DNA of 64,000 bases, taken from the sequence record OR757453.1; one strand, written 5' to 3'. This document shows positions 1-64,000 of this stretch, piece after piece (positions within the stretch are counted from its first letter, which is position 1; each line of letters starts with the position of its first letter). The position numbers were made by a program, and so were the translations under genes. Under the pieces are notes generated by a model. The model was given only the letters and a program-made list of their open reading frames with translations. It ran no database searches and had not been told where the DNA came from. Source of the stretch: Escherichia phage BYEP01.

Positions 1-83
1 ACTCGCAAAGCAAAACAAATGGTTAAATTAGGATATAAGCCTAACTTTGCCAAATATCCTTCTACATATTCTTGGATGAACTA

Positions 84-632
84 ATGAAACAATACCAATT
101 TTTAATTAAAGATATCCTGGAAAATGGCTATGAAACTGATGATCGAACAGGCACAGGAACAATTGCTCTGTTCGGTACTAAATTACGCTGGGATTTAACT
201 AAAGGTTTTCCTGCAGTAACGACTAAGAAGCTCGCCTGGAAAGCTTGTATTGCTGAGCTCCTTTGGTTTTTATCAGGAAGTACTAACGTAAATGATTTAC
301 GATTAATTCAGCATAATTCATTAATTCAAGGTAAAACAGTCTGGGATGAAAATTACGAAAACCAAGCAAAAGATTTAGGATATCATAGTGGTGAACTTGG
401 TCCAATTTATGGAAAACAATGGCGTGATTTTGGTGGTGTAGATCAAATTGTAGAAGTTATTGATCGTATTAAAAAACTACCAAATGATAGGCGTCAAATC
501 GTTTCAGCATGGAATCCAGCTGAACTTAAATATATGGCATTACCGCCCTGTCATATGTTCTATCAGTTTAATGTGCGTAATGGTTATCTTGACCTTCAGT
601 GGTATCAACGATCAGTAGATGTTTTCTTGGGT
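84..632 (+). CDS. td: thymidylate synthase, exon 1 (ends ...RSVDVFLG; alternative upstream ATG at 72)
   Basis: Translation matches the thymidylate synthase family and T4 Td from memory; reading frame is broken by a stop at 633-635 and resumes at 896. Confidence 0.9.
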
Positions 633-895
633 TAATTGAGGCCTGAGTATAAGGTGACTTATACTTGTAATCTATCTAAACGGGGGACCTCTCTAGTAGA
701 CAATCCCGTGCTAAATGTGTAGGACTTTGGTTCTACCTAAATGCCTAACGACTATCCCTTTAGGGAGTAGGGTCAAGTGACTCGAAACGATAGACATCTT
801 GCTTCATCAAGATGGAGATATAGTCTGATCTGTATGGTGACATGCAGCTGGATATAATTCCGGGATAAGATTAACGACCTTATCTGAACATAATG
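633..895 (+). ncRNA. group I self-splicing intron in td, ~263 nt, no internal ORF
   Basis: Interrupts td between ...VFLG and LPFNIAS...; begins taattgaggcctgag right after exon-terminal U, contains gggtcaagtgactcgaaacg core-like segment, ends ...acataatg (terminal G) before exon 2; too short to hold an endonuclease ORF. Confidence 0.8.
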
Positions 896-1207
896 CTTCC
901 ATTTAATATTGCATCATATGCTGCATTAGTTCATATTGTAGCTAAGATGTGTAATCTTATTCCAGGAGATTTGATATTTTCTGGCGGTAATACTCATATC
1001 TATATGAATCACGTAGAACAATGTAAAGAAATTTTGCGTCGTGAACCTAAAGAGCTTTGTGAACTGGTAATAGGCGGATTGCCTTATAAATTCCGCTATC
1101 TTTCTACTAAAGAACAATTGGAATATGTTCTTAAACTCAGGCCTAAAGATTTCGTTCTTAAAGGTTACGAATCACACCCTCCTATTAAAGGAAAAATGGC
1201 GGTGTAA
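896..1207 (+). CDS. td: thymidylate synthase, exon 2 (LPFNIASYAALVHIV...KGKMAV)
   Basis: In-frame continuation of Td after the intron; conserved TS C-terminal region. Confidence 0.9.
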   Translation, partial: LPFNIASYAALVHIVAKMCNLIPGDLIFSGGNTHIYMNHVEQCKEILRREPKELCELVIGGLPYKFRYLSTKEQLEYVLKLRPKDFVLKGYESHPPIKGKMAV

Positions 1208-1230
1208 TTAATTATTAATTGTGAGGATAT

Positions 1231-1494
1231 ATGATTTTACGATTTAAGGATACTTCTGGCGTCGTTCTTTTTACACTTCCTAATCCAAGTGAGTTAGAAG
1301 TTCCAGGACCAGAACAGCCTATTATTATTTATGGCAAAAAATATTATACTCATAAAATGACTCGTGAGTATTTTGATAATAAAATTTCCACAGTTAAAAC
1401 TTCTTCTGATTGTTATTATGATATTACTGTTTTAACGGAAAAACAATATGACGAACTATTACCGCGCGGGCCGTCTATGCCGGGTAGTGAATAA
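1231..1494 (+). CDS. hypothetical small protein (nrdA.2 position)
   Basis: 87-aa ORF between td and nrdA; overlaps next ORF by 47 nt. Confidence 0.4.
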
Positions 1495-1774
1495 ATATAA
1501 ATCCGACTTTGATGTTAATATTCACCGTGGTACATTTTGGGGAAATTACGTCGGTAAAGATGCTGGCAGCCGGGAGGCTGCCATTGAATTATTCAAAAAA
1601 GATTTTATACGTCGAATTAAATCCGGAGAAATAACTAAAGCACATTTAGAGCCTTTACGTGGAATGAGGCTAGGATGCACATGTAAACCAAAGCCGTGTC
1701 ATGGTGATATAATAGCTCATATAGTTAACCGATTGTTTAAAGACGATTTTCAAGTTGAGGACTTATGCAATTAA
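1448..1774 (+). CDS. DUF4326-like protein (RVVNK...FWGN...GCTCKPxPCHGD motif), nrdA.1 position
   Basis: 108-aa ORF with conserved Cys/His motif [15 protein letters not shown]; overlaps nrdA start. Confidence 0.55.
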
Positions 1775-3198
1775 TTAATGTTATCAAAAGTAGTGGTGTT
1801 TCTCAGAGCTTTGACCCACAAAAAATTATTAAAGTTTTATCTTGGGCAGCTGAAGGAACATCTGTAGATCCTTATGAATTATATGAAAATATTAAATCAT
1901 ATCTCCGTGATGGAATGACCACTGATGACATTCAGACTATTGTCATTAAGGCTGCTGCGAATTCTATTTCGGTTGAAGAGCCTGATTATCAATATGTAGC
2001 TGCACGCTGTTTAATGTTTGCTCTTCGTAAGCATGTTTACGGGCAATATGAACCACGTTCATTTATTGACCATATTTCTTACTGCGTAAATGAAGGTAAA
2101 TATGACCCTGAATTGTTGTCAAAATATTCAGCAGAAGAAATTACATTTTTAGAATCAAAAATTAAGCACGAGCGGGATATGGAATTTACTTATTCCGGGG
2201 CGATGCAATTAAAAGAAAAATATCTAGTTAAAGATAAAACCACTGGTCAAATTTATGAAACTCCACAGTTTGCATTTATGGCTATTGGAATGGCACTGCA
2301 TCAAGATGAACCTGTTGATAGATTAAAACATGTCATTCGTTTTTATGAAGCAGTATCTACTCGACAGATTTCATTGCCAACTCCTATTATGGCTGGTTGT
2401 CGTACTCCAACTCGACAGTTTAGTTCATGCGTTGTTATTGAAGCAGGTGATTCGCTGAAGTCTATCAATAAGGCTTCTGCTTCAATTGTTGAGTATATTT
2501 CTAAACGAGCTGGAATTGGCATTAACGTTGGTATGATTCGTGCCGAAGGTTCTAAGATTAGCACAGGTGAAGTGCGTCATACTGGTGTTATTCCTTTTTG
2601 GAAACATTTTCAGACTGCAGTTAAATCATGCTCACAGGGTGGAATTCGTGGCGGCGCTGCTACTGCTTATTATCCTATTTGGCATTTGGAAGTTGAAAAT
2701 CTTCTCGTTTTGAAAAATAACAAAGGCGTAGAAGAAAACCGTATTCGTCATATGGATTATGGCGTCCAGCTGAATGATTTGATGATGGAACGTTTTGGAA
2801 AGAACGACTACATTACTTTGTTCAGTCCACATGAAATGGGTGGTGAGCTTTATTATTCTTATTTTAAAGACCAAGACCGTTTCCGTGAATTATATGAAGC
2901 CGCAGAAAAAGACCCTAATATTCGTAAAAAGCGTATTAAAGCCCGTGAACTGTTTGAATTGCTCATGACTGAACGATCAGGAACAGCAAGGATTTATGTA
3001 CAGTTCATAGATAATACGAATAACTATACTCCGTTTATTCGTGAAAAGGCACCTATTCGTCAGAGCAACTTGTGTTGTGAAATTGCTATTCCAACAAATG
3101 ATGTGAATAGTCAACAAACCCGTTTAATCAAAATTAAGAAGTCGGATGTAGCTAAGTTTTATGAAGCTAATCCTGGCGGTATAATTCAAAGCAAATAA
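1765..3198 (+). CDS. nrdA: ribonucleotide reductase large subunit, N-terminal fragment (477 aa), ends shortly after the SNLCCEIAIPTNDVN active-site segment
   Basis: Class Ia NrdA homology (ATP cone to NxCxE active-site loop); ORF terminates ~26 codons after the last recognisable NrdA residues. Confidence 0.85.
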   Translation: MQLINVIKSSGVSQSFDPQKIIKVLSWAAEGTSVDPYELYENIKSYLRDGMTTDDIQTIVIKAAANSISVEEPDYQYVAARCLMFALRKHVYGQYEPRSFIDHISYCVNEGKYDPELLSKYSAEEITFLESKIKHERDMEFTYSGAMQLKEKYLVKDKTTGQIYETPQFAFMAIGMALHQDEPVDRLKHVIRFYEAVSTRQISLPTPIMAGCRTPTRQFSSCVVIEAGDSLKSINKASASIVEYISKRAGIGINVGMIRAEGSKISTGEVRHTGVIPFWKHFQTAVKSCSQGGIRGGAATAYYPIWHLEVENLLVLKNNKGVEENRIRHMDYGVQLNDLMMERFGKNDYITLFSPHEMGGELYYSYFKDQDRFRELYEAAEKDPNIRKKRIKARELFELLMTERSGTARIYVQFIDNTNNYTPFIREKAPIRQSNLCCEIAIPTNDVNSQQTRLIKIKKSDVAKFYEANPGGIIQSK

Positions 3199-3246
3199 AG
3201 TACACAGACCGTTAATAATAAATAATCCATAACAAGAGGAAAAGTT

Positions 3247-3957
3247 ATGGATTATTCTAAAATTTACAATAACCTTATTTCTAAAGCTAAGAATAGAAAA
3301 TTAGATTGCTATACCGAATCACACCATATTATACCTCTGTGTATTGGCGGTTCTGATACAAAAGAAAACCTGGTAGATTTGACACCAGAAGAGCATTACA
3401 TAGCTCATCAATTATTAGTAAAGATATATCCAGATAATCATAAATTGATATTTGCCGCTAATATGATGTGTGTTTATTCTGAAGATAATATTGAACGAAA
3501 GAACACCAATAAACGTCATGGGTGGCTTAGAAGAAAATTGGCTATTTCTGTATCTGAAAATAATAAAGGCAAACCGGCTTGGAACAAAGGTATTCCTATG
3601 TCTCCAGAAGTTAAATCTCGACTTCAAACATCTTGGGTGTTTACATTTCCGGATGGTCATGAGGAAATTCATCGAGGTCTTAACGAATTTTGTAAAGAGC
3701 ATAATTTAAATGCATCTGCGATGTCAGCCGTTTGTAAAGGTAAACGGGCGCATCACAAAGGATTTAAGTGTAAGAAATTGGATAAGATTTCAGAGCTTGA
3801 TAATTTAGTTTTCGTCAGTAAACCTCATCCAAAGGGATTAAAACCCCATAACTTAATTGCTGTAAAAATAAACGGTATAGAATATCAATCAATACATCGA
3901 GCATCTAAAGCTTTAGGAATTACTAGAAAAAAGGTAGAAGAATTAAATGAATATTGA
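3247..3957 (+). CDS. HNH homing endonuclease, free-standing, inserted inside nrdA
   Basis: 236-aa ORF with N-terminal YSKIYNNLI...TESHHIIPLCIGGSDTKENLVDLTPEEHYIAHQLL HNH motif; paralogous to ORFs at 30598-31290 and 49730-50542. Confidence 0.8.
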   Translation: MDYSKIYNNLISKAKNRKLDCYTESHHIIPLCIGGSDTKENLVDLTPEEHYIAHQLLVKIYPDNHKLIFAANMMCVYSEDNIERKNTNKRHGWLRRKLAISVSENNKGKPAWNKGIPMSPEVKSRLQTSWVFTFPDGHEEIHRGLNEFCKEHNLNASAMSAVCKGKRAHHKGFKCKKLDKISELDNLVFVSKPHPKGLKPHNLIAVKINGIEYQSIHRASKALGITRKKVEELNEY

Positions 3958-4936
3958 TTATGAATTTGTAGATGAATTTTACGAAGATGATGAGTATACT
4001 ACAATAGAAGTTATTGAAAACAGGGGAGAAGTGGGGCTTTGTACCCTTAGCGCATTTGTGTTGGATAACTTCGATTGGCAAGACCAAGACAAAATTAATG
4101 AATTAGCAGAAGTTCAAGTTCGTGCTCTTGATAATCTTTTGGACTACCAAGGATATCCAGTTCCTGAAGCAGAAAAAGCTAAAAAGCGTCGAAACCTTGG
4201 CGTAGGTGTTACTAACTATGCAGCTTGGCTGGCAAGTAACTTTGCTTCTTATGAAGATGCTAACGATTTAACACATGAACTATTTGAGAGATTGCAGTAT
4301 GGACTCATTAAAGCATCCATTAAGCTCGCCAAAGAAAAAGGACCTTGCGAATATTATTCAGACACTCGTTGGTCTCGAGGCGAATTACCTATCGACTGGT
4401 ACAATAAAAAGATTGACCAAATCGCAGCTCCAAAATACGTTTGTGATTGGGACGAACTTCGATCTGAACTCAAACAGCATGGAATTCGAAATTCTACTTT
4501 ATCCGCGTTGATGCCGTGTGAATCATCCAGTCAGGTATCTAACAGTACAAACGGTATCGAGCCTCCACGTGGACCAGTCTCTGTTAAAGAATCAAAAGAG
4601 GGTTCCTTTAATCAAGTCGTGCCCAATATTGAGCATAACATAGACCTCTATGATTATACGTGGAAATTAGCTAAGAAAGGTAATAAACCTTATCTTACGC
4701 AGGTAGCTATTATGCTGAAATGGGTATGTCAATCAGCTTCAGCGAATACATATTATGACCCGCAGATTTTTCCAAAAGGAAAGGTTCCAATGTCTGTAAT
4801 GATTGATGACATGCTATACGGATGGTATTATGGCATTAAAAACTTCTATTATCATAATACCCGTGATGGTTCTGGTACTGATGATTATGAAATAGAAACT
4901 CCCAAAGCTGAAGATTGTTCATCCTGTAAATTATGA
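3947..4936 (+). CDS. nrdA: ribonucleotide reductase large subunit, C-terminal fragment (GEVGLCTLSAF... to C-terminal Cys pair)
   Basis: Class Ia NrdA C-terminal homology including the CTLSAF cysteine loop and C-terminal CSSCKL tail; own ATG overlapping the HNH gene stop. Confidence 0.8.
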   Translation: MNIDYEFVDEFYEDDEYTTIEVIENRGEVGLCTLSAFVLDNFDWQDQDKINELAEVQVRALDNLLDYQGYPVPEAEKAKKRRNLGVGVTNYAAWLASNFASYEDANDLTHELFERLQYGLIKASIKLAKEKGPCEYYSDTRWSRGELPIDWYNKKIDQIAAPKYVCDWDELRSELKQHGIRNSTLSALMPCESSSQVSNSTNGIEPPRGPVSVKESKEGSFNQVVPNIEHNIDLYDYTWKLAKKGNKPYLTQVAIMLKWVCQSASANTYYDPQIFPKGKVPMSVMIDDMLYGWYYGIKNFYYHNTRDGSGTDDYEIETPKAEDCSSCKL

Positions 4937-4987
4937 TATAATTTGACTCATGGACGAGTCACCAACTATTAACTAAGTGGAAAATTT

Positions 4988-5663
4988 ATGAGCACAGTTT
5001 TTAATACAAATCCAGTTGATGTTTTAACAGAACCTATGTTCTTCGGTTCAGGTCTTGGAATTGCACGTTATGATATTCAACGACATAAGGTATTTGAAGA
5101 ACTTATTGAACGTTCGCTCTCGTTTTTCTGGCGGCCTGAAGAAGTAAACTTAATGATGGATGCTGCACAATTTAACAAGCTCCCAGAACACCAAAAATCT
5201 ATATTTATCAATAACTTAAAATACCAGTCATTGTTAGACTCCATCCAGGGGCGTGCACCATCTGCGGTACTTATGCCATTGCTTTCAGATCCAAGCCTTG
5301 ATACATGGGTAGCAACATGGACTTTTAGCGAAACTATTCACAGTCGTTCATATACCCATATCATGCGTAACTTGTTCAATGACCCTGCTAAGGTATTTGA
5401 TGAGATTGTACTAGATGAAGCTATCATGAAACGTGCTGAATCTATCGGTCGCTATTATGATGATGTTCTGACTAAAACCCGTGAATGGGAAAATGCTAAA
5501 GAATTTACAGAACTAGCTAAAGAATCTCCTGATGCTGTTTTTCGTTTAAATCGAGCTATTAAACAAGAAGCCGAAGCTAAACGTGCTTTAATGAAATCTC
5601 TTTACCTCTGTTTGCACGTTATTAATGCCTTAGAAGCTATTCGTTTTTATGTATCTTTTGCGT
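4988..5663 (+). CDS. nrdB: ribonucleotide reductase small subunit, exon 1
   Basis: NrdB homology (…RFYVSFAC junction); frame broken by taa at 5663-5665. Confidence 0.85.
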
Positions 5664-5967
5664 AAAATGCGCCTTTAAACGGTAACGTTTATCGAAAACT
5701 CCTTTAATTGCTGGAAAGTCCTTTATAGGAAAACTAGCAGCCAAGGTTTTGCTTGCACCTTTAATTAGCATAATATAAATGATTATACTTTTAAGAGGAT
5801 GCACAATTGCAAAGCAAGGTTCAACGACTAGTCTTCGGACGTAGGGTCAAGCGACTCGAAATGGGGAGAATCCCTCTGGGATTGTGATATAGTCTGGTCT
5901 GCATAGTAATATGTAGCAGTTCATAAGAGAACGGGTTGAGAATTAGCGAGCTCAATCGAACATAACG
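5664..5967 (+). ncRNA. group I self-splicing intron in nrdB, ~304 nt, no internal ORF
   Basis: Separates NrdB ...SFAC from TFNFHKNMEIMEGNAKI...; contains gggtcaagcgactcgaaatgg segment nearly identical to the td intron core; boundaries inferred from restoring the NrdB frame. Confidence 0.7.
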
Positions 5968-6470
5968 GTACCTTTAACTTCCATAAGAACATGGAAATCA
6001 TGGAAGGTAATGCCAAGATTATGAAGTTCATTGCACGTGATGAGCAGCTTCACCTTAAAGGCACCCAATATATTATTCGTCAACTTCAATCCGGTACTGA
6101 TGGCGATGAATGGGTTAAAATTGCTCAAGAGTGTGAACAAGAAGCAGTTGATATTTTCATGGAAGTTAACCGCCAAGAAAAAGACTGGGCAGTTCATTTA
6201 TTTAAAGATGGCGATGTTCCTGGATTAAATACAAATAGCATGTGGAGCTTTATTGATTACTTAACTGTATCTCGTATGAAACAGTGCGGTCTTCCATGCC
6301 CAATTACCGATGCTCCGGTTAAACATCCGTATCCTTGGATTCGTGAATACCTTAATTCTGATAATGTTCAATCCGCGCCACAAGAAGTAGAACTGTCATC
6401 TTACCTTGTTGCACAGATTGATAATGATGTTGATGATAAAGTTATGATGAGTTTTAAAAAATACTTTTAA
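5968..6470 (+). CDS. nrdB: ribonucleotide reductase small subunit, exon 2
   Basis: In-frame NrdB C-terminal region (…EGNAKIMKFIARDEQLHL…SSYLVAQIDNDVDD…). Confidence 0.85.
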
Positions 6471-6474
6471 GGAG

Positions 6475-6497
6475 TGGGCCGCAAGGCCCATTTTATT
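6475..6497 (+). terminator. rho-independent terminator-like hairpin after nrdB
   Basis: tgggccgcaaggccca stem-loop followed by T-run. Confidence 0.5.
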
Positions 6498-8085
<1,588 letters not shown>

Positions 8086-8088
8086 GCT

Positions 8089-8118
8089 GTTTACAAGTCC
8101 CTCATGTTGTGTTACAGT
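8089..8118 (+). promoter_or_regulatory. T4 early-type promoter candidate (GTTTAC -35, TG-n-TACAGT -10) with downstream inverted repeat
   Basis: GTTTAC at 8089-8094, 18-nt spacer, TACAGT 8113-8118; near-identical module repeated at 21683-21745. Confidence 0.5.
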
Positions 8119-8149
8119 AGTCTTACTGACATAACATGAGGACTTTATG

Positions 8150-8653
8150 ATGGATTTACAGCTTATTACTACTGAAATGGTCGTTGAAGCATACGGTGAT
8201 ACTACAGATGGGATTTTTGTATTTAAAGGAAATCGTCGAGTTGGATATATCACCGATCTTAAGAAAGATTTAGCTAAGCAAGTCAAGCGGAAAACGACCA
8301 TTAAAGAATATCGAAATCGTCGTCTTGAGCAAGCCCGTGATATGCTTCCTGATGCAGTTGAGGAGATGAAAGTCTTTTTAGAAAATCAGCTTGCGAAATA
8401 TGATTGTGATGTGTTCATTAATCAGACTCAACCTAATGTTCATATCAATAATTGTAAATGCTACATCATCGTTAATCCTTTGACGGGAAAACATCGTCTT
8501 GGAATCAGTAATCCAAATCGTAGCGCATCGGATATGGCAGAAGATGTTGAGGCATGCTTTAAAATTTCTAAATCTCCTGCTGAACATCATATTTTAATTA
8601 ACGGTCTTTCTCAAGACGATATTATAGAGGTTATTAAAACTTTATGCAATTAA
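8150..8653 (+). CDS. early protein at alc position (possible Alc)
   Basis: 167-aa ORF adjacent to rnlA, where alc sits in T4; sequence not independently recognised. Confidence 0.45.
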   Translation: MDLQLITTEMVVEAYGDTTDGIFVFKGNRRVGYITDLKKDLAKQVKRKTTIKEYRNRRLEQARDMLPDAVEEMKVFLENQLAKYDCDVFINQTQPNVHINNCKCYIIVNPLTGKHRLGISNPNRSASDMAEDVEACFKISKSPAEHHILINGLSQDDIIEVIKTLCN

Positions 8654-8997
8654 GTAATACGACAGCAGGCTTGCTATTAATTGTAATTGCATTGGGCGGA
8701 ACTTCTTTAATTTTAAAAAATAAAATTGAAAGATTAGAAACGTCTGTTGTAGAAATTACAAAAACGGCCAATGAAAACGCTTTAGCATTAAATAATTTGC
8801 GAATTCAGTATAATTATATTGATGCGATGAATAATAAAAATCGTGAGGCAATTGCTGCTATTGAGCGTGAAAATGAAAAACTGCGCAAAGACGCAAAGAA
8901 GGCGGATGTGGTGGCTCATAAGCCAGGATTGGTTGAAAAACAAATCAACAACTCCTTCAACAAGTTCGCAGAAGACATCCAGGACCTTTCTAAATGA
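8644..8997 (+). CDS. inner-membrane spanin candidate (N-terminal TM segment + coiled coil)
   Basis: 117 aa; hydrophobic N-terminus LLLIVIALGG then charged helical region; followed by overlapping lipoprotein ORF. Confidence 0.5.
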   Translation: MQLSNTTAGLLLIVIALGGTSLILKNKIERLETSVVEITKTANENALALNNLRIQYNYIDAMNNKNREAIAAIERENEKLRKDAKKADVVAHKPGLVEKQINNSFNKFAEDIQDLSK

Positions 8998-9293
8998 TTA
9001 GACTATCAGCAGTAATATTATCTATTGGTCTTCTAGTTGGTTGTTCGACAAAGCCTCTAGAAGTAAAGAAAGAAACAGTTCATCCTAATTGGCCTGTACA
9101 AATAAAGTCATATGATGAAGCTAAACTATCTTGGCAAGTTAAAGTTATTGATGGTAAAGCTTGGGTTGGTATGCCATTTGAAGATTCCCAGGAATTTCGT
9201 ATTTGGCTTAATGATGTAAAACGATATGTACATGATCAGAAAACTATGATATGTTATTATCGCCAAGAGTTAAAAGAGGATAAATGCAAATGA
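8994..9293 (+). CDS. outer-membrane spanin candidate (lipoprotein)
   Basis: 99 aa; signal peptide with lipobox LLVGC; overlaps upstream ORF stop. Confidence 0.55.
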   Translation: MIRLSAVILSIGLLVGCSTKPLEVKKETVHPNWPVQIKSYDEAKLSWQVKVIDGKAWVGMPFEDSQEFRIWLNDVKRYVHDQKTMICYYRQELKEDKCK

Positions 9294-9516
9294 TTTCATG
9301 GCATCAATTTGAACATCTCAAAGGATTGATTTATGAATCCGAGATGGCTGCAATGATTTATGGACGCCAGATTCAACGATTAGAATCTTTACCTCCAACC
9401 AATGATGTTTTATTAGCTCAATCACGTGCTAATCTTAAAAATGAATATCAAAATAAGTGGGGTAAAGCATCTAAAGACCTGCATGATTATATTCAATCAT
9501 TAGTTGAGAAAAATAA

Positions 9517-9520
<4 letters not shown>
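9284..9520 (+). CDS. hypothetical protein
   Basis: 78-aa ORF in operon-like overlap. Confidence 0.4.
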
Positions 9521-10732
<1,212 letters not shown>

Positions 10733-10733
<1 letters not shown>

Positions 10734-10930
10734 TGGCTTTACATCATGAAACTTGGGCTATTATTATTGTAAATAGTGGTTTAGTTGGTACTAGTAATGG
10801 GCAATTTTGTGTATTCACTAGTGAAATCAGAGCTTGGGAGGAATGCCTTAAATTAAGAGAAAAGAATCCTGATGTTGAACTAACAGTAAAGAAAACTAAA
10901 CTGCCTTTACCATGGAAAACTTATGAATAA
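10733..10930 (+). CDS. hypothetical small protein
   Basis: 65-aa ORF. Confidence 0.35.
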
Positions 10931-11123
10931 CATAGAAAAGATTTATCAACTTTGCGATAAAATTGAAAAAGAAAAGAAATATCTATTTTGTTTATGGCCT
11001 ATTGTTGATGGAAGAATAGACTTAGATATTCTTGATTATGAAACAGAAGACATAGTAGATGGTTCAACTTTTGATAATGCGTTGGATGTTATTAATTGGC
11101 TTGAAGAAAATTATGTGGGGTGA
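10923..11123 (+). CDS. hypothetical small protein
   Basis: 66-aa ORF. Confidence 0.35.
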   Translation: MNNIEKIYQLCDKIEKEKKYLFCLWPIVDGRIDLDILDYETEDIVDGSTFDNALDVINWLEENYVG

Positions 11124-11401
11124 ATATGTTTCCGACTTATTCTAAAATCGTAGAAGTAGTGTTTAGTCAAATTATCGCTAATAATATGTTTGAAAAGCTT
11201 GATAACGCAGCCGAGCTTCGAATTCATGCTCAAGTGACTCATGTATTGAACACTTTGCTTCCAGACCAGGTGGATTCTATTGCAATTACGCTGTATCCGG
11301 GTTCCGCGCATATCATTGTCGTATTTGGTCTTGATGCTGAGCTAGTCATCAAAGGCGATATTCGCTTTGAATCACAGACATCAGAATTCAAAGCAATTTA
11401 A
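11120..11401 (+). CDS. hypothetical small protein
   Basis: 93-aa ORF. Confidence 0.35.
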   Translation: MNMFPTYSKIVEVVFSQIIANNMFEKLDNAAELRIHAQVTHVLNTLLPDQVDSIAITLYPGSAHIIVVFGLDAELVIKGDIRFESQTSEFKAI

Positions 11402-11403
11402 TG

Positions 11404-11433
11404 GTTTACTTTATGGTAGAGTTGTGATATTAT
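11404..11433 (+). promoter_or_regulatory. T4 early-type promoter candidate
   Basis: GTTTAC 11404-11409, TG-a-TATTAT ending 11433, flanked by ggtagag/ctctacc inverted repeat. Confidence 0.5.
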
Positions 11434-11695
11434 AGCTCTACCAAAACAAATGAGGAAAACAAAATGCTAAGTGAAAACCAATTACTGTTAAAGAATTCCA
11501 AGAAAAAGTTAAACTATTTGCTCAGGAATTGGTAAATAAGGTTTCTGAACGATTTCCAGAAACATCGGTTCGTGTTATTACCGAAACTCCTCGTTCAGTA
11601 TTAGTAATTGTGAATCCAGGTGATGGTGACCAAATAACACATCTCAAATTGGATTTTGATGGATTAGTTGAAGCACAAAGGGTGTATGGCGTACT

Positions 11696-12034
11696 ATGAT
11701 GAATTTAACTGATATAATTGATAATTGTCTTGAAAATGATACTGGCGATCATAGAGCGCTTGATTCTGAAACAGCACAGTTCATTAGAATAACTTTAATG
11801 AATGATACTCTAGTGAATAGTATTCATCCTTCTGTGTATGATGCTATTATTGTGACGAAGTATCCAGTTGAGCTTCACAAAAAGATGGTTGGTGCAATTT
11901 TTATTGATAAGAAAAACCGCTTTAAAGATGGGCAGAATATAATTAGTTCTGTTATTAAAAGTATAACTAAACTTCGTCACGAAATTTATCGTGTTGAAAC
12001 TGCTAAATCTGCTTATCTGGTGATTATGAAATGA
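11696..12034 (+). CDS. hypothetical protein
   Basis: 112-aa ORF overlapping cd start. Confidence 0.4.
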   Translation: MMNLTDIIDNCLENDTGDHRALDSETAQFIRITLMNDTLVNSIHPSVYDAIIVTKYPVELHKKMVGAIFIDKKNRFKDGQNIISSVIKSITKLRHEIYRVETAKSAYLVIMK

Positions 12035-12612
12035 AAGCGAGTACAGTACTTCAAATTGCATATTTAGTATCACAAGAATCCAAATGTTGCTCCTGGAAGG
12101 TAGGAGCAGTAATTGAAAAGAATGGACGTATTATTTCTACCGGATATAATGGTTCACCTGCAGGTGGTGTGAACTGCTGTGATTATGCTGCTGAGCAAGG
12201 TTGGTTGCTGAATAAGCCTAAACATACTATCATTCAAGGTCATAAGCCTGAATGTGTATCGTTTGGTTCAACTGATCGTTTTGTTTTGGCGAAAGAACAC
12301 CGTAGTGCTCACTCTGAATGGTCGTCTAAAAATGAAATTCATGCTGAACTAAATGCGATTTTGTTTGCTGCGCGAAATGGTTCTTCAATTGAAGGTGCTA
12401 CTATGTATGTAACACTTTCTCCTTGCCCAGATTGTGCAAAAGCGATAGCTCAATCTGGAATTAAAAAGTTGGTTTATTGCGAAACATACGATAAAAATAA
12501 ACCTGGCTGGGATGATATTCTGCGAAATGCGGGTATTGAAGTGTTTAATGTTCCTAAGAAAAACTTGAATAAGTTAAACTGGGAAAATATCAACGAATTC
12601 TGTGGTGAATAA
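12031..12612 (+). CDS. cd: dCMP deaminase
   Basis: 193 aa; cytidine/deoxycytidylate deaminase zinc motifs (HAE...PCxxC). Confidence 0.9.
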   Translation: MKASTVLQIAYLVSQESKCCSWKVGAVIEKNGRIISTGYNGSPAGGVNCCDYAAEQGWLLNKPKHTIIQGHKPECVSFGSTDRFVLAKEHRSAHSEWSSKNEIHAELNAILFAARNGSSIEGATMYVTLSPCPDCAKAIAQSGIKKLVYCETYDKNKPGWDDILRNAGIEVFNVPKKNLNKLNWENINEFCGE

Positions 12613-12848
12613 TGAAATTTCGTTTGGTACAGCTCACAGCAATTAGTTCTTATTCCAACGAGAATATTTCATTTGCTGTAGAGTATAAGAAGTATTTTTT
12701 CTCTAAATGGAAGCAGTATTATAAGTCAAACTGGGTTTGTATTGATAGACCGCATAGTTGGAAATCTGATTTAGAAAAATGCCAAAAATTGCTTTCCACT
12801 CTTAAAGAACGTGGAACAACCCATATTAAAACTGTGATAGGTAAATAA
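12612..12848 (+). CDS. hypothetical small protein
   Basis: 78-aa ORF. Confidence 0.35.
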   Translation: MKFRLVQLTAISSYSNENISFAVEYKKYFFSKWKQYYKSNWVCIDRPHSWKSDLEKCQKLLSTLKERGTTHIKTVIGK

Positions 12849-13157
12849 ATGAAACTGACGACTGAACAAAAAGTAGCAATTCGTGAAATTTTGAAAACTA
12901 AATTGTCCATGGGTATTTCAAACGTGGTTTTTGAAAAGTCTGATGGTACTATTCGTACCATGAAAGGCACTCGTGATGCAGACTTTATGCCAACCATGCA
13001 AACTGGTAAATTGACTGAATCTACTCGGAAAGAATCTACTGATATGATTCCAGTATTTGATGTTGAGCTTGGTGCATGGCGAGGTTTTTCTATTGACAAA
13101 TTGATTTCCGTTAATGGTATGAAAGTTGAGCATTTGCTTCAATTTATTGGTAAATAA
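12849..13157 (+). CDS. hypothetical protein
   Basis: 102-aa ORF. Confidence 0.4.
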   Translation: MKLTTEQKVAIREILKTKLSMGISNVVFEKSDGTIRTMKGTRDADFMPTMQTGKLTESTRKESTDMIPVFDVELGAWRGFSIDKLISVNGMKVEHLLQFIGK

Positions 13158-13213
13158 ATGCTTTAAGAATTATTTGTTATTATTAATTTATCTGTTAACA
13201 AAAAGGAAAAACG

Positions 13214-13549
13214 ATGTCTGAAGTACAACAGCTACCAATTCGTGCTGTCGGTGAATATGTTATTTTAGTTTCTGAACCTGCACAAGCCGGTGATGAAGAA
13301 GTTACAGAATCAGGACTTATTATCGGTAAACGCGTTCAAGGTGAAGTTCCTGAACTGTGTGTAATTCACTCTGTCGGTCCTGATGTTCCTGAAGGTTTTT
13401 GTGAAGTTGGTGATTTGACTTCTCTTCCAGTTGGTCAAATTCGAAATGTTCCGCATCCTTTTGTAGCTCTGGGTCTTAAGCAGCCAAAAGAAATTAAACA
13501 AAAATTTGTTACCTGTCACTATAAAGCTATTCCGTGTCTTTATAAGTGA
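13214..13549 (+). CDS. 31: co-chaperonin for GroEL (GroES-like), gene 31 product
   Basis: 111 aa; matches T4 gp31 from memory. Confidence 0.88.
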
Positions 13550-13557
13550 TATAAATA
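13550..13557 (+). promoter_or_regulatory. late promoter-like TATAAATA
   Basis: Exact TATAAATA octamer immediately after gene 31. Confidence 0.35.
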
Positions 13558-13696
13558 ATAATATGAATTGGGTGTCGGAATAATAAGTTAACCGAACAAT
13601 TCTATGTGGTAGTCTACAACTGAGAGATCTGTCGAAAGAAGATGAAATTCAGAAGAACGTGACTACCGAGTTTTAATCTCTAACGAGAATTTTTAA

Positions 13697-13945
13697 ATGA
13701 TTAAACAATTACAACACGCTCTTGAACTGCAACGAAACGCATGGAATAATGGTCACGAAAACTATGGCGCATCTATTGATGTTGAAGCCGAAGCTCTTGA
13801 AATCCTGCGTTATTTCAAACATCTGAATCCTGCTCAAACTGCATTAGCTGCTGAGCTTCAGGAAAAAGATGAACTTAAATATGCTAAGCCTTTGGCTTCT
13901 GCTGCACGAAAAGCAGTTCGTCACTTTGTGGTAACACTGAAGTAA
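13697..13945 (+). CDS. rIII: rIII lysis-inhibition accessory protein
   Basis: 82 aa; matches T4 rIII from memory and position between 31 and 30.x genes. Confidence 0.8.
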   Translation: MIKQLQHALELQRNAWNNGHENYGASIDVEAEALEILRYFKHLNPAQTALAAELQEKDELKYAKPLASAARKAVRHFVVTLK

Positions 13946-14190
13946 TTTACTGGAGATTCACTGCCTTAGTGTGAGCTAAAATCGAGGAGCCGTCGAACTG
14001 TCTGATTAATGATTTGCGAATCATTATAGTTTTAAGACCCCGGCAGTTTTACGGTGTACCTCTTGAATGTGAATGATGACGGGTTTATGGTTATCCTGGT
14101 CGTTAAATATCCAAAAACCTATGTTCCCCTTGAGGGCTTGCGCAGGCAATGCCAATAAGTCCTGCATTTTCATTTAAAAGAGAATTTATA

Positions 14191-14367
14191 ATGGCAAAAC
14201 AAGCTAAAGCAAAGAAAGCAGTTGAAAAGAAAGTTGGTGATTCTAAACGCGCTGGCTACAAGCGTGGGTCGAACTCTCGTATCAATCAAACTGTTGAGAA
14301 GATCATGCGCCGAGCACGTGCGGTTCTTCGAGATGATGCTTCTCGTTTTGGTAAGCAGAAAGCATAA
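14191..14367 (+). CDS. small basic hypothetical protein (lysine/arginine-rich)
   Basis: MAKQAKAKKAVEKKVG... ORF; start codon choice uncertain (alternative ATG at 14149). Confidence 0.4.
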   Translation: MAKQAKAKKAVEKKVGDSKRAGYKRGSNSRINQTVEKIMRRARAVLRDDASRFGKQKA

Positions 14368-14371
14368 GTTA

Positions 14372-14398
14372 AGGACTCCCGAAGGAGTCCTTTTTTAT
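14372..14398 (+). terminator. rho-independent terminator
   Basis: aggactcc-cgaa-ggagtcct hairpin followed by tttttt. Confidence 0.7.
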
Positions 14399-14420
14399 TT
14401 TCCAAAGATTGCACAAAGTT

Positions 14421-14450
14421 GTTTACAGTATGGTTCCTTTGTGATAGTAT
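14421..14450 (+). promoter_or_regulatory. T4 early-type promoter candidate
   Basis: GTTTAC 14421-14426, 18-nt spacer, TG-a-TAGTAT. Confidence 0.5.
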
Positions 14451-14477
14451 TATCTTACACAAACAAAGGAGAATAAA

Positions 14478-14810
14478 ATGAAAACGATTAATCTGAACGC
14501 CACAGTTAAAACTAAATGCTTCAATGGTAAATATGATGAAACTATGTGGTTCTTAATGGCAGTTGAAGGTGATATTATTGAAGTAGAAACAACAGAAGGT
14601 ATGGGAACAGATTTCACCTTTACAATTCAAGTTCATAATTTCTTTACTGGTTGGATTTATGAATTGAATACAGTAATCGTTGGAAAAATTGAACAAAATG
14701 AATTAGGCGAATGGTATTATGTTACAGCTCGCCAACGTGCCGAACGCTTAATTAAGAAGATGAAAAAAGTTGGTAAACTTGACATGCAGCATTGGAAAGT
14801 AGTAAAATAA
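14478..14810 (+). CDS. hypothetical protein
   Basis: 110-aa ORF with good SD (aaggag) 7 nt upstream. Confidence 0.45.
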   Translation: MKTINLNATVKTKCFNGKYDETMWFLMAVEGDIIEVETTEGMGTDFTFTIQVHNFFTGWIYELNTVIVGKIEQNELGEWYYVTARQRAERLIKKMKKVGKLDMQHWKVVK

Positions 14811-14812
14811 TT

Positions 14813-14841
14813 GTTTACTTTGGTACAGGATATGATATTAT
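14813..14841 (+). promoter_or_regulatory. T4 early-type promoter candidate
   Basis: GTTTAC 14813-14818, 17-nt spacer, TG-a-TATTAT 14836-14841; ggtacagg/cctgtacc inverted repeat. Confidence 0.5.
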
Positions 14842-14877
14842 ATACCTGTACCGTAATTAAACATCTTGGAGAATAAA

Positions 14878-15243
14878 ATGAACTACATTAACTTTGAACG
14901 TAAATATGTTTCTAATGGTATTGCAGGTTCTATTGATACTATTTGCCTTTGGAAACATCAAAACGGATCAGTATGCGAAATCGATCAGTATATGACTCCT
15001 AACTACGTTTATATGCGATTTGAAAATGGCATCACGGTTTCAATCACGATGGAAGGTTCCAACTTCAAAATCGCTCTGGATGATGATTTCCGTCAACGCG
15101 ATTTAGGGACTCATCCTTGCTGGAATGGTGCTAATCGTAAACTCTTAGTTAAAACTTGGATTCGTCATATTCTGAGTAACAGAGCTAAACCTGAGCATCT
15201 TGAAGCAATCTTTGATGTAGTTCTTAACGAATTTGATATTTAA
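14878..15243 (+). CDS. hypothetical protein
   Basis: 121-aa ORF, GGAG SD upstream. Confidence 0.45.
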   Translation: MNYINFERKYVSNGIAGSIDTICLWKHQNGSVCEIDQYMTPNYVYMRFENGITVSITMEGSNFKIALDDDFRQRDLGTHPCWNGANRKLLVKTWIRHILSNRAKPEHLEAIFDVVLNEFDI

Positions 15244-15252
15244 AATAAAAAT

Positions 15253-15270
15253 GAGGGGCTTCGGCCCCTA
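15253..15270 (+). terminator. terminator-like hairpin
   Basis: gaggggcttcggcccc stem-loop; no strong T-run. Confidence 0.35.
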
Positions 15271-15284
15271 TTGAGGAAAATATT

Positions 15285-15572
15285 ATGTTTATGACTACTT
15301 ATTTTGATACCCGCAAAAATTTCTGTGAAGTTGTTTTCTCTAAGGCGCCTAAAGACCTTCCTGCACATTTGCAACCTACTAGCGAATCGATTAAAAACTA
15401 CGTTGATGTGGTTTGTCCTTTAGAGTTTCGTACTGTAAATGGGCGCGATACTTTAGCTATCACTAAACTCAATCGTGAAATTGACATTGACCCTTCAATT
15501 GCGCGCGAAATTAATATCTCTGATATTGGTGGCGGTAATGTTAAATCGCACGGTTTTCAGATGAGGTTCTAA
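15285..15572 (+). CDS. hypothetical protein
   Basis: 95-aa ORF. Confidence 0.4.
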   Translation: MFMTTYFDTRKNFCEVVFSKAPKDLPAHLQPTSESIKNYVDVVCPLEFRTVNGRDTLAITKLNREIDIDPSIAREINISDIGGGNVKSHGFQMRF

Positions 15573-15769
15573 TGAAATTCTTTTTAGGTCAAACTGTTGA
15601 ATTAAAGGGAGTTGGTATACCTGGATTAATTTCTAAGGTTCTACCTCCATTTAAATGGAGTGGTATTCAAATAAAAGAGGCTTATATTGTTTCCTGGGTA
15701 GATGGAAATGAAGACCTTCGTATGGGTGATGAATTATCTCCTATCTACGGATTAAAGGAATTAGTATGA
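15572..15769 (+). CDS. hypothetical small protein
   Basis: 65-aa ORF, overlapping stops/starts. Confidence 0.35.
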   Translation: MKFFLGQTVELKGVGIPGLISKVLPPFKWSGIQIKEAYIVSWVDGNEDLRMGDELSPIYGLKELV

Positions 15770-15972
15770 ATATAATTAATAAGATTTTTGGAATTCAGTA
15801 CATTAAGGTCACATATAAAGTAACAGATAAAAATCCATATACTGATGAACATGAAGAACCACGAGTTGAGTCTATTATATTAGAAAAGGACCCTAACTGG
15901 CCAGTTGAATTTCGTCTTCCTTGCTATGGTCATTGGGCTGATGTTGAAATTATAAGCATTGAAAATGTCTGA
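15766..15972 (+). CDS. hypothetical small protein
   Basis: 68-aa ORF. Confidence 0.35.
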   Translation: MNIINKIFGIQYIKVTYKVTDKNPYTDEHEEPRVESIILEKDPNWPVEFRLPCYGHWADVEIISIENV

Positions 15973-16423
15973 GTTAGAGATTAGAAGCAATTTTAGGTGG
16001 CCATCATGTGCATTAAGTAATTTCGCCCAATGGCCTTTCGTTATGGATGGTATTCAATTTGGAGGTCTTGAAGGATTCCTCCAAGGATGCAAGGTGAAAA
16101 ACGTTGAACAACAACGTCGTATATTTGGGTTATCTGGGCTTGCCGCTCAACAAGCTGGAAGGTCTTATGCTAGAGCTCAGGACCGTGGGACCCTCTTCTG
16201 GCTTGGAGTTCCGTTTTCAAGATACTCCCCGGCGTGGAAAGAATTATACACAAATGCATATTTTGAAGCAGCGTTCCAAAACAAGGGTTTTCGCGATGCA
16301 TTACAAGCCTCGAAAGGAAAAGTTTTGAAGCACAGCATGGCTAGTGGTCTAACAAAAGATGATACAATACTAACCGAAGCTGAATTTATTGATGTGTTAA
16401 ACCTATTAAGAGACTCTCTATGA
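15965..16423 (+). CDS. NADAR / YbiA-like (DUF1768) domain protein
   Basis: 152 aa; SNFAQWPFVMDG...GLEGFLQ segment resembles the YbiA/NADAR signature (SNFAxWP...DG). Confidence 0.55.
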   Translation: MSELEIRSNFRWPSCALSNFAQWPFVMDGIQFGGLEGFLQGCKVKNVEQQRRIFGLSGLAAQQAGRSYARAQDRGTLFWLGVPFSRYSPAWKELYTNAYFEAAFQNKGFRDALQASKGKVLKHSMASGLTKDDTILTEAEFIDVLNLLRDSL

Positions 16424-17307
16424 AGCCTACTATTTTAACTGATATTGATGGAGTATGTTTAAGCTGGCAATCAGGCCTTCCTTATTTTGCTCAGAAATAT
16501 AATCTTCCGTTAGAACATATTTTAAAAATGATCCAAGATGAGAAATTTATTTCTCCAGGTAAACTCTTTAATTGTGATGAAGAACTTGGCGTCAAGTTAA
16601 TTGAAAAATACAATCGTTCAGATTTTATTCGTTACTTGTCTCCGTATAAAGATGCCCTGTGTGTAATTAACAAATTAAAAGAAGATTATAATTTTGTAGC
16701 TGTTACAGCATTGGGTGATTCTATTGACGCTCTGTTGAATCGTCAATTTAATTTGAATGCTCTTTTTCCTGGTGCCTTCTCAGAAGTAATGATGTGTGGC
16801 CATGATTCTTCAAAAGAAGAGTTGTTTAAAAAGGCAAAAGAGAAATATAACGTAATTTGTTATATTGACGATCTCGCTCACCACTGTGACCACGCGAGTG
16901 AAATATTAAATGTTCCGGTTTATTGGATGGCTCGAGGAGAGCGTGACAATATTCCAAAAACTGCGCAGCGAGTTTATACATGGAATGATGTAGAAAATAA
17001 GCTTTTTTCACCAAAGGAAAATAAAGAAAGTTTTGATAGTGAAAAAGCTATAAAAGATGTAATTGAGAAGATGGTTAAAAACGATTCTTTTCGTTGGAAC
17101 ACTACCTGGAGAACTCCTGGATTTAATCCGTATAATCCATATTATACACATCCATATAATCCATATTATACACATCCATATAATCCATATTATACACACC
17201 CGTATCATATGAATCCATTCCATACGTGGAGTTATACCAAGCCTGGCGATGCAGGGTATTTTAATAGATTTACTAGTGGTGATAATATTTTCCAAGGAGC
17301 ATTCTAA
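16420..17307 (+). CDS. HAD-superfamily hydrolase-like protein with C-terminal NPYYTHPY tandem repeats
   Basis: 295 aa; N-terminal DIDGV (DxDG) HAD motif I; C-terminal three perfect 8-aa repeats. Confidence 0.5.
   Translation: MKPTILTDIDGVCLSWQSGLPYFAQKYNLPLEHILKMIQDEKFISPGKLFNCDEELGVKLIEKYNRSDFIRYLSPYKDALCVINKLKEDYNFVAVTALGDSIDALLNRQFNLNALFPGAFSEVMMCGHDSSKEELFKKAKEKYNVICYIDDLAHHCDHASEILNVPVYWMARGERDNIPKTAQRVYTWNDVENKLFSPKENKESFDSEKAIKDVIEKMVKNDSFRWNTTWRTPGFNPYNPYYTHPYNPYYTHPYNPYYTHPYHMNPFHTWSYTKPGDAGYFNRFTSGDNIFQGAF
17128..17199 (+). repeat. 3 x 24-nt perfect tandem repeat inside a CDS
   Basis: cc(g/a)tataatccatattatacaca(t/c) repeated three times head-to-tail, encoding PYNPYYTH x3. Confidence 0.9.
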
Positions 17308-17573
17308 TGTTTGTCGTTCACACTATTTATGAAAATGAAGGTAATACTACACGTGATTACGGTCACGTAAATCAATTTTTTAGATGCAATCCAGAATTCC
17401 GAGCTCAAAAAGACGAACGAATTTTTAAAAAATGTGTAGAGCAAGGTTTCATTTACGTCAAGCACTGGATGCAAGGAAATAAAGTTAGAACTACATATCA
17501 TAAGTCTTTGCCTGAGCTTAATGATGAATTGATTTATAATAGAGCTGTAAACCAAACTCTGAAGGATGAATAA
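17307..17573 (+). CDS. hypothetical protein
   Basis: 88-aa ORF abutting the DNA ligase start. Confidence 0.4.
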   Translation: MFVVHTIYENEGNTTRDYGHVNQFFRCNPEFRAQKDERIFKKCVEQGFIYVKHWMQGNKVRTTYHKSLPELNDELIYNRAVNQTLKDE

Positions 17574-19036
17574 TGATTCTTAAAATTCTGAATGAAATAG
17601 CATCTATTGGTTCAACTAAGCAGAAGCAAGCAATTCTTGAAAAGAATAAAGATAATGAATTGCTTAAACGAGTATATCGTCTGACTTATTCTCGTGGGTT
17701 GCAGTATTATATCAAGAAATGGCCTAAACCTGGTATTGCTACCCAGAGTTTTGGAATGCTGACCATTATCGATATGCTTGACTTCATTGAATTCACGTTA
17801 GCTACTCGGAAATTGACTGGAAATGCTGCAATTGAGGAATTGACTGGATATATCACCGATGGTAAAAAGGATGATGTTGAAGTTTTGCGTCGAGTTATGA
17901 TGCGAGACCTTGAATGCGGTGCTTCAGTATCTATTGCAAACAAAGTTTGGCCAGGTTTAATTCCTGAACAACCTCAAATGCTGGCAAGTTCTTATGATGA
18001 AAAAGGCATTAGTAAGAATATCAAGTTTCCAGCTTTTGCACAGTTAAAAGCAGATGGAGCTCGGTGTTTTGCTGAAGTCCGAGGTGATGAATTAGATGAT
18101 GTTCGTCTTTTATCACGAGCTGGTAATGAATATCTAGGATTAGATCTTCTTAAGGAAGAATTAATCAAAATGACTGCTGAAGCCCGCCAGATTCATCCAG
18201 AAGGTGTGTTAATTGATGGCGAATTGGTATACCATGAGCAAGTTAAAAAGGAACCAGAAGGACTAGATTTTCTTTTTGATGCTTATCCTGAAATTAGTAA
18301 AGCTAAAGAATTCGCCGAAGTAGCGGAATCTCGTACTACTTCTAATGGAATCGCCAATAAATCCTTAAAAGGAACCATTTCTGAAAAAGAAGCTCAATGT
18401 ATGAAGTTTCAGGTCTGGGATTATGTCCCGTTGGTAGAAATATACGGTCTTCCGGCGTTTCGTTTAAAATATGATGTACGTTTTTCTAAACTAGAACAAA
18501 TGACATCAGGATATGATAAAGTAATTTTAATTGAAAACCAGGTAGTAAATAACCTAGATGAAGCTAAGGTAATTTATAAAAAGTATATTGACCAAGGTCT
18601 TGAAGGTATTATTCTCAAAAATATCGATGGATTATGGGAAAATGCTCGTTCAAAAAATCTCTATAAATTTAAAGAAGTAATTGATGTTGATTTAAAAATT
18701 GTAGGAATTTATCCTCACCGTAAAGACCCTACTAAAGCAGGTGGATTTATTCTTGAGTCAGAGTGTGGAAAAATTAAGGTAAATGCTGGTTCAGGCTTAA
18801 AAGATAAAGCCGGTGTAAAATCGCATGAACTTGACCGTACTCGCATTATGGAAAACCAAAATTATTATATTGGAAAAATTCTAGAGTGCGAATGCAATGG
18901 TTGGTTAAAATCTGATGGCCGCACTGATTACGTTAAATTATTTCTTCCGATTGCGATTCGTTTACGTGAAGATAAAACTAAAGCTAATACGTTCGAAGAT
19001 GTATTTGGCGATTTTCATGAGGTAACTGGTCTATGA
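17573..19036 (+). CDS. 30: ATP-dependent DNA ligase (gene 30 product)
   Basis: 487 aa; ligase KxDG adenylation motif (QLKADGAR); matches T4 gp30 from memory. Confidence 0.92.
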   Translation: MILKILNEIASIGSTKQKQAILEKNKDNELLKRVYRLTYSRGLQYYIKKWPKPGIATQSFGMLTIIDMLDFIEFTLATRKLTGNAAIEELTGYITDGKKDDVEVLRRVMMRDLECGASVSIANKVWPGLIPEQPQMLASSYDEKGISKNIKFPAFAQLKADGARCFAEVRGDELDDVRLLSRAGNEYLGLDLLKEELIKMTAEARQIHPEGVLIDGELVYHEQVKKEPEGLDFLFDAYPEISKAKEFAEVAESRTTSNGIANKSLKGTISEKEAQCMKFQVWDYVPLVEIYGLPAFRLKYDVRFSKLEQMTSGYDKVILIENQVVNNLDEAKVIYKKYIDQGLEGIILKNIDGLWENARSKNLYKFKEVIDVDLKIVGIYPHRKDPTKAGGFILESECGKIKVNAGSGLKDKAGVKSHELDRTRIMENQNYYIGKILECECNGWLKSDGRTDYVKLFLPIAIRLREDKTKANTFEDVFGDFHEVTGL

Positions 19037-19221
19037 AAGCTTACTTAGAAACAATTGTCGTGGCTCAAAAAGAAGGTGGAGATGTTTCTACTTCTGTATC
19101 ACAAGTCATTCTCGAATTTGTAGATGCATACGCTTATAATAAATTTACAGAAACATTTGATGCTTATGAAAAAGGTCCAAAGTTTGAAATATATCGTACT
19201 CTCTTACCTATAGATTATTAA
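19033..19221 (+). CDS. hypothetical small protein
   Basis: 62-aa ORF overlapping ligase stop. Confidence 0.4.
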   Translation: MKAYLETIVVAQKEGGDVSTSVSQVILEFVDAYAYNKFTETFDAYEKGPKFEIYRTLLPIDY

Positions 19222-19240
19222 AGGCCTTCGGGCCTTTAAT
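19222..19240 (+). terminator. rho-independent terminator-like hairpin
   Basis: aaggccttcgggcctt stem-loop followed by T-rich run. Confidence 0.55.
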
Positions 19241-19242
19241 TT

Positions 19243-19250
19243 TATAAATA
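19243..19250 (+). promoter_or_regulatory. late promoter TATAAATA upstream of alt
   Basis: Exact TATAAATA ~24 nt upstream of the alt start; consistent with Alt being a late, virion-packaged protein. Confidence 0.55.
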
Positions 19251-19273
19251 GAATAAACACTAGAGAGGATATG

Positions 19274-21322
19274 ATGGAACTAATTACAGAATTATTTGAC
19301 GAAGATACTACTCTTCCGATTACAAACTTAAATCCAAAGAAGAAAATACCACAAATTTTTTCAGTTCATGTTGATGACGCAATTGAACAACCAGGCTTTC
19401 GTTTATGTACCTATACATCTGGAGGTGATACTAATCGTGATTTAAAGATGGGCGATAAAATGATGCACATTGTTCCTTTTACATTAACTGCTAAAGGTTC
19501 AATTGCTAAATTGAAAGGTCTTGGTCCAAGCCCAATTAATTATATCAATTCAGTTTTTACTGTTGCAATGCAAACAATGCGTCAGTATAAAATTGATGCC
19601 TGCATGCTTCGTATTCTTAAGTCTAAAACCGCTGGTCAAGCTCGACAAATTCAAGTTATTGCTGATAGACTTATCCGTAGTCGTTCAGGTGGCAGATACG
19701 TCCTTCTTAAGGAACTCTGGGATTATGATAAAAAGTATGCATATATTCTTATACATCGCAAAAATGTATCACTAGAAGACATTCCAGGAGTTCCGGAAAT
19801 TAGTACCGAGCTCTTTACTAAAGTTGAATCGAAGGTCGGTGATGTTTATATCAATAAAGATACTGGAGCTCAAGTAACTAAAAATGAGGCAATTGCAGCA
19901 TCTATTGCGCAAGAAAACGATAAACGTTCTGACCAAGCTGTAATCGTTAAAGTTAAAATTTCCCGTAGAGCAATTGCACAAAGTCAGTCATTGGAATCTT
20001 CTAGATTTGAAACACCGATGTTTCAAAAATTTGAGGCTTCAGCGGCAGAATTAAATAAACCAGCGGACGCGCCTTTAATTTCTGATTCTAATGAATTAAC
20101 GGTAATTTCTACTTCAGGATTTGCACTAGAGAATGCTCTTAATAGTGTTACAGCTGGGATGGCATTCAGAGAAGCTTCTATAATTCCTGAAGATAAAGAA
20201 TCTGATGTTAATGCAGAAATAAAAAATAAAGCTTTAGAAAGATTACGAAAAGAATCTATTACTTCAATAAAAACTTTAGAAACTATTGCTTCTATCGTCG
20301 ATGATACTTTAGAAAAATATAAAGGTGCTTGGTTTGAAAGAAATATTAACAGACATTCGCATTTAAACCAAGATGCTGCAAATGAGTTAGTACAAAATTC
20401 TTGGAATGCAATAAAAACAAAGATTATTCGAAGAGAATTACGTGGATATGCTCTTACCGCTGGATGGTCATTACATCCTATAGTCGAAAATAAAGATTCA
20501 TCTAAATACACACCAGCGCAAAAACGCGGAATTCGTGAATATGTAGGTTCAGGATATGTAGACATAAATAATGCTCTTTTGGGATTATATAATCCAGATG
20601 AGCGTACAAGTATTTTAACAGCACCTGAAATAGAACAAGCCATTGATAATTTAGATTCAGCCTTTAAAAATGGTGAACGATTACCAAAAGGTATTACTTT
20701 GTATCGTTCACAACGAATGTTACCTTCAATATATGAAGCAATGGTAAAAAATCGAGTTTTTTATTTTAGAAACTTTGTGTCAACATCATTATATCCAAAT
20801 ATTTTTGGTACTTGGATGACTGATTCATCTATAGGTGTTTTACCAGACGAAAAGCGTCTAAGTGTTTCTATTGATAAAACTGATGAAGGGCTTGTTAATT
20901 CTAGCGATAATTTAGTCGGAATTGGATGGGTTATTACTGGGGCTGATAAGGTCAATGTTGTTTTACCCGGTGGAAGTTTAGCGCCTTCAAATGAAATGGA
21001 AGTCATTTTGCCACGTGGATTAATGGTCAAAGTTAATAAAATAACCGATGCATCTTACAACGATGGAACAGTTAGAACTAACAACAAGCTTATTCAAGCT
21101 GAAGTTATGACTACAGAAGAACTCACCGAATCGGTAATTTATGACGGTGACCGTTTAATGGAAACTGGTGAATTGGTTACAATGACAGGTGATATAGAAG
21201 ATAGAGTTGACTTTGCATCATTTGTTTCATCAAATGTTAAACAGAAAGTAGAATCATCTCTTGGAATTATTGCGTCTTGCATAGATATTGCAAACATGCC
21301 TTACAAGTTCGTTCAAGGATAA
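19274..21322 (+). CDS. alt: ADP-ribosyltransferase Alt (virion-packaged)
   Basis: 682 aa; matches T4 Alt from memory (MELITELFDEDTTLPITNL…). Confidence 0.9.
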   Translation: MELITELFDEDTTLPITNLNPKKKIPQIFSVHVDDAIEQPGFRLCTYTSGGDTNRDLKMGDKMMHIVPFTLTAKGSIAKLKGLGPSPINYINSVFTVAMQTMRQYKIDACMLRILKSKTAGQARQIQVIADRLIRSRSGGRYVLLKELWDYDKKYAYILIHRKNVSLEDIPGVPEISTELFTKVESKVGDVYINKDTGAQVTKNEAIAASIAQENDKRSDQAVIVKVKISRRAIAQSQSLESSRFETPMFQKFEASAAELNKPADAPLISDSNELTVISTSGFALENALNSVTAGMAFREASIIPEDKESDVNAEIKNKALERLRKESITSIKTLETIASIVDDTLEKYKGAWFERNINRHSHLNQDAANELVQNSWNAIKTKIIRRELRGYALTAGWSLHPIVENKDSSKYTPAQKRGIREYVGSGYVDINNALLGLYNPDERTSILTAPEIEQAIDNLDSAFKNGERLPKGITLYRSQRMLPSIYEAMVKNRVFYFRNFVSTSLYPNIFGTWMTDSSIGVLPDEKRLSVSIDKTDEGLVNSSDNLVGIGWVITGADKVNVVLPGGSLAPSNEMEVILPRGLMVKVNKITDASYNDGTVRTNNKLIQAEVMTTEELTESVIYDGDRLMETGELVTMTGDIEDRVDFASFVSSNVKQKVESSLGIIASCIDIANMPYKFVQG

Positions 21323-21325
21323 ATC

Positions 21326-21507
21326 ATGGAACTTATTACATAATTATTTGACGGCGCTTCGGCGCCGGTTGTTAACTTAAATCCTAAGCATAAAATACCA
21401 CAAATTTTTGCTATTCAAGCCGGCGAAGAAAGCGTGCTTCCTGGATTTAGATTTTGTACATACACCTCTGGCGGTGATACAGATAAAACGTTAAACCAGG
21501 CGACAAA
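21326..21507 (+). pseudogene. degenerate duplicate of the alt 5' end (frame broken after 5 codons)
   Basis: atggaacttattaca-taa…ttaaatcctaagcataaaataccacaaatttttgc aligns base-by-base with alt 19274-19460 with substitutions and an early stop. Confidence 0.6.
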
Positions 21508-21711
21508 ATGATGCATATCGTAATGATAGGTGTTAATGAGAAACTATCATTAGTTAAGCTTAAAAACTTGGGTGGAAATCCAATTGGTGTCATTAATGCT
21601 GTTTTTGATACTGCTCTTCAAACAATGAAACAGTATAAAATCGACGCATGCCTATTACGCGTACTAAAAAGTTCAAAATGTAGTTTACAAGTCCCTCGTG
21701 TTGTGTTATAG
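21508..21711 (+). CDS. Alt N-terminal-domain-like small protein (alt paralog fragment)
   Basis: 67 aa; MMHIV…KLKNLGGNPIGVINAVFDTALQTMKQYKIDACLLRVLKS parallels Alt residues ~64-118. Confidence 0.45.
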   Translation: MMHIVMIGVNEKLSLVKLKNLGGNPIGVINAVFDTALQTMKQYKIDACLLRVLKSSKCSLQVPRVVL

Positions 21712-21712
21712 T
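21683..21712 (+). promoter_or_regulatory. T4 early-type promoter candidate (second copy of the 8089 module)
   Basis: GTTTAC 21683-21688, 18-nt spacer, TG-t-TATAGT 21707-21712; followed by the same cttactgacataacatgagg inverted-repeat arm. Confidence 0.5.
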
Positions 21713-21743
21713 AGTCTTACTGACATAACATGAGGAACACAAA

Positions 21744-22034
21744 ATGAAATCTTCTTTACGCTTTTTAGGTCAAGAACTTGTAGTTGAAGGCGTTATTCCT
21801 GCTGATAATGCTTTTAATGAAGCAGTTTATGATGAATTTATCAAAATTTTCGGAACAGATAAAAAGTTTGGAATTTTTCCTTCTGAAAATTTTTCAAAGC
21901 CAGAACAGACTGAAAGTATTTTTCAGGGTGTAGTAACAGGTAAATTTGAGTCAGAAGCTCCGGTAAAAATTGAAGTTTATATTGAAGACAGTTTAGTTGC
22001 TTCAGTTGCTGCTTTCATTTCATTCCGTAAATAA
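21744..22034 (+). CDS. hypothetical protein
   Basis: 96-aa ORF downstream of promoter module. Confidence 0.45.
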   Translation: MKSSLRFLGQELVVEGVIPADNAFNEAVYDEFIKIFGTDKKFGIFPSENFSKPEQTESIFQGVVTGKFESEAPVKIEVYIEDSLVASVAAFISFRK

Positions 22035-22040
22035 AAATAT

Positions 22041-22058
22041 GGGGACCGAAAGGTCCCC
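22041..22058. terminator. bidirectional terminator-like hairpin
   Basis: ggggaccgaaaggtcccc between convergent genes. Confidence 0.55.
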
Positions 22059-22106
22059 GTTGTTATATTGCTCCTAATATTTTACTCTGCGAATTGACAA
22101 TCCCTG

Positions 22107-23030
22107 TCATAGTATACTAATATTTGAAATGCTTCCTGAGGTTCCTCCTAGTCTACTAAGTCGTGAAAGCGAATTAGATAGTCCAGTAACACCTCCACTA
22201 TTTCCGAGAACGCTTTGAATACCATTTATAGCAGCAGATTCAAGCCATTCAAGCGCAGCTTGCCTATCAACTGCTCCAGCCTGCATCACTCTGTACGCAA
22301 AAGTAACATCAAATGTAGTTATTTGGTTATCTCCATCATATGATAGCTCAGGAGCGCTCACTGATATTGGAATGCATCCGGTGAACATCACCGCAGTATG
22401 AGGCAATCCATTGCGAGAATGAAGATTAACCTGAATATCTGCCTCGACATCTTGTGGCAAAGCACGTAATCCAGTTACTGGGTCTTGAACGGAGTTAACC
22501 CAGTCTTGCATTGCACGATAGTTACAAGCTTCTGAATCCATTCTAAATGAAATAACCAAAGGGTCTAATTCTCTCCCAGTTATACGAATATTAGGAGAAT
22601 TATAGTTCCAGTCAGTTTCATAGGATAATCTATTCTCTGGCATTTTTACAGAATATATCATCAATCCAGATGAGTTATATGCCATGTTAAAGAAGTCAAT
22701 TAAATATGTACCAACCGTAAATGAGCCTAATAAACTTTGAACTGTGCGTTGACTCATGGCACCAATAAGATATTTACTGACTCCTGATTTTCTTATTAGT
22801 TTTTGTGTGCCAGCTGTAATTAGCGTGGTAATTCCCTGATTAATATCACCTTGAGTTAATCCTAACCAATTTGAATTTAGGCCCAAGTTATTATAAGAAA
22901 AGTTGCTAATTGAACTTATCAACGAAGAGCTTTTAGTTGATGGAGTTGTCGCAAAAACGCAGCTAAACATATTATTACGTTGGAAATCTGCGTTTATTGC
23001 TTGATTATTAAATTCCTCTAAAGAATACAT
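22107..23030 (-). CDS. 54: baseplate tail-tube initiator (gene 54 product)
   Basis: 307-aa ORF; position after gene 48 in hub gene order; start overlaps gene 48 stop (TAATG). Confidence 0.65.
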   Translation of the reverse strand: MYSLEEFNNQAINADFQRNNMFSCVFATTPSTKSSSLISSISNFSYNNLGLNSNWLGLTQGDINQGITTLITAGTQKLIRKSGVSKYLIGAMSQRTVQSLLGSFTVGTYLIDFFNMAYNSSGLMIYSVKMPENRLSYETDWNYNSPNIRITGRELDPLVISFRMDSEACNYRAMQDWVNSVQDPVTGLRALPQDVEADIQVNLHSRNGLPHTAVMFTGCIPISVSAPELSYDGDNQITTFDVTFAYRVMQAGAVDRQAALEWLESAAINGIQSVLGNSGGVTGLSNSLSRLSRLGGTSGSISNISIL

Positions 23031-24124
23031 TAAAAAGTCCCCGCATATAAAGAAGCACGGTTTAACGTGATAATTTCTCTCATAGTAATCTCGAGAGTAA
23101 ATGTACTAGGGAGGTTTGGAGCAATAGCTAATCCGTTAAAGTTACCATTAGGTGTTTTATCAAATCTAATGCTCTGTATTTGGCATGGACCAAATATTTC
23201 CGTTTTTCCATCAAACTTAGATGTTGCACCAAAGTTTTTCACCATCCAAACTGTCGGGTTTGAAACTACTAGAACGTTCGTTAAACTTGCTGTCATTTTC
23301 TCAAATAGTGTTTTATTTTTAGCCGCGTCTTCCGGAGATAAAGGTTCAATTAACGTAGAACGATACCAATCATCCAAATACCCCTTTATTTCAGCAGCGT
23401 ATTGAGATTTACCTGTTTCGCCATAAGAAAAATAGTTAAAATATTGATAGATATTAATAATAGCCATTAAATCTTCTGTTGAACGTGGAGTCAAATCCCA
23501 TGTAAACACTTTAGTTCTATTCTCAGCACCACCATACATACTTCTGGCTGTTGTATAAATCTGTTCATTATTATCAGCCATTATACCTTGCGTTATACTT
23601 TCCAGTGCCCCAAACACTGCAGTTGAAGCAATATTACTTAGCACACCAGTAGCAGTACCTCCGCCTCTGCTGATAAGACTTTCTTGAACATCATTAAATC
23701 TATGTGATGATGTATCAACGTCAGATTTAGATCTTGGCAAAAGAATATTTGCCACAGGAGCTTTACTTATTGTTCCTGAATTATTATTTGATATTAATCC
23801 ATTTGATAGTTTTGATACTGTACTACTAATAGTGTTTCTAGCTGTACTTAAAATACTCGAAGATGAAGAAGAGTAGTTAGATCTCATCGATCTAAGACTT
23901 CCAGAATCCCTAGATGACATATTGTATGCAGTAAATAATAATCCATTCTTATATAGATCTGTTACCTGGAAGTCCCCTGTAGTGTCATTACCACTAGCAC
24001 GCCCAGTTGGAAACTGGGCAGTGTATGTTTTAGTTGCTACTTCTGATTTAGTACTCTGTCCGGCTGAAATTTTCTCACCGGACTTTTTAATTAAATCAGC
24101 AGTTATTTCTTTAACAATTGCCAT
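23030..24124 (-). CDS. 48: baseplate / tail-tube junction protein (gene 48 product)
   Basis: 364 aa, size and position match T4 gp48. Confidence 0.7.
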   Translation of the reverse strand: MAIVKEITADLIKKSGEKISAGQSTKSEVATKTYTAQFPTGRASGNDTTGDFQVTDLYKNGLLFTAYNMSSRDSGSLRSMRSNYSSSSSSILSTARNTISSTVSKLSNGLISNNNSGTISKAPVANILLPRSKSDVDTSSHRFNDVQESLISRGGGTATGVLSNIASTAVFGALESITQGIMADNNEQIYTTARSMYGGAENRTKVFTWDLTPRSTEDLMAIINIYQYFNYFSYGETGKSQYAAEIKGYLDDWYRSTLIEPLSPEDAAKNKTLFEKMTASLTNVLVVSNPTVWMVKNFGATSKFDGKTEIFGPCQIQSIRFDKTPNGNFNGLAIAPNLPSTFTLEITMREIITLNRASLYAGTF

Positions 24125-24132
24125 ATTATTCC

Positions 24133-25905
24133 TTAATTAACTCCAGTCGCATCAAATACACCAGGAGCAGTCGTGCTCGTTACGGGTGTCATATTATGAA
24201 CGACAGTATTTTTCTTAACAACATTATTAGTATTATTGATCGAAGGAGATGCTTGTTGAACAGGAGCTTGCTGTGCTTTGTTCTTTTCAATAACCTGGAC
24301 CTGTTTCGCTTCTGGTGATTTAGCGGAAGTTTCAGGTTTGGCATTAGGCTGATTTTTCTTGAGCTCTTGATAAGTAGCATCAATTTTAGAAAATCTAGCA
24401 GCAAGTTCTTTTTTAACTGCCGGTGAATTATTTAAATCAGGGTCATCCATCCGTTTTTTAAGGTCTTCATAGGCAGCTTCAACTGATTTAACCGTTGAGT
24501 CTTTACTCATATCAGCTGAATCAGCGTATTTTTCAAAACGAATCATCGCAGCACGCGCTTCATTAGCCTTCATTAAAGCATTTTTTCTTTCTTCAGGTGA
24601 AAGTTGCTTTAATTTTTCTTCTTCTGCTGCGCGTTCTTCGTCGGTAGTTAGTGCTTCTTTATTATCAACGCCACGAATCCAGTTAGATGCACGAGTTTTC
24701 CAATTAGCAATTTTATCTAATCCTTTTGCTATCGGACCAAGGTCTCCGTTCATTCGTTTATCTTGATAATTTGCAACTTTTTCCTGGTCTTCTTTATTGA
24801 GAGATGCTCCAGTAGAATTTTGGAAATTTTCTAGTGCTCTTCCTTCTACTTCATCAGCGGTATCCTTCATACCAGGAATAACTCGAAGAATTGCAGCAGA
24901 TAATTTAGCCATTCCAAGCTGAATAAGTTCTCCTAAATTATAAAGAACCTTTCCAAGCCCTTCTACAATAGCTACCGTCAAACCACCCCAATCTCCCTCT
25001 TCCCAGAATTTTTTAATTTCATCAATAGAACTAAAGATGCTCTGTAATAAAGGACCCCATGTTCCGGTTTCGCTAGAGAATTTAGTAAAGTTGCCACTAA
25101 ATAAATCCCAGGCTTTTGAAAATTTATCTGACCAGTATTTAAAGTGAATCATCAAAAGGTCTATTCCAACAACAACAGCCAATATCATTGCAGTCATTTT
25201 AGCAGCTTCAATAGCAGCACTGACGGTGTACTTAAATAGCATGCTTGATATTTTATCAGTAATTGAAATGGATTTTTTAAATCCAAAATCAACTGTCTTT
25301 GTTAATTTATCTAAAGCTTGAGATAATTTTAAGTTAAATGCGTCTTTTTTCTGTTTTTCTTCTGGCGATTCTTGTTTAGGTTCGACTGGCTGAGGGGTAG
25401 GGAAAAAATCAGCATCAGGATCATTATTAACTGCTTCAGGAGCCGGTAATAAAGGACCCACAGATTCAGCTGTATCGTCCTCAACAACTTTAACAGGAAT
25501 AGCGCTTTCAACCGTGGCTAAACTAGTTCCTGTCTGTTGAATTCCAGCTGTCTGAATTTTTTGCTCTAGTAAACTTGTTAATTTATCTAATTTACTTCCG
25601 AGTGATTCGCCGATTTCTTTATTAATATTATTGCCAATTTCGACAGTTTCAGCAATTAACTCAGAACCGGCAGTAGTATCACTCACTGCGCTTTCTACGT
25701 TATCAATTGCTCCAATTATTTCATTCGATTTTTCTTCGACAGTTTGAGCTATTAATTCAGAAGCAGCTTGAGCATCATCCAATTTCGTAGATATATCGTT
25801 AAGTCCAGATAAAGTGTTAGAAGCGGATTTAGCCGCTTCCTGTGTTGGTTTATTATCTGAAATAACTTTTCTACGCATCGTTTGCATTTCTTGTGGCTTT
25901 TTCAT
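24133..25905 (-). CDS. 29: tail tape-measure / baseplate hub protein (gene 29 product)
   Basis: 590 aa; size, position and low-complexity coiled character match T4 gp29. Confidence 0.8.
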   Translation of the reverse strand: MKKPQEMQTMRRKVISDNKPTQEAAKSASNTLSGLNDISTKLDDAQAASELIAQTVEEKSNEIIGAIDNVESAVSDTTAGSELIAETVEIGNNINKEIGESLGSKLDKLTSLLEQKIQTAGIQQTGTSLATVESAIPVKVVEDDTAESVGPLLPAPEAVNNDPDADFFPTPQPVEPKQESPEEKQKKDAFNLKLSQALDKLTKTVDFGFKKSISITDKISSMLFKYTVSAAIEAAKMTAMILAVVVGIDLLMIHFKYWSDKFSKAWDLFSGNFTKFSSETGTWGPLLQSIFSSIDEIKKFWEEGDWGGLTVAIVEGLGKVLYNLGELIQLGMAKLSAAILRVIPGMKDTADEVEGRALENFQNSTGASLNKEDQEKVANYQDKRMNGDLGPIAKGLDKIANWKTRASNWIRGVDNKEALTTDEERAAEEEKLKQLSPEERKNALMKANEARAAMIRFEKYADSADMSKDSTVKSVEAAYEDLKKRMDDPDLNNSPAVKKELAARFSKIDATYQELKKNQPNAKPETSAKSPEAKQVQVIEKNKAQQAPVQQASPSINNTNNVVKKNTVVHNMTPVTSTTAPGVFDATGVN

Positions 25906-26435
25906 TCAAATAATCCAATAATATTGCCAATTCCAGTTATTGGACCATTAGGGCCAGGAATTGCTAAAGTTGTAAAAATGTCATTTGCCCATTTTAAAAC
26001 GAATGCTGGCATCTCAAGAAAATTAATTTCTTTAACTTCATCATTGACCTTAAGCAAGCATTTGGATAACATATCGCTCACCGTTAAAAATTGTTCAAAT
26101 TTTCCAGGAGGTCTAAAATAAAATGTATTTCCTTGGTATTGAAATTCTAATCTTTGGCATACATAAACATCATTAATGTCATAAGTATAACCATCTATTT
26201 CTTTACGAGATTTAATCTTTCCATTAAATTCCAATAAATGAATAGAAACGAAATCAACTTCTGCCGGTGATAAATTCGGACAAATAGAATCAATAAGAAG
26301 TTTTAAATTTTCATCAGGACCTTTAACATCCTTTAAAATGTTATAATGTTTAAGACCCATTTTAGGAATAGAAACTTCTTTATTGCTTATTGGAAGAACT
26401 ACTTTCTTCAGTGGTAGTATCAGATTTAAATTCAT
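25902..26435 (-). CDS. 28: baseplate hub distal subunit (gene 28 product)
   Basis: 177 aa; position between 27 and 29. Confidence 0.7.
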
Positions 26436-27555
26436 TTTTAACCTTAACTGGGTCTATTGTTTCCAGTTTCGTTGCATTAGTGAACATATATAGATGAGTT
26501 ACTGAATTATTATTGGATAATTCATGGATAACTTCATCAACGTAAAATTCTGTTTTAAATTGGTTTTTACTATCATTAAAAATAATTTTAACGCCAGGAG
26601 TCAAGTTAAAATTACCGACAGTAGAACATTTAGCATAACCGTCATATTGTGCCATAGTTTGAAGACGAATAGCTTCTTCATATCCATTCCTATAAGTCAT
26701 TTCAGAATAAGCACCTGACCTTGACACTACAATAGAGTTTTCGCCCTTTCCTGTAGTAATCATTGGCAATGAAGAATCTAAAAATGAATGAGCATAGATA
26801 GTAGCATTTTTCATTGGGTCACGTTTGTGAGGATTCGATTTAGTCAACCAAACAAAATCATATGCTAATGGATATTTTAATTCTTGGATGAATTGACCTA
26901 TTAAAGATGGCTCGCCGACAATCATTGGATATGGTTCTTGATTTATCATCATATCATAGTCCATCATGTTAACTCCCATGATGTCTTGCCATACAAATAC
27001 AAATTTGTCGCTTCCTACAGCTAGACCAACTTCTCTTACATATGACAAATAGTTTTCAAATGTGCTAGTCCATGGAATATCAGGAACATAAGCATTTATA
27101 GCATTTATCGCTGGAGTTAATAATGTACGGTCTTGATAAATGACGCCAAGCATTTCTTTTATAGATTCACCTGCATCAGGGAAAAATGGTCTACCAAATT
27201 TAAGATTTTCTATAGAATGAATAGTTCCCAATTCAATAGCAATGATGTTATCGCCTTTTGAATCGACTGACACGGAAAAATGCTTACATCCATAAATTCG
27301 TGTTTTAACATTATTAATATCATTTGCATTAGCTACAGAAATCTGAATTATTTCATTTCCATCCATTTTTGTATGGATGTTTTTAGAATCATAAAACTGC
27401 AGCATTCCTTCATTTCGGCCATAAAGAGAATCCCGCATAGTTAATGTGGTAATAGTAGCAGCTAATTCAACAAATCTATTATTACTCCAAGCGTCGTAGC
27501 TATCAAACAATTTAACGCTGAGATTTGGATATCCTGGGCGTTGCAACATACTCAT
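26380..27555 (-). CDS. 27: baseplate hub subunit (gene 27 product)
   Basis: 391 aa; size/position match T4 gp27. Confidence 0.75.
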
Positions 27556-28304
27556 TATTGTTTATCCTTCTCAATCAGTTTTAATACGAATCCGCGCTCA
27601 GCAGGAATCATTTTCATTATTGAATTTAAGCTATAATTACTTTTTACGAGTGTGTGATTAATTTGATAAAAAGTAAATATCTCATCTGGGTTAACTAATA
27701 GCTTAAACACATCTACTATATCAGTGTATTTTTTAATGTACTTATTACAGCATGACATATGTAGAGTTAAATTAATAGGATTCATTGCATCGAGAATTTT
27801 TTCTAATGTTTCTATCTCGATGGCGTCAACGAGTTCTATTTGACTGGACTCGCTAATTTCCTTCCAATCATACCAAGTTTCATCTACTTGAACAGAATGA
27901 ATATTTTCAGTAATCATCTTTGCTTTATTTTCATAAAACTCAGAAGGAAACTTTAATTTAATTTTAACATTAGCTACATCAAAAACAGGTTCCTTTAATT
28001 CTTTTTGATATATTTCAAATGGAACTGTCTTTTCTTTTTTACATTTTGGACATACGAATGTGACTGGTACTTTTGTTTTACCTATCGACCCTACAAATAC
28101 CTGCAAAAATATAAATGGTTGCCAAGTCTTCGGATAGTCTCCAAAATAATCATCAATTAAATCAGTAATTATTTCTTTTTGTTCTTGTGGTGACCGATGT
28201 TCTATATCGTTTCGAACTAACAAAAAATCTCGATAATCTTCTACCGTAAATGGTTTAAAACGATGAACACCATCTGGTAATTTACAACGAATAATGTTTG
28301 CCAT
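27555..28304 (-). CDS. 51: baseplate hub assembly catalyst (gene 51 product)
   Basis: 249 aa; position between 26 and 27; CxxC pairs. Confidence 0.7.
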
Positions 28305-28321
28305 AGATGCTCCTTTTATTC

Positions 28322-28333
28322 TATTTATAAATA
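28322..28333. promoter_or_regulatory. overlapping divergent late promoters (TATTTATAAATA palindrome)
   Basis: TATAAATA on + strand (28326-28333, toward gene 26) and on - strand (28322-28329, toward gene 51) share 4 nt. Confidence 0.6.
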
Positions 28334-28354
28334 TGATAAATAAAGGAGCTAAAT

Positions 28355-28981
28355 ATGTATGAATACAAATTTGATGTGAGAGTTGGTTCTAAAATAATCA
28401 ATTGTCGCGCATTCACGCTTAAAGAATATCTAGAACTTATTACTGCCAAAAATAATGGTTCTGTAGAAGTAATTGTTAAAAAGCTAATCAAAGACTGCAC
28501 AAATGCAAAAGATTTAAACCGCCAAGAATCAGAACTATTATTGATTCATTTATGGGCACATTCTCTCGGCGAAGTTAATCACGAAAACTCCTGGAAGTGC
28601 ACCTGTGGAACTGAAATACCAACCCATATAAATCTATTACATACACAAATAGATGCACCAGAAGACCTCTGGTATACACTGGGTGACATTAAAATTAAAT
28701 TCCGATACCCTAAAATTTTTGATGATAAAAACATAGCCCACATGATAGTATCATGTATAGAAACAATTCATGCTAACGGTGAAAGCATTCCAATTGAAGA
28801 CTTGAATGAAAAAGAGTTGGAAGATTTATATTCTATCATCACAGAGTCAGATATTGTAGCTATAAAAGATATGCTTTTAAAGCCTACTGTTTATTTGGCT
28901 GTTCCAATTAAATGTCCAGAGTGTGGAAAATCTCACGCTCATGTAATAAGAGGACTCAAAGAATTCTTTGAGCTATTGTAA
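28355..28981 (+). CDS. 26: baseplate hub subunit (gene 26 product)
   Basis: 208 aa; position and size. Confidence 0.7.
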
Positions 28982-29379
28982 TGGCAAATATTAATAAGCT
29001 TTATTCTGACATTGACCCAGAAATGAAAATGGATTGGGACAAAGACGTTTCCAGATCTCTTGGATTAAGGTCAATTAAAAATAGTCTTTTAGGAATTATT
29101 ACAACCAGGAAAGGGTCAAGGCCATTTGACCCAGAATTTGGATGCGATTTATCTGATCAGCTTTTTGAGAATATGACTCCTCTTACTGCTGATACTGTTG
29201 AGCGTAACATTGAAAGCGCAGTAAGAAACTACGAGCCACGTATTGATAAATTAGCAGTTAATGTAATACCAGTTTATGATGATTATACTCTGATAGTAGA
29301 AATACGCTTTTCGGTCATCGATAACCCTGATGATATTGAGCAGATAAAACTACAACTGGCTTCCAGTAACAGAGTATAA
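28981..29379 (+). CDS. 25: baseplate wedge subunit (gene 25 product)
   Basis: 132 aa; gpW/gp25-like size and position. Confidence 0.75.
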   Translation: MANINKLYSDIDPEMKMDWDKDVSRSLGLRSIKNSLLGIITTRKGSRPFDPEFGCDLSDQLFENMTPLTADTVERNIESAVRNYEPRIDKLAVNVIPVYDDYTLIVEIRFSVIDNPDDIEQIKLQLASSNRV

Positions 29380-29405
29380 TGCTTCACGTATAAACGTGGT
29401 ATAAT
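29380..29405 (+). promoter_or_regulatory. middle (MotA-dependent) promoter candidate upstream of uvsY
   Basis: MotA-box-like aTGCTTca at 29380-29386 and TATAAT at 29400-29405 with the expected ~20-nt offset. Confidence 0.55.
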
Positions 29406-29445
29406 GAATCTAAGTCCATCCAATAACAATTGAATAGAGAACAAT

Positions 29446-29859
29446 ATGAAATTAGAAGATCTTCAAGAAGAATTGAAGAAAGATGTGTTTATAGATTCGA
29501 CTAAATTACAGTATGAAGCAGCTAATAATGTGATGTTATATAGTAAATGGCTCAATAAGCATTCAAGTATTAAAAAGGAAATGCTTAGAATTGACGCACA
29601 GAAAAAAGTTGCTCTTAAAGCTAAATTAGACTACTACTCGGGACGAGGAGATGGTGATGAATTTAGTATGGATCGTTATGAGAAATCAGAAATGAAGACA
29701 GTTCTATCAGCTGATAAGGATGTTTTAAAAGTTGATACTTCATTGCAATATTGGGGAATTTTATTGGATTTCTGTAGCGGAGCTCTTGATGCTATTAAAT
29801 CACGCGGATTTGCTATTAAGCATATTCAAGACATGCGAGCATTTGAGGCTGGAAAATAA
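29446..29859 (+). CDS. uvsY: recombination mediator UvsY
   Basis: 137 aa; size/position match T4 UvsY. Confidence 0.8.
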   Translation: MKLEDLQEELKKDVFIDSTKLQYEAANNVMLYSKWLNKHSSIKKEMLRIDAQKKVALKAKLDYYSGRGDGDEFSMDRYEKSEMKTVLSADKDVLKVDTSLQYWGILLDFCSGALDAIKSRGFAIKHIQDMRAFEAGK

Positions 29860-30083
29860 TGAAATATAGCATTGATGATGCTTTTAATTATGAAGAAGAA
29901 TTTGAAACGGAAATTCAATTCTTAATGAAAAAGTATAATCTCAAGCGTCAGGATATTCGTATCCTGGCCGACCATCCATGCGGTGAAGATGTACTTTATA
30001 TTAAAGGAAAATTTGCCGGATATCTTGATGAATATTTTTATTCTAAAGATATGGGCATTGATATGCATATGAGAGTTATATAA
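29859..30083 (+). CDS. hypothetical small protein (uvsY.-1 position)
   Basis: 74-aa ORF overlapping uvsY stop. Confidence 0.5.
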   Translation: MKYSIDDAFNYEEEFETEIQFLMKKYNLKRQDIRILADHPCGEDVLYIKGKFAGYLDEYFYSKDMGIDMHMRVI

Positions 30084-30085
30084 AT
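30078..30085 (+). promoter_or_regulatory. late promoter-like TATAAATA
   Basis: Exact octamer ~33 nt upstream of the next small ORF. Confidence 0.4.
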
Positions 30086-30117
30086 AGATATATATATATA
30101 ATTTAGAGGAGACAATC

Positions 30118-30285
30118 ATGTCAGATAAGATTTGTGTTGTCTGTAAAACTCCAATCGATTCTGCATTGGTTGTTGAAACAGACAAAGGTCCTGTACATCC
30201 TGGGCCTTGCTATAATTACATTAAAGAACTACCGGTTTCAGAAAGTTCGGAAGAACAATTAAATGAAACACAACTTTTGCTATAG
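30118..30285 (+). CDS. small Cys-containing hypothetical protein (uvsY.-2 position)
   Basis: 55-aa ORF (below ORF-track cutoff) with CVVC…C spacing and GGAG SD. Confidence 0.4.
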   Translation: MSDKICVVCKTPIDSALVVETDKGPVHPGPCYNYIKELPVSESSEEQLNETQLLL

Positions 30286-30341
30286 TGTGACCTTTAGTCT
30301 ATAGTTTTGGCCCTTCCTTTTTTGGTTGGGCCTTTTTTAAT

Positions 30342-30572
30342 TTAAAAGCTTTCTTCTACTTCATCGTCTGAATCTTCTAATTCAGCTCTTTTTCCTGCCA
30401 AAGCATCTCTGACAGAGATGTCATCAGTATCTTTTAATTCAGTTTCTTTAACTCTTTTCTTGTAATAAGCTTCAAGTTCTTCTAGACCTTCTAATGTTTG
30501 ACAAGAGGCAATTTTACCCATAAATTCATCAATAGAAGCTTCATAAAGAAATTGTTTAAATTCTAGTAACAT
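30342..30572 (-). CDS. UvsW.1-like small acidic protein
   Basis: 76 aa from ATG at 30572 with GGAG SD; acidic C-terminus. Confidence 0.6.
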   Translation of the reverse strand: MLLEFKQFLYEASIDEFMGKIASCQTLEGLEELEAYYKKRVKETELKDTDDISVRDALAGKRAELEDSDDEVEESF

Positions 30573-30583
30573 CTTTTTCTCCA

Positions 30584-30599
30584 AAGGGCCGGAGCCCTT
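30584..30599 (-). terminator. terminator-like hairpin after the HNH gene
   Basis: aagggccggagccctt stem-loop between HNH stop and uvsW.1 start. Confidence 0.4.
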
Positions 30600-31290
30600 A
30601 TAAATTAACTGTTTTTCTAAGTATTCTTAGTTTGTACATTGATAATCCAGTAGCTTTAGAAGCATCTTTCATGCATTTATACTTAACACCATTTACTTCT
30701 ATAGGTTTAGCAGCTGGGTTATTAGCTCCTGAATTATCTGGCATGTTATCTTTAATTTTCTGAATAGATTTAGCGGAATGTTTCCTTCCATACATGCCAT
30801 TATTTTTACCTGATTGATTGATAGAATGCAATCTTTTAGCTTCTTCAGTCCATTTTGTTGGGTTCATTCTTTTAGTTTTACTAATTTTACTTCCCCACGT
30901 AATTGGACGATTTTTCATGAGTTTTGACATATATTGTTTATGTTCTTCCGTATGGTGTTTTCCGTAAAATGGATTACCTTCACCTGATTGAAGTTTTGCC
31001 ATTTTACGACGTTCCCAGGCGTAAGATTTATTAACGTGTCTTTCATGAGTATTTGAATTCATTCCCATACATATAACGGCTTTAATTATACCGTAATGGT
31101 TTGGATGAATTTTAGCTAAAAGTTTATGAGCTATAAAATGCTCTTCAGCTGTTAGTTCTACCAAATTACACTTATCATCTGTACCACCCATACATCTAGG
31201 AATTATATGATGAGTTTCAGTGTATCCATTAAGGCGAGCCCGATTCTGGGCTCTATTAATTAAATTATCATATATTAATTTATAATTCAA
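30598..31290 (-). CDS. HNH homing endonuclease, free-standing, between uvsW and uvsW.1
   Basis: 230 aa; YKLIYDNLI…TETHHIIPRCMGGTDDKCNLVELTAEEHFIAHKLL; paralog of 3247-3957 and 49730-50542. Confidence 0.8.
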   Translation of the reverse strand: MNYKLIYDNLINRAQNRARLNGYTETHHIIPRCMGGTDDKCNLVELTAEEHFIAHKLLAKIHPNHYGIIKAVICMGMNSNTHERHVNKSYAWERRKMAKLQSGEGNPFYGKHHTEEHKQYMSKLMKNRPITWGSKISKTKRMNPTKWTEEAKRLHSINQSGKNNGMYGRKHSAKSIQKIKDNMPDNSGANNPAAKPIEVNGVKYKCMKDASKATGLSMYKLRILRKTVNL

Positions 31291-32798
31291 AGTTTAACCT
31301 CTTTCATCACATAATTAAACTTCTCATCAGCATAACGCTGAATACGATCAAGTCCATGTTTTAAAAGATAGTTTAAATGCGAGTATTTTTTAGAAGATGT
31401 TTTTGATTTAGAAACTACGCCCGCGTCATCTATGAGATCCCAGACTGTTGCGATTGTTTTAGAACCATGCTTACGTAATACGCGACCTATTGTTTGCAAT
31501 ACAATAATTTTAGATTTAACACCGTGTGCTAAAACAACATGATGCAGATTTTTAACTGAAATACCAGTAGAAAATACACCATAACTCGCTACTATAATTA
31601 TTCCTTTACCATTTTCAGCTAAGGTTTTCATTACGTTGCGGGTTTCGGTATCAACTTCCCCTGATACGTAATAAACTTTATCGTATTCATTTTTAATTAA
31701 ATCGAAAATAGCTTTACCGTGCGATACGTGTTTAAACATGACAAAAGCGTTTTCATCTTTTTGTGCAAGTTTAATAGCTAATTTAGCGATCCATTTATTT
31801 CTTTTACTGAGCCCAGTAATAATTTTTATTTCTTCTTGGTAAGTTTTTCCCTTTAATTTAGTAGTGAACTCATCAGGATAGCGAAGAAAAATACTATTAA
31901 TTTTTAACTCAGTTACTTGTCCATCTTCCATTAATTTAGAAGTCGTTACTGGCTTAAATATTTCACCAAACATTCCAACATACTGCATGATATTGGCTTT
32001 GCCATCACGTAATGAACCGGACAAACCGAATTTGAACATGCAGTTATTTAAACCTGATATGATAGATGAAATACTTTTTCCTGTAGCAAGATGGCATTCA
32101 TCATTCATCATCATTCCAAACTGTGAGAACCATTCTTTCGGTTGTTTAACTACAGTTTGCCATGTACCAACGACGACTGGTGCATCATTTTTATATTTAT
32201 CATCTTTTGATGCTCCGCCGCCAATTTTCTTTATCATTGCATGACTGAATAAACGATAGTCAACAAAGTCATCAGCCATCTGAGTTGTCAGAGCAGTTGT
32301 TGGAACAATGATAAGAATTTTACCTTCATAATTTTCCAAATAATATCGCGCAAGCAAAGCTTGGATTAACGATTTACCAGCGGATGTTGGAAGATTAAGA
32401 ATTCTACGACGATTAACTAATCCTTCGAACACTGCATCTTTTTGATACCAGTGCGGTTCAATTCTTTTATTTCCTGAATAGATTTCTAATTTAGAAAGCC
32501 ATTCATCAAAATCTTTTCTTGATAATTCTTCTTTTTCGTTAATCTGCGGGTCAATCCAGGCTTTATAGCCAAAATTATCACAGAACTTTTTAATTTGCCC
32601 GACTAAGCCGAATGGAAGAAGACGATTATAATCTAAAAGACGGATTCGTCCATCCCAGTGGCCATATCTGTATTTCGGATTAAAACGATACCCATCAGCT
32701 TCAAAGCTAAAGAAATCACGGAGTTCATGAAATGTACTTTCTTCACAATCAATTCTCACGTGACTAAAATCATAAAAATGTACTTTAATGTCAGTCAT
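31287..32798 (-). CDS. uvsW: UvsW RNA-DNA / DNA helicase (SF2)
   Basis: 503 aa; Walker A PTSAGKS and DECH box (MMMNDECH); matches T4 UvsW from memory. Confidence 0.9.
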   Translation of the reverse strand: MTDIKVHFYDFSHVRIDCEESTFHELRDFFSFEADGYRFNPKYRYGHWDGRIRLLDYNRLLPFGLVGQIKKFCDNFGYKAWIDPQINEKEELSRKDFDEWLSKLEIYSGNKRIEPHWYQKDAVFEGLVNRRRILNLPTSAGKSLIQALLARYYLENYEGKILIIVPTTALTTQMADDFVDYRLFSHAMIKKIGGGASKDDKYKNDAPVVVGTWQTVVKQPKEWFSQFGMMMNDECHLATGKSISSIISGLNNCMFKFGLSGSLRDGKANIMQYVGMFGEIFKPVTTSKLMEDGQVTELKINSIFLRYPDEFTTKLKGKTYQEEIKIITGLSKRNKWIAKLAIKLAQKDENAFVMFKHVSHGKAIFDLIKNEYDKVYYVSGEVDTETRNVMKTLAENGKGIIIVASYGVFSTGISVKNLHHVVLAHGVKSKIIVLQTIGRVLRKHGSKTIATVWDLIDDAGVVSKSKTSSKKYSHLNYLLKHGLDRIQRYADEKFNYVMKEVKL

Positions 32799-32848
32799 GT
32801 CTAAATACCATGTAATAAATATATCTATATTTATACTGAGGAAATATT

Positions 32849-33529
32849 ATGATAGATAAAGATTATATTGCAGAGCTGAAGGCTCTTGATGATAATAAAG
32901 AAGCTAAAGCTAAATTAGCTGAATACGCTGAACAGTTTGGTATAAAGGTCAAAAAGAATAAATCTTTTGATAATATCGTTGCTGATATTGAAGAAGCCCT
33001 CCAGAAGCTCGCTAGTGAACCTATGCCAGAGACTGATGGGTTATCTATTAAAGACTTAATTGATGCTGCTGATGCCGCAGACGGATTAAAATATGACGAT
33101 GAAGAAGTCAATCCAGAGGCAGCACTTCTGATTGATTCTCCGGTTAAATCTGACATTAAAATTGAAGTAGTAGAAATGGATAAAATTCCTGAAAATACCG
33201 ATGTTTTGATTGAAGATACTCCTTTTGTTGAAGAAAAATTCGAGCAGGCTGTAGCTGAGATTATTGAATCTGAAAAGCCGTCTGTATTTACTCTTCCGGA
33301 AAACTTTAGTCCGAATCTTCAGCTGATTGGAAAAAATCCAGGATTCTGCACTGTTCCTTGGTGGATTTATCAATGGATAGCTGAAACTCCGGATTGGAAA
33401 TCTCACCCAACTAGTTTTGAACACGCGTCGGCACATCAAACTTTATTTAGCTTAATTTATTACATTAATCGCGACGGATCAGTTCTAATTCGTGAAACAC
33501 GCAACTCTTCTTTCGTAACATTAAAATAA
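32849..33529 (+). CDS. inh: inhibitor of prohead protease (Inh) candidate
   Basis: 226 aa; assigned by size and position between uvsW and hoc. Confidence 0.55.
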   Translation: MIDKDYIAELKALDDNKEAKAKLAEYAEQFGIKVKKNKSFDNIVADIEEALQKLASEPMPETDGLSIKDLIDAADAADGLKYDDEEVNPEAALLIDSPVKSDIKIEVVEMDKIPENTDVLIEDTPFVEEKFEQAVAEIIESEKPSVFTLPENFSPNLQLIGKNPGFCTVPWWIYQWIAETPDWKSHPTSFEHASAHQTLFSLIYYINRDGSVLIRETRNSSFVTLK

Positions 33530-33538
33530 GGATAACTT

Positions 33539-34390
33539 ATGGCTTTTACAGTTGATATAACTCCTAAAACACCTACTGGAGTTATAGATCAGACTCAGCA
33601 GTTTACTGCTACACCCAGTGGTGAAACTGGAGGTGGAACTATTACCTATGCTTGGACTGTAGACGATGTTCCACAAGATGGAGCTGAAGCAACTTTTAGT
33701 TATGTACTAAAAGGACCTGCCGGTCAAAAGACTATTAAAGTAGTTGCAACAAATACACTTTCTGAAGGAGGCCCGGAAACGGCTGAAGCGACAACAACTA
33801 TCACAGTTCAAAATAAGACACAGACAACTACCTTAGCTGTAACTCCTGATAGTCCTGCTGCTGGAGTGATTGGAACTCCTGTTGAATTTACTGCTGCTTT
33901 AGCTTCTCAACCATCAGGCGCATCTGCTACGTATCAATGGTATGTAGATGATTCACAAGTTGGTGGAGAAACTAACTCTACATTTAACTATACTCCAACT
34001 ACAAGTGGAGTAAAAAGAATTAAATGCGTAGCCCAAGTAACAGCAACGGATTACGACGAAAAAACAGTTACTTCTAATGAAGTATCACTGACTGTGAATG
34101 ATAAAGTTGCTCCGGAACCAGAAGGTGAATTACCTTATGTTCATCCTCTTCCACATCGCACTTCAGCTTATATCTGGTGCGGTTGGTGGGTTATGGATGA
34201 AATCCAAAAAATGACTGAAGAAGGTAAAGATTGGAAAACTGAAGATCCAGATAGTAAGTACTACTTGCATCGTTACACTCTTCAGAAGATGATGAAAGAC
34301 TATCCAGAAGTTGATGTCCAAGAATCGCGTAATGGATACATCATTCATAAAACTGCTTTAGAAACTGGTATCATCTATACCTATCCATAA
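33539..34390 (+). CDS. hoc: Hoc outer capsid decoration protein, short form with two Ig-like domains
   Basis: 283 aa; two tandem Ig-like repeats plus conserved C-terminal capsid-binding region (…PYVHPLPHR…IIYTYP). Confidence 0.85.
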   Translation: MAFTVDITPKTPTGVIDQTQQFTATPSGETGGGTITYAWTVDDVPQDGAEATFSYVLKGPAGQKTIKVVATNTLSEGGPETAEATTTITVQNKTQTTTLAVTPDSPAAGVIGTPVEFTAALASQPSGASATYQWYVDDSQVGGETNSTFNYTPTTSGVKRIKCVAQVTATDYDEKTVTSNEVSLTVNDKVAPEPEGELPYVHPLPHRTSAYIWCGWWVMDEIQKMTEEGKDWKTEDPDSKYYLHRYTLQKMMKDYPEVDVQESRNGYIIHKTALETGIIYTYP

Positions 34391-34394
34391 TCAT

Positions 34395-34417
34395 AAGGGG
34401 CTTCGGCCCCTTTCTTC
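34395..34417 (+). terminator. rho-independent terminator
   Basis: aggggcttcggcccct followed by T-rich tract. Confidence 0.6.
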
Positions 34418-34479
34418 ATTTTGAAAGCACACAAAACACAATCAGAAAATGATGTATATAATGGCACCAACTCGATAAC

Positions 34480-34695
34480 ATGAGATTGATTATGAGAACT
34501 GAGGTTGTGGTGTTTACTCTTCATGAGTCTGGAAAGTCATTCATTGAAATTGCTCGTGAATTAAACTTACAGGCAAAAGAAGTGGCTGTATTATGGGCTC
34601 GAGCTATGACTGCTAAGAATAAATTTGAAACTCGAGAAAAAGTTGTCTATAGAAAAAGACATATCAATAAAAAGGTGAAAAATGGAACAGTATGA
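34480..34695 (+). CDS. hypothetical small protein
   Basis: 71-aa ORF. Confidence 0.35.
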   Translation: MRLIMRTEVVVFTLHESGKSFIEIARELNLQAKEVAVLWARAMTAKNKFETREKVVYRKRHINKKVKNGTV

Positions 34696-34960
34696 TCTTT
34701 ATGAAAATGAATCTTTTGCTAATCAATTACGCGAAAAAGCACTTAAAAGTAAACAGTTTAAACTAGAGTGTTTTATTAAAGATTTTTCGGAACTTGCTAA
34801 TAAAGCAGCTGAACAAGGTAAAACACATTTTAATTATTATTGTATTGCTCGTGATAAATTGATTACTGAAGAAATTGGTGATTGGCTGAGAAAAGAAGGA
34901 TTTAGCTTTAAAGTCAATAGTGATCAGCGTGATGGTGATTGGTTAGAAATTACATTTTGA
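34682..34960 (+). CDS. hypothetical small protein
   Basis: 92-aa ORF. Confidence 0.35.
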   Translation: MEQYDLYENESFANQLREKALKSKQFKLECFIKDFSELANKAAEQGKTHFNYYCIARDKLITEEIGDWLRKEGFSFKVNSDQRDGDWLEITF

Positions 34961-34969
34961 GGATTAATT

Positions 34970-35350
34970 ATGTTTAAAAAGTATAGCAGTCTTGAAAATC
35001 ATTACAATTCTAAATTCATTGAAAAACTTTACAGTTTAGGATTGACTGGCGGCGAATGGGTAGCTCGTGAAAAGATTCATGGCACAAATTTCTTACTGAT
35101 TATTGAACACGATAAAGCAACTTGTGCTAAACGTACTGGACCGATTCTTCCTGCTGAAGATTTCTTTGGGTACGAAATTATTCTAAAGAATTACGCTGAT
35201 TCCATTAAAGCAGTACAAGATATTTTGGAAGAAACTTCTCGTGAAGGTATTACTCTAACTCAAGCGGATAATCCTTCTTTGATTAAAAAGGAATTAGTTA
35301 AAATGGTACAAGATGTACTTCGTCCGGCTTGGATTGAATTGGTAAGTTAA
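34970..35350 (+). CDS. rnlB: truncated RNA ligase 2-like ORF (motif I KIHGTNF retained; rest of nucleotidyltransferase core absent)
   Basis: 126 aa starting [20 protein letters not shown]… with ligase motif I (EKIHGTN); far too short for the ~330-aa ligase. Confidence 0.6.
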
Positions 35351-35355
35351 ATAAA

Positions 35356-35375
35356 AAGGGACCTTTCGGTCCCTT
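35356..35375. terminator. bidirectional terminator hairpin
   Basis: aagggacctttcggtccctt between convergent rnlB-like ORF and gene 24. Confidence 0.6.
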
Positions 35376-35379
35376 TGTT

Positions 35380-36663
35380 TTATTCATCAACGATAATTTT
35401 TGGTAATTTAACACCTAATAAAACAGACAAATCTGAACGACCCGCCATTTTATCCATGTCTCCACCATCAATTATTCTTGCTTCTTTTTCATCTTTTGCT
35501 ACAGTGTAAGGATTTGCTGATAAAGCATATCTAACTAATAAACCGATAGACGGTTGTAAGCTTTCTGGATCAACTACAACTTTAAATGCACCTACATGTT
35601 CAGGGTCATCTAAGTCGAGACCTTCTGTATACGGAGCATAGAAAATTGATCCGACAATTTCTTTTTCGCCAATATTTTCTACCACACCTACGATTACATA
35701 ATCTAATGGGCTGTTAGTATCGCAATAAAGCGGTAAACCATTAGCTAGGAACCCGTAGGCATTTTGTGAAAGATATTTGTCATCTTCTGGTTTATGTTTT
35801 AACCAACCTGATGCAGCAAGAATCGCAGCGGCACGAGCTGAAGCAACACAGAACGTTGCTGTATAAGTTGATTCTTTCTGGATATGTGAAACCATTTCAC
35901 ATACCATTCGGTATAATGAACGACCAGCTTCAGGTGCAGATGCATAACTCAAATCAATGAATCCAGTGTCAGTAATTCCTGTAACTTTATAGCGTTTTGA
36001 CACTGTAATCAAAGACTGTAGAATATCTTTATTGATTTCATCCGCCATTTCAGTTGCAAGCAAATCTTCCAAGAAATTAGGAGCATCGAATCCATTTGCT
36101 TCTAAATCTTGCGCTAATTCAACCGTGATGCCAGTTTTAAGTTTACGAGATTTAACTGCGGTTTGCCATTTATTAATCTGGAATCTAGCATCAGCAATTT
36201 CGCTATCAGAGCTTTCAAATTTGCTCGTTGACGCAGCGTCAGAAAATAGACGAACCTTTAAAAGAACAATTGCAATCTGAAGAGCTAGTTCTAAATCGCT
36301 TTCTTCAATGGTAGCAAATGGTGTATCTTCTAATACTTTATAAACGATATTATTATATTTGAATAAATCGCCTTTATTGAGAGTTAATTTAGACTCTTCT
36401 GTTAATTCTGTGATTTGTTCTCGGTCTACATACCCAGCTTCGCCAGCGTAAGTAGCACCAGTTTTAAATGTAAATTCGTTATCTGGGTTAAGGTATTTGA
36501 TACCGTAAAAAGCAGCAACAGGTTGATTAGTTCTTTGCGTTGCTACAATGTCAGAATATATTAATTTAGTGGTAGCGCGAGTCAAAGCAACGAGATTTGG
36601 GCGACCGATTGAGTTGCTATTCGTTGTGGTTGATTCGCGCAGAAGTTCGTTGATTTTAGCCAT
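35380..36663 (-). CDS. 24: capsid vertex protein (gene 24 product)
   Basis: 427 aa; paralogous to gp23 fold region; matches T4 gp24 from memory. Confidence 0.88.
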   Translation of the reverse strand: MAKINELLRESTTTNSNSIGRPNLVALTRATTKLIYSDIVATQRTNQPVAAFYGIKYLNPDNEFTFKTGATYAGEAGYVDREQITELTEESKLTLNKGDLFKYNNIVYKVLEDTPFATIEESDLELALQIAIVLLKVRLFSDAASTSKFESSDSEIADARFQINKWQTAVKSRKLKTGITVELAQDLEANGFDAPNFLEDLLATEMADEINKDILQSLITVSKRYKVTGITDTGFIDLSYASAPEAGRSLYRMVCEMVSHIQKESTYTATFCVASARAAAILAASGWLKHKPEDDKYLSQNAYGFLANGLPLYCDTNSPLDYVIVGVVENIGEKEIVGSIFYAPYTEGLDLDDPEHVGAFKVVVDPESLQPSIGLLVRYALSANPYTVAKDEKEARIIDGGDMDKMAGRSDLSVLLGVKLPKIIVDE

Positions 36664-36690
36664 TGCGCTTTCCTTTTGGTTTATATGATT

Positions 36691-36698
36691 TATTTATA
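36691..36698 (-). promoter_or_regulatory. late promoter TATAAATA for gene 24
   Basis: tatttata on + strand, ~28 nt upstream of gene 24 start. Confidence 0.6.
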
Positions 36699-36713
36699 CC
36701 ATAAAAACAACTA

Positions 36714-36731
36714 AAGGGACCCGAAGGTCCC
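36714..36731 (-). terminator. rho-independent terminator after gene 23
   Basis: agggacccgaaggtccct hairpin with T-run on the - strand. Confidence 0.7.
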
Positions 36732-36746
36732 TTAAATCGTCAAAGA

Positions 36747-38312
36747 TTAGATACCTTTAACATATACACGGCGGAAGTAAGCGTTTTTACCAAGGCTATT
36801 CAGAATAGAAGGCATACCGCTCTGGATGCGAGAAGCCGGAGCCTGAGCAGCGGATTCTGCAAATGGGTTGATACCGATACCGTAACGAGTTTTGAATCCC
36901 ATTACTGGTTGGAAGTTCTTCGGATCGGAACCACGCAGCGGAGTCAGAGCTACATATGGAGCATAGTAAATACCAGCATCCATTTCGTTCGGACCTTTAT
37001 AACCTACAGTGAAATAATCCTGTTTAGCATACTGGTCGATATATACACGGTATTTACCACCCAGAACACCAGCAAATACTGACTTGGTAGTATCAGTGTT
37101 AAAGCCGGTAGCCAGACCCTGTGCAGCATAAGAAATGCCAGTATCAACTGAAGCCAGAACGTTAACTACGTTACGGGAAGCGATAATGAAGTTACCTTCA
37201 CCACGACCAGTCTGACGAGCAATTTCAACTGCTTCTTTGTCAATCTGGAACAACAGAGCTTTAAAGGATTCACCCGCCCAGCGAGCACCACGAATATCAA
37301 TCGGATCCTGGAAGTCAAATACACCAGCTTTAGAACCCGGAGTCAGGGTCATACCAGATTTACCAACCTGAGCGGAGTAGTTAATCCAATCAACAACTTC
37401 ACGGTTGATTTCCAGCATGATTTCGGTAGCCAGAATACCAGACAGTTCAGCATCAGCATCCATACCGTGAACAGCGCGGAGGTCTTGTGCTAATTCGATA
37501 GAGTAAGCAGCTTTCAGCTGACGAGATTTAGCTTCGATAACTTGTTTATCGATACGGAAGCCCATTTCATTCCATGGATTATCGGTAGAACCATTGAAAC
37601 TTTCCTGAAGTTCAGCGATAGAAGTAGCCATACCTTCAGCGATTTCTACCAATGCACCAGCTTCCATTTGTTTCTTAATTTCAGCATCTAATTTAGCTGC
37701 ATCAGTTGCGCTTGCACTAATTGTTACTTGAGCAGAAGCTTGCAGATACACAGTACCAGTGTCCTGGAAGAAGTGAGTATAGATATCACCTGCTGTGGTT
37801 TGTGTGCTAGCAGCCAGAGCTGTGAATTTCTTAGCAGCACCCTGACCAGAGAACATTGCATCTGGACCATACATTGGGTGGAATGCTTCTTTAGCACCAG
37901 AAGCGACCGGGTCTTTACCGTATACTGCACGCAGTGCGAATACCTGGCCAGTCGGGCTGTTCATCGGCTGAACACCGCAAATATCGAAAGCAATCAGGTT
38001 AGGAATAGCACGACGTACCATACCCATAACAGCTGGGCCAATCTGAGTTACTGCGCCAGAAGTCTGACCTGCAGCGATGTTGGTAGCATTGTAACCGTGG
38101 TCACCACCGATTTCAGCTTCTGTTAAGAAAGAACCGAACGCCTGAGCAATTTTTTCGTCTTTGTACTCTGGAGCTGTCTGGAAATCTTTTTCCTGGTTTT
38201 CAAAGATTTTAGCGATAATCGCTTGTTTGCTATTAGCAATTTCCGGTAAACCTTCACCTTCCAGTAATGGCTTCCATTTGTTCAAAAGTTCAGCTTTAGT
38301 TTTGATAGTCAT
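36747..38312 (-). CDS. 23: major capsid protein (gene 23 product)
   Basis: 521 aa; matches T4 gp23 from memory (MTIKTKAELLNKWKPLLEGEG…). Confidence 0.95.
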   Translation of the reverse strand: MTIKTKAELLNKWKPLLEGEGLPEIANSKQAIIAKIFENQEKDFQTAPEYKDEKIAQAFGSFLTEAEIGGDHGYNATNIAAGQTSGAVTQIGPAVMGMVRRAIPNLIAFDICGVQPMNSPTGQVFALRAVYGKDPVASGAKEAFHPMYGPDAMFSGQGAAKKFTALAASTQTTAGDIYTHFFQDTGTVYLQASAQVTISASATDAAKLDAEIKKQMEAGALVEIAEGMATSIAELQESFNGSTDNPWNEMGFRIDKQVIEAKSRQLKAAYSIELAQDLRAVHGMDADAELSGILATEIMLEINREVVDWINYSAQVGKSGMTLTPGSKAGVFDFQDPIDIRGARWAGESFKALLFQIDKEAVEIARQTGRGEGNFIIASRNVVNVLASVDTGISYAAQGLATGFNTDTTKSVFAGVLGGKYRVYIDQYAKQDYFTVGYKGPNEMDAGIYYAPYVALTPLRGSDPKNFQPVMGFKTRYGIGINPFAESAAQAPASRIQSGMPSILNSLGKNAYFRRVYVKGI

Positions 38313-38330
38313 TTGTGTTAACCTTTAAAA

Positions 38331-39140
38331 TTAGAAACGAGATGCGACTTTCGCATATACACTTACAATATCTTCTGCACCAGGTGCAGTTTTATCTTCT
38401 ACAGCTTCAGTGACGAAATTCAGTCCGGCTGCTTCAGTATCAGGAGTATTTATACCCTCAGTAATAGTGCTTTCATCTTTATTAGACTTCTTCACCATTT
38501 CTACGATGGCACTCAATTTACTTGAGAATGCATCTGAATAATCCATACCTTCGACCAGAGCAGAGACTTTTTCTTTTTGAGACTCAGTCAGATCTTTAGT
38601 ACTTTCGCTCAATGCCACTTCACGCTGCACATAATTGATATATGCGTCACGCTTATTGAGTTCTTCGAACAGACGAGCTGATTCTTCTTTATGTTCTTGC
38701 AGCTCTTCTTCCATTTCAGCTACAACATCAACTGATTCTTCTGGAACAACAACGTTGTGTTCAACAAAGAGCTCTTTTAATCCACCAAGCATGGATTCAA
38801 ACAGTTCGGCTTTGATGCCTTTATCAACTGCTAATTTATTTTCAGCGAGCCATTCTTTCGCAAGATGGTCAATGAATTTAGAAGCTTGCTCAGCGATTTT
38901 CTTCTCAGCTTTTTCTTCGGCTTCTTCTTTATTTTTTTCTACTTCTTCTTCTGCTTTTTCAGCAATTTTGGCGATATGAGATTCAGCTAATTTAACGGCG
39001 TGCTGCTTGACGGTAGCTTCGAATACAGTGCCGAAAGTTTCTTTTGCTTCCGGAGAAATATTAACTGATTCGAAAATACTATCAAGAGCAACGGAAGCAT
39101 CAATTTTTTGCGCTTCAGCAATCAGTTGTTCTTTAAGCAT
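38331..39140 (-). CDS. 22: prohead core scaffolding protein (gene 22 product)
   Basis: 269 aa, highly charged/helical; position. Confidence 0.85.
   Translation of the reverse strand: MLKEQLIAEAQKIDASVALDSIFESVNISPEAKETFGTVFEATVKQHAVKLAESHIAKIAEKAEEEVEKNKEEAEEKAEKKIAEQASKFIDHLAKEWLAENKLAVDKGIKAELFESMLGGLKELFVEHNVVVPEESVDVVAEMEEELQEHKEESARLFEELNKRDAYINYVQREVALSESTKDLTESQKEKVSALVEGMDYSDAFSSKLSAIVEMVKKSNKDESTITEGINTPDTEAAGLNFVTEAVEDKTAPGAEDIVSVYAKVASRF
38447..38454 (-). promoter_or_regulatory. late promoter TATAAATA for gene 23 (inside gene 22 3' end)
   Basis: tatttata on + strand ~135 nt upstream of gene 23 start. Confidence 0.6.
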
Positions 39141-39167
39141 TTTGTAGTCCTGTTGTTTAGATAATAA

Positions 39168-39175
39168 TATTTATA
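39168..39175 (-). promoter_or_regulatory. late promoter TATAAATA for gene 22
   Basis: tatttata on + strand ~28 nt upstream of gene 22 start. Confidence 0.55.
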
Positions 39176-39809
39176 ACGCTTTTTTCATGGCCTCTGCGAG
39201 AGCCATATAGGCGTCATCGGCACTTGTATCGGCTTCCGCCGTCTGTGATTCTGTAATTTCCTTAGGAGTTACCCATGCATCTGGAGCACTTGGACCCCAT
39301 ACCGCATCAACACCTACAGTTAATTTGAATCCTTCGTTTACGATACGATAACCTTTATTTGTGTCAGTCAATGAACCTAATCCACGAGAAGAAACTCCTG
39401 GAATCCATCCGGCACGAATATTAGCTGCTAATTTATCTCCAGGACCGTGGTCACCTTCAATAACACGAGCTCGTCCGTATACGTCATTTCCTTTCCACCA
39501 CATATCTTCTATAATGATAGCGGCTTGCATCGGGTCAACATTAGCGCGTGGAGGATGATTTAATTCTCCGAGAGCTTGTTTAGTTAAAACTTGCTCATTG
39601 ATATAGTCTTTTACCGCTTTTTCTAATATGCGTTTTGGATAAAGACGTTTATTTCTATTGACGACTTCCGCTTGCATGAATATTCCTTCGATGTATAAAC
39701 CAGGTTTTAAACCTAGGTCTTTTCCATCGTGAGATTCAAGCATTGGCACACCATCAATAATTTCGCCAGGTTGACCCCAAGTTTCAATTAGTAATTGGGG
39801 TTCATTCAT
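39171..39809 (-). CDS. 21: prohead protease (gene 21 product)
   Basis: 212 aa; size and position. Confidence 0.85.
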   Translation of the reverse strand: MNEPQLLIETWGQPGEIIDGVPMLESHDGKDLGLKPGLYIEGIFMQAEVVNRNKRLYPKRILEKAVKDYINEQVLTKQALGELNHPPRANVDPMQAAIIIEDMWWKGNDVYGRARVIEGDHGPGDKLAANIRAGWIPGVSSRGLGSLTDTNKGYRIVNEGFKLTVGVDAVWGPSAPDAWVTPKEITESQTAEADTSADDAYMALAEAMKKAL

Positions 39810-40234
39810 TAGCTTAATCCTAATGCTTTACGGCGTTTAAGAGCTTTTTTACGCTTACGCTGAGCACGAGATTGACCTGCTGGATTGGCAATCTTCGTTT
39901 TGGTAGCTTTGCGAGCAATTTGTCTACGTTTTGCTTTAGACAGCCCAGTGGTTTGAAATGCATTACGTTCGCGTGTTTTGCGATCTTTAGTACGTGTAAT
40001 TTCACCACGAGCTGAAACGTGCTTAACAATGAATTCATTTAACGGCATGTTTTCATTAATAGAAGCTAATGCAACTGCTAAATCAGTTTCATCATCAAGC
40101 ATATTCTCGACAATTGTATTTATATCGTCTTTATTTAAAGCAGAAGACAATTCGTCAAAGCGACCCTGTGCTTCAGGAATAAGTGCTTCGACATTCTCGA
40201 GAACTAATTCATGAGTTTCAGGGATCAGAAGCAT
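39809..40234 (-). CDS. 68: prohead core protein (gene 68 product)
   Basis: 141 aa; position. Confidence 0.7.
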
Positions 40235-40481
40235 TATTCATCATCCTCGTCTTCGTCAGAGTCTTTGTCTTTTTTGTCGTCTTTATCATCGCTATCTTCG
40301 TCATCATCCTCGTCTTCATCATCCTCATCATCAGGTTCTTCACCTTCGATTAAGAAATTACGAGCGATAGCGATTTTTTCTTCTTTAATTAAATCAATCG
40401 TTCTTGCAGCCATGGCTTCAGCAAAGAATTTACGAGCGGCTACGAGGTCGTTTGATTTAATAGCTTCAATTAAACCTTCCA

Positions 40482-40482
<1 letters not shown>
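40234..40482 (-). CDS. 67: prohead core protein with poly-acidic tail (gene 67 product)
   Basis: 82 aa ending in D/E-rich run. Confidence 0.7.
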
Positions 40483-42134
<1,652 letters not shown>

Positions 42135-42139
42135 TCATT

Positions 42140-42631
42140 TTATTCCCAATAATCGAGAGCAAGAGTTACTTCAAATGTTTGGATTTCATTGTTTGAATCC
42201 CAATCTAATTGAAGTTCACCCACGTTAGTAGGCCACAGGCCTTTAATTTCGACTTCTTTTGTTACAGTTTTAGCGTCACGAGCATATTGGCGTACAATAG
42301 CACTCTTTTTATACTCTGCTGGTTTTCCACCAGTAATTTCGTTTCCTTGCCCAGCAGCAATGCTTTGCCAGTCAACAAACTTCTGGCGTGCATCATGCGC
42401 CTCATCATTCATTACTGTAATAGTCCAGTCATCGAATGTACGATCGCCTGCTACGTTAATTTTACGGTTCATAAATCCGACTGGAATTTTTTCTACAATA
42501 CCAGCTGGTAAAGCAGTGGCTTTACATTGAAACGTAAAATTTTGTCCAAGATAAGAAATTTCTACTTGGAATAAGTTAGGTCGAGCAAAATCACCAGATT
42601 CAAACGCTCGTGTTACATCATCTACAAACAT
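42140..42631 (-). CDS. 19: tail tube protein (gene 19 product)
   Basis: 163 aa; size and position. Confidence 0.88.
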   Translation of the reverse strand: MFVDDVTRAFESGDFARPNLFQVEISYLGQNFTFQCKATALPAGIVEKIPVGFMNRKINVAGDRTFDDWTITVMNDEAHDARQKFVDWQSIAAGQGNEITGGKPAEYKKSAIVRQYARDAKTVTKEVEIKGLWPTNVGELQLDWDSNNEIQTFEVTLALDYWE

Positions 42632-42704
42632 ATTAGCCTCTGTAGTATTTATATCCCTATGTTTAACCTAGGGCATATAGAATTAAAGAATTAAGGATAT
42701 AGTG

Positions 42705-42712
42705 TATTTATA
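42705..42712 (-). promoter_or_regulatory. late promoter TATAAATA for gene 19
   Basis: tatttata on + strand between gene 18 terminator and gene 19. Confidence 0.5.
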
Positions 42713-42714
42713 TG

Positions 42715-42732
42715 GCCTGCCGAAACAGGCCT
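42715..42732 (-). terminator. terminator-like hairpin after gene 18
   Basis: ggcctgccgaaacaggcc stem-loop. Confidence 0.5.
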
Positions 42733-42747
42733 TTAGAATGCACTGTA

Positions 42748-44727
42748 TTAACCTGCAAGACCAGTTAACTCATCGAAATCTGCACCAGTAGCAGTTGCGA
42801 CGAAATTAAGTTGGATATAATTTATACTGCGCGCCGGTTGGATGTAGAATGTTGCAACAAACTCATTTCTATCAATTACTGACGGAGTGTTATTTGTTGT
42901 ATCGCAAACTACACGATATTCATAAATTCCACCGAGAGCTTTAATTCCCTGTAAGTACTGGGCAGTTTCTGTGCGGAATGATGAACGGGTAAACGCGTTG
43001 TTTAATTCGAACAAACGATATTTTGAACTACGTCCGATATTCGTTTTCAACATATTAAACAGACGACGAACGTTAATACGATCAAATGGAGAAGGAACAG
43101 AAGTAGCTGTTTTATCACCATACAATACGTAACCATCACCACCTGTACCGGTTACCGGGTTGATAGCTTCTTGGTATAAACGGTCGCGCTGCGCCTGGCG
43201 AGTTTCAATAGCAAGTTTAATAACGTTAAGAATCTGGCCACGATTATAACCAGCTGGAGACATCCAAGTCTGAGAAACGTTATCGGTTCTCGCGCATAAA
43301 CCAGCAATATCAGCTGCTAATGGAACCCAACGATTCACATCATTATATTTGTCATACTGATACTTGTAGTTACCATCGATTGCTGCATAGGTTGAACTGA
43401 TATTAAAGTTGTTATCAGTGTATGAACCTGCTGCAGTTCTCCAATTGACTAAGTTATCAACAGCACGAGTTACAGGAATTCCAACTACAGTTTCACGCGG
43501 TGGTGAGCATAATACTAAGCAATCTTGGCGAGCATCACCAATTGAAACGACGTGTTTTTGGACAGTAGATGCTGTTTCTAAAGATTCGCCAGCGCAAGAA
43601 CCCGCAATAAACAACTGAACGTCAACAGATTCACGGTCAGCAAAGAAGTCCCAAGCTTCCATCAAATCTCCTGCTGTTACTTCAGCATTTGATGATAATC
43701 CGCCAGACAGAGTTAAAATTCCAGAGAAGCCTTCTGGCCAGTTTTGTGCAGTTGCGAAAATATATTCTGAACCACCTTTTGCGAAAAAGTCATCAATATA
43801 GATGTTACTATCGTAAATATCTTTTTCACCACGCTTTGTTGAAAGAACAACGCTTTGAACAATAGCATCATTGCGACGAACTATAATAGCATATTGTGAA
43901 TCAGTTTGTGGTCCATATCCAAACACTGCTTTTGCAGTAGATGCGCGTGTGCCACCGCCTGGATAAATTGGAAGTAATGCAGAAGCACCTTTTGCGTAGT
44001 CAGCTTTAGATACGATTTCAATTTCAATTTTATCGCCCAACTCGCCTGGATAAAGAGCTACTACTCCTGGAATTCCATATTTTTCGAGATTTGCTTGAAA
44101 TTCAACCGCTGTCATAGCAGCTTCGGCATTTTCAATTTCAGCTAATAAAATACCAGAATCAGTAATAATTTTTCCAAGAGTTATTACTGCAGCTAAACCA
44201 GAGGAAGACGAAGAAATTTCCGCGGTCCAGTTAGAACCTAATGCTGGATATTCACCAACTTCTTTCGCTTTAGCGATAATTTTTGCGGTAGGAATATTAA
44301 TTTTCTTAATTTTTCCATCAGCATCTACTTCGGTAATTTTACCTTCCGTTTCAATGTCTTCTGAAACATACTTAACTGTGATTTTATCTCCAACCGCGTA
44401 GTTACTACCTGGGGTAGAAATAGTGTATTCAATATTACCGGCAATCGGAGACGAGTTTTTAGCGGTATCTCTATCGACAGCACGCACAACTCGCAAATCA
44501 TTTCCGTATTGTAAGAAATTCATTGCAGACATAAAATAGTCAGCAGTTTCAGCTGTAGGTTGACCAAAAGTATTAACTAAATCTACTTCATTTGTAACCT
44601 GTTTAATTTGAAAAGCAGGACCCCACTGGAATTTACCGGCCAAAGCTGCTGTACCAGTAGAGTTATTAACCACGGTGCTTTGAACCGTAGTTTCTTTGAG
44701 CTCAATGCCCGGAGATAATAAAGTCAT
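42748..44727 (-). CDS. 18: contractile tail sheath protein (gene 18 product)
   Basis: 659 aa; size and position. Confidence 0.9.
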   Translation of the reverse strand: MTLLSPGIELKETTVQSTVVNNSTGTAALAGKFQWGPAFQIKQVTNEVDLVNTFGQPTAETADYFMSAMNFLQYGNDLRVVRAVDRDTAKNSSPIAGNIEYTISTPGSNYAVGDKITVKYVSEDIETEGKITEVDADGKIKKINIPTAKIIAKAKEVGEYPALGSNWTAEISSSSSGLAAVITLGKIITDSGILLAEIENAEAAMTAVEFQANLEKYGIPGVVALYPGELGDKIEIEIVSKADYAKGASALLPIYPGGGTRASTAKAVFGYGPQTDSQYAIIVRRNDAIVQSVVLSTKRGEKDIYDSNIYIDDFFAKGGSEYIFATAQNWPEGFSGILTLSGGLSSNAEVTAGDLMEAWDFFADRESVDVQLFIAGSCAGESLETASTVQKHVVSIGDARQDCLVLCSPPRETVVGIPVTRAVDNLVNWRTAAGSYTDNNFNISSTYAAIDGNYKYQYDKYNDVNRWVPLAADIAGLCARTDNVSQTWMSPAGYNRGQILNVIKLAIETRQAQRDRLYQEAINPVTGTGGDGYVLYGDKTATSVPSPFDRINVRRLFNMLKTNIGRSSKYRLFELNNAFTRSSFRTETAQYLQGIKALGGIYEYRVVCDTTNNTPSVIDRNEFVATFYIQPARSINYIQLNFVATATGADFDELTGLAG

Positions 44728-44755
44728 TTTTAATCCTCTTTAATATGCTTTAATA

Positions 44756-48916
<4,161 letters not shown>

Positions 48917-48957
48917 GATTTCTCCTAATCTGGGTTTTAATTAGTTTATAATATTTA

Positions 48958-51468
<2,511 letters not shown>

Positions 51469-51481
51469 TTAAAAATCCTTT

Positions 51482-51497
51482 GGGGCCTTGCGGCCCC
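51482..51497 (-). terminator. terminator-like hairpin after wac
   Basis: ggggccttgcggcccc stem-loop. Confidence 0.5.
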
Positions 51498-51500
51498 ATG

Positions 51501-52964
51501 TTATGCTGGTGATAAAAAGGTAGAAAGTAATACCCATTCGCCGTCTTTACGAACGTAAGCTTGACCATCTTTCGGAGCTTCAGGAATATAACCTGCTTCT
51601 TGTAGAGCTTGAACATCACCTTGCAGAGAAGATATACTGCCTTTGGCTGTATTCACTTCTTGTGTAACTGATGCAATGTTGGTTTCGTTAGTTTTTATTG
51701 AGTTGGTTAATCCACGTTCTTCGACAGTTGAACCGTTTGGATTAGTTCCATTTACTAAAGTATTTAACGCTACAACTTGCCCTTTAATTCCTGTGCTGTT
51801 ATTACCAATCTCTACTTGTAGGTTTTGAACATCGTTATTCAAGTTTGAAACAGAAGTTTCAATTGTAGAAACTCGGCTTAAAAGAGACCCAGGAGGAGAA
51901 GGTTGTCCACCGCTAGAATCAGTTCCAACAATTTGGTTTAACCATGAAACATTCGCTCTTAAACCAGATGAAGTGTTTTCACCGACGATTCCATTTAGAG
52001 CTTCGATTGAAGTTGTGTTATCTTTGATTTGGCCTTTAATACTCGAAGGAATATCATCTGAACCAATAGAAGTTTCAATAGCAGTTAAACGCTGTTTAAT
52101 ACCTCCACTTTGATTTAGCTCTAAATTAATAGATACAATATTATCAGTGTTTGTATTAACATTCGTGATAATCGAATTATTTTCTGGATATCCTATTGAT
52201 GTCTTAATAGCACTAATGTCAGACTCAACTGTTGTCTGTTTAGTGTCAATTTCATTTAAGCGACTGTAAACGGTTTGTGAAAATGATGGTGGTTTAGGTC
52301 CAAGTTCTTCGCGAAGATTACCAACTTCAATAGTTAAAGAACCTACATCAGATTCAATAAATTTTGTTTCTAATTCGCTTAAACGTATTCCCTGTGAAGT
52401 AATGACATCAGTATTATTAATAATGCGATGCTTCATTCCTGTGCTAGGATTTCCTACAACAGGAAGACCATTAATATCTTGGCCTGTATATTGTCCAAGT
52501 TCACGCTTTATCCACAGTAAATCATTTCTGATCGTTCTGTATACAGAGTTGGCCTCGGAGTTAAATGGACCAATATCAGCAAGAATACTGTCAACCGTGC
52601 TATTAGTTCCATTTAATATTTCTGTATGTTCACTGGTTAACGTTTTAAGGTCAGAAATATCTTTTTTATTGATACTTATTTGTGTCAAAGCTTCAATATC
52701 ACCAGATACATCTAAGATACCCTGAATTGTTTTAATATCACTATTTGCGGTTTCTAAAGATGTTTTGAGTATTCCGATGTTTTTATCGAGAACTTCAACA
52801 TTTCTTAGTACAGAAACCGTAGGTCTATTCATTGAGCCTTCACTTCCATATTGTGTATCAGCTCCTAATATTTCTTCGCCGTTTTTAATCCAGGAAATGC
52901 GGCTCTGGCCCTCTGCAGGAGGGCCGTCAACGAATGGTAAGTCATTCAGTACAATATCTGTCAT
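51501..52964 (-). CDS. wac: fibritin (whisker antigen control)
   Basis: 487 aa, coiled-coil heptad character, C-terminal foldon-like [27 protein letters not shown]. Confidence 0.9.
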
Positions 52965-54544
52965 TCTTTTACCTTAATTATGTAGTTTAAAGAAATGTTC
53001 CATGGGCGTGTTTCATTTCCAATTAATTCAGGACGATTTAATGTGTATTTGGAATTTCGTTGTGATTCTGGGTCAATTTCATATCCGTCATTGGTGAAGT
53101 ATGAACGGTTATCCCAGTCAAGTCCTTTACGTGTACCAACAAAATTTGATCTACGAGTATTACCGAATGCCCCGGCATCATCCTGCTCACCAAATCCGCC
53201 AGCGTGTTTATGATAAGACATCTGCTGTTTTTGTACTTCACCAACATATCCACCGGTACAGCCTACACCTAATCTAGGCTTACCAAATTGGTCATTACCG
53301 TTAACATTTGGATTTGTTAAGTGAGAGCCACGACCGGAGCCACGAACAAAAAGACCACGCATATCAGGTAATCCAGGATTTGATGAGCTTCCGCCGTATC
53401 TTGTTCCAATTCTAGAAGCATATAATGGACAATCTGATGCTGAAACAGTTCCGCCATGGCAGAAGCGCCAAGCATCACTAGGAAGGCTATCAGCCGCCCA
53501 CATCATAATAGCTCCGACAGGAATAGTTCTATCTATTTCATTCTGCGTTACGACACGCTTACCCTGAATATAACCACCGGTCATGTTAACTGTTCCGGTA
53601 ATATTTGCTCCGCCTGAAGCTATTGTGAGCGTATTATTAATGCGAAGTGTTCCATTAATCGTTTGACCACCTCTTTGATGGATAACGTCAGCATTCCAAG
53701 CTAGTGCTGATGAAGCATCACCTCCACTCTGTGAGCCGGCGGTTGTAGTTAATTTAACTACGCCTCTCATTGACGTTGTAGAACCACGACCATTAAGAGT
53801 TGCGCCAGTAACCGCAACAGAAGCATTATTTGAGTTAACTTCTGATTGCGTTCCTAATTTAATTACGCCTTTATATTCTTCAGTAGCAGTAGAATTCATG
53901 AACGTATAAGGAGAAATTGCATAGCCTTCTCTTAAAGTTCCTTGACGAACTTGAGCTACTGTCGCTAATTGAACAACACCTTGGGCCGATTCGGTAGCTG
54001 TGGATTCAGAAGGAGCGATTTGCGCAATTAGTTTAATAGCTAACTGCTGCGTTTTTAATGGAGTCATTGCAGTAGTATCATCTGCGCCAGCTAATGCTTG
54101 CGGTAGAGATGAAATTTTAATAACTCCATTCTTTGATTCAGTTGAAACTCGTGTTTCAAAGGCATTATTAAGGGCAACAGTAAATTTAGCAGGAGTTATA
54201 GAAGATTCATTATTAACTCCAGCAATTGCTTCATCATTGGTTGAATATCTTGTTAATCCGTAAACAGTTTCAGTTGCGTTTGGATAAGATAATCTTGTTG
54301 CCAACGTTGCTGGTGTAACTGCTTTGGTATTATCAGTTCCATCGATAACTTCCTGTTCAGTGGCAAGAAATAAAATTCCTTTTGTTGTTGATGATGCATC
54401 AGGAACTCCATTTACACCAGCAGGAGAAATGGCTGCTATAGCAGCCTGAACATCAGTAATCTCTGCTGGAAAATTTGTGCCAGTTGGATCAAATTTTACA
54501 TAGCGAGATTCATTAGAAACGTGTTGGTATGTATTATTACTCAT
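52961..54544 (-). CDS. 12: short tail fibre (gene 12 product)
   Basis: 527 aa; position and size. Confidence 0.85.
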
Positions 54545-55200
54545 GCTGTTCTCTCAAAATGATAAAGTACTATTGGAGTTTGCTGATTATCTAAAGTTAC
54601 AGTTTGTGCACCAAGCAAATTCCATGTGCCATATCCAGGCTTAGATTCGGAAATAATTTCTTGGGAAATAGTTATTCCATACGTAGAATATGTGCTTAAT
54701 ACATGTTTTTGATTATCTAAATAAGTAACTTCTAATTTACTACCATCGGTTGGATGGTCTTTATATGAATTGATAGCAGTAAATGACGCAATAGCTTCTT
54801 GCAGAGCAACACGAACTTTGGCGACAAACTCAATAGCTGTCATTCCAGTTGTTGCTGAAACTGGAAGACCAAATACTAATACAGTAACAGGAGAACCAGG
54901 AGGAAGCGAATCATCTGTCACAGTTCCTGAAAATGCCCAATAATCAGTTTGAGAAACACCCTCAGGAGAAACACCAGTTTTATTAGTAATAATTGTACCA
55001 ACGTCTTTTATAGAAAAATTATGAACGTCATTAATAGCTGATTCTACGTTTGGTTCATAAAATCCTTTCGCTAATTGAGAAATTGTCACTGACCCAACTG
55101 ATTGACGATTCATTACATCTATATTACCAGCTTTAGGTCTAAAACCAAGAAAATCGGCTAAGCGGGAAATAACTCCCGCTTTATTATTAAGTAAACTCAT
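54541..55200 (-). CDS. 11: baseplate wedge / short tail fibre attachment (gene 11 product)
   Basis: 219 aa from [17 protein letters not shown]…. Confidence 0.8.
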
Positions 55201-57008
55201 TATGCAATCCTTATCCAACGATAAACTGTAATATATGGTTGAATGTTAGTTATTGATGTTGGCGGAGTGTGAGTAGAGTTAGTAGATGCTTTAGCTTCAC
55301 GGTATTTAGTGTAAATTGGACCGGATTCATCTGGATCGTATTGACACCCACCAACAATGACTGATCCATTTTCATCAACTATTAGAACTTCTTCATCTGT
55401 TTCAGTTGCAGGAAGATTAGCATTTTCCAATGTAACCGAAGTAGAACCACCTGTTCCACCTGCAGTATGCGAAGGACTTCCACCAGAATCTAAATCGTTG
55501 TTATTTAGAGCGAAATTCGGATCCGAAATATCTTCATTCCATCCAACTAAAACTTTTCCTTGCCCAAATAATTTCCATGAGCCGAATCCCATATATGTAA
55601 CAGGGTTGTTTGGATTAACAGCGTTTTCATATATAGTTCCAATAGGATAAATCGTATCAAAGATATTTGAAACAGCATTAAATTCGCGTTGATAAGATTG
55701 AACTGCTTCTACATTTGGCCAACCAATTTTATCGAAGTCTGTTAAATTTACATCACCAGAAATATCTACTCCCGGCCCTTGCGATACATAGAGATTATCA
55801 GTTTCATCAATAATCTCATCTTTTGTCAATAATGTACCCAAATCATTATTAAACCAGGTGATATTGATAATGTCACCATGCTCAAATACTCTATCGAAAT
55901 GTAAAATTTCCGGTATGCCGTTTTCATCAGTTTCAATTGAATAATCGGTATGAGATTGTTCCCAAGTTCCACCTAAAACAGAGCATTCTACTTCATCGTC
56001 TGAATCGGCACCAACACAATGAAATAATGGCATTCCAACTGTGCCAGCCAATTCCTGCAAAATCCCGTTAAAACGAACCTCAAGAGAGTTAGGATTAATA
56101 GGTTCACCTGGAATTAATCCAAAAGCAGAAAATGGAATTGATTTCATTGTTGATAAATCAGTAACGTAAATACTTCCTTCTAGAGAAGTTTTTGACGTTA
56201 ATTTTGAATCTAACAATCTGATTTGACGTCTTGTATATGAACTTCTCCACTGCGATACACCATCCATAAATGTTTCAATTTGAACAGTGTCACCAATATT
56301 ACAAGGCTGTCTTAATCGAATATTAAATCCATCAAGAGGAACTAGTTCTCCTTCATTTTCGCCCGGAGAGCCAAAATCACTGTTTTCGCTAAACACATCG
56401 CCGTAATACAATTCGTTACCACGATGTTTTACTCTGATGTTATTTACATTATAACTAGTTCCACGGAAAACATCTAAAAAGTCTGTTTGTCCTTGAACTT
56501 CAACTAAAAATTCTTTGCGAGCTACATTACTAATGTCTGAACTGGTAATTTTGTCAATTTGTTTATTTTTGACATATTCCCAACGTCCTGGGGCACAATA
56601 CACTAGTTCTAAATCGCTGAATTGAACATTAATTTCAACTGGTACTGCAGACCCTTTAATCGTATCACCGGAAGCAGCTACTAGTGTAACTGGGTTGACG
56701 TTCCATGTAGCAAATACGTCTCTAGCTCTAATTACCTTGTTGTAATCATTAACTGTTCCTTTTGGAAGATTTATAGTCACTCTTCCAGAAGAGGTATTAA
56801 TAGCGTATGATTTTCCCCATTCAGCTTTTAGTGTTTGCCCAGATGAAGCATCATAAGTTTTCCAGGCACCAGCTGAATATGGAACGTCTCCATCACCGAG
56901 CTCGTAATAAAGCTCATCAAAGTTTTCATTTATTTTTATACCACCTTTACGCAGGTAGTCACCGGTACCATCATCTACAACATTACCGATATTAATATTT
57001 TGTTTCAT
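55200..57008 (-). CDS. 10: baseplate wedge protein (gene 10 product)
   Basis: 602 aa; position and size. Confidence 0.85.
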
Positions 57009-57874
57009 TATTGAGCCACCCCGATTTTCTGCGTAGCGATAACTTTAACTGCTGCTCTCATACCGACAGTTGAAGAACTTATAGTCGCCGTTACATAATT
57101 TTCTTTAATACTAAATGCAATATTAGCGATTTCGTCTTCTTCGGTTTCATTCCCAACCCGCATGACAGCATATTCAGAAGAAATGACCTCTGAATTAACA
57201 GTATCCACAAGAATATTTATTTCTGCTGTTTTAATTTTTCTTCCATCTACTGATTGACATGTAACTAGCAATTTAGCCATATTGTATTCAGTGCGATGAA
57301 ATAGTGGAATATCAACTGATCCGGATGTAGAAATATTCCATGTACCTTCAGCTGGTGATTCTTTTTGGCCAAACATACTTTCAATAGAATAATTCCACAC
57401 CGATGTAGAATTATCAGATGAAATACAACGTAAAGTAACTTTACTATATGGGCTAGTTACTACTAAATTACCTGAAACACCTTTAATTGAATCAATCGCT
57501 TGAATCGTTAAAGGATTAGTAACTGATATAGATCCATTTGAGTTAATAAATTCAACGCAATCACCAAGTTCGCCTCTTTCAATGATAACTTTAACACCTA
57601 CAGTAGAGGTATCAATATCATGCCTAGTGCCAACTTTTACTGGAGTTGCGTACTCTGCAATAGAGTGTTTTTGATAATATCCAGTAGCATGGATAATTTG
57701 ACCATCTGCTCCAGTTCCATTTGCTACTGCCATTTTACGTTGATCGCCAAACGCATTATAAATTGCGTTAAAATCACTATTAATTTTATTACCACCGTCG
57801 AATAAGATATCACCAGTAGAAGCGTTACCAATTTCGCCGGTATCAATCAATTTCTTTGGTTCTTGAATGAACAT
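57008..57874 (-). CDS. 9: baseplate wedge / long tail fibre socket (gene 9 product)
   Basis: 288 aa; position and size. Confidence 0.85.
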   Translation of the reverse strand: MFIQEPKKLIDTGEIGNASTGDILFDGGNKINSDFNAIYNAFGDQRKMAVANGTGADGQIIHATGYYQKHSIAEYATPVKVGTRHDIDTSTVGVKVIIERGELGDCVEFINSNGSISVTNPLTIQAIDSIKGVSGNLVVTSPYSKVTLRCISSDNSTSVWNYSIESMFGQKESPAEGTWNISTSGSVDIPLFHRTEYNMAKLLVTCQSVDGRKIKTAEINILVDTVNSEVISSEYAVMRVGNETEEDEIANIAFSIKENYVTATISSSTVGMRAAVKVIATQKIGVAQ

Positions 57875-57898
57875 AGCGGTTTCCTTATGAGTTTATAG

Positions 57899-57906
57899 TA
57901 TTTATA
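57899..57906 (-). promoter_or_regulatory. late promoter TATAAATA for gene 9
   Basis: tatttata on + strand ~25 nt upstream of gene 9 start. Confidence 0.55.
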
Positions 57907-57914
57907 AAGAAAAA

Positions 57915-57932
57915 GGGAGCCCATGGGCTCCC
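57915..57932 (-). terminator. rho-independent terminator after gene 8
   Basis: gggagcccatgggctccc hairpin with T-run on - strand. Confidence 0.65.
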
Positions 57933-57937
57933 TTAAG

Positions 57938-58942
57938 TTAAAATGTAAACAGAATATTGATTTCTTCTGTTTGATCCATTGCCATAATAATAGGTGGCCT
58001 ATTTTCCATATAAATCATTTCGCCCGAATGCCTCATTAAATCTTCCGGATCATAATAATCCTTTTCAGCTTTAACGTTTGGGTCATTTGGATGAGCTTTA
58101 GCTTCAAGAGGATTCGTGATTATTGATATTTGCCTAAATCCTTTATTTCCCGGCAGTGCAGCTTCAGGAAAATAAACTGAATCTAAATATGCTTTAAAAC
58201 GGATAGTATTTGCCTTAACACGGTAAATTAATCCAAAATCATCTTGTTGCCATGTGAGATTATCTTCATATCCCCATCTAGTCGGGTCTTCTTTTAATTC
58301 CTCAGGCCAAGGAACCACGATATATTCATTCGTGCATCTATTTATAGATACATCAGGCGGAATCTCAAAAAGGTATTCCCAAACATATCCGTCTCCAGGT
58401 TCGATTGTTCCTTCCGCATCTCCTCGACCTTCAGGAGGAGTCATTGACCTAGCAGAAGGAGTCCATTTTCCACCTAACTTAAGGCATTCATCTTTATCAG
58501 TTAAAGATGCTATTGAACACATTCCGGTATCAGGAACATCTAAACAACGATATACTAACCAGCCTGCGCCTGATTCGGTAGCATTGTAAGGAGCTGAGTT
58601 ACATACTACAATATCGTTAATTCTAAATGTGTATGGATCCGGATATCTAGTATCTCCCCAATCTCGACGAGGAATAACTGCATCAAGCATAGATGGAAGA
58701 ACCTTCACGGTTCCCATCATATGAGTCCACATGTCAGTTACACCTAATACAGAATCAGTGGGATAAGGCGGGGCAAAGCCCGCCTCATTTTCATTTGATG
58801 ACCACGGTTCTGATCTTCCAAATGTGATAAAGATAGTGTTTTTATCCGGACCACTTCCAATTGAATTATAAAAATTCAACATTTTTTCTGTTCTAAATTT
58901 TGAAGTAACTATCGCACGATAGATAACACTTGAATCATTCAT
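57938..58942 (-). CDS. 8: baseplate wedge protein (gene 8 product)
   Basis: 334 aa; position and size. Confidence 0.85.
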   Translation of the reverse strand: MNDSSVIYRAIVTSKFRTEKMLNFYNSIGSGPDKNTIFITFGRSEPWSSNENEAGFAPPYPTDSVLGVTDMWTHMMGTVKVLPSMLDAVIPRRDWGDTRYPDPYTFRINDIVVCNSAPYNATESGAGWLVYRCLDVPDTGMCSIASLTDKDECLKLGGKWTPSARSMTPPEGRGDAEGTIEPGDGYVWEYLFEIPPDVSINRCTNEYIVVPWPEELKEDPTRWGYEDNLTWQQDDFGLIYRVKANTIRFKAYLDSVYFPEAALPGNKGFRQISIITNPLEAKAHPNDPNVKAEKDYYDPEDLMRHSGEMIYMENRPPIIMAMDQTEEINILFTF

Positions 58943-61900
58943 CTATTTTAACCTGTGTTGGATTTTCAGGGTCTCTTGGATTTCCTATATTATCTTTTAA
59001 ACGTTTATTAACTAAATCTCTAAATTGCGCAAATGTTGTTCCAGATGCATCAAATAAAGGACTCATTAATTTACGTCGTTCAGACGGCAATTGACCTTGA
59101 AATATTGAATTATTATTTTCAGCATTATAGTCATCAGGAAGAGGATATTTTACGCCAGCCATTGGGCCAGGCTCATAAATTGCTTCGCCTGTTACCGAAT
59201 CATGCTCAATTTCACCGGTTGGAGTCAATTTAGCTACTCTATCAGCATATTCAGTAGGCAATCCAGAATCCCATTTATAGTTTTTGTATTTATTAATTAT
59301 AGTCTCTGTATGTTTAAGAGTTAAACCAACATTAATAAACATTGTTAAAAGTGTAATTGCTATAAATCCAAATCCTACTGGATGAACAAAACGAATAACG
59401 TCAGATTTCCAGCGGGAAGAAGGTAAATTGGATTTAATTTTCATTACATAGTATGATCTACTTCTATTAATATAGTCTATATTGTTTTGAAGCAAATCCT
59501 TTCCTTTAACGCCACGAATAATTTCGCCTTCAAAACTAGGGAGTCTTTCTGCTTTAACTTCTTGACCAGCAATTAATCTTCCCAAAAGATTATGAATAGT
59601 TACGGTCCATTGCAATTTACCATTAGAATAGCTTCTTTCTATATAAGTAACATTACATCTTCCTGTTGCCGTATAAATCGTTTGTCCTACTAAATCTTCA
59701 GTCAAAGAATCAGATTGAACGATTATATCATATTCAGTACCAGCTCCAGATTCAATTTCAATTTCAACTTCTTCATTATAAAGAACTTTAAAAAGAAATT
59801 TGTATGATGCTTCAATTCCTTTAGTAGAATAAAAATCATAGCTGCGTGATTCAAAAAATCTTGCAACAGCATCGCGTTTGTCAGCATTTAAATAAATGTT
59901 TCTTTTATATATCTCTGACCACAAATATTCCCATGCATGCTCTTCTCGTGGATATTTGTTACGAATTAAATTTCGTAAATTGTTATACTGAGTTCCATAT
60001 CCATCAGAAAGATACTGAATATATGCTTCGCAAAATGCCTCAAAATTTGAATCCTGTAGCAAATAAGAATCAGGCATCATTGTGCCAATTAATGGTCTTA
60101 AATCGGGGTCAGCTAATCCACGCTCTTCTTCAGGCGACCAAGGAGTTTCATGCTCTTGGTTTTGTAAAAATGCTTTTAAAAATACTTCAGTTGGTTTCCA
60201 AATAATTTCTACGGTATCTCTCACACGATAGTTAAAATCATAGTAAGAAATTATTTCACCGGAGGCTTTGTAGAAAAGCATTCCTGATGCGTATTTTTTA
60301 AATCCAGTGAATTTAACATTTGGCATTACTATAGTGCAATCGCCATCATCCCAGTATTCATGTACTAATCTATCTGGTGATGTTTCCGGAATATTTTCTA
60401 TAACTTTGGTGTATTTTAAATCCGCATAAACTACTACAGCTCTATCAGAGTTGTTTATCCAACAACGTGTGTTAGATTTTTTAGACCAGTTAAAGAATGG
60501 TTCTGCGTAGTATTTCATCGGCTGAGGAGTAAAAGTTTCCCAATCAGACTTTTCATCCGCTATAAATGCCATCATATGATAATGCTTATCAGCTAACCAT
60601 TCACGAGGAAATTCATATTTAACGGCACCGATTAACTGATATTTTTCTGCAGTTTCAGGGTCATTAACAACGTTATCACTTAAAAATTTAAAATTACTCG
60701 AAGATAGAGAAACTAATTTACCATCAGTTGACATATTCGCATACCCCGGTTGAATACGTCTTCTTTCTTCTTCAGTGTTGCCAAAAACTCTTTTCCACGT
60801 TTTTGTGTCATGATTTAAAACATAGATTCCTTTATCAGCAGAATCAATTATTTTTGATGTTCTAGGATTAGCATTTAATGTTTCAACTTCACCAATAATA
60901 AGAGCAAAAACTTTATCACCGACAGAATCCATTTTATAGCATACTGCTTTAGGATTTCCGGTTATAGTCATTGTATCAGGTTCAAAAAGTCTTTCCGAAT
61001 ATGTTGGAGATAATGGGTCAGAATCTATAGGTGCATTGCTCGTTTTTATGTATCTAACTTTGTCTCTGGCGACAACATAAATGTAATCATCGGTGCAAGT
61101 AATAGCTTCTGCAATGCGGTATACATTCGCTGGCAAAGTTGCGTAAGTGGCAAAAATTTCTACATCAAATCCTAAATGTAATTGGTCGCCAAGTTTAGCG
61201 AATGTTATATCCTGAGAACTAAATCTGACATCGTCAGCTGACCATCTAACATCAGTCGATTTGCGGCCATAGAAAATCTTGTCGTATCCTAGAACGTATG
61301 TTGTGTTCGCAGATTGGTAATATACTGTCTTAGATAAAGGATATCCTACGCGGTCATTGAAGAGCTTTACAGCTTTCCAAGTTTGTCCTTTATCATTGGA
61401 TACTTTAACTACAGGTTGATAGCGCTCAAAAAGGTATAGAATCCCTTCTGATTCCATCAAATAAACTCGGTTAATATCCTTACATACTTGCTGAATAGAA
61501 CCTTGTATTTCATGATACTCATTTTCACCAATAATAAAATTACTTATTGATGAAACATCAACATATGACGGGCTGAATTGAAATGATTCATTCATCAATG
61601 CAGCCATTATAGTGTCATTATTAAAATTGACATAATTAGAATTGTTAAGAGTAAATTTTTCCTGAATGAATTTATTGGCTAATTGCATTTCAATCATGTT
61701 TTGAAATGTGTAAGCATTCGTAGCAAAAGTTTCAAACTCTTCTGTATAAACCCAATCAGATTGCTCAAAATCTTGTACAGCTGTAGCTACTCTAATGATG
61801 TATGATGTTAGTGGATCAGCATCATCAAAAAAGAAACTATTATTTGCTGTATATCCTAAATTAATCCAACGATATTGATCGCTCGGGAGATTTTCCCCCG

Positions 61901-62033
61901 AGTCTGTTTTTGTCTCAGCGATTTCTACAAAATAGTAGAAATTAGCACCAACGTCATCCCAGCGTACTTGCACCTGATTTGCGGATAACTTGGAAATTCT
62001 GAGACTAGTGACTGAAGGTGCTTTTACTGTCAT
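58935..62033 (-). CDS. 7: baseplate wedge protein (gene 7 product)
   Basis: 1032 aa; position and size. Confidence 0.85.
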   Translation of the reverse strand: MTVKAPSVTSLRISKLSANQVQVRWDDVGANFYYFVEIAETKTDSGENLPSDQYRWINLGYTANNSFFFDDADPLTSYIIRVATAVQDFEQSDWVYTEEFETFATNAYTFQNMIEMQLANKFIQEKFTLNNSNYVNFNNDTIMAALMNESFQFSPSYVDVSSISNFIIGENEYHEIQGSIQQVCKDINRVYLMESEGILYLFERYQPVVKVSNDKGQTWKAVKLFNDRVGYPLSKTVYYQSANTTYVLGYDKIFYGRKSTDVRWSADDVRFSSQDITFAKLGDQLHLGFDVEIFATYATLPANVYRIAEAITCTDDYIYVVARDKVRYIKTSNAPIDSDPLSPTYSERLFEPDTMTITGNPKAVCYKMDSVGDKVFALIIGEVETLNANPRTSKIIDSADKGIYVLNHDTKTWKRVFGNTEEERRRIQPGYANMSTDGKLVSLSSSNFKFLSDNVVNDPETAEKYQLIGAVKYEFPREWLADKHYHMMAFIADEKSDWETFTPQPMKYYAEPFFNWSKKSNTRCWINNSDRAVVVYADLKYTKVIENIPETSPDRLVHEYWDDGDCTIVMPNVKFTGFKKYASGMLFYKASGEIISYYDFNYRVRDTVEIIWKPTEVFLKAFLQNQEHETPWSPEEERGLADPDLRPLIGTMMPDSYLLQDSNFEAFCEAYIQYLSDGYGTQYNNLRNLIRNKYPREEHAWEYLWSEIYKRNIYLNADKRDAVARFFESRSYDFYSTKGIEASYKFLFKVLYNEEVEIEIESGAGTEYDIIVQSDSLTEDLVGQTIYTATGRCNVTYIERSYSNGKLQWTVTIHNLLGRLIAGQEVKAERLPSFEGEIIRGVKGKDLLQNNIDYINRSRSYYVMKIKSNLPSSRWKSDVIRFVHPVGFGFIAITLLTMFINVGLTLKHTETIINKYKNYKWDSGLPTEYADRVAKLTPTGEIEHDSVTGEAIYEPGPMAGVKYPLPDDYNAENNNSIFQGQLPSERRKLMSPLFDASGTTFAQFRDLVNKRLKDNIGNPRDPENPTQVKIDE

Positions 62034-64000
62034 TGTGATATAGGCTCCAAATCGATAGTTAAGTATTGTGGACGTAAGTCATTTTCAAATACAATCAGTG
62101 AACCATCGCGAGTAAAGATAACATCATCGGTTGGGTCAGAATATAATTCAATAGTCTGAACTTCAAATTTTTCAGATGTTAAATTAATTTTAGCGATATT
62201 CCAATAAATCACATCAGCTGGATAATTTATTTCACCGATAACATAGTATTTGTCGCGTCCATCAGAATTTGCTAATTTGTTAAAATCGTTGCCTGTATAC
62301 GGCTGAATGTTTTCATTTTCTGTAACATCGCCAGAAGCAAATGGACCAATAATAACTTTACCAATTCCTTTAGAATCTCGGTCTGTTGATACTATGCGAA
62401 CGTCATATAATACATCTTCTTCTAAACCAGTATCAGGATTTACAACCTTTCGTCCAGAATTAAATGAAAACGTATTAGATTCCATAGAACGATCTTTTAT
62501 TTGATTATTGTATTTAATACCTGCTTCAGGCGTTTTATAGAAGTTTTGTACTTCACGAACAATTTGAATTGTCGCGGATGAGCCAATGATAGAATGATCT
62601 GCATCATCTACATATGTCAACATCTTAGATTTAGCGAAAGATGAGTTAAAAATTTCTACATCTTCGGTATAATAACGATCAATTTTATCAATTATTTGAC
62701 CTTCGAGCCACTGTTCGGATTCTTGCAGCTTATTTAAAGCATATGTGACTTTTAAATTAGTCTTAATAAAAAGATAATTAGGAGAAATAATTGATGGCGT
62801 AATAGGAGCTAAATTATAGTCTTTGAGATAATTTTTAATATCTTCGCGCTGTACAGTAGTTAAATATAGCCCTGATTTAGGTTTAGCAGCAATAAATGCA
62901 TAACCAGGCTTAGTAGAATCAGTGAAAGTCTGAACCGCTTGAATAATAGAACCGAATCTTTCTGAAACGAATGTATCATAATCAGTCGCAGTTACGCAGC
63001 GTTGCTGGGTTTCACGTTTAATAGTACCCAATTCGCGAATACGCTCAATATCTTCTGGATCACCGCCGCCATCTGCCCCAACAAAATCTGGGTCATCGTT
63101 TGGGTTTTCATTAATATTGATGACAGTTATATTTGTTAATGTATCTGCGTATGAAAATCCGACTGCGCCATTCGCATCTGCACCGTTAGTACTGATGTAC
63201 TCAATAACAATCGTAGAGTTCTGGGTAGGCTTAAGACCTCCAATATAATTAGCAGTCAATGCTCCTTCTGCCGCATTAACAGAAATCTCGCCTTCACCAA
63301 AATAAAACTCAGTATTTCCATCAATAGTTTCACGCATGTAGTAAATTGTTGATGTAGAACCAGCATGAACCATTGACTTTCTTGTCCAGTTAATCCATTC
63401 TGCTCCATCAACGTACAGTTTAACTTGGTTTCTATCTATATTTTTGTCATAAATGATAATAGGTGTTAATTTATCATAAATGATTTCAGTTCTTACTATA
63501 CGTCCCTGGGCCAATTTTAAACGCGGAAAATATTGGTTATTTTTATCACGAATAGCAATAACGTCTTCGGTAGAAACGAAGTTATATGGATTAACAGAAG
63601 TATCCTTTGCATATGCTAAAAAGCGAGTTCCGCGAGGAATAGTAATGTAATTCCTATTCAATGCGTCGGTGCATGTTAGCATAATTTCAGTTTGAGCAGC
63701 TGATTTTGAAGTAGGTAAATATCCATTATCTTGTGCAGCTTGAACTACTGAACTACGCAAATTAGCAGTACGCATAAAGCTTTCATACAAGGCAGCATTA
63801 CCAAACTGCTGAATGTATAATGTATTATAAGCCAAAAGGTCGCACAGAACGTTTAATCTTGAGCCTTCAAAATCATAATCCAAAAATTCATTTTGACCAT
63901 TAAGCCATTCAATGAGGTTTTGTTTTATTTCAGCAAATGTACCCCCGACGAATATCTCGGGAATAGCATTTGCTGTTCTTGTTAATTGATAATTTACAGG
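62030..64000 (-). CDS. 6: baseplate wedge protein (gene 6 product), 5' end truncated by window edge
   Basis: Open reading frame runs to the end of the window; internal Met at 63883 is not the true start. Confidence 0.8.
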   Translation of the reverse strand, partial: PVNYQLTRTANAIPEIFVGGTFAEIKQNLIEWLNGQNEFLDYDFEGSRLNVLCDLLAYNTLYIQQFGNAALYESFMRTANLRSSVVQAAQDNGYLPTSKSAAQTEIMLTCTDALNRNYITIPRGTRFLAYAKDTSVNPYNFVSTEDVIAIRDKNNQYFPRLKLAQGRIVRTEIIYDKLTPIIIYDKNIDRNQVKLYVDGAEWINWTRKSMVHAGSTSTIYYMRETIDGNTEFYFGEGEISVNAAEGALTANYIGGLKPTQNSTIVIEYISTNGADANGAVGFSYADTLTNITVININENPNDDPDFVGADGGGDPEDIERIRELGTIKRETQQRCVTATDYDTFVSERFGSIIQAVQTFTDSTKPGYAFIAAKPKSGLYLTTVQREDIKNYLKDYNLAPITPSIISPNYLFIKTNLKVTYALNKLQESEQWLEGQIIDKIDRYYTEDVEIFNSSFAKSKMLTYVDDADHSIIGSSATIQIVREVQNFYKTPEAGIKYNNQIKDRSMESNTFSFNSGRKVVNPDTGLEEDVLYDVRIVSTDRDSKGIGKVIIGPFASGDVTENENIQPYTGNDFNKLANSDGRDKYYVIGEINYPADVIYWNIAKINLTSEKFEVQTIELYSDPTDDVIFTRDGSLIVFENDLRPQYLTIDLEPISQ

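Follow-up and report, generated by a model that had tools for sequence, protein, structure and literature searches.

The td gene of Escherichia phage BYEP01 raises the question of what interrupts it: the frame for thymidylate synthase (Td) breaks off after …RSVDVFLG and resumes 263 nt later at LPFNIAS…, a distance far short of the 1017 nt of the td intron in the T4 record. The DNA analyzed here (record OR757453.1, a stretch of 64,000 nt called the window below) opens in the frd-td-nrdA-nrdB block of a T4-like phage, and its first 8 kb are ~94–96% identical to many Tequatrovirus genomes. The td gene is bordered by the tail of an upstream ORF (1-83) and by homologues of T4 nrdA.2 and nrdA.1. An initial annotation had read the insert as a minimal td group I intron that lacks an endonuclease ORF. 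The Rfam search, the alignment with T4, and the helix checks agree with that proposal, and we consider it highly probable that the insert is a T4-type group I intron from which the homing-endonuclease gene has been lost. The parts of the gene are as follows:

84-632, + strand: td exon 1, Td residues 1-183, ending in …RSVDVFLG (from translation and colinearity with T4 Td)
633-895, + strand: putative td intron of group I (IA2-type), 263 nt, ORF-less (from Rfam, T4 alignment, and canonical helices)
633-635, + strand: UAA in frame with exon 1, intron bases 1-3; also present in T4; closes ORF 72-635
895, + strand: omega-G, the terminal guanosine at the 3′ splice site (from the sequence)
896-1207, + strand: td exon 2, LPFNIAS… up to the stop codon; the CUU at its start can form P10 with 638-640

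The borders of 633-895 and the frame break between RSVDVFLG and LPFNIAS, as first described, proved exact to the base in sequence, translation, and T4 alignment, and the exon-terminal U and the terminal G that had been pointed out are both there (U632 and G895). The final codon of exon 1, GGT, occupies 630-632, and the intron opens at T633 with TAATTGAGGCCTGAG…; its 5′ end reads UAAUUGAGGCCUGAG and its 3′ end …CTGAACATAATG, closing with G895. Exon 2 starts from C896 with CTT CCA TTT (LPF). Joining 84-632 to 896-1207 gives a Td of 286 aa that is colinear with T4 Td and shares 274 of the 286 residues with it, and both exons are intact and conserved in this comparison. The sense strand of the intron contained no ORF longer than ~30 codons. 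Annotation pipelines use the AUG at 893-895, the last three bases of the intron, as the start of an exon-2 CDS (893-1207), and public records list two "thymidylate synthase" CDSs, the second from the AUG at the intron 3′ end. The intron was annotated in none of the short-intron records examined.

The covariance model that had been named as a check (Rfam RF00028, Intron_gpI) matched positions 623-847 over its full length (1-253) with 64.1 bits (E = 6e-14), above the gathering score of 50 and well outside what chance would give. The 48 nt beyond the match are the P9.1 and P9.2 extension, which the T4 td intron also has. When the T4-type td fold was written onto the window sequence, 80 of the 80 base pairs of the P1–P10 helices were canonical, so that the P1–P9 pairings anticipated for the intron were all found. 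The core segment quoted in the initial annotation, gggtcaagtgactcgaaacg, lies at 771-790 and corresponds to P7.2 and the strand into P3′. The predicted elements are:

626-647, + strand: P1, exon CUUGGGU (626-632) with the internal guide GCCUGAG (641-647); U632·G641 wobble at the 5′ splice site
648-663, + strand: P2 hairpin (pair check, MFE fold)
671-676 and 789-794, + strand: P3 (pair check, allele alignment, MFE fold)
680-709, + strand: P4-P5 domain, with P4 at 680-685/704-709 and P5 at 690-692/698-700
710-711 and 743-744, + strand: P6, enclosing P6a (pair check, MFE fold)
717-737, + strand: P6a hairpin, a 7-bp stem (719-725/730-736) with a UUUG tetraloop (726-729); the MFE fold gives the same hairpin
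750-754 and 821-825, + strand: P7, 5 bp, invariant in 11 alleles, including G750-C825 of the guanosine-binding helix
755-783, + strand: P7.1 (755-766) and P7.2 (770-783), a hairpin pair typical of subgroup IA
795-814, + strand: P8 hairpin, with a compensatory change at 797/812 (A-U in T4, U-A in the window)
830-884, + strand: P9 (830-847), P9.1 (848-863), and P9.2 (864-884) (pair check, alleles, MFE fold)
638-640 and 896-898, + strand: P10, covarying G·U / U-A

P10 of the T4 td intron has been described as 2 bp (PMC8554844). The features of subgroup IA2 and of the T-even type are present (P7.1/P7.2 between P7 and P3′, and P9.1/P9.2), and the sequence is homologous to that of T4 td.

Unconstrained MFE folding of 623-900 gave every helix except P1 and P7. 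P7 is pseudoknotted with P3, and the guide strand of P1 is taken up by a lengthened P2 and by a long-range outer stem. Relative to shuffled sequences the fold energy has a z-score of only −2.1; energy by itself is weak evidence, and it is the match to a known architecture that carries the argument for the fold. We also aligned 11 distinct alleles, trimming by hand the loop interior of those with long inserts. Canonical pairs filled 99.5% of the pair cells, against 30–44% when the 3′ partners were slid by 1–3 columns, and no shuffle reached the observed covariation score. P1 is paired in 11 of 11 alleles, where it varies from G·U to A-U and from U-A to U·G, and U632·G641 is retained in all of them. 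Double-sided changes occur in P8 (A-U to U-A, carried by the window), P9.2, and P10. Most pairs are invariant, and the covariation, which rests on a few of them, supports the structure, short of proof. By fold and family, the insert is a group I intron that would be self-splicing.

The steps of splicing can be predicted from established group I chemistry. A ribosome would halt at the UAA at 633-635. The td pre-mRNA would fold into the standard group I ribozyme, and free guanosine bound in P7 would attack after U632, held in P1 by its U·G wobble with the guide. The freed 3′ OH of exon 1 would attack after G895, with P10 aligning exon 2. Joining of …FLG to LPFNIAS… would yield an mRNA for full-length thymidylate synthase.

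The initial annotation had stated that the T4 td intron is ~1 kb long as it houses I-TevI and that the present copy is essentially its ribozyme part. Alignment with T4 bears this out. The 263 nt of the window correspond to nt 1-93 of the T4 intron plus its last 169, with 10 substitutions and one inserted base over the 262 shared nucleotides, and identity to these ends is ~96%. The gap, which the same alignment had been meant to locate, comprises 755 nt of the interior of loop L6a. The entire I-TevI gene is gone with its ribosome-binding-site hairpin, bar the last five codons. The late promoter and operator of T4 I-TevI are reported to fall inside the missing stretch of L6a. The hairpin by which the ribosome-binding site of I-TevI is sequestered lies in L6a in T4 (PMC3073962). 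What is left of the gene is short:

731-748, + strand: I-TevI 3′ remnant, TTC TAC CTA AAT GCC TAA (FYLNA*; FYINA* in T4)

This remnant doubles as the 3′ strands of P6a and P6 and runs into P7. About 20 nt are common to the I-TevI ORF and P6a, P6, and P7 (Edgell, Chalamcharla, & Belfort; PMC3073962), and the retained I-TevI bases are exactly those that overlap the three helices according to that work. The junction reads GGAC-UUUG-GUUC, and each base of the loop is explained by the T4 flanks GGACT/T… and …AAT/TGGTTC (a slash marks the breakpoint). The P6a arms that flank the ORF in T4 now form a 7-bp stem under the UUUG tetraloop, with I-TevI-lineage sequence on both sides of the junction: UGUAGGAC in the 5′ arm and GUUCUAC, with the FYLNA* codons, in the 3′ arm. 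The deletion appears to have taken only what the ribozyme does without. That L6a is dispensable is known from the P6a-permuted td ribozyme and from tdΔ1-3: the td intron is active when circularly permuted at P6a (PMC8554844), and tdΔ1-3, the I-TevI-deleted intron used as the standard non-mobile control, showed 1% homing versus 33% for the intact intron (PMC1865063).

We infer from these comparisons that the allele is a deletion derivative, that is, that the polarity of the change was loss and not gain. A single deletion of 755 nt in L6a of an I-TevI-bearing intron, leaving P6a with a tetraloop, would account for it. Core sequences vary too little for the alleles to be dated: those of T4 and sutha have 3 differing sites, whereas the I-TevI genes of the two differ by 12%.

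Records were counted in the INPHARED phage collection. The I-TevI gene was present to 80% or more in 187 records, and 155 of the 216 matching records were at least 99% identical to it. A short td intron, in more than one allele, occurred in 36 records. In 186 records the td junction was either intronless or interrupted by less than ~560 nt, which leaves roughly 150 that are intronless. The shortened alleles are:

PD112, CE1, and 215Ecol030PP: 262 nt; junction identical to that of the window
Shinka type: 320 nt; retained I-TevI 3′ end longer by 57 nt
FL18 type: 445 nt; both ends of the ORF kept
Klebsiella phage EI: 315 nt; fourth I-TevI codon fused to the C-terminal end, with GGAAT on both deletion flanks in T4
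Metagenome contig L025 (Ga0180732_1015345): 393 nt, intron at ~2296-2688; 151 nt left in L6a; apparently a separate deletion
236Ecol005PP, N2, and GRNsp7 (Tequatrovirus): 254 nt; short unrelated P6a hairpins, GUUCUUUUGAAC and CAGCAGUAGCUG
SEA1 (Gelderlandvirus): 250 nt; P6a hairpin GUUCGAAAGAAC; no I-TevI-lineage P6a arms

At least four of these (315, 320, 393, and 445 nt) appear to be further independent deletion alleles, which indicates that loss of I-TevI is recurrent. The P6a of 236Ecol005PP, GRNsp7, SEA1, and N2 is a 4-bp hairpin, with UUUU, AGUA, or GAAA loops and without I-TevI-lineage arms; SEA1 also has compensatory changes in P9.2 and a P8 hairpin that is shortened and differently sequenced. 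ORF-less td introns thus occur in at least two genera and would be old, and the 250–254-nt hairpin introns may represent the form that existed before invasion.

No match to the P6a junction of the window in a td context was found in the metagenome collection. A conserved 26-mer of the td core matched only six metagenome contigs and one IMG/VR contig, mostly with full-length introns. An 18-mer of the P6a hairpin, GTAGGACTTTGGTTCTAC, matched five IMG/VR contigs (L015-L019). These were rejected as td junctions: they represent one homologous locus outside td, in which the hairpin is followed by a T-run. At these sites an intrinsic terminator (AAAGG…CCTTTTTT) follows a gene unrelated to td and has the hairpin as its stem-loop, and the identity of the 18-mer is most likely due to chance.

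Variable intron sites were compared across 15 alleles. Site 130, the junction, and an A-to-C change at the foot of P6a (737) are common to the window and 215Ecol030PP. Sites 165, 173, 175, 180, 196, and 201 (in P8, J8/7, and P9) have the state of the 236Ecol005PP/N2/GRNsp7 lineage. The window intron is a mosaic of two ORF-less lineages, most simply explained by a crossover between intron positions 130 and 165; recombination with another ORF-less td intron lineage would then have come later than the deletion. Two changes are found in the window only. One, A54G (window position 686), lies in the P4-P5 loop and occurs in no other of the 15 alleles; an internal-loop element between P4 and P5 helps to dock the splice-site helix in other group I introns. 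The other is the insertion of G717, which in the MFE fold pairs with C737 and leaves U718 bulged, restoring a closing pair that 215Ecol030PP lacks.

Because PD112, CE1, and 215Ecol030PP have the identical junction, the deletion would be older than phage BYEP01, and the allele was probably inherited or acquired already ORF-less. Two origins had been offered at the outset, loss of the endonuclease ORF in this lineage or receipt of an ORF-less intron. They are not exclusive, and something of each stands: the intron has the look of a deletion derivative, yet its junction predates the phage. The accompanying term, intron "domestication," found no support.

A clean junction can be read in the opposite direction, since insertion of an ORF into a UUUG loop would give the same junction as a clean deletion. 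The 262/263-nt form would then never have had I-TevI and would predate both the insertion into the P6a loop and "core creep," the lengthening of the endonuclease frame into the ribozyme core, an idea already published (PMC3073962); ORF-less td introns with short hairpins in two genera (236Ecol005PP/N2 and GRNsp7, and SEA1 with several compensatory changes) speak for such an ancestral empty intron. We nevertheless regard it as unlikely. The old ORF-less lineages have a different P6a, and the core of the present form is near-identical to that of I-TevI-bearing alleles (PD112 and sutha differ at 1 site). The allele is also rare, in three public phages and the window against 187 records of full-length I-TevI, and the I-TevI ORF has been partly deleted in four or more further alleles, which indicates that loss is frequent.

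Loss of the endonuclease gene from an intron that would still splice, the reading we prefer, has to be set against two further possibilities. If the intron were dead, td would be a pseudogene or would encode two polypeptides, exon 2 being translated from the AUG at 893-895; the two CDSs of public records, the second from this AUG, and the A54G change in a core junction could be taken in this sense. However, every helix is preserved, as are the terminal G and the U·G pair at the splice site, both exons are complete and conserved, the P8 change from A-U to U-A and the G717/C737 pairing indicate continuing selection for the fold, and the AUG is the conserved intron 3′ end, …ACAUAAUG in all alleles. 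This makes a dead intron or a split gene very improbable. No Shine-Dalgarno-like sequence was apparent just upstream of the AUG at 893-895. The idea that td is made as two proteins was rejected, the ribozyme being intact and covarying. Collapse of the ORF out of a real 1-kb intron during assembly is hardly credible at all: three independently sequenced phages have the same junction, where the stem-loop is perfect and no flanking repeat is long enough to mislead an assembler.

The deletion bears directly on mobility. The GIY-YIG endonuclease ORF by which a mobile intron is recognized is absent from L6a, where the last five codons and the stop remain. A tblastn search detected no other copy of I-TevI in the 64-kb window. 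As for collaborative or trans homing, no free-standing endonuclease gene adjoins td, and the nearest one is a MobE-like ORF inside nrdA, 2 kb off. Without I-TevI, there would be no self-driven homing. The intron would persist because only precise excision would leave td functional.

The cuts that I-TevI makes in intronless DNA lie upstream of the insertion site, at distances of 23 and 25 nt, and its DNA-binding domain wraps a 20-bp region centered on that site (Edgell, Gibb, & Belfort; PMC2988022). The window intron puts 263 bp between the halves of this region, and an allele whose binding region is split in this way would be resistant to I-TevI and not a recipient. Its initial description as a "natural recipient" for I-TevI homing was mistaken, since the primary binding site is split and the enzyme cleaves intronless DNA (PMC2988022). 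The other label given to it, "contrast allele," fits: this would be a contrast or immune allele and a natural equivalent of tdΔ1-3, which was made in the laboratory (PMC1865063). A td gene with the window intron should not be cleavable by the I-TevI of co-infecting phages. Were an intronless td cut by the I-TevI of a third genome, the allele could serve as the template for repair and so spread passively. One may go further and see in the ORF-less td introns stable, circulating alleles that recombine with each other and are perhaps kept for cost-free immunity to I-TevI, and not mere products of decay; we hold this broader view to be possible but doubtful. If true, these alleles would, together with the 250–254-nt forms, make up a natural before-and-after series for the invasion of L6a by I-TevI and for core creep.

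Other introns and endonuclease genes were seen in the window. The group I intron of nrdB (5664-5967, + strand; 68.7 bits in Rfam) is also ORF-less and has 304 nt versus 598 nt in T4. Relative to T4, it has a 294-nt deletion between two ACAATTG repeats (junction at ~5803-5809), the I-TevIII relic is gone, and the spliced NrdB (392 aa) is intact. With td and nrdB both ORF-less, both introns of the window would have lost their endonuclease genes.

The nrdA region (1765-4936, + strand) consists of NrdA-a (1765-3198), an HNH ORF (3247-3957), and NrdA-b (3947-4936). An HNH endonuclease gene, MobE-like and with 45% identity to T4 MobE, cuts the gene in two and overlaps nrdA-b. The break falls between the equivalents of the active-site residues Cys439 and Cys462, and each half has a unique tail of ~25 aa. 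No credible RNA-family match at E ≤ 1 indicated a group I intron around this endonuclease gene; the search returned two weak matches to unrelated families (E ~0.4), far under their gathering scores. Many public Tequatrovirus records have two nrdA CDSs as well. A coliphage-type genome thus shows the "genes in pieces" arrangement known from Aeromonas phage Aeh1 (PMC3045599).

Two more regions of the window, both on the minus strand, contain endonuclease-like ORFs:

30625-31290, − strand: MobE-like match at 30982-31290; just downstream of it, at 30625-30819, a weak match to the C-terminal DNA-binding region of I-TevI
49748-50542, − strand: MobE-like match at 50222-50542; just downstream of it, at 49748-49969, a weak match to I-TevIII

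A literature search found no paper describing this 755-nt deletion allele of td. The same junction is nevertheless in three public genomes, and judged from these sequences the deletion is real but ordinary and already known. On its own, it has little importance. Its practical value lies mainly in annotation, as public genomes label the exons as separate thymidylate synthase genes and leave the intron unmarked. The allele series as a whole (full-length, 445, 393, 320, 315, 262/263, and 250–254 nt) is a resource on endonuclease decay, on intron recombination, and on which bases of L6a and P6a are needed.

Among the closest known systems is the td intron of T4 with its I-TevI gene. Gene, insertion site (after the GGT of …FLG), ribozyme, P1–P10 helices, and the UAA at the start are the same, whereas the window copy lacks 755 nt of L6a, I-TevI, and the expression signals in L6a, and hence autonomous homing. 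Others are the 262-nt td introns of Escherichia phages vB_vPM_PD112, vB_EcoM_CE1, and 215Ecol030PP, with the same junction and, in 215Ecol030PP, the same A-to-C change in the closing position of P6a. From these the window differs by the extra G717, by A54G, and by a 3′ core (P8, J8/7, P9) of the hairpin lineage.

Sandegren and Sjöberg reportedly noted, in 2004, inactivating deletions in several intron endonuclease genes of T-even-like phages. The T4 nrdB intron is likewise a T-even group I intron in which the endonuclease has decayed by deletion and splicing is kept: its I-TevIII is defunct, a deletion mutant of the RB3 version (PMC2993671, PMC1865063). T4 nrdB keeps a relic of 97 codons, whereas the ORF of the window td intron is essentially gone. 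The laboratory intron tdΔ1-3 (PMC1865063) and the P6a-permuted td ribozymes (PMC8554844) resemble the window in that I-TevI is out of L6a and the ribozyme is kept; those ORF-deleted introns were engineered, and the window allele is natural. Within the life cycle of homing endonucleases (invasion, fixation, degeneration, and loss; PMC5009752), the td intron of BYEP01 would occupy the stage at which the endonuclease is lost and the intron retained.

Follow-up and report, generated by a model that had tools for sequence, protein, structure and literature searches.

Split nrdA in Escherichia phage BYEP01: a probable member of the Aeh1-type MobE cassette family

The closest described counterpart of the locus considered here is the nrdA-a/mobE/nrdA-b system of Aeromonas phage Aeh1 (Friedrich et al. 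2007 PNAS; Crona et al. 2011 NAR, PMC3045599). The split Aeh1 reductase is fully active. Its halves carry peptide tails at the break. Mass spectrometry has found these tails in the mature proteins; they are essential for activity—deletion of a tail cuts it about 2000-fold—and were without any database match at the time of their description (PMC3045599). The regulation of Aeh1 mobE has also been described (PMC2988022).

Other systems resemble the BYEP01 locus in part. MobE of T4 belongs to the same HNH family, occupies the same gene neighbourhood, and is a mobile element that promotes gene conversion, but it is only 141 aa long, lies between nrdA and nrdB, neither splits a gene nor adds tails, and nicks nrdB (Wilson & Edgell 2009, PMC2790892). 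The related HNH enzyme MobA of T4 splits the large subunit of topoisomerase, an essential enzyme, into genes 39 and 60, and its element contains a copy that replaces the target region (bioRxiv 10.1101/2022.08.31.505936). Out-of-frame extension segments there became tails on both enzyme halves, and were kept after the endonuclease was lost, but the gene is a different one, the extensions are longer (about 44 aa), and the 39/60 system carries a 50-nt translational bypass to which nothing comparable is seen in the BYEP01 cassette. The same 2022 preprint mentions further such insertions in passing, as unpublished. In ‘fractured’ nrdA, which has split inteins and is accompanied by a free-standing endonuclease, the active site is likewise divided between two genes (Dassa et al. 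2009, PMC2677866). These genes break at C439, however, the C-half opening with a C-intein of roughly 33 aa that ends VHN/C (the slash marks the junction), and they function through protein trans-splicing, whereas assembly in BYEP01, if it follows Aeh1, would be non-covalent. The group I introns of the T-even phages (td, nrdB, nrdD), finally, are also mobile elements in nucleotide-metabolism genes whose RNA structure represses endonuclease translation (PMC2988022); unlike the BYEP01 cassette, they have an RF00028 ribozyme core and splice at the RNA level.

We analysed a window of 64,000 nt, the whole stretch of BYEP01 DNA under study, and conclude that its nrdA very probably belongs with that of Aeh1: a gene split by a MobE cassette, a mobile unit of about 0.9 kb. 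The features are these:

1765..3198, + strand: nrdA-N, 477 aa; native NrdA residues 1-449 (1765-3111), then a 28-aa cassette-encoded tail and stop
3112..4027, no strand assigned: inserted cassette, 916 nt replacing 9 nt of the intact allele
3112..3198, + strand: tail coding segment, QQTRLIKIKKSDVAKFYEANPGGIIQSK and stop; 28 codons, basic
3199..3246, + strand: spacer from nrdA-N stop to HNH start, 48 nt, containing the Shine-Dalgarno sequence (SD) GAGG (3236-3239)
3217..3224, + strand: candidate late-promoter box, AATAAATA, a 7/8 match to the T4 late-promoter box TATAAATA
3221..3256, + strand: RNA hairpin, 13-bp stem (3221-3233 / 3244-3256) with a 10-nt loop holding the SD
3247..3957, + strand: ORF of 236 aa for an HNH homing endonuclease of the MobE family, with its own start and stop
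3947..4936, + strand: nrdA-C, 329 aa; 27-aa acidic leader, then native NrdA starting at E28 (T4 E453)
3947-4027, + strand: leader, MNIDYEFVDEFYEDDEYTTIEVIENRG, 27 aa, acidic, the N-terminus of nrdA-C
4028..4056, + strand: recoded right flank, GAAGTGGGGCTTTGTACCCTTAGCGCA vs intact GAAATTGGATTGTGCACGTTATCTGCA, encoding E(V/I)GLCTLSA

The three open reading frames lie exactly where the original prediction put them (1765-3198, 3247-3957 and 3947-4936), the HNH stop (3955-3957) overlapping the nrdA-C start (3947). Profiles of the ATP-cone, the RNR all-alpha domain and the RNR barrel match nrdA-N, the Pfam barrel over positions 1-221 of 523, and nrdA-C takes up the barrel at 220 and continues to 523; aligned with E. 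coli R1, the one spans residues 6-455 and the other starts at residue 452. The equivalents of C225, N437, C439 and E441 (here C222, N435, C437 and E439) are all on nrdA-N, and those of C462 (Cys32), the YY pair and the C-terminal CxxC (CSSC) are all on nrdA-C. Every catalytic residue is thus kept, and the break falls in the loop between the beta-strands of C439/E441 and C462. Active-site residues are thereby placed on two polypeptides, and the R1 alignments confirm an earlier reading that had assigned the active-site Cys/Glu and the Cys of CTLSAF to separate chains. That reading was also right that both halves are extended at the break, but it counted 26 and about 25 codons, where there are 28 beyond Ser449 and 27. 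Sequencing errors that falsely break up one gene are excluded, because the same arrangement recurs: the three frames are intact in 12 of the 12 alleles read, and the arrangement is found in 34 phage records and in metagenomic contigs.

Set against the intact allele of phage W143, BYEP01 shows a single length difference of 907 nt, which resolves to a 916-nt insert in place of CCTGATGCT, the 9 nt that encode P450-D451-A452 of T4 NrdA. The GC content of the insert is 32.4%, vs 37-39% in the nrdA cores. Three components make it up. A basic tail of 28 codons continues the frame of the upstream nrdA half; the HNH gene, of the MobE family and free-standing, follows with a ribosome binding site of its own; and last comes an acidic leader of 27 codons, which begins at its own ATG and reads in frame into the downstream half. 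The spacer has a 3-nt insertion, TAA, in BYEP01 relative to 11 other alleles. The changes in the right flank (4028..4056) are mostly synonymous, and the length of the tract varies among alleles; it is likely a remnant of the donor exon, and likely also the target region of the endonuclease, rendered immune.

Between T4-type and RB69-type nrdA backgrounds the cassette is 88-100% identical, whereas identity between the nrdA cores is only about 77%, and a recent transfer of the cassette follows. In phages HY01 and ZQ3, for example, the nrdA-N cores differ with a dS of 2.5, but the 711-nt HNH gene has 2 differences and the tails are identical. Background-specific sites switch close to the cassette, within about 15 nt to its left and 20-75 nt to its right. 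What moved horizontally between the two backgrounds was, then, the cassette with short flanks. Metagenomes hold more distant members. In some of these (L023/L024, L025/L026 and L028) the HNH gene lies between or beside the halves; in another (L027) homologous tails are present and the HNH gene is absent.

The HNH protein has an N-terminal HNH motif, a central I-HmuI NUMOD-like domain and a further C-terminal region, and matches PHROG 655, ‘homing endonuclease’, with an E value of 9e-59. Among 50,697 phage records searched, its best match outside its 34 near-identical records is Aeh1 MobE, with 44.5% identity over 227 aa, full length (E 7e-56). T4 MobE is 45% identical over the N-terminal 130 aa and is without the C-terminal region. 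The likeness to Aeh1 extends to the whole locus. Both genes break in the loop that separates the C439 and C462 equivalents (Cys31 of Aeh1 NrdA-b corresponds to Cys32 here); the gene order is the same, with products of 473/237/323 aa in Aeh1 and 477/236/329 aa in BYEP01; the spacers are 46 and 48 nt; the HNH stop overlaps the downstream start in both; and both have a homologous HNH gene, a basic C-tail, an acidic N-leader, and a hairpin over the HNH translation start. In other respects the two differ. BYEP01 is a Tequatrovirus on E. coli and Aeh1 a Cinqassovirus on Aeromonas, their NrdA cores are only 51-58% identical, and the distal part of the tail differs. The BYEP01-type cassette is seen circulating among many phages; that of Aeh1 is known from biochemistry.

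The two added peptides carry opposite charges. The tail, scored as 29 aa including the preceding Ser, has a pI of 10.0 (K/R 6 vs D/E 2), and the leader, of which the first 26 aa were scored, a pI of 4.05 (D/E 10 vs K/R 1); the pattern in Aeh1 is equal, with pIs of about 10 and 4.05. The tail is homologous to that of Aeh1 NrdA-a and has the motif h-h-K-h-K-K-S-x-V-x-x-F. When local alignment scores against Aeh1 were compared with those of composition-preserving shuffles, 20,000 for each peptide, the observed score was reached by 3 shuffles for the tail (TRLIKIKKSDVAKF vs KMLFKVKKSEVDKF) and by 1 for the leader (DEFYEDDEYTTIEV vs YEVYEDEEYTTVEI). Both motifs are kept in five to seven lineages. 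In the tails, pS is 0.65-0.87 but pN only 0.05-0.28 (pN/pS 0.06-0.32); for the BYEP01 tail (3112..3198) vs L023, pN/pS is 0.21 and pS 0.85. To judge from these substitutions, the added peptides evolve as coding sequence, translated and constrained. Values of dN/dS are 0.012-0.043 for nrdA-N between alleles, 0.03-0.11 for nrdA-C, 0.16 for the HNH gene, and 0.045 for the intact nrdA of T4 vs RB69. Both halves, the tails and the HNH gene are thus under purifying selection, strong in the case of the halves.

The start codon of the HNH gene (3247-3249) lies within the 3' arm of the hairpin, which has a dG of -13.8 kcal/mol and a z of -3.95, with equally stable structures in 0 of 200 shuffles. Relative to L023, the stem shows two double compensatory pair changes, and analogous hairpins cover the ribosome binding site in L025 and in Aeh1, where the known hairpin was reproduced. 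The geometry varies: in Aeh1 the SD is itself part of the stem, but in BYEP01 it sits in the loop, and it is the start codon that the stem buries. The hairpin is predicted to repress translation of the endonuclease, which, on the long nrdA transcript, would be held down by the base-pairing of its start codon. Repression might be relieved on a late transcript starting within the 5' arm. The sequence AATAAATA overlaps the start of that arm, its TAAATA core recurs at equal relative position in L023, L025 and Aeh1, and the analogy of the regulation in PMC2988022 makes it a candidate late promoter; an exact T4 box, TATAAATA, was not found within the cassette. The nrdA-C Shine-Dalgarno sequence is weak (AAGG, about 12 nt upstream), and the independent translation of this half is therefore assumed from Aeh1.

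Could a T4-type mobE have invaded nrdA independently, and converged on the Aeh1 solution? The original prediction raised this, and mobE does already adjoin nrdA in T4-like coliphages—in T4 itself nrdA is intact with mobE downstream, as that prediction stated—while the N-terminal 130 aa of the BYEP01 protein resemble T4 MobE as closely as they do. The closest full-length relative, though, is that of Aeh1, and the C-terminal half is missing from T4 MobE; site, spacer length, stop/start overlap and both peptides are common to Aeh1 and to the intermediate metagenomic lineages; and HNH divergence follows NrdA divergence (66/53/44% vs 73-78/64/51-58%). The 51-nt spacer between BYEP01 nrdA-C and nrdB contains no intergenic mobE. 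We consider a separate event extremely improbable and regard the BYEP01 cassette, on this evidence, as homologous to that of Aeh1, not an independent invention; the broader prediction, of an Aeh1-like nrdA in pieces around a free-standing homing-endonuclease gene, held in all tests run. The insert might be taken instead for a self-splicing intron, group I or other, with an HNH ORF, splicing of which would restore one nrdA mRNA and a NrdA of roughly 751 aa. Group I introns occur in T4-like nucleotide-metabolism genes, and two are within the window, in td and nrdB, both without an ORF, with none detected in nrdA; precise removal of 3112-4027 keeps the nrdA frame. Size is a weaker objection than was first thought, because the HNH ORF is flanked by about 205 nt of insert (135 nt upstream and 70 nt downstream), not the 110 nt or so once judged too small for a ribozyme, and 205 nt is not absurdly small for such a core. 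An Rfam scan at E<=1 gave no match to RF00028 or any other family in 3100-4050, however, despite finding RF00028 in both td (623-847; 64.1 bits) and nrdB (5647-5916; 68.7 bits). The flanking segments are kept as peptides while synonymous change is near-saturated, their stop and ATG are kept in all lineages, and in most alleles the upstream exon would end in C (AGC/C), where the P1 U-G pair requires U. The homologous Aeh1 tails, moreover, persist in the mature proteins (PMC3045599). The Rfam result, with its two positive controls, and conservation of the tails at the protein level lead us to discount an intron, as had been predicted; the chance of one is minute.

Trans-splicing would join the halves if the tails were a split intein, perhaps a degenerate one, an origin that Crona et al. 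raised as possible (PMC3045599), and proteins of the fractured kind did turn up in our search as split-intein NrdA-C (P0006, P0012, P0026 and P0076). Tail and leader together amount to 55 aa, however, where those proteins have about 33 aa in the C-intein piece alone. Whole splicing domains of inteins are several times as long as 55 aa. No Pfam intein/Hint match to the 55 aa was found, and no PDB match even at E<=10, in keeping with the earlier expectation that no intein is present. The junction residues are S/Q and G/E, so the would-be +1 position (G27/E28) has no Cys, Ser or Thr; genuine split-intein genes break at C439, elsewhere than the BYEP01 loop; and the retention of the Aeh1 tails also speaks against trans-splicing. 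An intein is scarcely credible. It might be, more simply, that the insertion inactivates nrdA and the phage relies on the host reductase. Both halves go unannotated in the HY01 record. The nrdA gene of phage T4 is dispensable in laboratory hosts, and the integrity of the gene is therefore, alone, no proof of enzyme activity. But dN/dS in the halves is similar to that of the intact gene over alleles that differ by a dS of as much as about 2.5, no catalytic residue has been lost, the tails are themselves under purifying selection, and the split form has been maintained among lineages with NrdA identities of just 48-78%, including one, L027, that has lost the HNH gene. With the full activity of the Aeh1 enzyme added (PMC3045599), inactivation seems very unlikely.

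If the cassette of BYEP01 behaves as that of Aeh1 does (PMC3045599), three proteins would be made from a single transcript by separate translation; NrdA-N would pair with NrdA-C as a heterodimer whose active site is composite, and both the (a/b)2 dimer and NrdB binding would depend on the tails with their opposite charges. Tail-mediated assembly of this kind would therefore make the insertion phenotypically neutral. In mixed infections, by extension from T4 MobE and from homing biology, the endonuclease might nick or cut cassette-free nrdA near the segment coding for EIGLCTLSA; repair would then copy the cassette into that gene, and the recoded right flank would shield alleles that already bear it. 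A target within nrdA is suggested by the recoded flank only, the target of T4 MobE being nrdB, not nrdA.

The principle is already published for Aeh1. Because the BYEP01 cassette is a relative of the one studied there, it adds one more case to a known arrangement, and the gain is one of breadth and tractability. The Aeh1 split reductase has been treated so far as a near-unique curiosity; its relatives now show a cassette family. On balance we lean toward viewing the tails not as random DNA captured once in Aeh1 but as integral to the mobile element and shaped by evolution: a portable module for complementation by two peptides, which moves together with the endonuclease, stays conserved even as NrdA identity falls to about 48%, and outlasts the endonuclease where that is lost (L027). 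It is the conserved motifs, the present-day movement between T4-type and RB69-type genes, and the survival of endonuclease loss that favour such a repair kit over a one-off capture. If this is true, ‘endonuclease plus assembly tails’ would join introns and inteins as a third general strategy by which mobile elements achieve self-healing, and the tail module might have an origin in common with the MobA extensions of the gene 39/60 split. The basic and acidic peptides could serve as an assembly tag for split proteins. And with the system now in T4-like coliphages, where E. coli phage crosses and genetics are routine, tests become possible of the homing target, of the co-conversion tracts and of what the tails do.

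The nrdA gene of BYEP01 is in pieces. Three open reading frames (ORFs), listed by the ORF search and confirmed in the raw sequence, stand where T4 has one:

1765-3198, + strand: NrdA-N, the first part of NrdA, 477 aa
3247-3957, + strand: HNH endonuclease ORF, 236 aa
3947-4936, + strand: NrdA-C, the second part of NrdA, 329 aa

Pfam divides the 523-position RNR barrel profile between the two NrdA pieces: positions 1-221 fall in NrdA-N, together with the ATP-cone and the RNR all-alpha domain, and positions 220-523 in NrdA-C. In the HNH ORF it recognizes an HNH motif as well as an I-HmuI NUMOD-like domain, and this ORF also matches PHROG 655, 'homing endonuclease' (E 9e-59). The neighboring genes are in T4 order—td, nrdA.2 and nrdA.1 upstream; nrdB, denA and rnlA downstream—and the closest public phages are those of Tequatrovirus. 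The original prediction of a three-ORF split gene was thus correct; its codon counts were slightly off, and the insert sequence outside the HNH ORF, put at ~110 nt, amounts to about 205 nt.

Aligned with intact nrdA, that of phage W143 and then those of T4 and RB69, the window displays one length difference only. Nine nucleotides, CCTGATGCT, encoding P450-D451-A452 of T4 NrdA, are replaced by a 916-nt segment, 3112-4027, which fixes the breakpoint and which we refer to as the cassette. NrdA-N is native up to Ser449 and then acquires 28 new residues, QQTRLIKIKKSDVAKFYEANPGGIIQSK (the tail); NrdA-C begins with 27 new residues, MNIDYEFVDEFYEDDEYTTIEVIENRG (the leader), and is native from E28 (T4 E453). 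In alignment with E. coli R1 structures, NrdA-N covers residues 6-455 and NrdA-C runs from residue 452 on. The first polypeptide carries the equivalents of C225, N437, C439 and E441, and the second carries C462 (Cys32 here), the YY pair and the C-terminal CxxC.

Such an insert might be an intron, an intein, or a sign that the gene is dead. A sensitive Rfam scan (E<=1, window 1-8000) finds no match in the nrdA insert, and its internal positive controls, the group I introns of td (623-847, 64.1 bits) and nrdB (5647-5916, 68.7 bits), are both detected. The last base of the 5' 'exon', moreover, is C rather than U in most alleles. More decisive is the conservation of the two segments that flank the HNH ORF: between the window and two metagenomic relatives, L023 and L025, pS is 0.65-0.87, near saturation, and pN is only 0.05-0.28 (pN/pS 0.06-0.32), with the peptides conserved. 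These segments act as coding sequence. An intein fares no better: tail and leader, 55 aa together, are without protein-splicing nucleophiles, and have no match in Pfam or the PDB even at E<=10, which gives no support for an intein or any other domain origin. The original prediction had excluded both intron and intein, rightly, it appears. Nor does the gene look dead. Both halves have a dN/dS of 0.012-0.11 between alleles, compared with 0.045 for intact T4 versus RB69 nrdA, and all three ORFs are intact and conserved in length in each of the 12 alleles, out of 34, that were read base by base. If two unspliced proteins are made, the mature products should contain separate peptides, ...KFYEANPGGIIQSK in the tail and MNIDYEFVDEFYEDDEY... 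in the leader.

Genuine split inteins do occur in NrdA. Searching a large protein collection with NrdA-C brought up four such NrdA-C proteins (P0006, P0012, P0026 and P0076), broken at C439 and starting with a C-intein that ends VHN|C. The C-intein is roughly 33 aa long (…HNFxANxILVHN|C) and fused at C439, so that this 'fractured' nrdA breaks about 15 residues upstream of the cassette site.

The cassette has a known counterpart. The split nrdA of Aeromonas phage Aeh1 has been studied experimentally, and we located its locus by tblastn with an Aeromonas phage NrdA. The four lengths in Aeh1 are 473 aa for nrdA-A, 46 nt for the spacer, 237 aa for mobE and 323 aa for nrdA-B, as against 477 aa, 48 nt, 236 aa and 329 aa in the window, and in both phages the downstream nrdA half overlaps the stop of the endonuclease gene. 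Among 50,697 phage records searched by tblastn, only the 34 near-identical ones match the HNH protein better than Aeh1 MobE (44.5% identity across 227 aa, E 7e-56). The kinship with MobE is full-length for Aeh1; with T4 MobE (141 aa) it is confined to the N-terminal 130 aa (45% identity). The tails align too, TRLIKIKKSDVAKF with KMLFKVKKSEVDKF of Aeh1, as do the leaders, DEFYEDDEYTTIEV with YEVYEDEEYTTVEI, at scores reached by just 3 and 1, respectively, of 20,000 composition-preserving shuffles. Common to both phages is a basic tail, pI about 10, and an acidic leader, pI 4.05, a charge pattern that Crona et al. stressed for Aeh1 (PMC3045599). Their database searches with the Aeh1 tails gave nothing (PMC3045599); that is no longer the case. 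The original prediction allowed for an independent event, but endonuclease, tails and layout all match, and by these similarities the cassette is that of Aeh1 and not a parallel invention.

Every sequence-level feature that defines the Aeh1-type split was looked for and found, and on this basis the locus belongs with the genes-in-pieces nrdA of Aeh1 type. Aeh1 is the sole entry for this mechanism in a 2013 survey of phage RNRs, and genome papers of the carriers vB_EcoM_112, UFV-AREG1 and fPS-2 do not mention a split nrdA. Split-nrdA insertions do come up in a 2022 preprint devoted to the MobA/gene 60 element (bioRxiv 10.1101/2022.08.31.505936); with Aeh1 as precedent, the split described here therefore belongs to a known kind.

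The complete 3.2-kb arrangement is found in 32 phage records, and the HNH gene, at >=89% identity by tblastn, in 34. Both T4-type and RB69-type nrdA are represented among the carriers, the latter in AV111 and ZQ3 (both Mosigvirus), F2, PTE-Eco05 and JM17. The nrdA cores of the two types are about 77% identical (dS about 2-2.5), and yet between these backgrounds tail DNA is 99-100%, leader DNA 95-99%, and the HNH gene 88-99% identical. Between HY01 (T4-type) and ZQ3 (RB69-type) there are 2 differences over the 711 positions of the HNH gene, against a dS of 2.5 in the nrdA-N cores. Mapped site by site, the left-hand changeover of RB69-type alleles to the common cassette sequence lies between 3097 and 3109, a tract of about 15 nt at most; the right-hand tract spans 20-75 nt and varies in length between alleles. 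The cassette is moving now, and has passed recently between two phage genera. The first 30 nt 3' of the insert are recoded compared with intact alleles (GAAGTGGGGCTTTGTACCCTTAGCGCA in the window, GAAATTGGATTGTGCACGTTATCTGCA in the latter), mostly by synonymous changes. The pattern is the one expected of a donor-exon remnant that also destroys the recognition site of the endonuclease, which is what we infer it to be; the target would then be nrdA. T4 MobE nicks nrdB, not nrdA (PMC2790892). The HNH genes fall into two sub-lineages, window type and HY01 type, whose differences are concentrated in residues about 117-190, with 70 of about 100 mismatches bunched in the 250 nt of window 3562-3811, and F2 has an HNH gene recombined from both types. 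This pattern suggests that endonuclease variants exchange a central DNA-binding module.

Searching with NrdA-C and then fetching the genomic contexts extends the family into metagenomes.

Members of the cassette family, with identities to the window proteins
L023 and L024: NrdA-C 78%; HNH 66%; T4-like gene context
L025 and L026: NrdA-C 64%; HNH 53%, its gene between the halves
P0013: NrdA-C 52%; short contig, HNH not seen
L028: NrdA-C 51%; upstream ORF homologous to the C-terminal part of HNH overlaps the nrdA-C start; contig ends before NrdA-N
L027: NrdA-C 50%; no HNH; NrdA-N 481 aa, 77-nt spacer, NrdA-C 335 aa; non-T4-like context

Because only a 77-nt spacer, with no endonuclease gene, separates the halves of L027, whose tails are recognizably homologous (...KFVRVPKGKVDEFKEKY... 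and ...KDDEYEYFQI...), this locus appears to have lost the endonuclease and kept the split. This nrdA (2478-5008) is split at the same loop, and its neighbors are a 5'-3' exonuclease, RuvC, RNase H and MazG. Across lineages the tail consensus is h-h-K-h-K-K-S-x-V-x-x-F and the leader consensus (F/V)-Y-E-D-D-E-Y-T-T. HNH divergence parallels NrdA divergence, which suggests that the cassette has been long resident in each lineage. A 50-aa leader profile recovered one fragment only from a set of 5.8 billion proteins, by way of a word pre-filter ill-suited to short queries, and leader peptide patterns recovered only Aeh1 itself from IMG/VR, a collection in which the cassette is scarce or missing.

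A 13-bp hairpin (3221-3233 paired with 3244-3256) is formed by the 48-nt spacer together with the first HNH codons; its loop contains the Shine–Dalgarno sequence and its stem the AUG. Its dG is -13.8 kcal/mol (z -3.95), and 0 of 200 shuffles are as stable. The hairpin recurs in L023, where one C-G pair has become U-A and one A-U pair G-C, both double compensatory changes; the hairpins of L025 and Aeh1 differ from it, but are equally strong and lie over their own ribosome binding sites. In Aeh1, the mobE ribosome binding site is sequestered, and a late promoter bypasses the sequestration (summarized in PMC2988022). At the corresponding place, AATAAATA (3217-3224) matches the T4 late box at 7 of 8 positions; because the cassette contains no exact T4 late box, this candidate promoter is only a suggestion. 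Directly upstream of motif and hairpin, the window has a 3-nt TAA insertion, 3213-3215, absent from 11 of 11 other split alleles. Promoter and terminator scans gave counts at chance level and no terminator-like site on the + strand within the cassette. The NrdA-C start region is unstructured (z -0.35). These last two features are compatible with co-transcription and independent initiation, both of which have been shown for Aeh1 (PMC3045599), and we infer that NrdA-C may be translated in this way.

The genes around the split have their own peculiarities. In the window, td is in two ORFs (72-635 and 893-1207) around its short group I intron (RF00028), which carries no endonuclease ORF; T4 and several relatives have I-TevI there. 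nrdB, likewise, is in two ORFs (4988-5665 and 5991-6470) around an ORF-less intron, which in some sister phages carries a full I-TevIII-like gene and in others is absent. Between nrdA-C and nrdB the window has 51 nt, but phage 236Ecol005PP has a DNA adenine methylase gene in this spacer (L002 6213-7004) and phage F26 a large 'endonuclease' gene (L004 4710-6169); the junction has the appearance of a cargo hot spot. Upstream, in phage RPN226, an opposite-strand GIY-YIG nuclease gene (L006 714-1445) adjoins the split nrdA in place of nrdA.1. In Escherichia phage 04086, a Dhakavirus, nrdA is annotated as overlapping ORFs (L021 1181-3605; 1181-2686 and 2679-3605) with about 170 nt of extra length and no endonuclease between them, which could reflect a frameshift, a duplication or an assembly problem.

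Anatomy, homology, selection, mobility and hairpin are all seen here, and how these parts might work together can be proposed by analogy. If Aeh1 biochemistry is a guide, one message would give rise to three proteins. NrdA-N and NrdA-C would pair as a heterodimer that has one composite active site, the C225-C462 redox pair spanning the two chains, and NrdB binding, like formation of the (a/b)2 dimer, would depend on the oppositely charged tails; in Aeh1, tail deletion lowers activity about 2000-fold (PMC3045599). During co-infection, as homing biology would have it, the endonuclease would convert cassette-free nrdA alleles. To what was known of such genes, this analysis adds tail homology across lineages, recent transfer of the cassette between two phage genera, a probable derivative without endonuclease, and a covarying regulatory hairpin. 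The split-nrdA system is now present in genetically tractable coliphages.

Follow-up and report, generated by a model that had tools for sequence, protein, structure and literature searches.

Positions 5664-5967 (plus strand) of the 64,000-nt stretch of the Escherichia phage BYEP01 genome analysed here (OR757453.1; hereafter the window) were identified as a group I intron of subgroup IA2, namely the phage T4-type nrdB intron in a form without its former homing-endonuclease gene, an assignment to which we give a probability of about 0.93. The element is 304 nt long, contains no ORF, ends in G5967, and was recognized both by the Rfam model RF00028 and by alignment to the nrdB introns of phages T4 and RB3. 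It is an allele of the textbook T4 nrdB intron in a form that is already present, unannotated, in public genomes, and there is little new in the intron itself, as T-even introns are documented to lose homing-endonuclease genes.

The effect of the intron on the reading frame of nrdB was evident from the ORF list and the sequence. The unspliced ORF (4988-5665) reads ...RFYVSFA and then runs into a TAA at 5663-5665, while the frame starting at 5968 reads ...TFNFHKNMEIMEGNAKI... up to the stop codon at 6468-6470. Excision of exactly 304 nt (5664-5967) joins GCG-T to GT-ACC and yields a gene for a 392-aa NrdB protein. Exon 1 (4988-5663, plus strand; delimited by the ORF list and by alignment of the spliced product to E. 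coli R2) supplies 225 codons and the first base of a Cys codon, with U5663 as its last nucleotide, and exon 2 (5968-6470, plus strand) finishes this codon with GT. Across the junction the spliced protein reads ...FYVSFACTFNFHKNMEIMEGNAKI..., and its residues 3-388 aligned with E. coli R2 (1piy; E-value 3.3e-130), with airfyvsfactfnfhkn at the junction and no gap there. The corresponding mRNA would read ...UUUGCGU followed directly by GUACCUUU.... A preliminary description of this DNA had noticed that NrdB stops after RFYVSFA, and had proposed that removing these 304 nt would restore the conserved NrdB junction; both points were borne out, and its proposed boundaries turned out to be exactly those of the T4 and RB3 nrdB introns.

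The class of the element was examined with a covariance-model scan of the 64-kb window. RF00028 matched 5647-5916 with 68.7 bits (E-value 2.6e-15; gathering score 50 bits) and was spanned in full (positions 1-253), in agreement with the group I nature suggested in that description; the only further match in the window was the td intron (623-847, 64.1 bits). At the nucleotide level, the 304-nt intron matched nrdB introns of Tequatrovirus phages: it was 99.7% identical (303/304) over its whole length to the introns of phages PD112 and CE1, and its ribozyme core was about 97-99% identical to the known T4/RB3 nrdB intron. The T4 intron core showed 96.8% identity in two pieces around its I-TevIII remnant. 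Compared with RB3, the 3' 165 nt of the intron were 100% identical, and the 5' 141 nt differed by one base and a 2-nt indel. The alignment with the T4 and RB3 introns covered the whole intron, and the splice contexts matched. Because the window, T4 and RB3 agree in the exon sequence next to each splice site, and the T4 and RB3 records annotate nrdB as a two-piece join, the boundaries of the window intron are those of the T4/RB3 nrdB intron.

Several features define the place of this intron among its relatives. Its insertion after the first Cys-codon base of FYVSFAC, together with the homology along the whole intron, marks the T4/RB3 nrdB lineage, and the U5663·G5669 wobble pair in P1 and G5967 as the last intron base are the marks of a group I intron. 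We placed it in subgroup IA2 because P7.1 (5831-5840), P7.2 (5844-5857), P9.1 (5919-5932) and P9.2 (5934-5957) are present, their pairs being either conserved in the td intron or replaced there by compensatory ones. The three T4 introns belong to this subgroup, and the T4 nrdB intron self-splices; given the 96.8% core identity to the latter, the window intron would probably also self-splice in a guanosine-dependent manner. P10, as read from the sequence, is weak: the guide sequence can form at most two pairs with the 3' exon.

All helices from P1 to P9.2 could be drawn with 100% standard pairs, and P7 forms a pseudoknot with P3 (all coordinates on the plus strand). P1 (5660-5672) pairs exon GCGU and the first intron base A with UGCGC at 5668-5672, with the U5663·G5669 pair at the 5' splice site (5/5 pairs, the same in the MFE fold). 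The P2 hairpin AAACG-GUAA-CGUUU (5677-5690) carries two compensatory pair changes in the alleles of phages SG1 and CJY920. The 5' strand of P3 (5699-5704) pairs with 5863-5868 (6/6 pairs) and is invariant in all alleles, and P4 (5709-5714 with 5734-5739) was found by both the helix check and the MFE fold. P5 (5719-5722 with 5727-5730) shows one compensatory U-A to A-U flip. The P6/P6a stem spans 5741-5819 (5741-5742/5818-5819, 5749-5752/5814-5817 and 5754-5757/5808-5811), and its loop is the former I-TevIII site; in the alignment, the I-TevIII ORF of RB3 and T4 is looped out from P6a. The 5' strand of P7, GACUA (5826-5830), pairs with UAGUC at 5890-5894 (5/5 pairs) and is invariant, the td intron included. 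It is followed by two extra hairpins of the IA2 type, P7.1 (5831-5833 with 5838-5840) and P7.2 (5844-5848 with 5853-5857), and by the P8 hairpin (5869-5883), which differs from its td counterpart by compensatory changes at three pairs. P9 (5899-5916), P9.1 and P9.2 also came out of the helix check.

Minimum-free-energy folding recovered P1, P3-P6, P7.1, P7.2, P8 and P9-P9.2, and mis-paired the P2 region with the 3' end, at a z-score of -2.18. Since plain folding gave this modest z-score and misplaced P2, we took the covariance model and covariation counts as the evidence for the fold. In an alignment of eight natural nrdB alleles (ORF columns removed) and the window td intron, standard pairs occupied 98.3% of the cells, versus 33-42% with the partners slid by 1-3 columns; compensatory changes occurred at 13 pairs, a level matched in 0 of 500 shuffles. 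When only the nrdB alleles were considered, three helices still showed compensation: one pair of P2 changes from A-U to G-C and another from G-C to A-U, P5 has the flip mentioned above, and P9 has a change from A-U to G-C. Another P9 pair changes from G·U to G-C. The core motif pointed out in the preliminary description, gggtcaagcgactcgaaatgg at 5844-5864, corresponds to P7.2 and J7.2/3. Its claim that the nrdB and td introns have a core segment in common also held: the 64-kb window contains just two copies of GGGTCAAGYGACTCGAAA, one in the nrdB intron (5844-5861) and one in the td intron (770-787), and 100 shuffles gave an expectation of none.

We next consider how the intron came to be empty. 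Its closest full-length relative is the 1091-nt nrdB intron of RB3, which has an intact I-TevIII HNH endonuclease, and the alignment showed that the window intron is without 785 nt present in RB3. This gap is flanked by the 7-nt direct repeat ACAATTG; it opens at the TTG start codon of I-TevIII and closes 22 nt short of the stop. The RB3 intron contains ACAATTG at 142-148, ending in the annotated TTG start, and at 927-933, 22 nt before the TAG stop, and the window intron retains a sole copy at 5803-5809, whose final three nucleotides (5807-5809) are the TTG start codon of I-TevIII. Downstream of it, 5810-5831 preserves the final 22 nt of the ORF, including the TAG at 5829-5831, which is where the RB3 annotation ends the ORF (intron position 955); this tail is kept because it also forms P6a', P6', J6/7 and part of the P7 5' strand.

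Upstream of the junction, remnants of I-TevIII expression signals are still recognizable. The Shine-Dalgarno remnant AAGAGGA (5793-5799, plus strand) is the same as that upstream of the annotated I-TevIII start in RB3, and forms a hairpin with CCUUU. Further upstream, TATAAATG (5774-5781, plus strand) aligned with TATAAATA of RB3 and T4 and is a putative decayed late-promoter box, the last base of which is altered by a 2-nt deletion. The RB3 and T4 version matches the T4 late-promoter consensus. Promoters inside these T-even introns have been described (PMC2988022). Two changes, the 2-nt deletion and a T-to-C substitution that breaks the stem of the Shine-Dalgarno hairpin, are confined to empty alleles or to this window and resemble decay that set in once the ORF was gone. 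T4 (598-nt intron) and Salmonella phage SG1 (420 nt) have each lost another part of I-TevIII, at other junctions; ORF deletion therefore recurs in this lineage. Judging by parsimony and by the expression signals that are left, we infer that the nrdB intron is secondarily rather than ancestrally ORF-less, having probably carried I-TevIII and lost it recently.

The opposite direction of change, in which the 304-nt form would be an ancestral empty intron and the RB3 types would have arisen by insertion of an I-TevIII cassette at ACAATTG, appears very unlikely. It would accord with reviews holding that group I introns are ancestrally ORF-less and were later invaded by endonuclease genes (PMC3073962; PMC3984707), and with the insertion-like placement of the ORF in the peripheral P6a loop. 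However, the Shine-Dalgarno sequence, the TTG, the promoter-like box and the sequestering hairpin, all of which should arrive with the cassette, are retained upstream of the junction. Moreover, both halves of the intron are 99-100% identical to RB3-type introns; the split must therefore be very recent, and ORF-bearing forms are widespread and more diverse. The other partial deletions of the same ORF in T4 and SG1 also speak against insertion. In T4, loss of the DNA between short direct repeats is a classic event, whereas insertion of homing-endonuclease genes is not known to create target-site duplications.

As a result of the loss favoured here, 5664-5967 encodes no endonuclease and holds no ORF, and the element is a non-autonomous derivative of a homing intron. 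On the minus strand, small ORFs overlap the intron at 5637-5804 and 5821-5955, and we regarded them as fortuitous. The preliminary description had stated that both introns of this phage are endonuclease-free while free-standing HNH genes occur elsewhere, which is what we found (304 nt in nrdB and 263 nt in td, with no ORF in either, and three phrog_655 homing-endonuclease genes in the window). From this it had concluded that the histories of intron and endonuclease are decoupled. That the nrdB intron is now endonuclease-free stands, but I-TevIII scars remain in it, so the two histories are not decoupled in nrdB. Its statement that the T4 nrdB intron is about 0.6 kb long and has a defective I-TevIII agrees with the 598 nt in the T4 record.

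To place this form among other phages, we examined 873 phage records with DNA similarity to nrdB. Only 117 of them cover at least 80% of the exon-plus-intron query, a coverage out of reach for intronless alleles; most relatives are therefore without the nrdB intron, as had been supposed for T-even phages. The intron segments flanking the junction were found in 123 records, and a clean one-piece ACAATTG junction in only six (five phages): PD112 (two records), CE1, SP21535, CJY920 and DCP80. Among the intron-bearing records, ORF-bearing forms are far the commonest. The empty introns are 304 nt long in PD112 and CE1, 300 nt in SP21535 and 309 nt in CJY920. A 25-mer spanning the deletion junction had 0 matches in IMG/VR, and full-text searches, in whose coverage the 2004 T-even survey of Sandegren and Sjöberg did not fall, brought up work on the T4 and RB3 forms and on trans homing but none that describes an nrdB intron wholly without an ORF.

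None of the junction-carrying records annotates the intron; nrdB appears as separate CDSs or is partial (DCP80), and CJY920 is unannotated. In segment coordinates, PD112 (vB_vPM_PD112) has two NrdB CDSs (825-1502 and 1837-2307), CE1 (vB_EcoM_CE1) has CDSs at 125-802 and 1128-1607 with exon 2 labelled 'major capsid protein', and SP21535 has both exons as 'hypothetical' (125-802 and 1124-1603). In all three phages the second nrdB CDS begins at an internal ATG. As a side observation, the empty-intron junction in DCP80 (PQ671644.1, 141 kb, filed under Gaprivervirus; segment 1-1258) lies beside an opposite-strand DNA primase gene, and no nrdB exon 1 is annotated upstream of it; this record may be a rearranged or chimeric assembly.

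Taken literally, the two CDSs annotated in PD112, CE1 and SP21535 would mean that the intervening sequence stays unspliced and that nrdB, whether as a gene in pieces or as a pseudogene, gives two polypeptides, and the same window does hold a real gene in pieces, the HNH-split nrdA, which has no intron signal. We nevertheless consider this reading highly improbable for nrdB, even more so than an ancestrally empty intron. The intervening sequence matches the full-length group I model, has intact core helices with covariation, and is nearly identical to the T4 intron known to splice. In addition, the break falls inside the conserved FYVSFAC-F segment, CTFNFHKN is absent from both pieces, and no obvious ribosome-binding site precedes the ATG at 5991. 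An assembly or sequencing artefact such as a collapsed repeat, conceivable for a deletion between two identical 7-mers, is the least credible explanation of all, as six independent GenBank records, which differ in laboratory and host, show the same junction, a repeat of 7 nt falls far short of the length needed to collapse an assembly, and the alleles carry their own small loop changes.

Another question is whether the intron shares its recent ancestry with the rest of nrdB. Exon comparisons were made against PD112, RB3 and phage 235Ecol030PP; T4 exon 1 was unusable for position-wise comparison owing to indels. The intron together with 112 nt upstream and 122 nt downstream showed one mismatch in 538 nt relative to PD112, whereas distal exon 1 showed about 13% mismatches, the rest of exon 1 being about 87% identical between the window and PD112/CE1 despite their common junction and identical close flanks. 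The middle of exon 1 (5088-5450, plus strand) is a rare allele patch, 96.7% identical to 235Ecol030PP, a phage whose nrdB intron is full length and includes I-TevIII; identity to the 443 other records did not exceed 86%. These comparisons point to a recent ancestry of the intron and its close flanks that differs from that of the rest of nrdB, as would fit recombination or co-conversion. Separately, the 5088-5450 patch begins near the MobE nick site in T2 nrdB (gene nt 122-126, about window 5109-5113), and it may represent either exchanged DNA or a variant that confers nuclease resistance.

A second kind of mosaic was seen in CJY920, whose intron (segment 801-1109) is chimeric, with an SG1-type 5' half (different P2 and P5, with compensatory changes) and an RB3-type 3' half. 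Its deletion junction is the same ACAATTG junction as in the window, so either the deletion arose more than once or recombination took place inside the intron.

The T4 nrdB intron is immobile alone and is moved in trans by MobE (PMC2790892), and the RB3 I-TevIII drives intron homing (PMC1865063). In the window mobE is absent, the nrdA-nrdB spacer being only 51 nt. The homing-endonuclease gene closest to the intron, an HNH gene of phrog_655 (3247-3957), lies inside nrdA, about 1.7 kb upstream; trans or collaborative homing would require a free-standing endonuclease that cuts the intronless allele within about 2 kb, close enough to co-convert the intron. As in known cases of collaborative homing and of MobE trans homing, a nuclease-less intron is found here in a region with free-standing HNH genes. 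It is conceivable, though we regard it as rather doubtful, that the intron still spreads between T-even phages as a hitch-hiker, the approximately 540-nt PD112-identical tract in an nrdB that otherwise resembles that of 235Ecol030PP being the product of gene conversion by another nuclease and ACAATTG being a recurrent deletion hotspot, seen with two 5' halves. Candidate nucleases for such spread are the HNH gene in nrdA, or I-TevIII or MobE from a co-infecting phage.

The td intron (633-895, plus strand; 263 nt) is also ORF-less, and its exons join FLG to LPFN; its T4 counterpart measures about 1 kb and encodes I-TevI. The td introns of the window and of T4 belong to the same subgroup as the nrdB intron and have P7, P7.2, the J8/7-P7' core and GGGTCAAGYGACTCGAAA in common with it, but the host gene is different and the 5' halves are hardly alignable. 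nrdA is present as two ORFs (1765-3198 and 3947-4936, plus strand) with the HNH gene, which has a NUMOD-like domain, between them, and the break lies just after the SNLCCEIAIPT active-site loop. The N-terminal 99 aa of this HNH protein are 49% identical to RB3 MobE. The possibility that the HNH gene is part of a group I intron or intein was rejected, as an Rfam scan of 3100-4100 with E-values up to 1 gave two chance-level matches only. The split nrdA resembles the RNR large-subunit gene in pieces described for Aeromonas phage Aeh1, and many Tequatrovirus records annotate two alpha-subunit CDSs at nrdA. The other phrog_655 HNH genes lie at 30604-31293 and about 49733-50542 (both minus strand; E-values 4e-60 and 1e-52), and their proteins begin with a Mob-type N-terminal motif (LNYKLIY... 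and MNYTKIY..., respectively). Between td and nrdA, 1448-1774 (plus strand) encodes a 108-aa DUF4326 protein (Pfam E-value 5.5e-22) and overlaps the end of the preceding small ORF.

Compared with known systems, the window intron resembles the T4 nrdB intron in gene, site, P1-P9.2 architecture and the TAA spanning the 5' splice site. T4, however, keeps 294 nt of an ORF with an internally deleted HNH half, whereas the window keeps only the start codon and the last 22 nt; T4 has mobE between nrdA and nrdB, where the window has only the short spacer, and the deletion junctions also differ. In contrast to the mobile RB3 intron with its working homing endonuclease (PMC1865063), the window intron, 785 nt shorter, is predicted to be incapable of self-homing.

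These features suggest the following course of events. Transcription of nrdB would yield an RNA folding into the P1-P9.2 ribozyme, and free guanosine would attack after U5663, which forms the U·G wobble with G5669 in P1. The 3'-OH of exon 1 would then attack after G5967, joining GCG-U to GU-ACC and restoring the Cys codon and the 392-aa NrdB. The in-frame TAA over the 5' splice site may halt ribosomes before they reach the ribozyme, as in T4. The presumed ancestor was an RB3-like 1091-nt intron with I-TevIII in the P6a loop, from which a 785-nt deletion between the ACAATTG repeats would have removed the ORF, leaving the P6a stem and every core helix intact. With no endonuclease the intron would no longer home autonomously. 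It may persist since imprecise loss would destroy an essential gene, and the occupied allele would no longer offer an intact I-TevIII homing site. Any movement would be passive, through ordinary recombination or through gene conversion begun by the nuclease of another element.

For annotation, these findings mean that the proper description of nrdB in this phage is a single spliced CDS, join 4988..5663, 5968..6470 (window coordinates). In PD112, CE1 and SP21535, too, NrdB should be annotated as one spliced CDS instead of as two fragments, 'hypothetical proteins' or a 'major capsid protein'. The mosaic that surrounds the intron provides material for testing the movement of endonuclease-less introns between phages, and the clean deletion between 7-nt repeats, together with the decaying expression signals, offers a snapshot of the post-loss stage in the life cycle of a homing endonuclease.

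Follow-up and report, generated by a model that had tools for sequence, protein, structure and literature searches.

A predicted HNH homing endonuclease gene inserted at the 3´ end of uvsW in Escherichia phage BYEP01

A 230-aa ORF on the minus strand of Escherichia phage BYEP01 (OR757453.1) is very probably a typical free-standing homing endonuclease gene of the Mob class, with an HNH product that is predicted to cleave DNA. The 64,000-nt stretch of the phage genome that was analysed is referred to as the window. Comparison with insert-less relatives places the insert that carries this gene inside the helicase gene uvsW, after codon 499 and four codons upstream of the original stop. Among Tequatrovirus records, the insert is linked to a short re-coded stretch of the adjoining uvsW sequence, which is a candidate region for recognition and self-immunity. 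T-even phages are well known to carry free-standing homing endonucleases; to our knowledge, few of them have mapped targets, and the Mob proteins are little understood.

Results

An HNH nuclease domain is fused to a probable I-TevI-like DNA-binding module

The ORF matches the 'homing endonuclease' family PHROG 655 (4e-61), and its N-terminal nuclease domain is homologous to that of the MobA-E class, which opens with MNYxxIY. The Pfam HNH match is weak and lies below the cut-off (16.7 vs 21.4 bits). Residues Glu25, His27, His28, Asn42, His51 and His55 are invariant in the Mob-family alignment, and the Mob-family profile matches the solved HNH domains of McrA (E 8.7e-6), a group II intron maturase and Cas8f-HNH with the catalytic residues aligned. 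In the AlphaFold model (pLDDT 88; >94 over residues 1–70), the HNH motif is surrounded by predicted strands 25–28 and 43–46 followed by helix 48–61, which is the beta-beta-alpha layout that the superfamily requires. The original prediction of a minus-strand ORF with an HNH module is borne out by these results.

The remainder of the protein probably resembles the DNA-binding part of I-TevI. NUMOD3 was detected by Pfam (1.3e-13, 51 bits; cut-off 20.4 bits), and residues 157–216 align with the I-TevI DNA-binding domain 1I3J in a phmmer search against the PDB (E 0.006). Foldseek matches the C-terminus to the same structure (probability 1.0, E 0.037, target TM-score 0.46, 27% identity over 73 columns), and the Pfam I-TevI_DNA-bd profile scores 14.7 bits, below its 27-bit cut-off. 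In the predicted plan of the protein, the N-terminal HNH nuclease is followed by a DNA-binding module of probable I-TevI type, with NUMOD3 motifs and a helix-turn-helix (Table 1).

In BLASTP comparisons with T4 proteins, the ORF is similar to MobE (52% over 106 aa), MobD (59% over 75 aa), MobB (44%) and MobC (43%), with E values from 1e-19 to 6e-32. This similarity is limited to the N-terminal domain, and the C-terminal region is shared by no T4 Mob protein in the same comparison. The suggested comparison with the T4 Mob proteins thus yields a homologous nuclease domain (43–59%) but no ortholog. Orthology to T4 mobD or mobE, which some GenBank labels imply, was rejected: the similarity ends after 75–106 residues and the T4 loci lie elsewhere. 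The labels 'mobD' and 'mobile endonuclease E' are best-hit names; the record of Yersinia phage PST, for example, labels the gene 'mobD'.

Two further HNH genes in the window, at 3247–3957 (plus strand) and 49730–50542 (minus strand), share the N-terminal 64 residues with 62% and 58% identity, respectively, and have different C-terminal modules; the first, the nrdA paralog, matches the Pfam I-HmuI NUMOD-like family. The paralogy that had been proposed stands, but 'closely paralogous' is an overstatement, as DNA identity amounts to 57–65% in the first ~210 nt and shared exact words reach 10–15 nt at most. The suggestion that the three paralogs serve as substrates for recombination is unsupported because no shared exact word is longer than 15 nt. 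An intron-encoded endonuclease was ruled out, since no Rfam intron lies near any of the three HNH genes; the only Rfam introns in the window are at 623–847 and 5647–5916. The ORF is free-standing and directly abuts host ORFs.

The insert swaps the UvsW tail and borrows the old one

Alignment with empty sites defines the two ends of the insert, with edges that are ambiguous by a few A's of the AAA codon (Lys499). The left cassette end holds a GAGG ribosome-binding site and the TTG start of the HNH ORF, and this start overlaps the uvsW TGA stop (cTTTGA). At the opposite end, the displaced original uvsW tail is read in frame as the final residues and the stop codon of the HNH ORF. Judged from these alignments, the cassette gives UvsW a new tail, and the old one becomes the nuclease C-terminus. 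In parallel to KTVNL-stop in the window, the HNH ORF of Dhakavirus PSD2002 ends with the local Dhakavirus tail MKQVDL-stop. A native origin of E-V/I-K-L as the Karamvirus UvsW tail was rejected, as insert-less PG7 ends with MKQIDI-stop. The element is of an ordinary kind, and its junctions are unusually informative.

The gene had been described as lying between the uvsW stop and the uvsW.1 start, with the intergenic junction as its niche. It does lie between them broadly, but its TTG overlaps the uvsW stop and the insert is inside uvsW; the niche is instead the last four codons of this gene, as judged from the empty sites. The downstream hairpin had been assigned to the insert as its own. On sequence comparison it is part of the host locus, since it occupies the same position in insert-less phages, with a polymorphic loop (UUCG/UCCG). 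The insertion was also rejected as the cause of the split between uvsW and uvsW.1, which is present in every empty site examined and was found in T4 and all five T4-like genomes compared (PMC1524935). Insert-linked divergence is absent from uvsW.1.

Table 1. Coordinates of the HNH gene, the insert and neighbouring features in the window.
Feature	Position	Strand	Remarks
Predicted HNH homing endonuclease ORF, 230 aa	30598..31290	minus	TTG start
HNH domain of the ORF	residues ~1–75		N-terminal
NUMOD3 in the ORF	residues ~94–122 and ~157–185		
Putative I-TevI-like helix-turn-helix of the ORF	residues ~193–227		C-terminal
Insert, 689 bp	30613..31301	minus	relative to empty sites in a15, KIT06, T4 and others
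Left cassette end, GAGGTTAAACTTTGA	31287..31301	minus	encodes substitute UvsW tail E-V-K-L-stop
Displaced original uvsW tail, AAAACAGTTAATTTATAA	30598..30615	minus	encodes (K)TVNL-stop
uvsW helicase, 503 aa	31287..32798	minus	intact; host gene with occupied 3´ end
uvsW.1, 76 aa	30342..30572	minus	ATG at 30572; downstream host gene
Host hairpin GGGC-UCCG-GCCC, GGGCTCCGGCCC	30586..30597	minus	between uvsW tail and uvsW.1
Insert-linked re-coded uvsW stretch	31302..31374	minus	codons 475–499; ~73 nt; strictly linked; synonymous changes only
Upstream part of diverged tract	31375..31416	minus	UvsW AGVVSKSKTSSKKYSH in place of CGVKPKSANTKKKYVH
T4 late-promoter consensus, TATAAATA	32828..32835	minus	~30 nt upstream of uvsW ATG
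GC-rich hairpin inside HNH coding region	31236..31253	minus	codons 13–19
Predicted 13-bp long-range RNA helix, 5´ arm	31304..31316	minus	uvsW codons N-Y-V-M-K
Predicted RNA helix, 3´ arm	31201–31213		HNH codons T-H-H-I-I

The insert is polymorphic within Tequatrovirus and recurs in other genera

Because an exact 33-mer search of IMG/VR yielded only three loci, the survey of alleles relied on INPHARED records. Among ~500 Tequatrovirus-level records (matches ≥90% identical), 48 carry the insert, and it is precisely absent from the rest, T4 included. The search for insert-less junctions in relatives that had been suggested thus found them in most Tequatrovirus records, and the empty sites are precise in several hundred records against the 48 carriers. 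Carrier and non-carrier phages are otherwise near-identical, and the sampled carriers span at least five ICTV species. The original prediction regarded invariant homologs at this position in all relatives as the mark of an ancestral resident; the gene is not invariant, which from these genome comparisons makes it variable at its site rather than ancestral. Its proposed identity as a free-standing homing endonuclease gene of the mob type agrees with both the domain evidence and this presence/absence polymorphism at one site. In T4, segE lies between inh and uvsW, on the far side of uvsW as the original prediction had stated. segE is absent from the window, where the inh–uvsW gap is ~50 nt. All four combinations of segE and the HNH gene exist: T6 has both, the window has only the HNH gene, T4 has only segE and a15 has neither.

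Orthologs at the same uvsW junction were found in Jiaodavirus Roth16 (69%), Dhakavirus PSD2002 (59%) and Morganella phage Rgz1 (55%). In Karamvirus EnC07, the junction is occupied by a different Mob gene with a MobD-type C-terminus. Filled sites are known in five lineages, and for four of these an insert-less congener was available for comparison. In Jiaodavirus and Karamvirus, a few carriers occur among many insert-less congeners; in all, ~1,240 records have a match to this part of uvsW. The HNH lineage is old and site-faithful across genera, as judged from the 55–70% identity range of orthologs at this junction. The description 'recently mobile' accords with the 96–99% conservation of the insert among Tequatrovirus carriers, but not with the age of this lineage.

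A re-coded uvsW tract accompanies the insert

The linked uvsW tract is carried by exactly the same 48 accessions as the insert. All 28 fixed differences between carriers and non-carriers lie within 31308–31416, confined to ~85–125 bp of uvsW adjoining the insert, and the other 113 polymorphisms segregate in both groups. The proximal stretch contains fixed differences at 31308, 31311, 31320, 31329, 31332, 31335, 31353 and 31374. The upstream part of the tract is present in 48/48 carriers, yet also in insert-less LH2 and OES_C-1, which suggests that this half is not needed for immunity; OES_C-2 and OES_C-3 are taken to have it from identical BLAST hits only. Compared with insert-less a15 and T4, the divergence is 16–23% in 31300–31499, whereas elsewhere, outside the segE-linked uvsW 5´ end, it amounts to 0–7, mostly 1–3, mismatches per 100 nt. 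No divergence spike was observed on the uvsW.1 side of the insert in this comparison. The uvsW 5´ end shows the same spike against segE+ phages; as uvsW is the target of SegE, whose endonuclease activity is proven, this spike serves as an internal control (PMC2988022 Table 1).

A diverged uvsW 3´ tract accompanies the insert in 4/4 cases with an insert-less congener and spans 100–250 nt in these cases; by genus, it measures ~85–125 nt in Tequatrovirus, 150 nt in Jiaodavirus and 250 nt in both Dhakavirus and Karamvirus. In a search for the donor of the Tequatrovirus tract, no record beyond the 48 carriers and four mosaic genomes matches above ~85%, and the carrier tracts of different genera do not cluster together at the DNA level. 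The motif GTAATGAAA is invariant in all eight empty alleles, which represent six genera. The Val497 codon is GTA in 8/8 empty alleles and GTG, GTT, GTC or ACT in 6/6 filled alleles, the alleles compared being few and phylogenetically non-independent. The proximal stretch is treated here as a candidate for recognition and self-immunity.

Expression signals point to the uvsW transcription unit

The late-promoter consensus upstream of uvsW is the only late-promoter match upstream of the HNH gene within its transcription unit, and a sigma-70 promoter scan performed no better than on shuffled sequence. The GC-rich hairpin inside the HNH coding region coincides in position with the internal terminator that T4 mobE carries in its 5´ coding region (PMC2988022); the Roth16 and EnC07 genes have hairpins of different sequence at the matching position. 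A long-range RNA helix, which is a prediction only (z = -4.4) and is not conserved in Roth16, would enclose the ribosome-binding site and the TTG start.

Discussion

The junctions and the linked tract are consistent with a homing cycle. In a mixed infection, the enzyme would recognise the insert-less uvsW 3´ end in a region around TACGTAATGAAA/ACAGTT (codons TAC GTA ATG AAA/ACA GTT) and nick or cut it. The break would be repaired from the carrier genome by T4-type recombination, and the repair would copy the cassette together with 85–250 bp of the carrier uvsW end (co-conversion). The carrier itself would be immune, since the insertion splits the site and nearby synonymous positions, notably the Val497 codon, are changed. 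Little harm to the host gene would be expected, with a four-residue substitute UvsW tail supplied and the host hairpin and the uvsW.1 start intact. The HNH gene appears to have no promoter of its own; its transcription would most likely start at the late uvsW promoter, and its translation, initiated at the weak TTG in the TTGA overlap, would be coupled to uvsW termination and remain low. The internal hairpin, which resembles the mobE attenuator, may further dampen its expression.

A composite cassette would go beyond this cycle; judged jointly in its four elements, it seems possible, though a little short of probable. The mobile unit would comprise the re-coded, cleavage-immune uvsW 3´ end, the substitute tail and the nuclease ORF. 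The substitute helicase tail would double as the nuclease translation start, with the ORF ending in the tail displaced in each genus. Independent changes of Val497 from GTA to GTG, GTT and GTC in three genera would pinpoint the base that the enzyme must read. Finally, the immune flank UvsW ...DYTIREIKL-stop would be common to two different Mob genes, so that endonuclease genes would replace each other at the site and inherit the immunity tract.

The most serious alternative, which we regard as unlikely, is that an active homing endonuclease has a site spanning the insertion point and that the re-coded uvsW tract is irrelevant to recognition, being foreign donor DNA from one cross-lineage transfer that has not yet recombined away. 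The tract could be such a passive footprint rather than an immunity determinant, as empty alleles of other genera share several of the 'carrier' codon states (GAG, TAT). Its length varies by genus, as variable co-conversion predicts, and its upstream half has already parted from the insert in two insert-less phages. However, linkage between the insert and the proximal 73 nt holds in 48/48 Tequatrovirus records, whereas polymorphisms merely 21 nt further out segregate freely. Moreover, three genera show three different new bases at the third position of Val497, a pattern more suggestive of repeated selection than of common descent.

It is improbable that the gene is a defunct or decaying endonuclease gene, once mobile, that persists only as a harmless passenger. 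Many T4 endonuclease genes are defective (e.g. mobA and I-TevIII), the start codon is a weak TTG, and the BF15 copy is frameshifted by a 4-bp deletion. Against this, the ORF is full length in 6/7 carriers sampled, the catalytic residues are all intact and dN/dS across carriers is 0.06–0.18; by these sequence measures, purifying selection acts on the gene. Without ongoing self-cleavage pressure, the absolute linkage of the proximal tract would also be hard to explain.

Co-option for a phage function, such as excluding rivals' uvsW-linked markers or making late recombination-initiating nicks, with homing as a secondary activity, is likewise given a very low probability. Late co-expression with a recombination helicase is predicted, and the bracketing of uvsW by segE and the HNH gene in T6-type phages resembles the 'HEG islands' described around essential genes (PMC10448857). 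Most relatives lack the HNH gene, however; the sequence offers nothing that separates co-option from plain selfish homing, and in T4, marker exclusion arises as a side effect of homing (PMC2988022). That the gene is an ancestral resident of the uvsW–uvsW.1 locus, deleted many times, is hardly credible. Orthologs do occupy the same place in several genera, but in six genera the empty sites are precise and identical, and the canonical UvsW tail (MK-T/Q-V/I-N/D/E-L/I) is intact there. Repeated deletions would not regenerate this tail, which carriers retain, displaced to the downstream side of the insert. Carriers form a minority in Tequatrovirus and are few in Jiaodavirus and Karamvirus, and the foreign-looking tract lies on one side of the insert only.

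Read as a spreading homing element, the uvsW insert provides a clean natural experiment, with many carrier and non-carrier genomes, a sharply bounded synonymous tract of ~73 nt and one base that differs in every carrier. It yields a specific predicted recognition site and a predicted mode of carrier self-protection, and it shows a way for an element to occupy an important gene, that of the UvsW helicase, without damage. In comparative genomics, the insert accounts for the mosaic 3´ end of uvsW, and in annotation it corrects the labels 'mobD', 'mobE', 'GIY-YIG' and 'hypothetical protein' on the HNH gene. The literature searches used returned no paper describing the HNH gene at the uvsW tail.

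Comparison with known systems

I-HmuI, from an intron of Bacillus phage SPO1 (1U3E), consists of an N-terminal HNH nickase, extended NUMOD-type helices and a C-terminal helix-turn-helix along the DNA, and the overall plan of the HNH ORF is the same. I-TevI, from the T4 td intron, has the NUMOD3 helix and the helix-turn-helix to which residues 157–216 align, but its catalytic domain is GIY-YIG and it is intron-encoded, in contrast to the free-standing HNH enzyme. Of the T4 proteins, MobD (nrdC.11/mobD.1) has the best local identity, over the first 75 aa; it shows no similarity past the nuclease domain and is encoded at another locus.

T4 mobE offers the closest parallel in expression. Both genes are free-standing and promoterless, with a GC hairpin at the same 5´ codons (PMC2988022), and in both the start codon overlaps the stop codon of the preceding gene, an arrangement that suggests translational coupling. 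The N-terminal HNH domains correspond over 106 aa, whereas the 141-aa MobE lacks the NUMOD3/helix-turn-helix module and its C-terminal part is unrelated. mobE starts with ATG rather than TTG and lies between nrdA and nrdB, whereas the HNH insert sits inside the host ORF at the uvsW 3´ end and re-creates the tail of that ORF.

T4 SegE is associated with the same host gene and with a sharp divergence tract in the adjacent uvsW (PMC2988022 Table 1). It differs in being a GIY-YIG enzyme encoded at the uvsW 5´ end and absent from the window, and it assorts independently of the HNH insert. In Aeh1, mobE in nrdA ('genes in pieces') likewise places a Mob-type gene within a host coding sequence (PMC2988022). 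There, the nrdA product is split into two functional polypeptides, whereas UvsW has only its four C-terminal residues displaced and replaced by the cassette.

The HNH ORF encodes a putative Mob-class endonuclease

The window comes from a Tequatrovirus genome of the T4/T6 type; its top match is Yersinia phage ZN18 (98.1%). The HNH ORF at the 3´ end of uvsW matches PHROG 655 'homing endonuclease' (4e-61) and contains two NUMOD3 motifs (Pfam, 1.3e-13); its Pfam matches to HNH and to the I-TevI DNA-binding domain are both sub-threshold. In a nine-member Mob alignment, Glu25, His27, His28, Asn42, His51 and His55 are invariant, and the Mob profile places these residues on the HNH motifs of McrA, a group II intron maturase and Cas8f-HNH. 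No group I intron was found at the gene. Judged by its sequence, the product is a putative Mob-class HNH endonuclease, free-standing and equipped with a DNA-binding module of the I-TevI type. BLASTP aligns it with T4 MobE (52% over 106 aa), MobD (59% over 75 aa), MobB (44%) and MobC (43%), with every match confined to the N-terminal domain. The gene is not orthologous to any T4 mob gene, although some records call it mobD or mobE; GenBank labels for it vary among homing endonuclease, mobD, mobE, GIY-YIG and hypothetical protein. The gene is intact in six of seven carriers (phages with the insert), with a dN/dS of 0.06-0.18. In BF15, a 4-bp deletion in a ATCAATCAATCA repeat frameshifts the DNA-binding half, reflecting either a decaying gene or a sequencing error.

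Coordinates of the uvsW locus and of related elements in the window
Feature	Position	Strand	Description
uvsW	31287-32798	minus	503 aa
Late-promoter consensus	32835-32828		TATAAATA, ~30 nt upstream of the uvsW ATG
Insert	30613-31301		689 bp, directly after uvsW Lys499
HNH ORF	30598-31290	minus	230 aa, TTG start, between uvsW and uvsW.1
GC hairpin	31236-31253	minus	HNH codons 13-19
uvsW.1	ATG at 30572	minus	76 aa, after the HNH ORF
nrdA piece 1	1765-3198		477 aa
Mob-type HNH ORF in nrdA	3247-3957	plus	
nrdA piece 2	3947-4936		329 aa
Third Mob-type HNH ORF	49730-50542	minus	270 aa, overlaps the ends of genes 13 and 14
Group I intron	623-847	plus	above Rfam gathering threshold
Group I intron	5647-5916	plus	above Rfam gathering threshold

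Both paralogs named in the original prediction are present, and all three ORFs have the nuclease domain in common (62% and 58% to the HNH ORF over 64 N-terminal residues). The C-terminal modules differ, one being I-HmuI NUMOD-like and the other of the Zn-ribbon type; the Cys/His-rich C-terminal part of the third ORF is 34% identical over 76 aa to the T4 I-TevIII remnant. The proposal that the three copies provide substrates for intragenomic recombination was not borne out, as their DNA identity is 57-65% and the longest exact common word is at most 15 nt. The Mob-type ORF in nrdA splits that gene (1765-4936) between the ...NLCCEIAIP... and ...LCTLSAF... segments, and no Rfam intron was found at the split. 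By analogy with mobE/nrdA of Aeromonas phage Aeh1, the ribonucleotide reductase appears to be of the 'genes-in-pieces' kind. The two group I introns are, judged by position, presumably those of td and nrdB.

Anatomy of the insertion

In phages without the insert (a15, KIT06, RB51, GRNsp7 and T4), uvsW ends ...AAT TAC GTA ATG AAA ACA GTT AAT TTA TAA, so that the UvsW C-terminus reads ...NYVMKTVNL*; a GGGCTTCGGCCC hairpin and then uvsW.1 follow. The insert opens on the left with GAG GTT AAA CTT TGA, which supplies a replacement UvsW tail (EVKL*). This stretch also holds a GAGG ribosome-binding site and the HNH start codon TTG, in overlap with the uvsW TGA stop. On the right, the HNH frame reads through the displaced uvsW codons (...LRILR-KTVNL*) and terminates at the old uvsW stop. 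The order uvsW, HNH ORF, uvsW.1 stands as originally described, but the insert begins inside uvsW rather than between the genes. Because the HNH ORF ends on the displaced original uvsW tail and stop, the hairpin that follows it, first taken as the element's own, is host sequence and is present at empty sites. Its loop is polymorphic at 30592 (UCCG in the window and KIT06, UUCG in most others), independently of the insert.

Two reference records differ in their annotation of uvsW. T4 NC_000866 still annotates a 587-aa fusion with uvsW.1 and differs from all relatives by one base in the uvsW stop, which fits a sequencing error reported in PMC1524935. The T6 record MH550421 annotates two uvsW ORFs (365 and 114 aa) besides uvsW.1. 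This split could stem from a frameshift or from a sequencing error; the window does not have it.

The only late-promoter consensus in the uvsW/HNH unit lies upstream of uvsW, and no promoter match belongs to the HNH gene itself. The HNH gene overlaps the uvsW stop, and several T4 mob and seg genes likewise overlap upstream genes (PMC2988022). The GC hairpin within the HNH gene matches in position an internal terminator of T4 mobE (PMC2988022), and in Roth16 and EnC07 that position is taken by hairpins that differ in sequence. The -30 to +90 region is predicted to fold more favourably than shuffled sequence (z = -4.4) because of this hairpin and a predicted 13-bp helix, in which uvsW codons NYVMK pair with HNH codons THHII to enclose the ribosome-binding site and start codon. 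The helix was not seen in Roth16.

Fixed differences are confined to the uvsW side of the insert

The HNH gene occurs in 48 phage records (protein identity at least 95%), and these same 48 accessions also have the full 3.1-kb configuration and, at an identity of at least 95%, the neighbouring 150-nt tract. The region has matches of at least 90% in about 500 records, so the insert is present in roughly one in ten; sampled carriers span at least five ICTV species. Compared with insert-less a15 and T4, the window differs at 23/98 and 16-19/100 nt across 31300-31499, as against 0-7 mismatches per 100 nt (mostly 1-3) elsewhere away from the segE-linked uvsW 5´ end. No rise was observed on the uvsW.1 side, and carrier T6 has the window's sequence at 31300-31499. 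Across 3.1 kb in seven carriers and six non-carriers, all 28 fixed differences fall within 31308-31416. Another 113 polymorphisms segregate within carriers and non-carriers alike and come no closer than 31437 and 30592.

Four insert-less Tequatrovirus records (LH2, OES_C-1, OES_C-2 and OES_C-3) match the tract at 91%. The sequence was read for LH2 and OES_C-1; the other two have identical BLAST statistics. LH2 and OES_C-1 both have the carrier-type upstream, amino-acid-changing half of the tract (AGVVSKSKTSSKKYSH) and non-carrier sequence from codon 475 on. They are recombinants or else represent the background that received the 689-bp cassette. This mosaic reduces the strictly insert-linked part to 31302-31374 plus the tail, where eight fixed differences are left (31308, 31311, 31320, 31329, 31332, 31335, 31353 and 31374), all synonymous.

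The opposite end of uvsW provides an internal control. As predicted, segE lies between inh and uvsW in T4, where the 3´ end of uvsW is unoccupied, and the window lacks segE; all four combinations of segE and the insert were found. A similar divergence spike separates segE-positive T4 and T6 from the window at 32600-32800. The first ~200 nt of uvsW (32600-32848) is 10-25% diverged from these two phages, compared with mostly 1-3% and at most 7% in the rest of the region. SegE is a proven endonuclease that targets uvsW (PMC2988022, Table 1), and this 5´ divergence is expected of its target and co-conversion tract.

The same site is occupied in other genera

In 13 Jiaodavirus-type records, including Roth16, a 69% ortholog lies between uvsW and uvsW.1, and the site is empty in Jiaodavirus Roth76 and KpV477. 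Over the final 100 nt of uvsW, Roth16 and Roth76 differ at 24 positions, and only two of the final 40 UvsW residues are changed. Dhakavirus PSD2002 has a 59% ortholog, a KEVQI* UvsW tail and, like the window, a TTG start in a TTGA overlap; its HNH ORF ends ...NLMKQVDL*, with the local Dhakavirus tail as it stands in insert-less MX01. The PSD2002 uvsW shows 10-17 mismatches per 50 nt in the final 250 nt versus 0-2 elsewhere. Morganella phage Rgz1 has a 55% ortholog at the site, and Enterobacter phage EnC07 (Karamvirus) a different Mob gene behind a left junction nearly the same as the window's (GAGATTAAACTTTGAATTAT). Against insert-less PG7 (UvsW tail MKQIDI*), EnC07 has 8-15 mismatches per 50 nt over the final 250 nt of uvsW and 0-2 elsewhere.

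GTAATGAAA is invariant in eight of eight empty alleles from six genera, and none of the six filled alleles keeps its Val codon. Both Tequatrovirus alleles have GTG, Jiaodavirus has GTT and Dhakavirus GTC; the Morganella phage and Karamvirus have ACT. EnC07 and Rgz1 have different Mob genes (C-termini MobD-like and NUMOD3/HTH, respectively) at the same site with the same unusual UvsW tail, ...FDYTIREIKL*. This sharing suggests replacement of one endonuclease gene by another, with the flank retained.

Proposed mechanism and relation to known elements

The insertion anatomy and established T4 homing biology (PMC2988022) point to the following model. The endonuclease would recognise the insert-less uvsW 3´ end and nick or cut there, and recombinational repair off a carrier genome would copy in the cassette with a variable length of the carrier uvsW end. 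A carrier would have to avoid cutting itself. Since the fixed carrier-specific differences comprise only the insertion junction and the proximal tract, the recognition site in such a model must overlap one or both. The HNH 3´ end of PSD2002 (...TTA ATG AAA) resembles uvsW GTA ATG AAA at the right-hand junction, which suggests, speculatively, that microhomology assisted the join when the element first entered each genus.

The literature searches used found no paper describing this gene, which is an uncharacterised member, new to a known class, and unlikely to surprise a specialist. It is informative in three respects: the helicase tails it borrows and replaces, its fidelity to one site in several genera, and a candidate immunity tract with sharp limits. 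The gene fits the general picture of nuclease genes located where genetic exchange has its boundaries (PMC10448857), and it is the same kind of element as MobE, SegE, SegF and SegG.

Follow-up and report, generated by a model that had tools for sequence, protein, structure and literature searches.

Escherichia phage BYEP01 very probably carries a derived loss-of-function allele of rnlB (gene 24.1), the gene for RNA ligase 2 (Rnl2), that arose through a 624-bp deletion between two short direct repeats. The allele lies in the window, the whole stretch of 64,000 nucleotides from sequence record OR757453.1 that was analysed, where it forms a 126-codon open reading frame (ORF) from ATG to TAA at exactly 34970-35350 on the plus strand. 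Exactly 624 nt (208 codons) of full-length rnlB are missing, and the remaining codons specify the beginning and the end of Rnl2 in a single frame. The same allele was found on a separately assembled contig, and its deletion junction is otherwise absent from the sequence collections that were searched.

The window is a segment of a Tequatrovirus (T4-like) genome, reversed in orientation relative to T4 coordinates, and shares about 97% identity with its closest GenBank phage matches across 24 kb. The gene arrangement around rnlB is the same as that annotated in T4 and in CrRp10, with genes 24 and 23 on the minus strand converging on the plus-strand genes inh-hoc-24.3-24.2-rnlB. The locus, together with the genes for RNA ligase 1 and polynucleotide kinase/phosphatase, is laid out as follows.

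6961-8085, plus strand: rnlA (RNA ligase 1), intact, 374 aa, 98.4% identical to T4
9828-10733, plus strand: pseT (polynucleotide kinase/phosphatase), intact, 301 aa, 94.4% identical to T4
32849-33529, plus strand: inh
33539-34390, plus strand: hoc
34480-34695, plus strand: gene 24.3
34682-34960, plus strand: gene 24.2
34959-34962, plus strand: GAGG ribosome-binding site, read from the sequence, 7 nt before the ATG of rnlB
34970-35350, plus strand: truncated rnlB ORF, a fusion of Rnl2 residues 1-85 and 294-334, 126 codons plus TAA
35355-35376, both strands: bidirectional hairpin terminator between rnlB and gene 24, with a 9-bp stem and a T run on both strands
35380-36663, minus strand: gene 24
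36747-38312, minus strand: gene 23

The GAGG site overlaps the TGA stop codon of gene 24.2, as it does in T4 and CrRp10. Since this ribosome-binding site, the 24.2 stop and the terminator are all unchanged, a polar effect of the deletion on the neighbouring genes is not expected. With the start codon also untouched, the 126-aa polypeptide is probably still made. No second rnlB-like sequence was found in the window. The first-pass annotation had regarded rnlA and pseT as intact, and both proved to be uninterrupted; to judge from these two reading frames, the Rnl1/Pnkp tRNA-repair pair of the phage is unaffected. Two small differences from related genomes were noted at the edges of the locus. 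The terminator loop at 35364-35367 reads TTTC here and in CrRp10 and the reverse complement GAAA in T4 and in the second carrier described below (locus L004), with an otherwise identical stem. Read from its first ATG, gene 24.3 (DUF2774) encodes 71 aa; the T4 annotation has 56 aa and the gene call in the second carrier 67 aa, which is probably a difference in start-site annotation.

The identity of the ORF is clear from both of its ends. In a phmmer search against the PDB, ORF residues 1-89 aligned with residues 1-89 of T4 RNA ligase 2 (2hvq; E 1e-51), and ORF residues 81-126 aligned with the last 46 residues of the same chain at 46/46 identities (E 4e-21); nothing in the ORF corresponded to the part of Rnl2 between these N- and C-terminal alignments. 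The beginning of the ORF, quoted in the first-pass annotation as a ligase-like stretch reading EKIHGTNF, indeed contains motif I, with EKIHGTN at residues 34-40. The length given there for T4 Rnl2, about 334 aa, is likewise correct, rnlB being 1005 nt and 334 aa in both T4 and CrRp10. The first 85 residues of the ORF correspond to T4 Rnl2 residues 1-85, and the remaining 41 (86-126) match Rnl2 residues 294-334 without a single difference, so that the suspected likeness of the last 40 or so residues to the Rnl2 tail amounts to full identity. Because the ORF and rnlB are nearly identical at the DNA level, chance resemblance is not an issue. The ORF lies between 24.2 and the gene 24 terminator and is colinear with full-length rnlB; this conserved position and colinear DNA identity mark it as a remnant of the rnlB orthologue by descent. 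A protein homology search with the 126-aa query retrieved short fragments only and no full-length Rnl2, and the full-length homologues used for comparison were drawn from IMG/VR loci.

To determine the extent and the endpoints of the deletion, the ORF was anchored at each end in turn and compared base by base with rnlB of T4 and of CrRp10, MAFFT having misplaced the large gap. The parts of the ORF that bear on the deletion and its consequences, all on the plus strand, are listed below.

34970-35224: 5' segment, rnlB nt 1-255 (codons 1-85), with motifs I and Ia, from the alignment and published motif positions (PMC3149579)
35072-35074: codon of K35 (motif I)
35093-35095: codon 42, TTA (Leu)
35108-35110: codon 47, CAC (His)
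35213-35230: hybrid 18-nt imperfect direct repeat, GT[A/T]CAAGATATT[A/T]TGGAA
35216-35224: deletion junction, the 9-nt exact microhomology CAAGATATT, ORF nt 247-255
35225-35350: 3' segment, rnlB nt 880-1005 (codons 294-334 plus stop), protein identical to T4

Counted from its start, the ORF tracks rnlB as far as nt 255, the first left-anchored mismatch being at nt 256, and tracks the 3' end from ORF nt 247 onward, the last right-anchored mismatch being at nt 246. The two stretches thus overlap in 9 nt, which places the crossover inside CAAGATATT. Full-length rnlB has two copies of this 9-mer, at nt 247-255 and nt 871-879, each copy nested in an 18-nt imperfect repeat with 16/18 positions matching. 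The repeat in the window is a hybrid that has the left A of the upstream copy and the right T of the downstream copy. Both copies encode VQDI in one reading frame; direct repeats encoding VQDI had been proposed as the possible endpoints of an in-frame internal deletion, and both the deletion and the repeats are borne out, the missing part being Rnl2 residues 86-293 (equivalently 82-289). With the two copies in the same frame, the loss of 624 nt is necessarily in frame, and since this outcome is automatic, the open reading frame is no evidence of selection. The same size difference is seen on a larger scale: the best 60 GenBank phage matches to window 34600-35500 all fell into two pieces, spanning about 1525 bp compared with 901 bp here.

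The microhomology at the junction is unlikely to be accidental. The CrRp10-type rnlB contains no exact repeat of at least 10 nt and only eight 9-mer repeats, and among 200,000 simulated random deletions in this gene, a junction microhomology of at least 9 nt was obtained with P of about 2e-4. The CAAGATATT repeat is also the top-ranked direct-repeat family in the full-length rnlB of locus L006. The junction therefore has the hallmark of a deletion formed at short direct repeats by slippage or illegitimate recombination. Deletions in T4 classically arise between such repeats. The likeness to the classical T4 rII deletion spectra lies in endpoints within a short exact direct repeat, retention of one copy and the lack of filler bases; the rII deletions, however, are laboratory-selected mutants, whereas the rnlB of the window is a natural allele of an accessory gene.

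The deletion removes most of what makes Rnl2 a ligase. The N-terminal adenylyltransferase domain of Rnl2 comprises residues 1-243 and contains six motifs, in which AMP is bound to K35 (motif I), the adenine stacks on F119 (motif IIIa) and the phosphate contacts K225 and K227 (motif V) (PMC3149579). The C-terminal domain (residues 244 onward, approximately 244-334) is required for step 2 of ligation (PMC3149579, PMC3884662). After the positions of the catalytic residues had been verified in the T4 Rnl2 sequence, motif I (KxxG, with K35) and motif Ia (CAKRTGP, with R55) were found to be kept in the ORF, while motifs III (E99), IIIa (F119/D120), IV (E204/K209) and V (K225/K227) all fall within the deleted residues 86-293. 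The C-terminal domain is incomplete as well, its first 50 residues (244-293) being gone and its last 41 being left. In Pfam, only stubs of the two ligase domains were matched, both below the gathering score: PF09414 (RNA_ligase) at 25.4 bits against a cut-off of 27, with profile positions 2-39 of 171 covered, and PF18043 (T4_Rnl2_C) at 17.3 bits against a cut-off of 27, with profile positions 46-81 of 82 covered. An AlphaFold2 model of the 126-aa protein gave a mean pLDDT of 59 and a pTM of 0.40; since the underlying alignment was shallow, with 17 sequences, this low confidence counts only weakly as evidence that the protein misfolds.

With four of six motifs missing and no nucleotide-binding pocket, both adenylylation and nick sealing are predicted to be lost, and the missing motifs argue strongly that the 126-aa product should not be able to act as a ligase. 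The inactivation of rnlB that had been surmised for this phage is supported to this extent. T4 Rnl2 itself (gp24.1; PDB 2hvq, 1s68) is encoded at the same locus and in the same gene order; its residues 1-85 are about 96% identical to those of the ORF, including motif I (KIHGTN) and motif Ia, and its last 41 residues are identical. The ORF differs from it in being without residues 86-293, in the substitution S42L at an invariant position and in its predicted inactivity. The laboratory truncation Rnl2(1-249), known as 'Rnl2tr', resembles the ORF in being shortened and in keeping the N-terminus with K35. Unlike the ORF, which keeps only about one-third of the adenylyltransferase domain, Rnl2tr retains the whole of it (1-243) and can carry out steps 1 and 3 (PMC3149579). 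Thus, the behaviour of Rnl2tr does not predict the activity of the ORF.

Large deletions in rnlB are exceptional. Of the 1374 phage records in which tblastn found an Rnl2 homologue, 1371 matched over at least 80% of its length, and the gene in these is thus essentially full length. The deletion junction is absent from all GenBank phage records matching this stretch of rnlB (515/515), and it was not found in IMG/VR, JGI metagenomes, complete E. coli genomes or GTDB genomes. Other carriers surfaced only by exact-protein look-ups. Shortened rnlB ORFs of 68-238 aa were also seen in other T4-like genomes (loci L035 and L039; proteins P0002, P0004, P0019 and P0021). Those in UTI-E4 (113 aa), vB_Eco_EH2 (92 aa) and the IMG/VR loci L035 and L039, all on contigs of genome length, are short N-terminal Rnl2 ORFs that, unlike the ORF of the window, end in out-of-frame tails, which suggests frameshifts; a 68-aa fragment in BYEP02 has no such tail. 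Among these other short ORFs, there is neither an in-frame N-to-C fusion nor a shared junction, and they could be frameshift pseudogenes, cut ORFs or sequencing errors. The deletion described here is an ordinary kind of mutation, microhomology-mediated and in an accessory gene, and yet it is rare.

A second carrier was found in the Logan contig SRR29048506_3209 (locus L004), which encodes the exact 126-aa protein. Over window positions 34465-35363 (899 bp), its DNA matches that of the window at every base, whereas the flanks diverge by 2-4% and, in one patch of gene 23, by 10-15%. The contig shares both private substitutions of the allele, S42L and R47H, and has a full-length hoc of 376 aa, the hoc of the window being 279 bp shorter. 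The finding of one allele in two diverged backgrounds points to common descent or recombinational transfer rather than to recurrence or assembler error. Independent recurrence of the deletion in the two genomes was specifically rejected, because they have both private substitutions and 899 identical bases in common. The contig was separately assembled, although the laboratory or the sample of the Logan run may not be independent. An identical protein has been deposited for Escherichia phage BYEP01 under the name 'RNA ligase' (WPK17859.1). This phage (OR757453.1) was plaque-purified from swine wastewater, sequenced by Illumina and assembled with SPAdes, and is reported to have a 10-min latent period and a burst size of about 70 (PMC12951479). 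RNA ligase receives no mention in the paper that describes it (PMC12951479).

The retained 381 nt differ from CrRp10, the closest full-length allele, at 4 positions, 2 of them synonymous and 2 nonsynonymous (S42L and R47H). The full-length homologues compared, 34 sequences from T4 and IMG/VR with identities as low as 43%, all have Ser at position 42, which directly follows motif I. At position 47, close relatives have Arg and distant ones R, K, Q, P or G, and His was not seen among the 34 homologues. No GenBank phage record matched window 35050-35150 at 99% or more, which indicates that S42L and R47H are private to this allele. At 2:2, the synonymous-to-nonsynonymous ratio is shifted in the expected direction from the 22:2 seen for these codons when T4 is compared with CrRp10, but the difference is not significant (Fisher p = 0.086). 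The remnant appears to be drifting under relaxed constraint, for which the contrast in substitutions is only suggestive.

The history that best fits these observations starts from an ancestor with a full-length, CrRp10-like rnlB. Illegitimate recombination or replication slippage between the in-frame copies of CAAGATATT at nt 247-255 and nt 871-879 would have dropped 624 bp and thereby fused codons 1-85 to codons 294-334. The resulting 126-aa product would have motifs I and Ia only; its pocket could not form, and the ligase would be inactive. The remnant would then be free to drift, as the change of Ser42 to Leu at an otherwise invariant site may illustrate. The phage would tolerate the loss of Rnl2, in keeping with the presence of the allele in two diverged backgrounds and the deposition of the protein for a plaque-purified isolate.

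A different view of the allele is that the loss of Rnl2 is adaptive, for example by evading a host defence able to sense Rnl2 or what it produces, or that the fusion acts as a decoy, and that the allele has spread among co-circulating Tequatroviruses by recombination. This is improbable, but if true, it would explain an identical 899-bp tract in backgrounds 2-4% apart, despite the retention of the gene in 1371/1374 records. Only slightly less credible is the broader proposal that selection maintains the allele, either because the 126-aa fusion has gained a new function, for instance that of a decoy, of a dominant-negative factor or of a binding module, or because the loss of Rnl2 is of advantage. 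The intact ORF, ribosome-binding site and terminator are compatible with it, the identical tract in two diverged backgrounds fits recombinational spread, and the loss is notable in a gene that is otherwise kept. However, repeats that lie in the same frame lead to an in-frame deletion in any case, the invariant Ser42 has been replaced by Leu and the predicted structure is of low confidence. In addition, no family of similar short fusions exists among the hits, the other short ones being frameshifted or cut, and the allele is present in only one or two genomes.

An assembly or sequencing artefact, in which the phage has a full-length rnlB whose repeat was collapsed by the assembler, is very unlikely. 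Such an error might be suspected from the absence of the junction from the 515 phage records and from the IMG/VR, JGI metagenome, E. coli and GTDB collections, and from the assembly of BYEP01 from short reads with SPAdes. A 9-nt repeat, however, is far below the length of assembler k-mers or 150-nt reads and cannot be collapsed. Moreover, the same junction is present in the separately assembled Logan contig, with flanks that differ by 2-4% and a hoc that differs by 279 bp, and the allele has two substitutions of its own. That the ORF belongs to a distinct, naturally short protein family resembling Rnl2 at the N-terminus only, the scenario held out in the first-pass annotation as fatal to a deletion, is ruled out: no point in its support was found, and it is contradicted by the DNA, which to either side of a single junction is colinear and nearly identical with full-length rnlB (CrRp10 differs at 4 of 381 nt), and by the conserved order 24.3, 24.2, rnlB, terminator, gene 24.

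Loss of rnlB by repeat-mediated deletion, the reading preferred here, bears on a protein of uncertain purpose. The biological role of T4 Rnl2 was called unknown by its investigators in 2013 (PMC3884662), and no later paper settling this role was found in a literature search. As a natural rnlB null in which rnlA and pseT are intact, this viable and otherwise ordinary Tequatrovirus could be of use as a comparison strain in the search for hosts or defence systems in which Rnl2 matters. The allele also calls for caution in annotation, the deposited remnant being named simply 'RNA ligase'. Despite its name, the RnlB antitoxin of E. coli is unrelated to phage rnlB.

Comparison of the window with related genomes brought out further differences outside rnlB. 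A 230-aa ORF at 30598-31290 on the minus strand, which adjoins uvsW, has NUMOD3 motifs and an HNH-like N-terminus and probably encodes a homing endonuclease; it is wholly missing from the otherwise colinear L004. The hoc gene at 33539-34390 encodes 283 aa instead of 376, its third Ig-like domain (93 codons, 279 bp) being missing in frame relative to T4 and L004. At this second junction, near 34097-34102, the ten best GenBank phage matches all fell into two pieces with 279 extra bases, so that none of them shares the hoc form of the window, and no clean microhomology was visible against the available references. Finally, the window and L004 show 164 differences over 6 kb, and 52 of these are concentrated within 400 bp of gene 23, at 37600-38000, with none in the neighbouring stretches, a distribution that marks this part of the major capsid gene as a mosaic, hypervariable segment.
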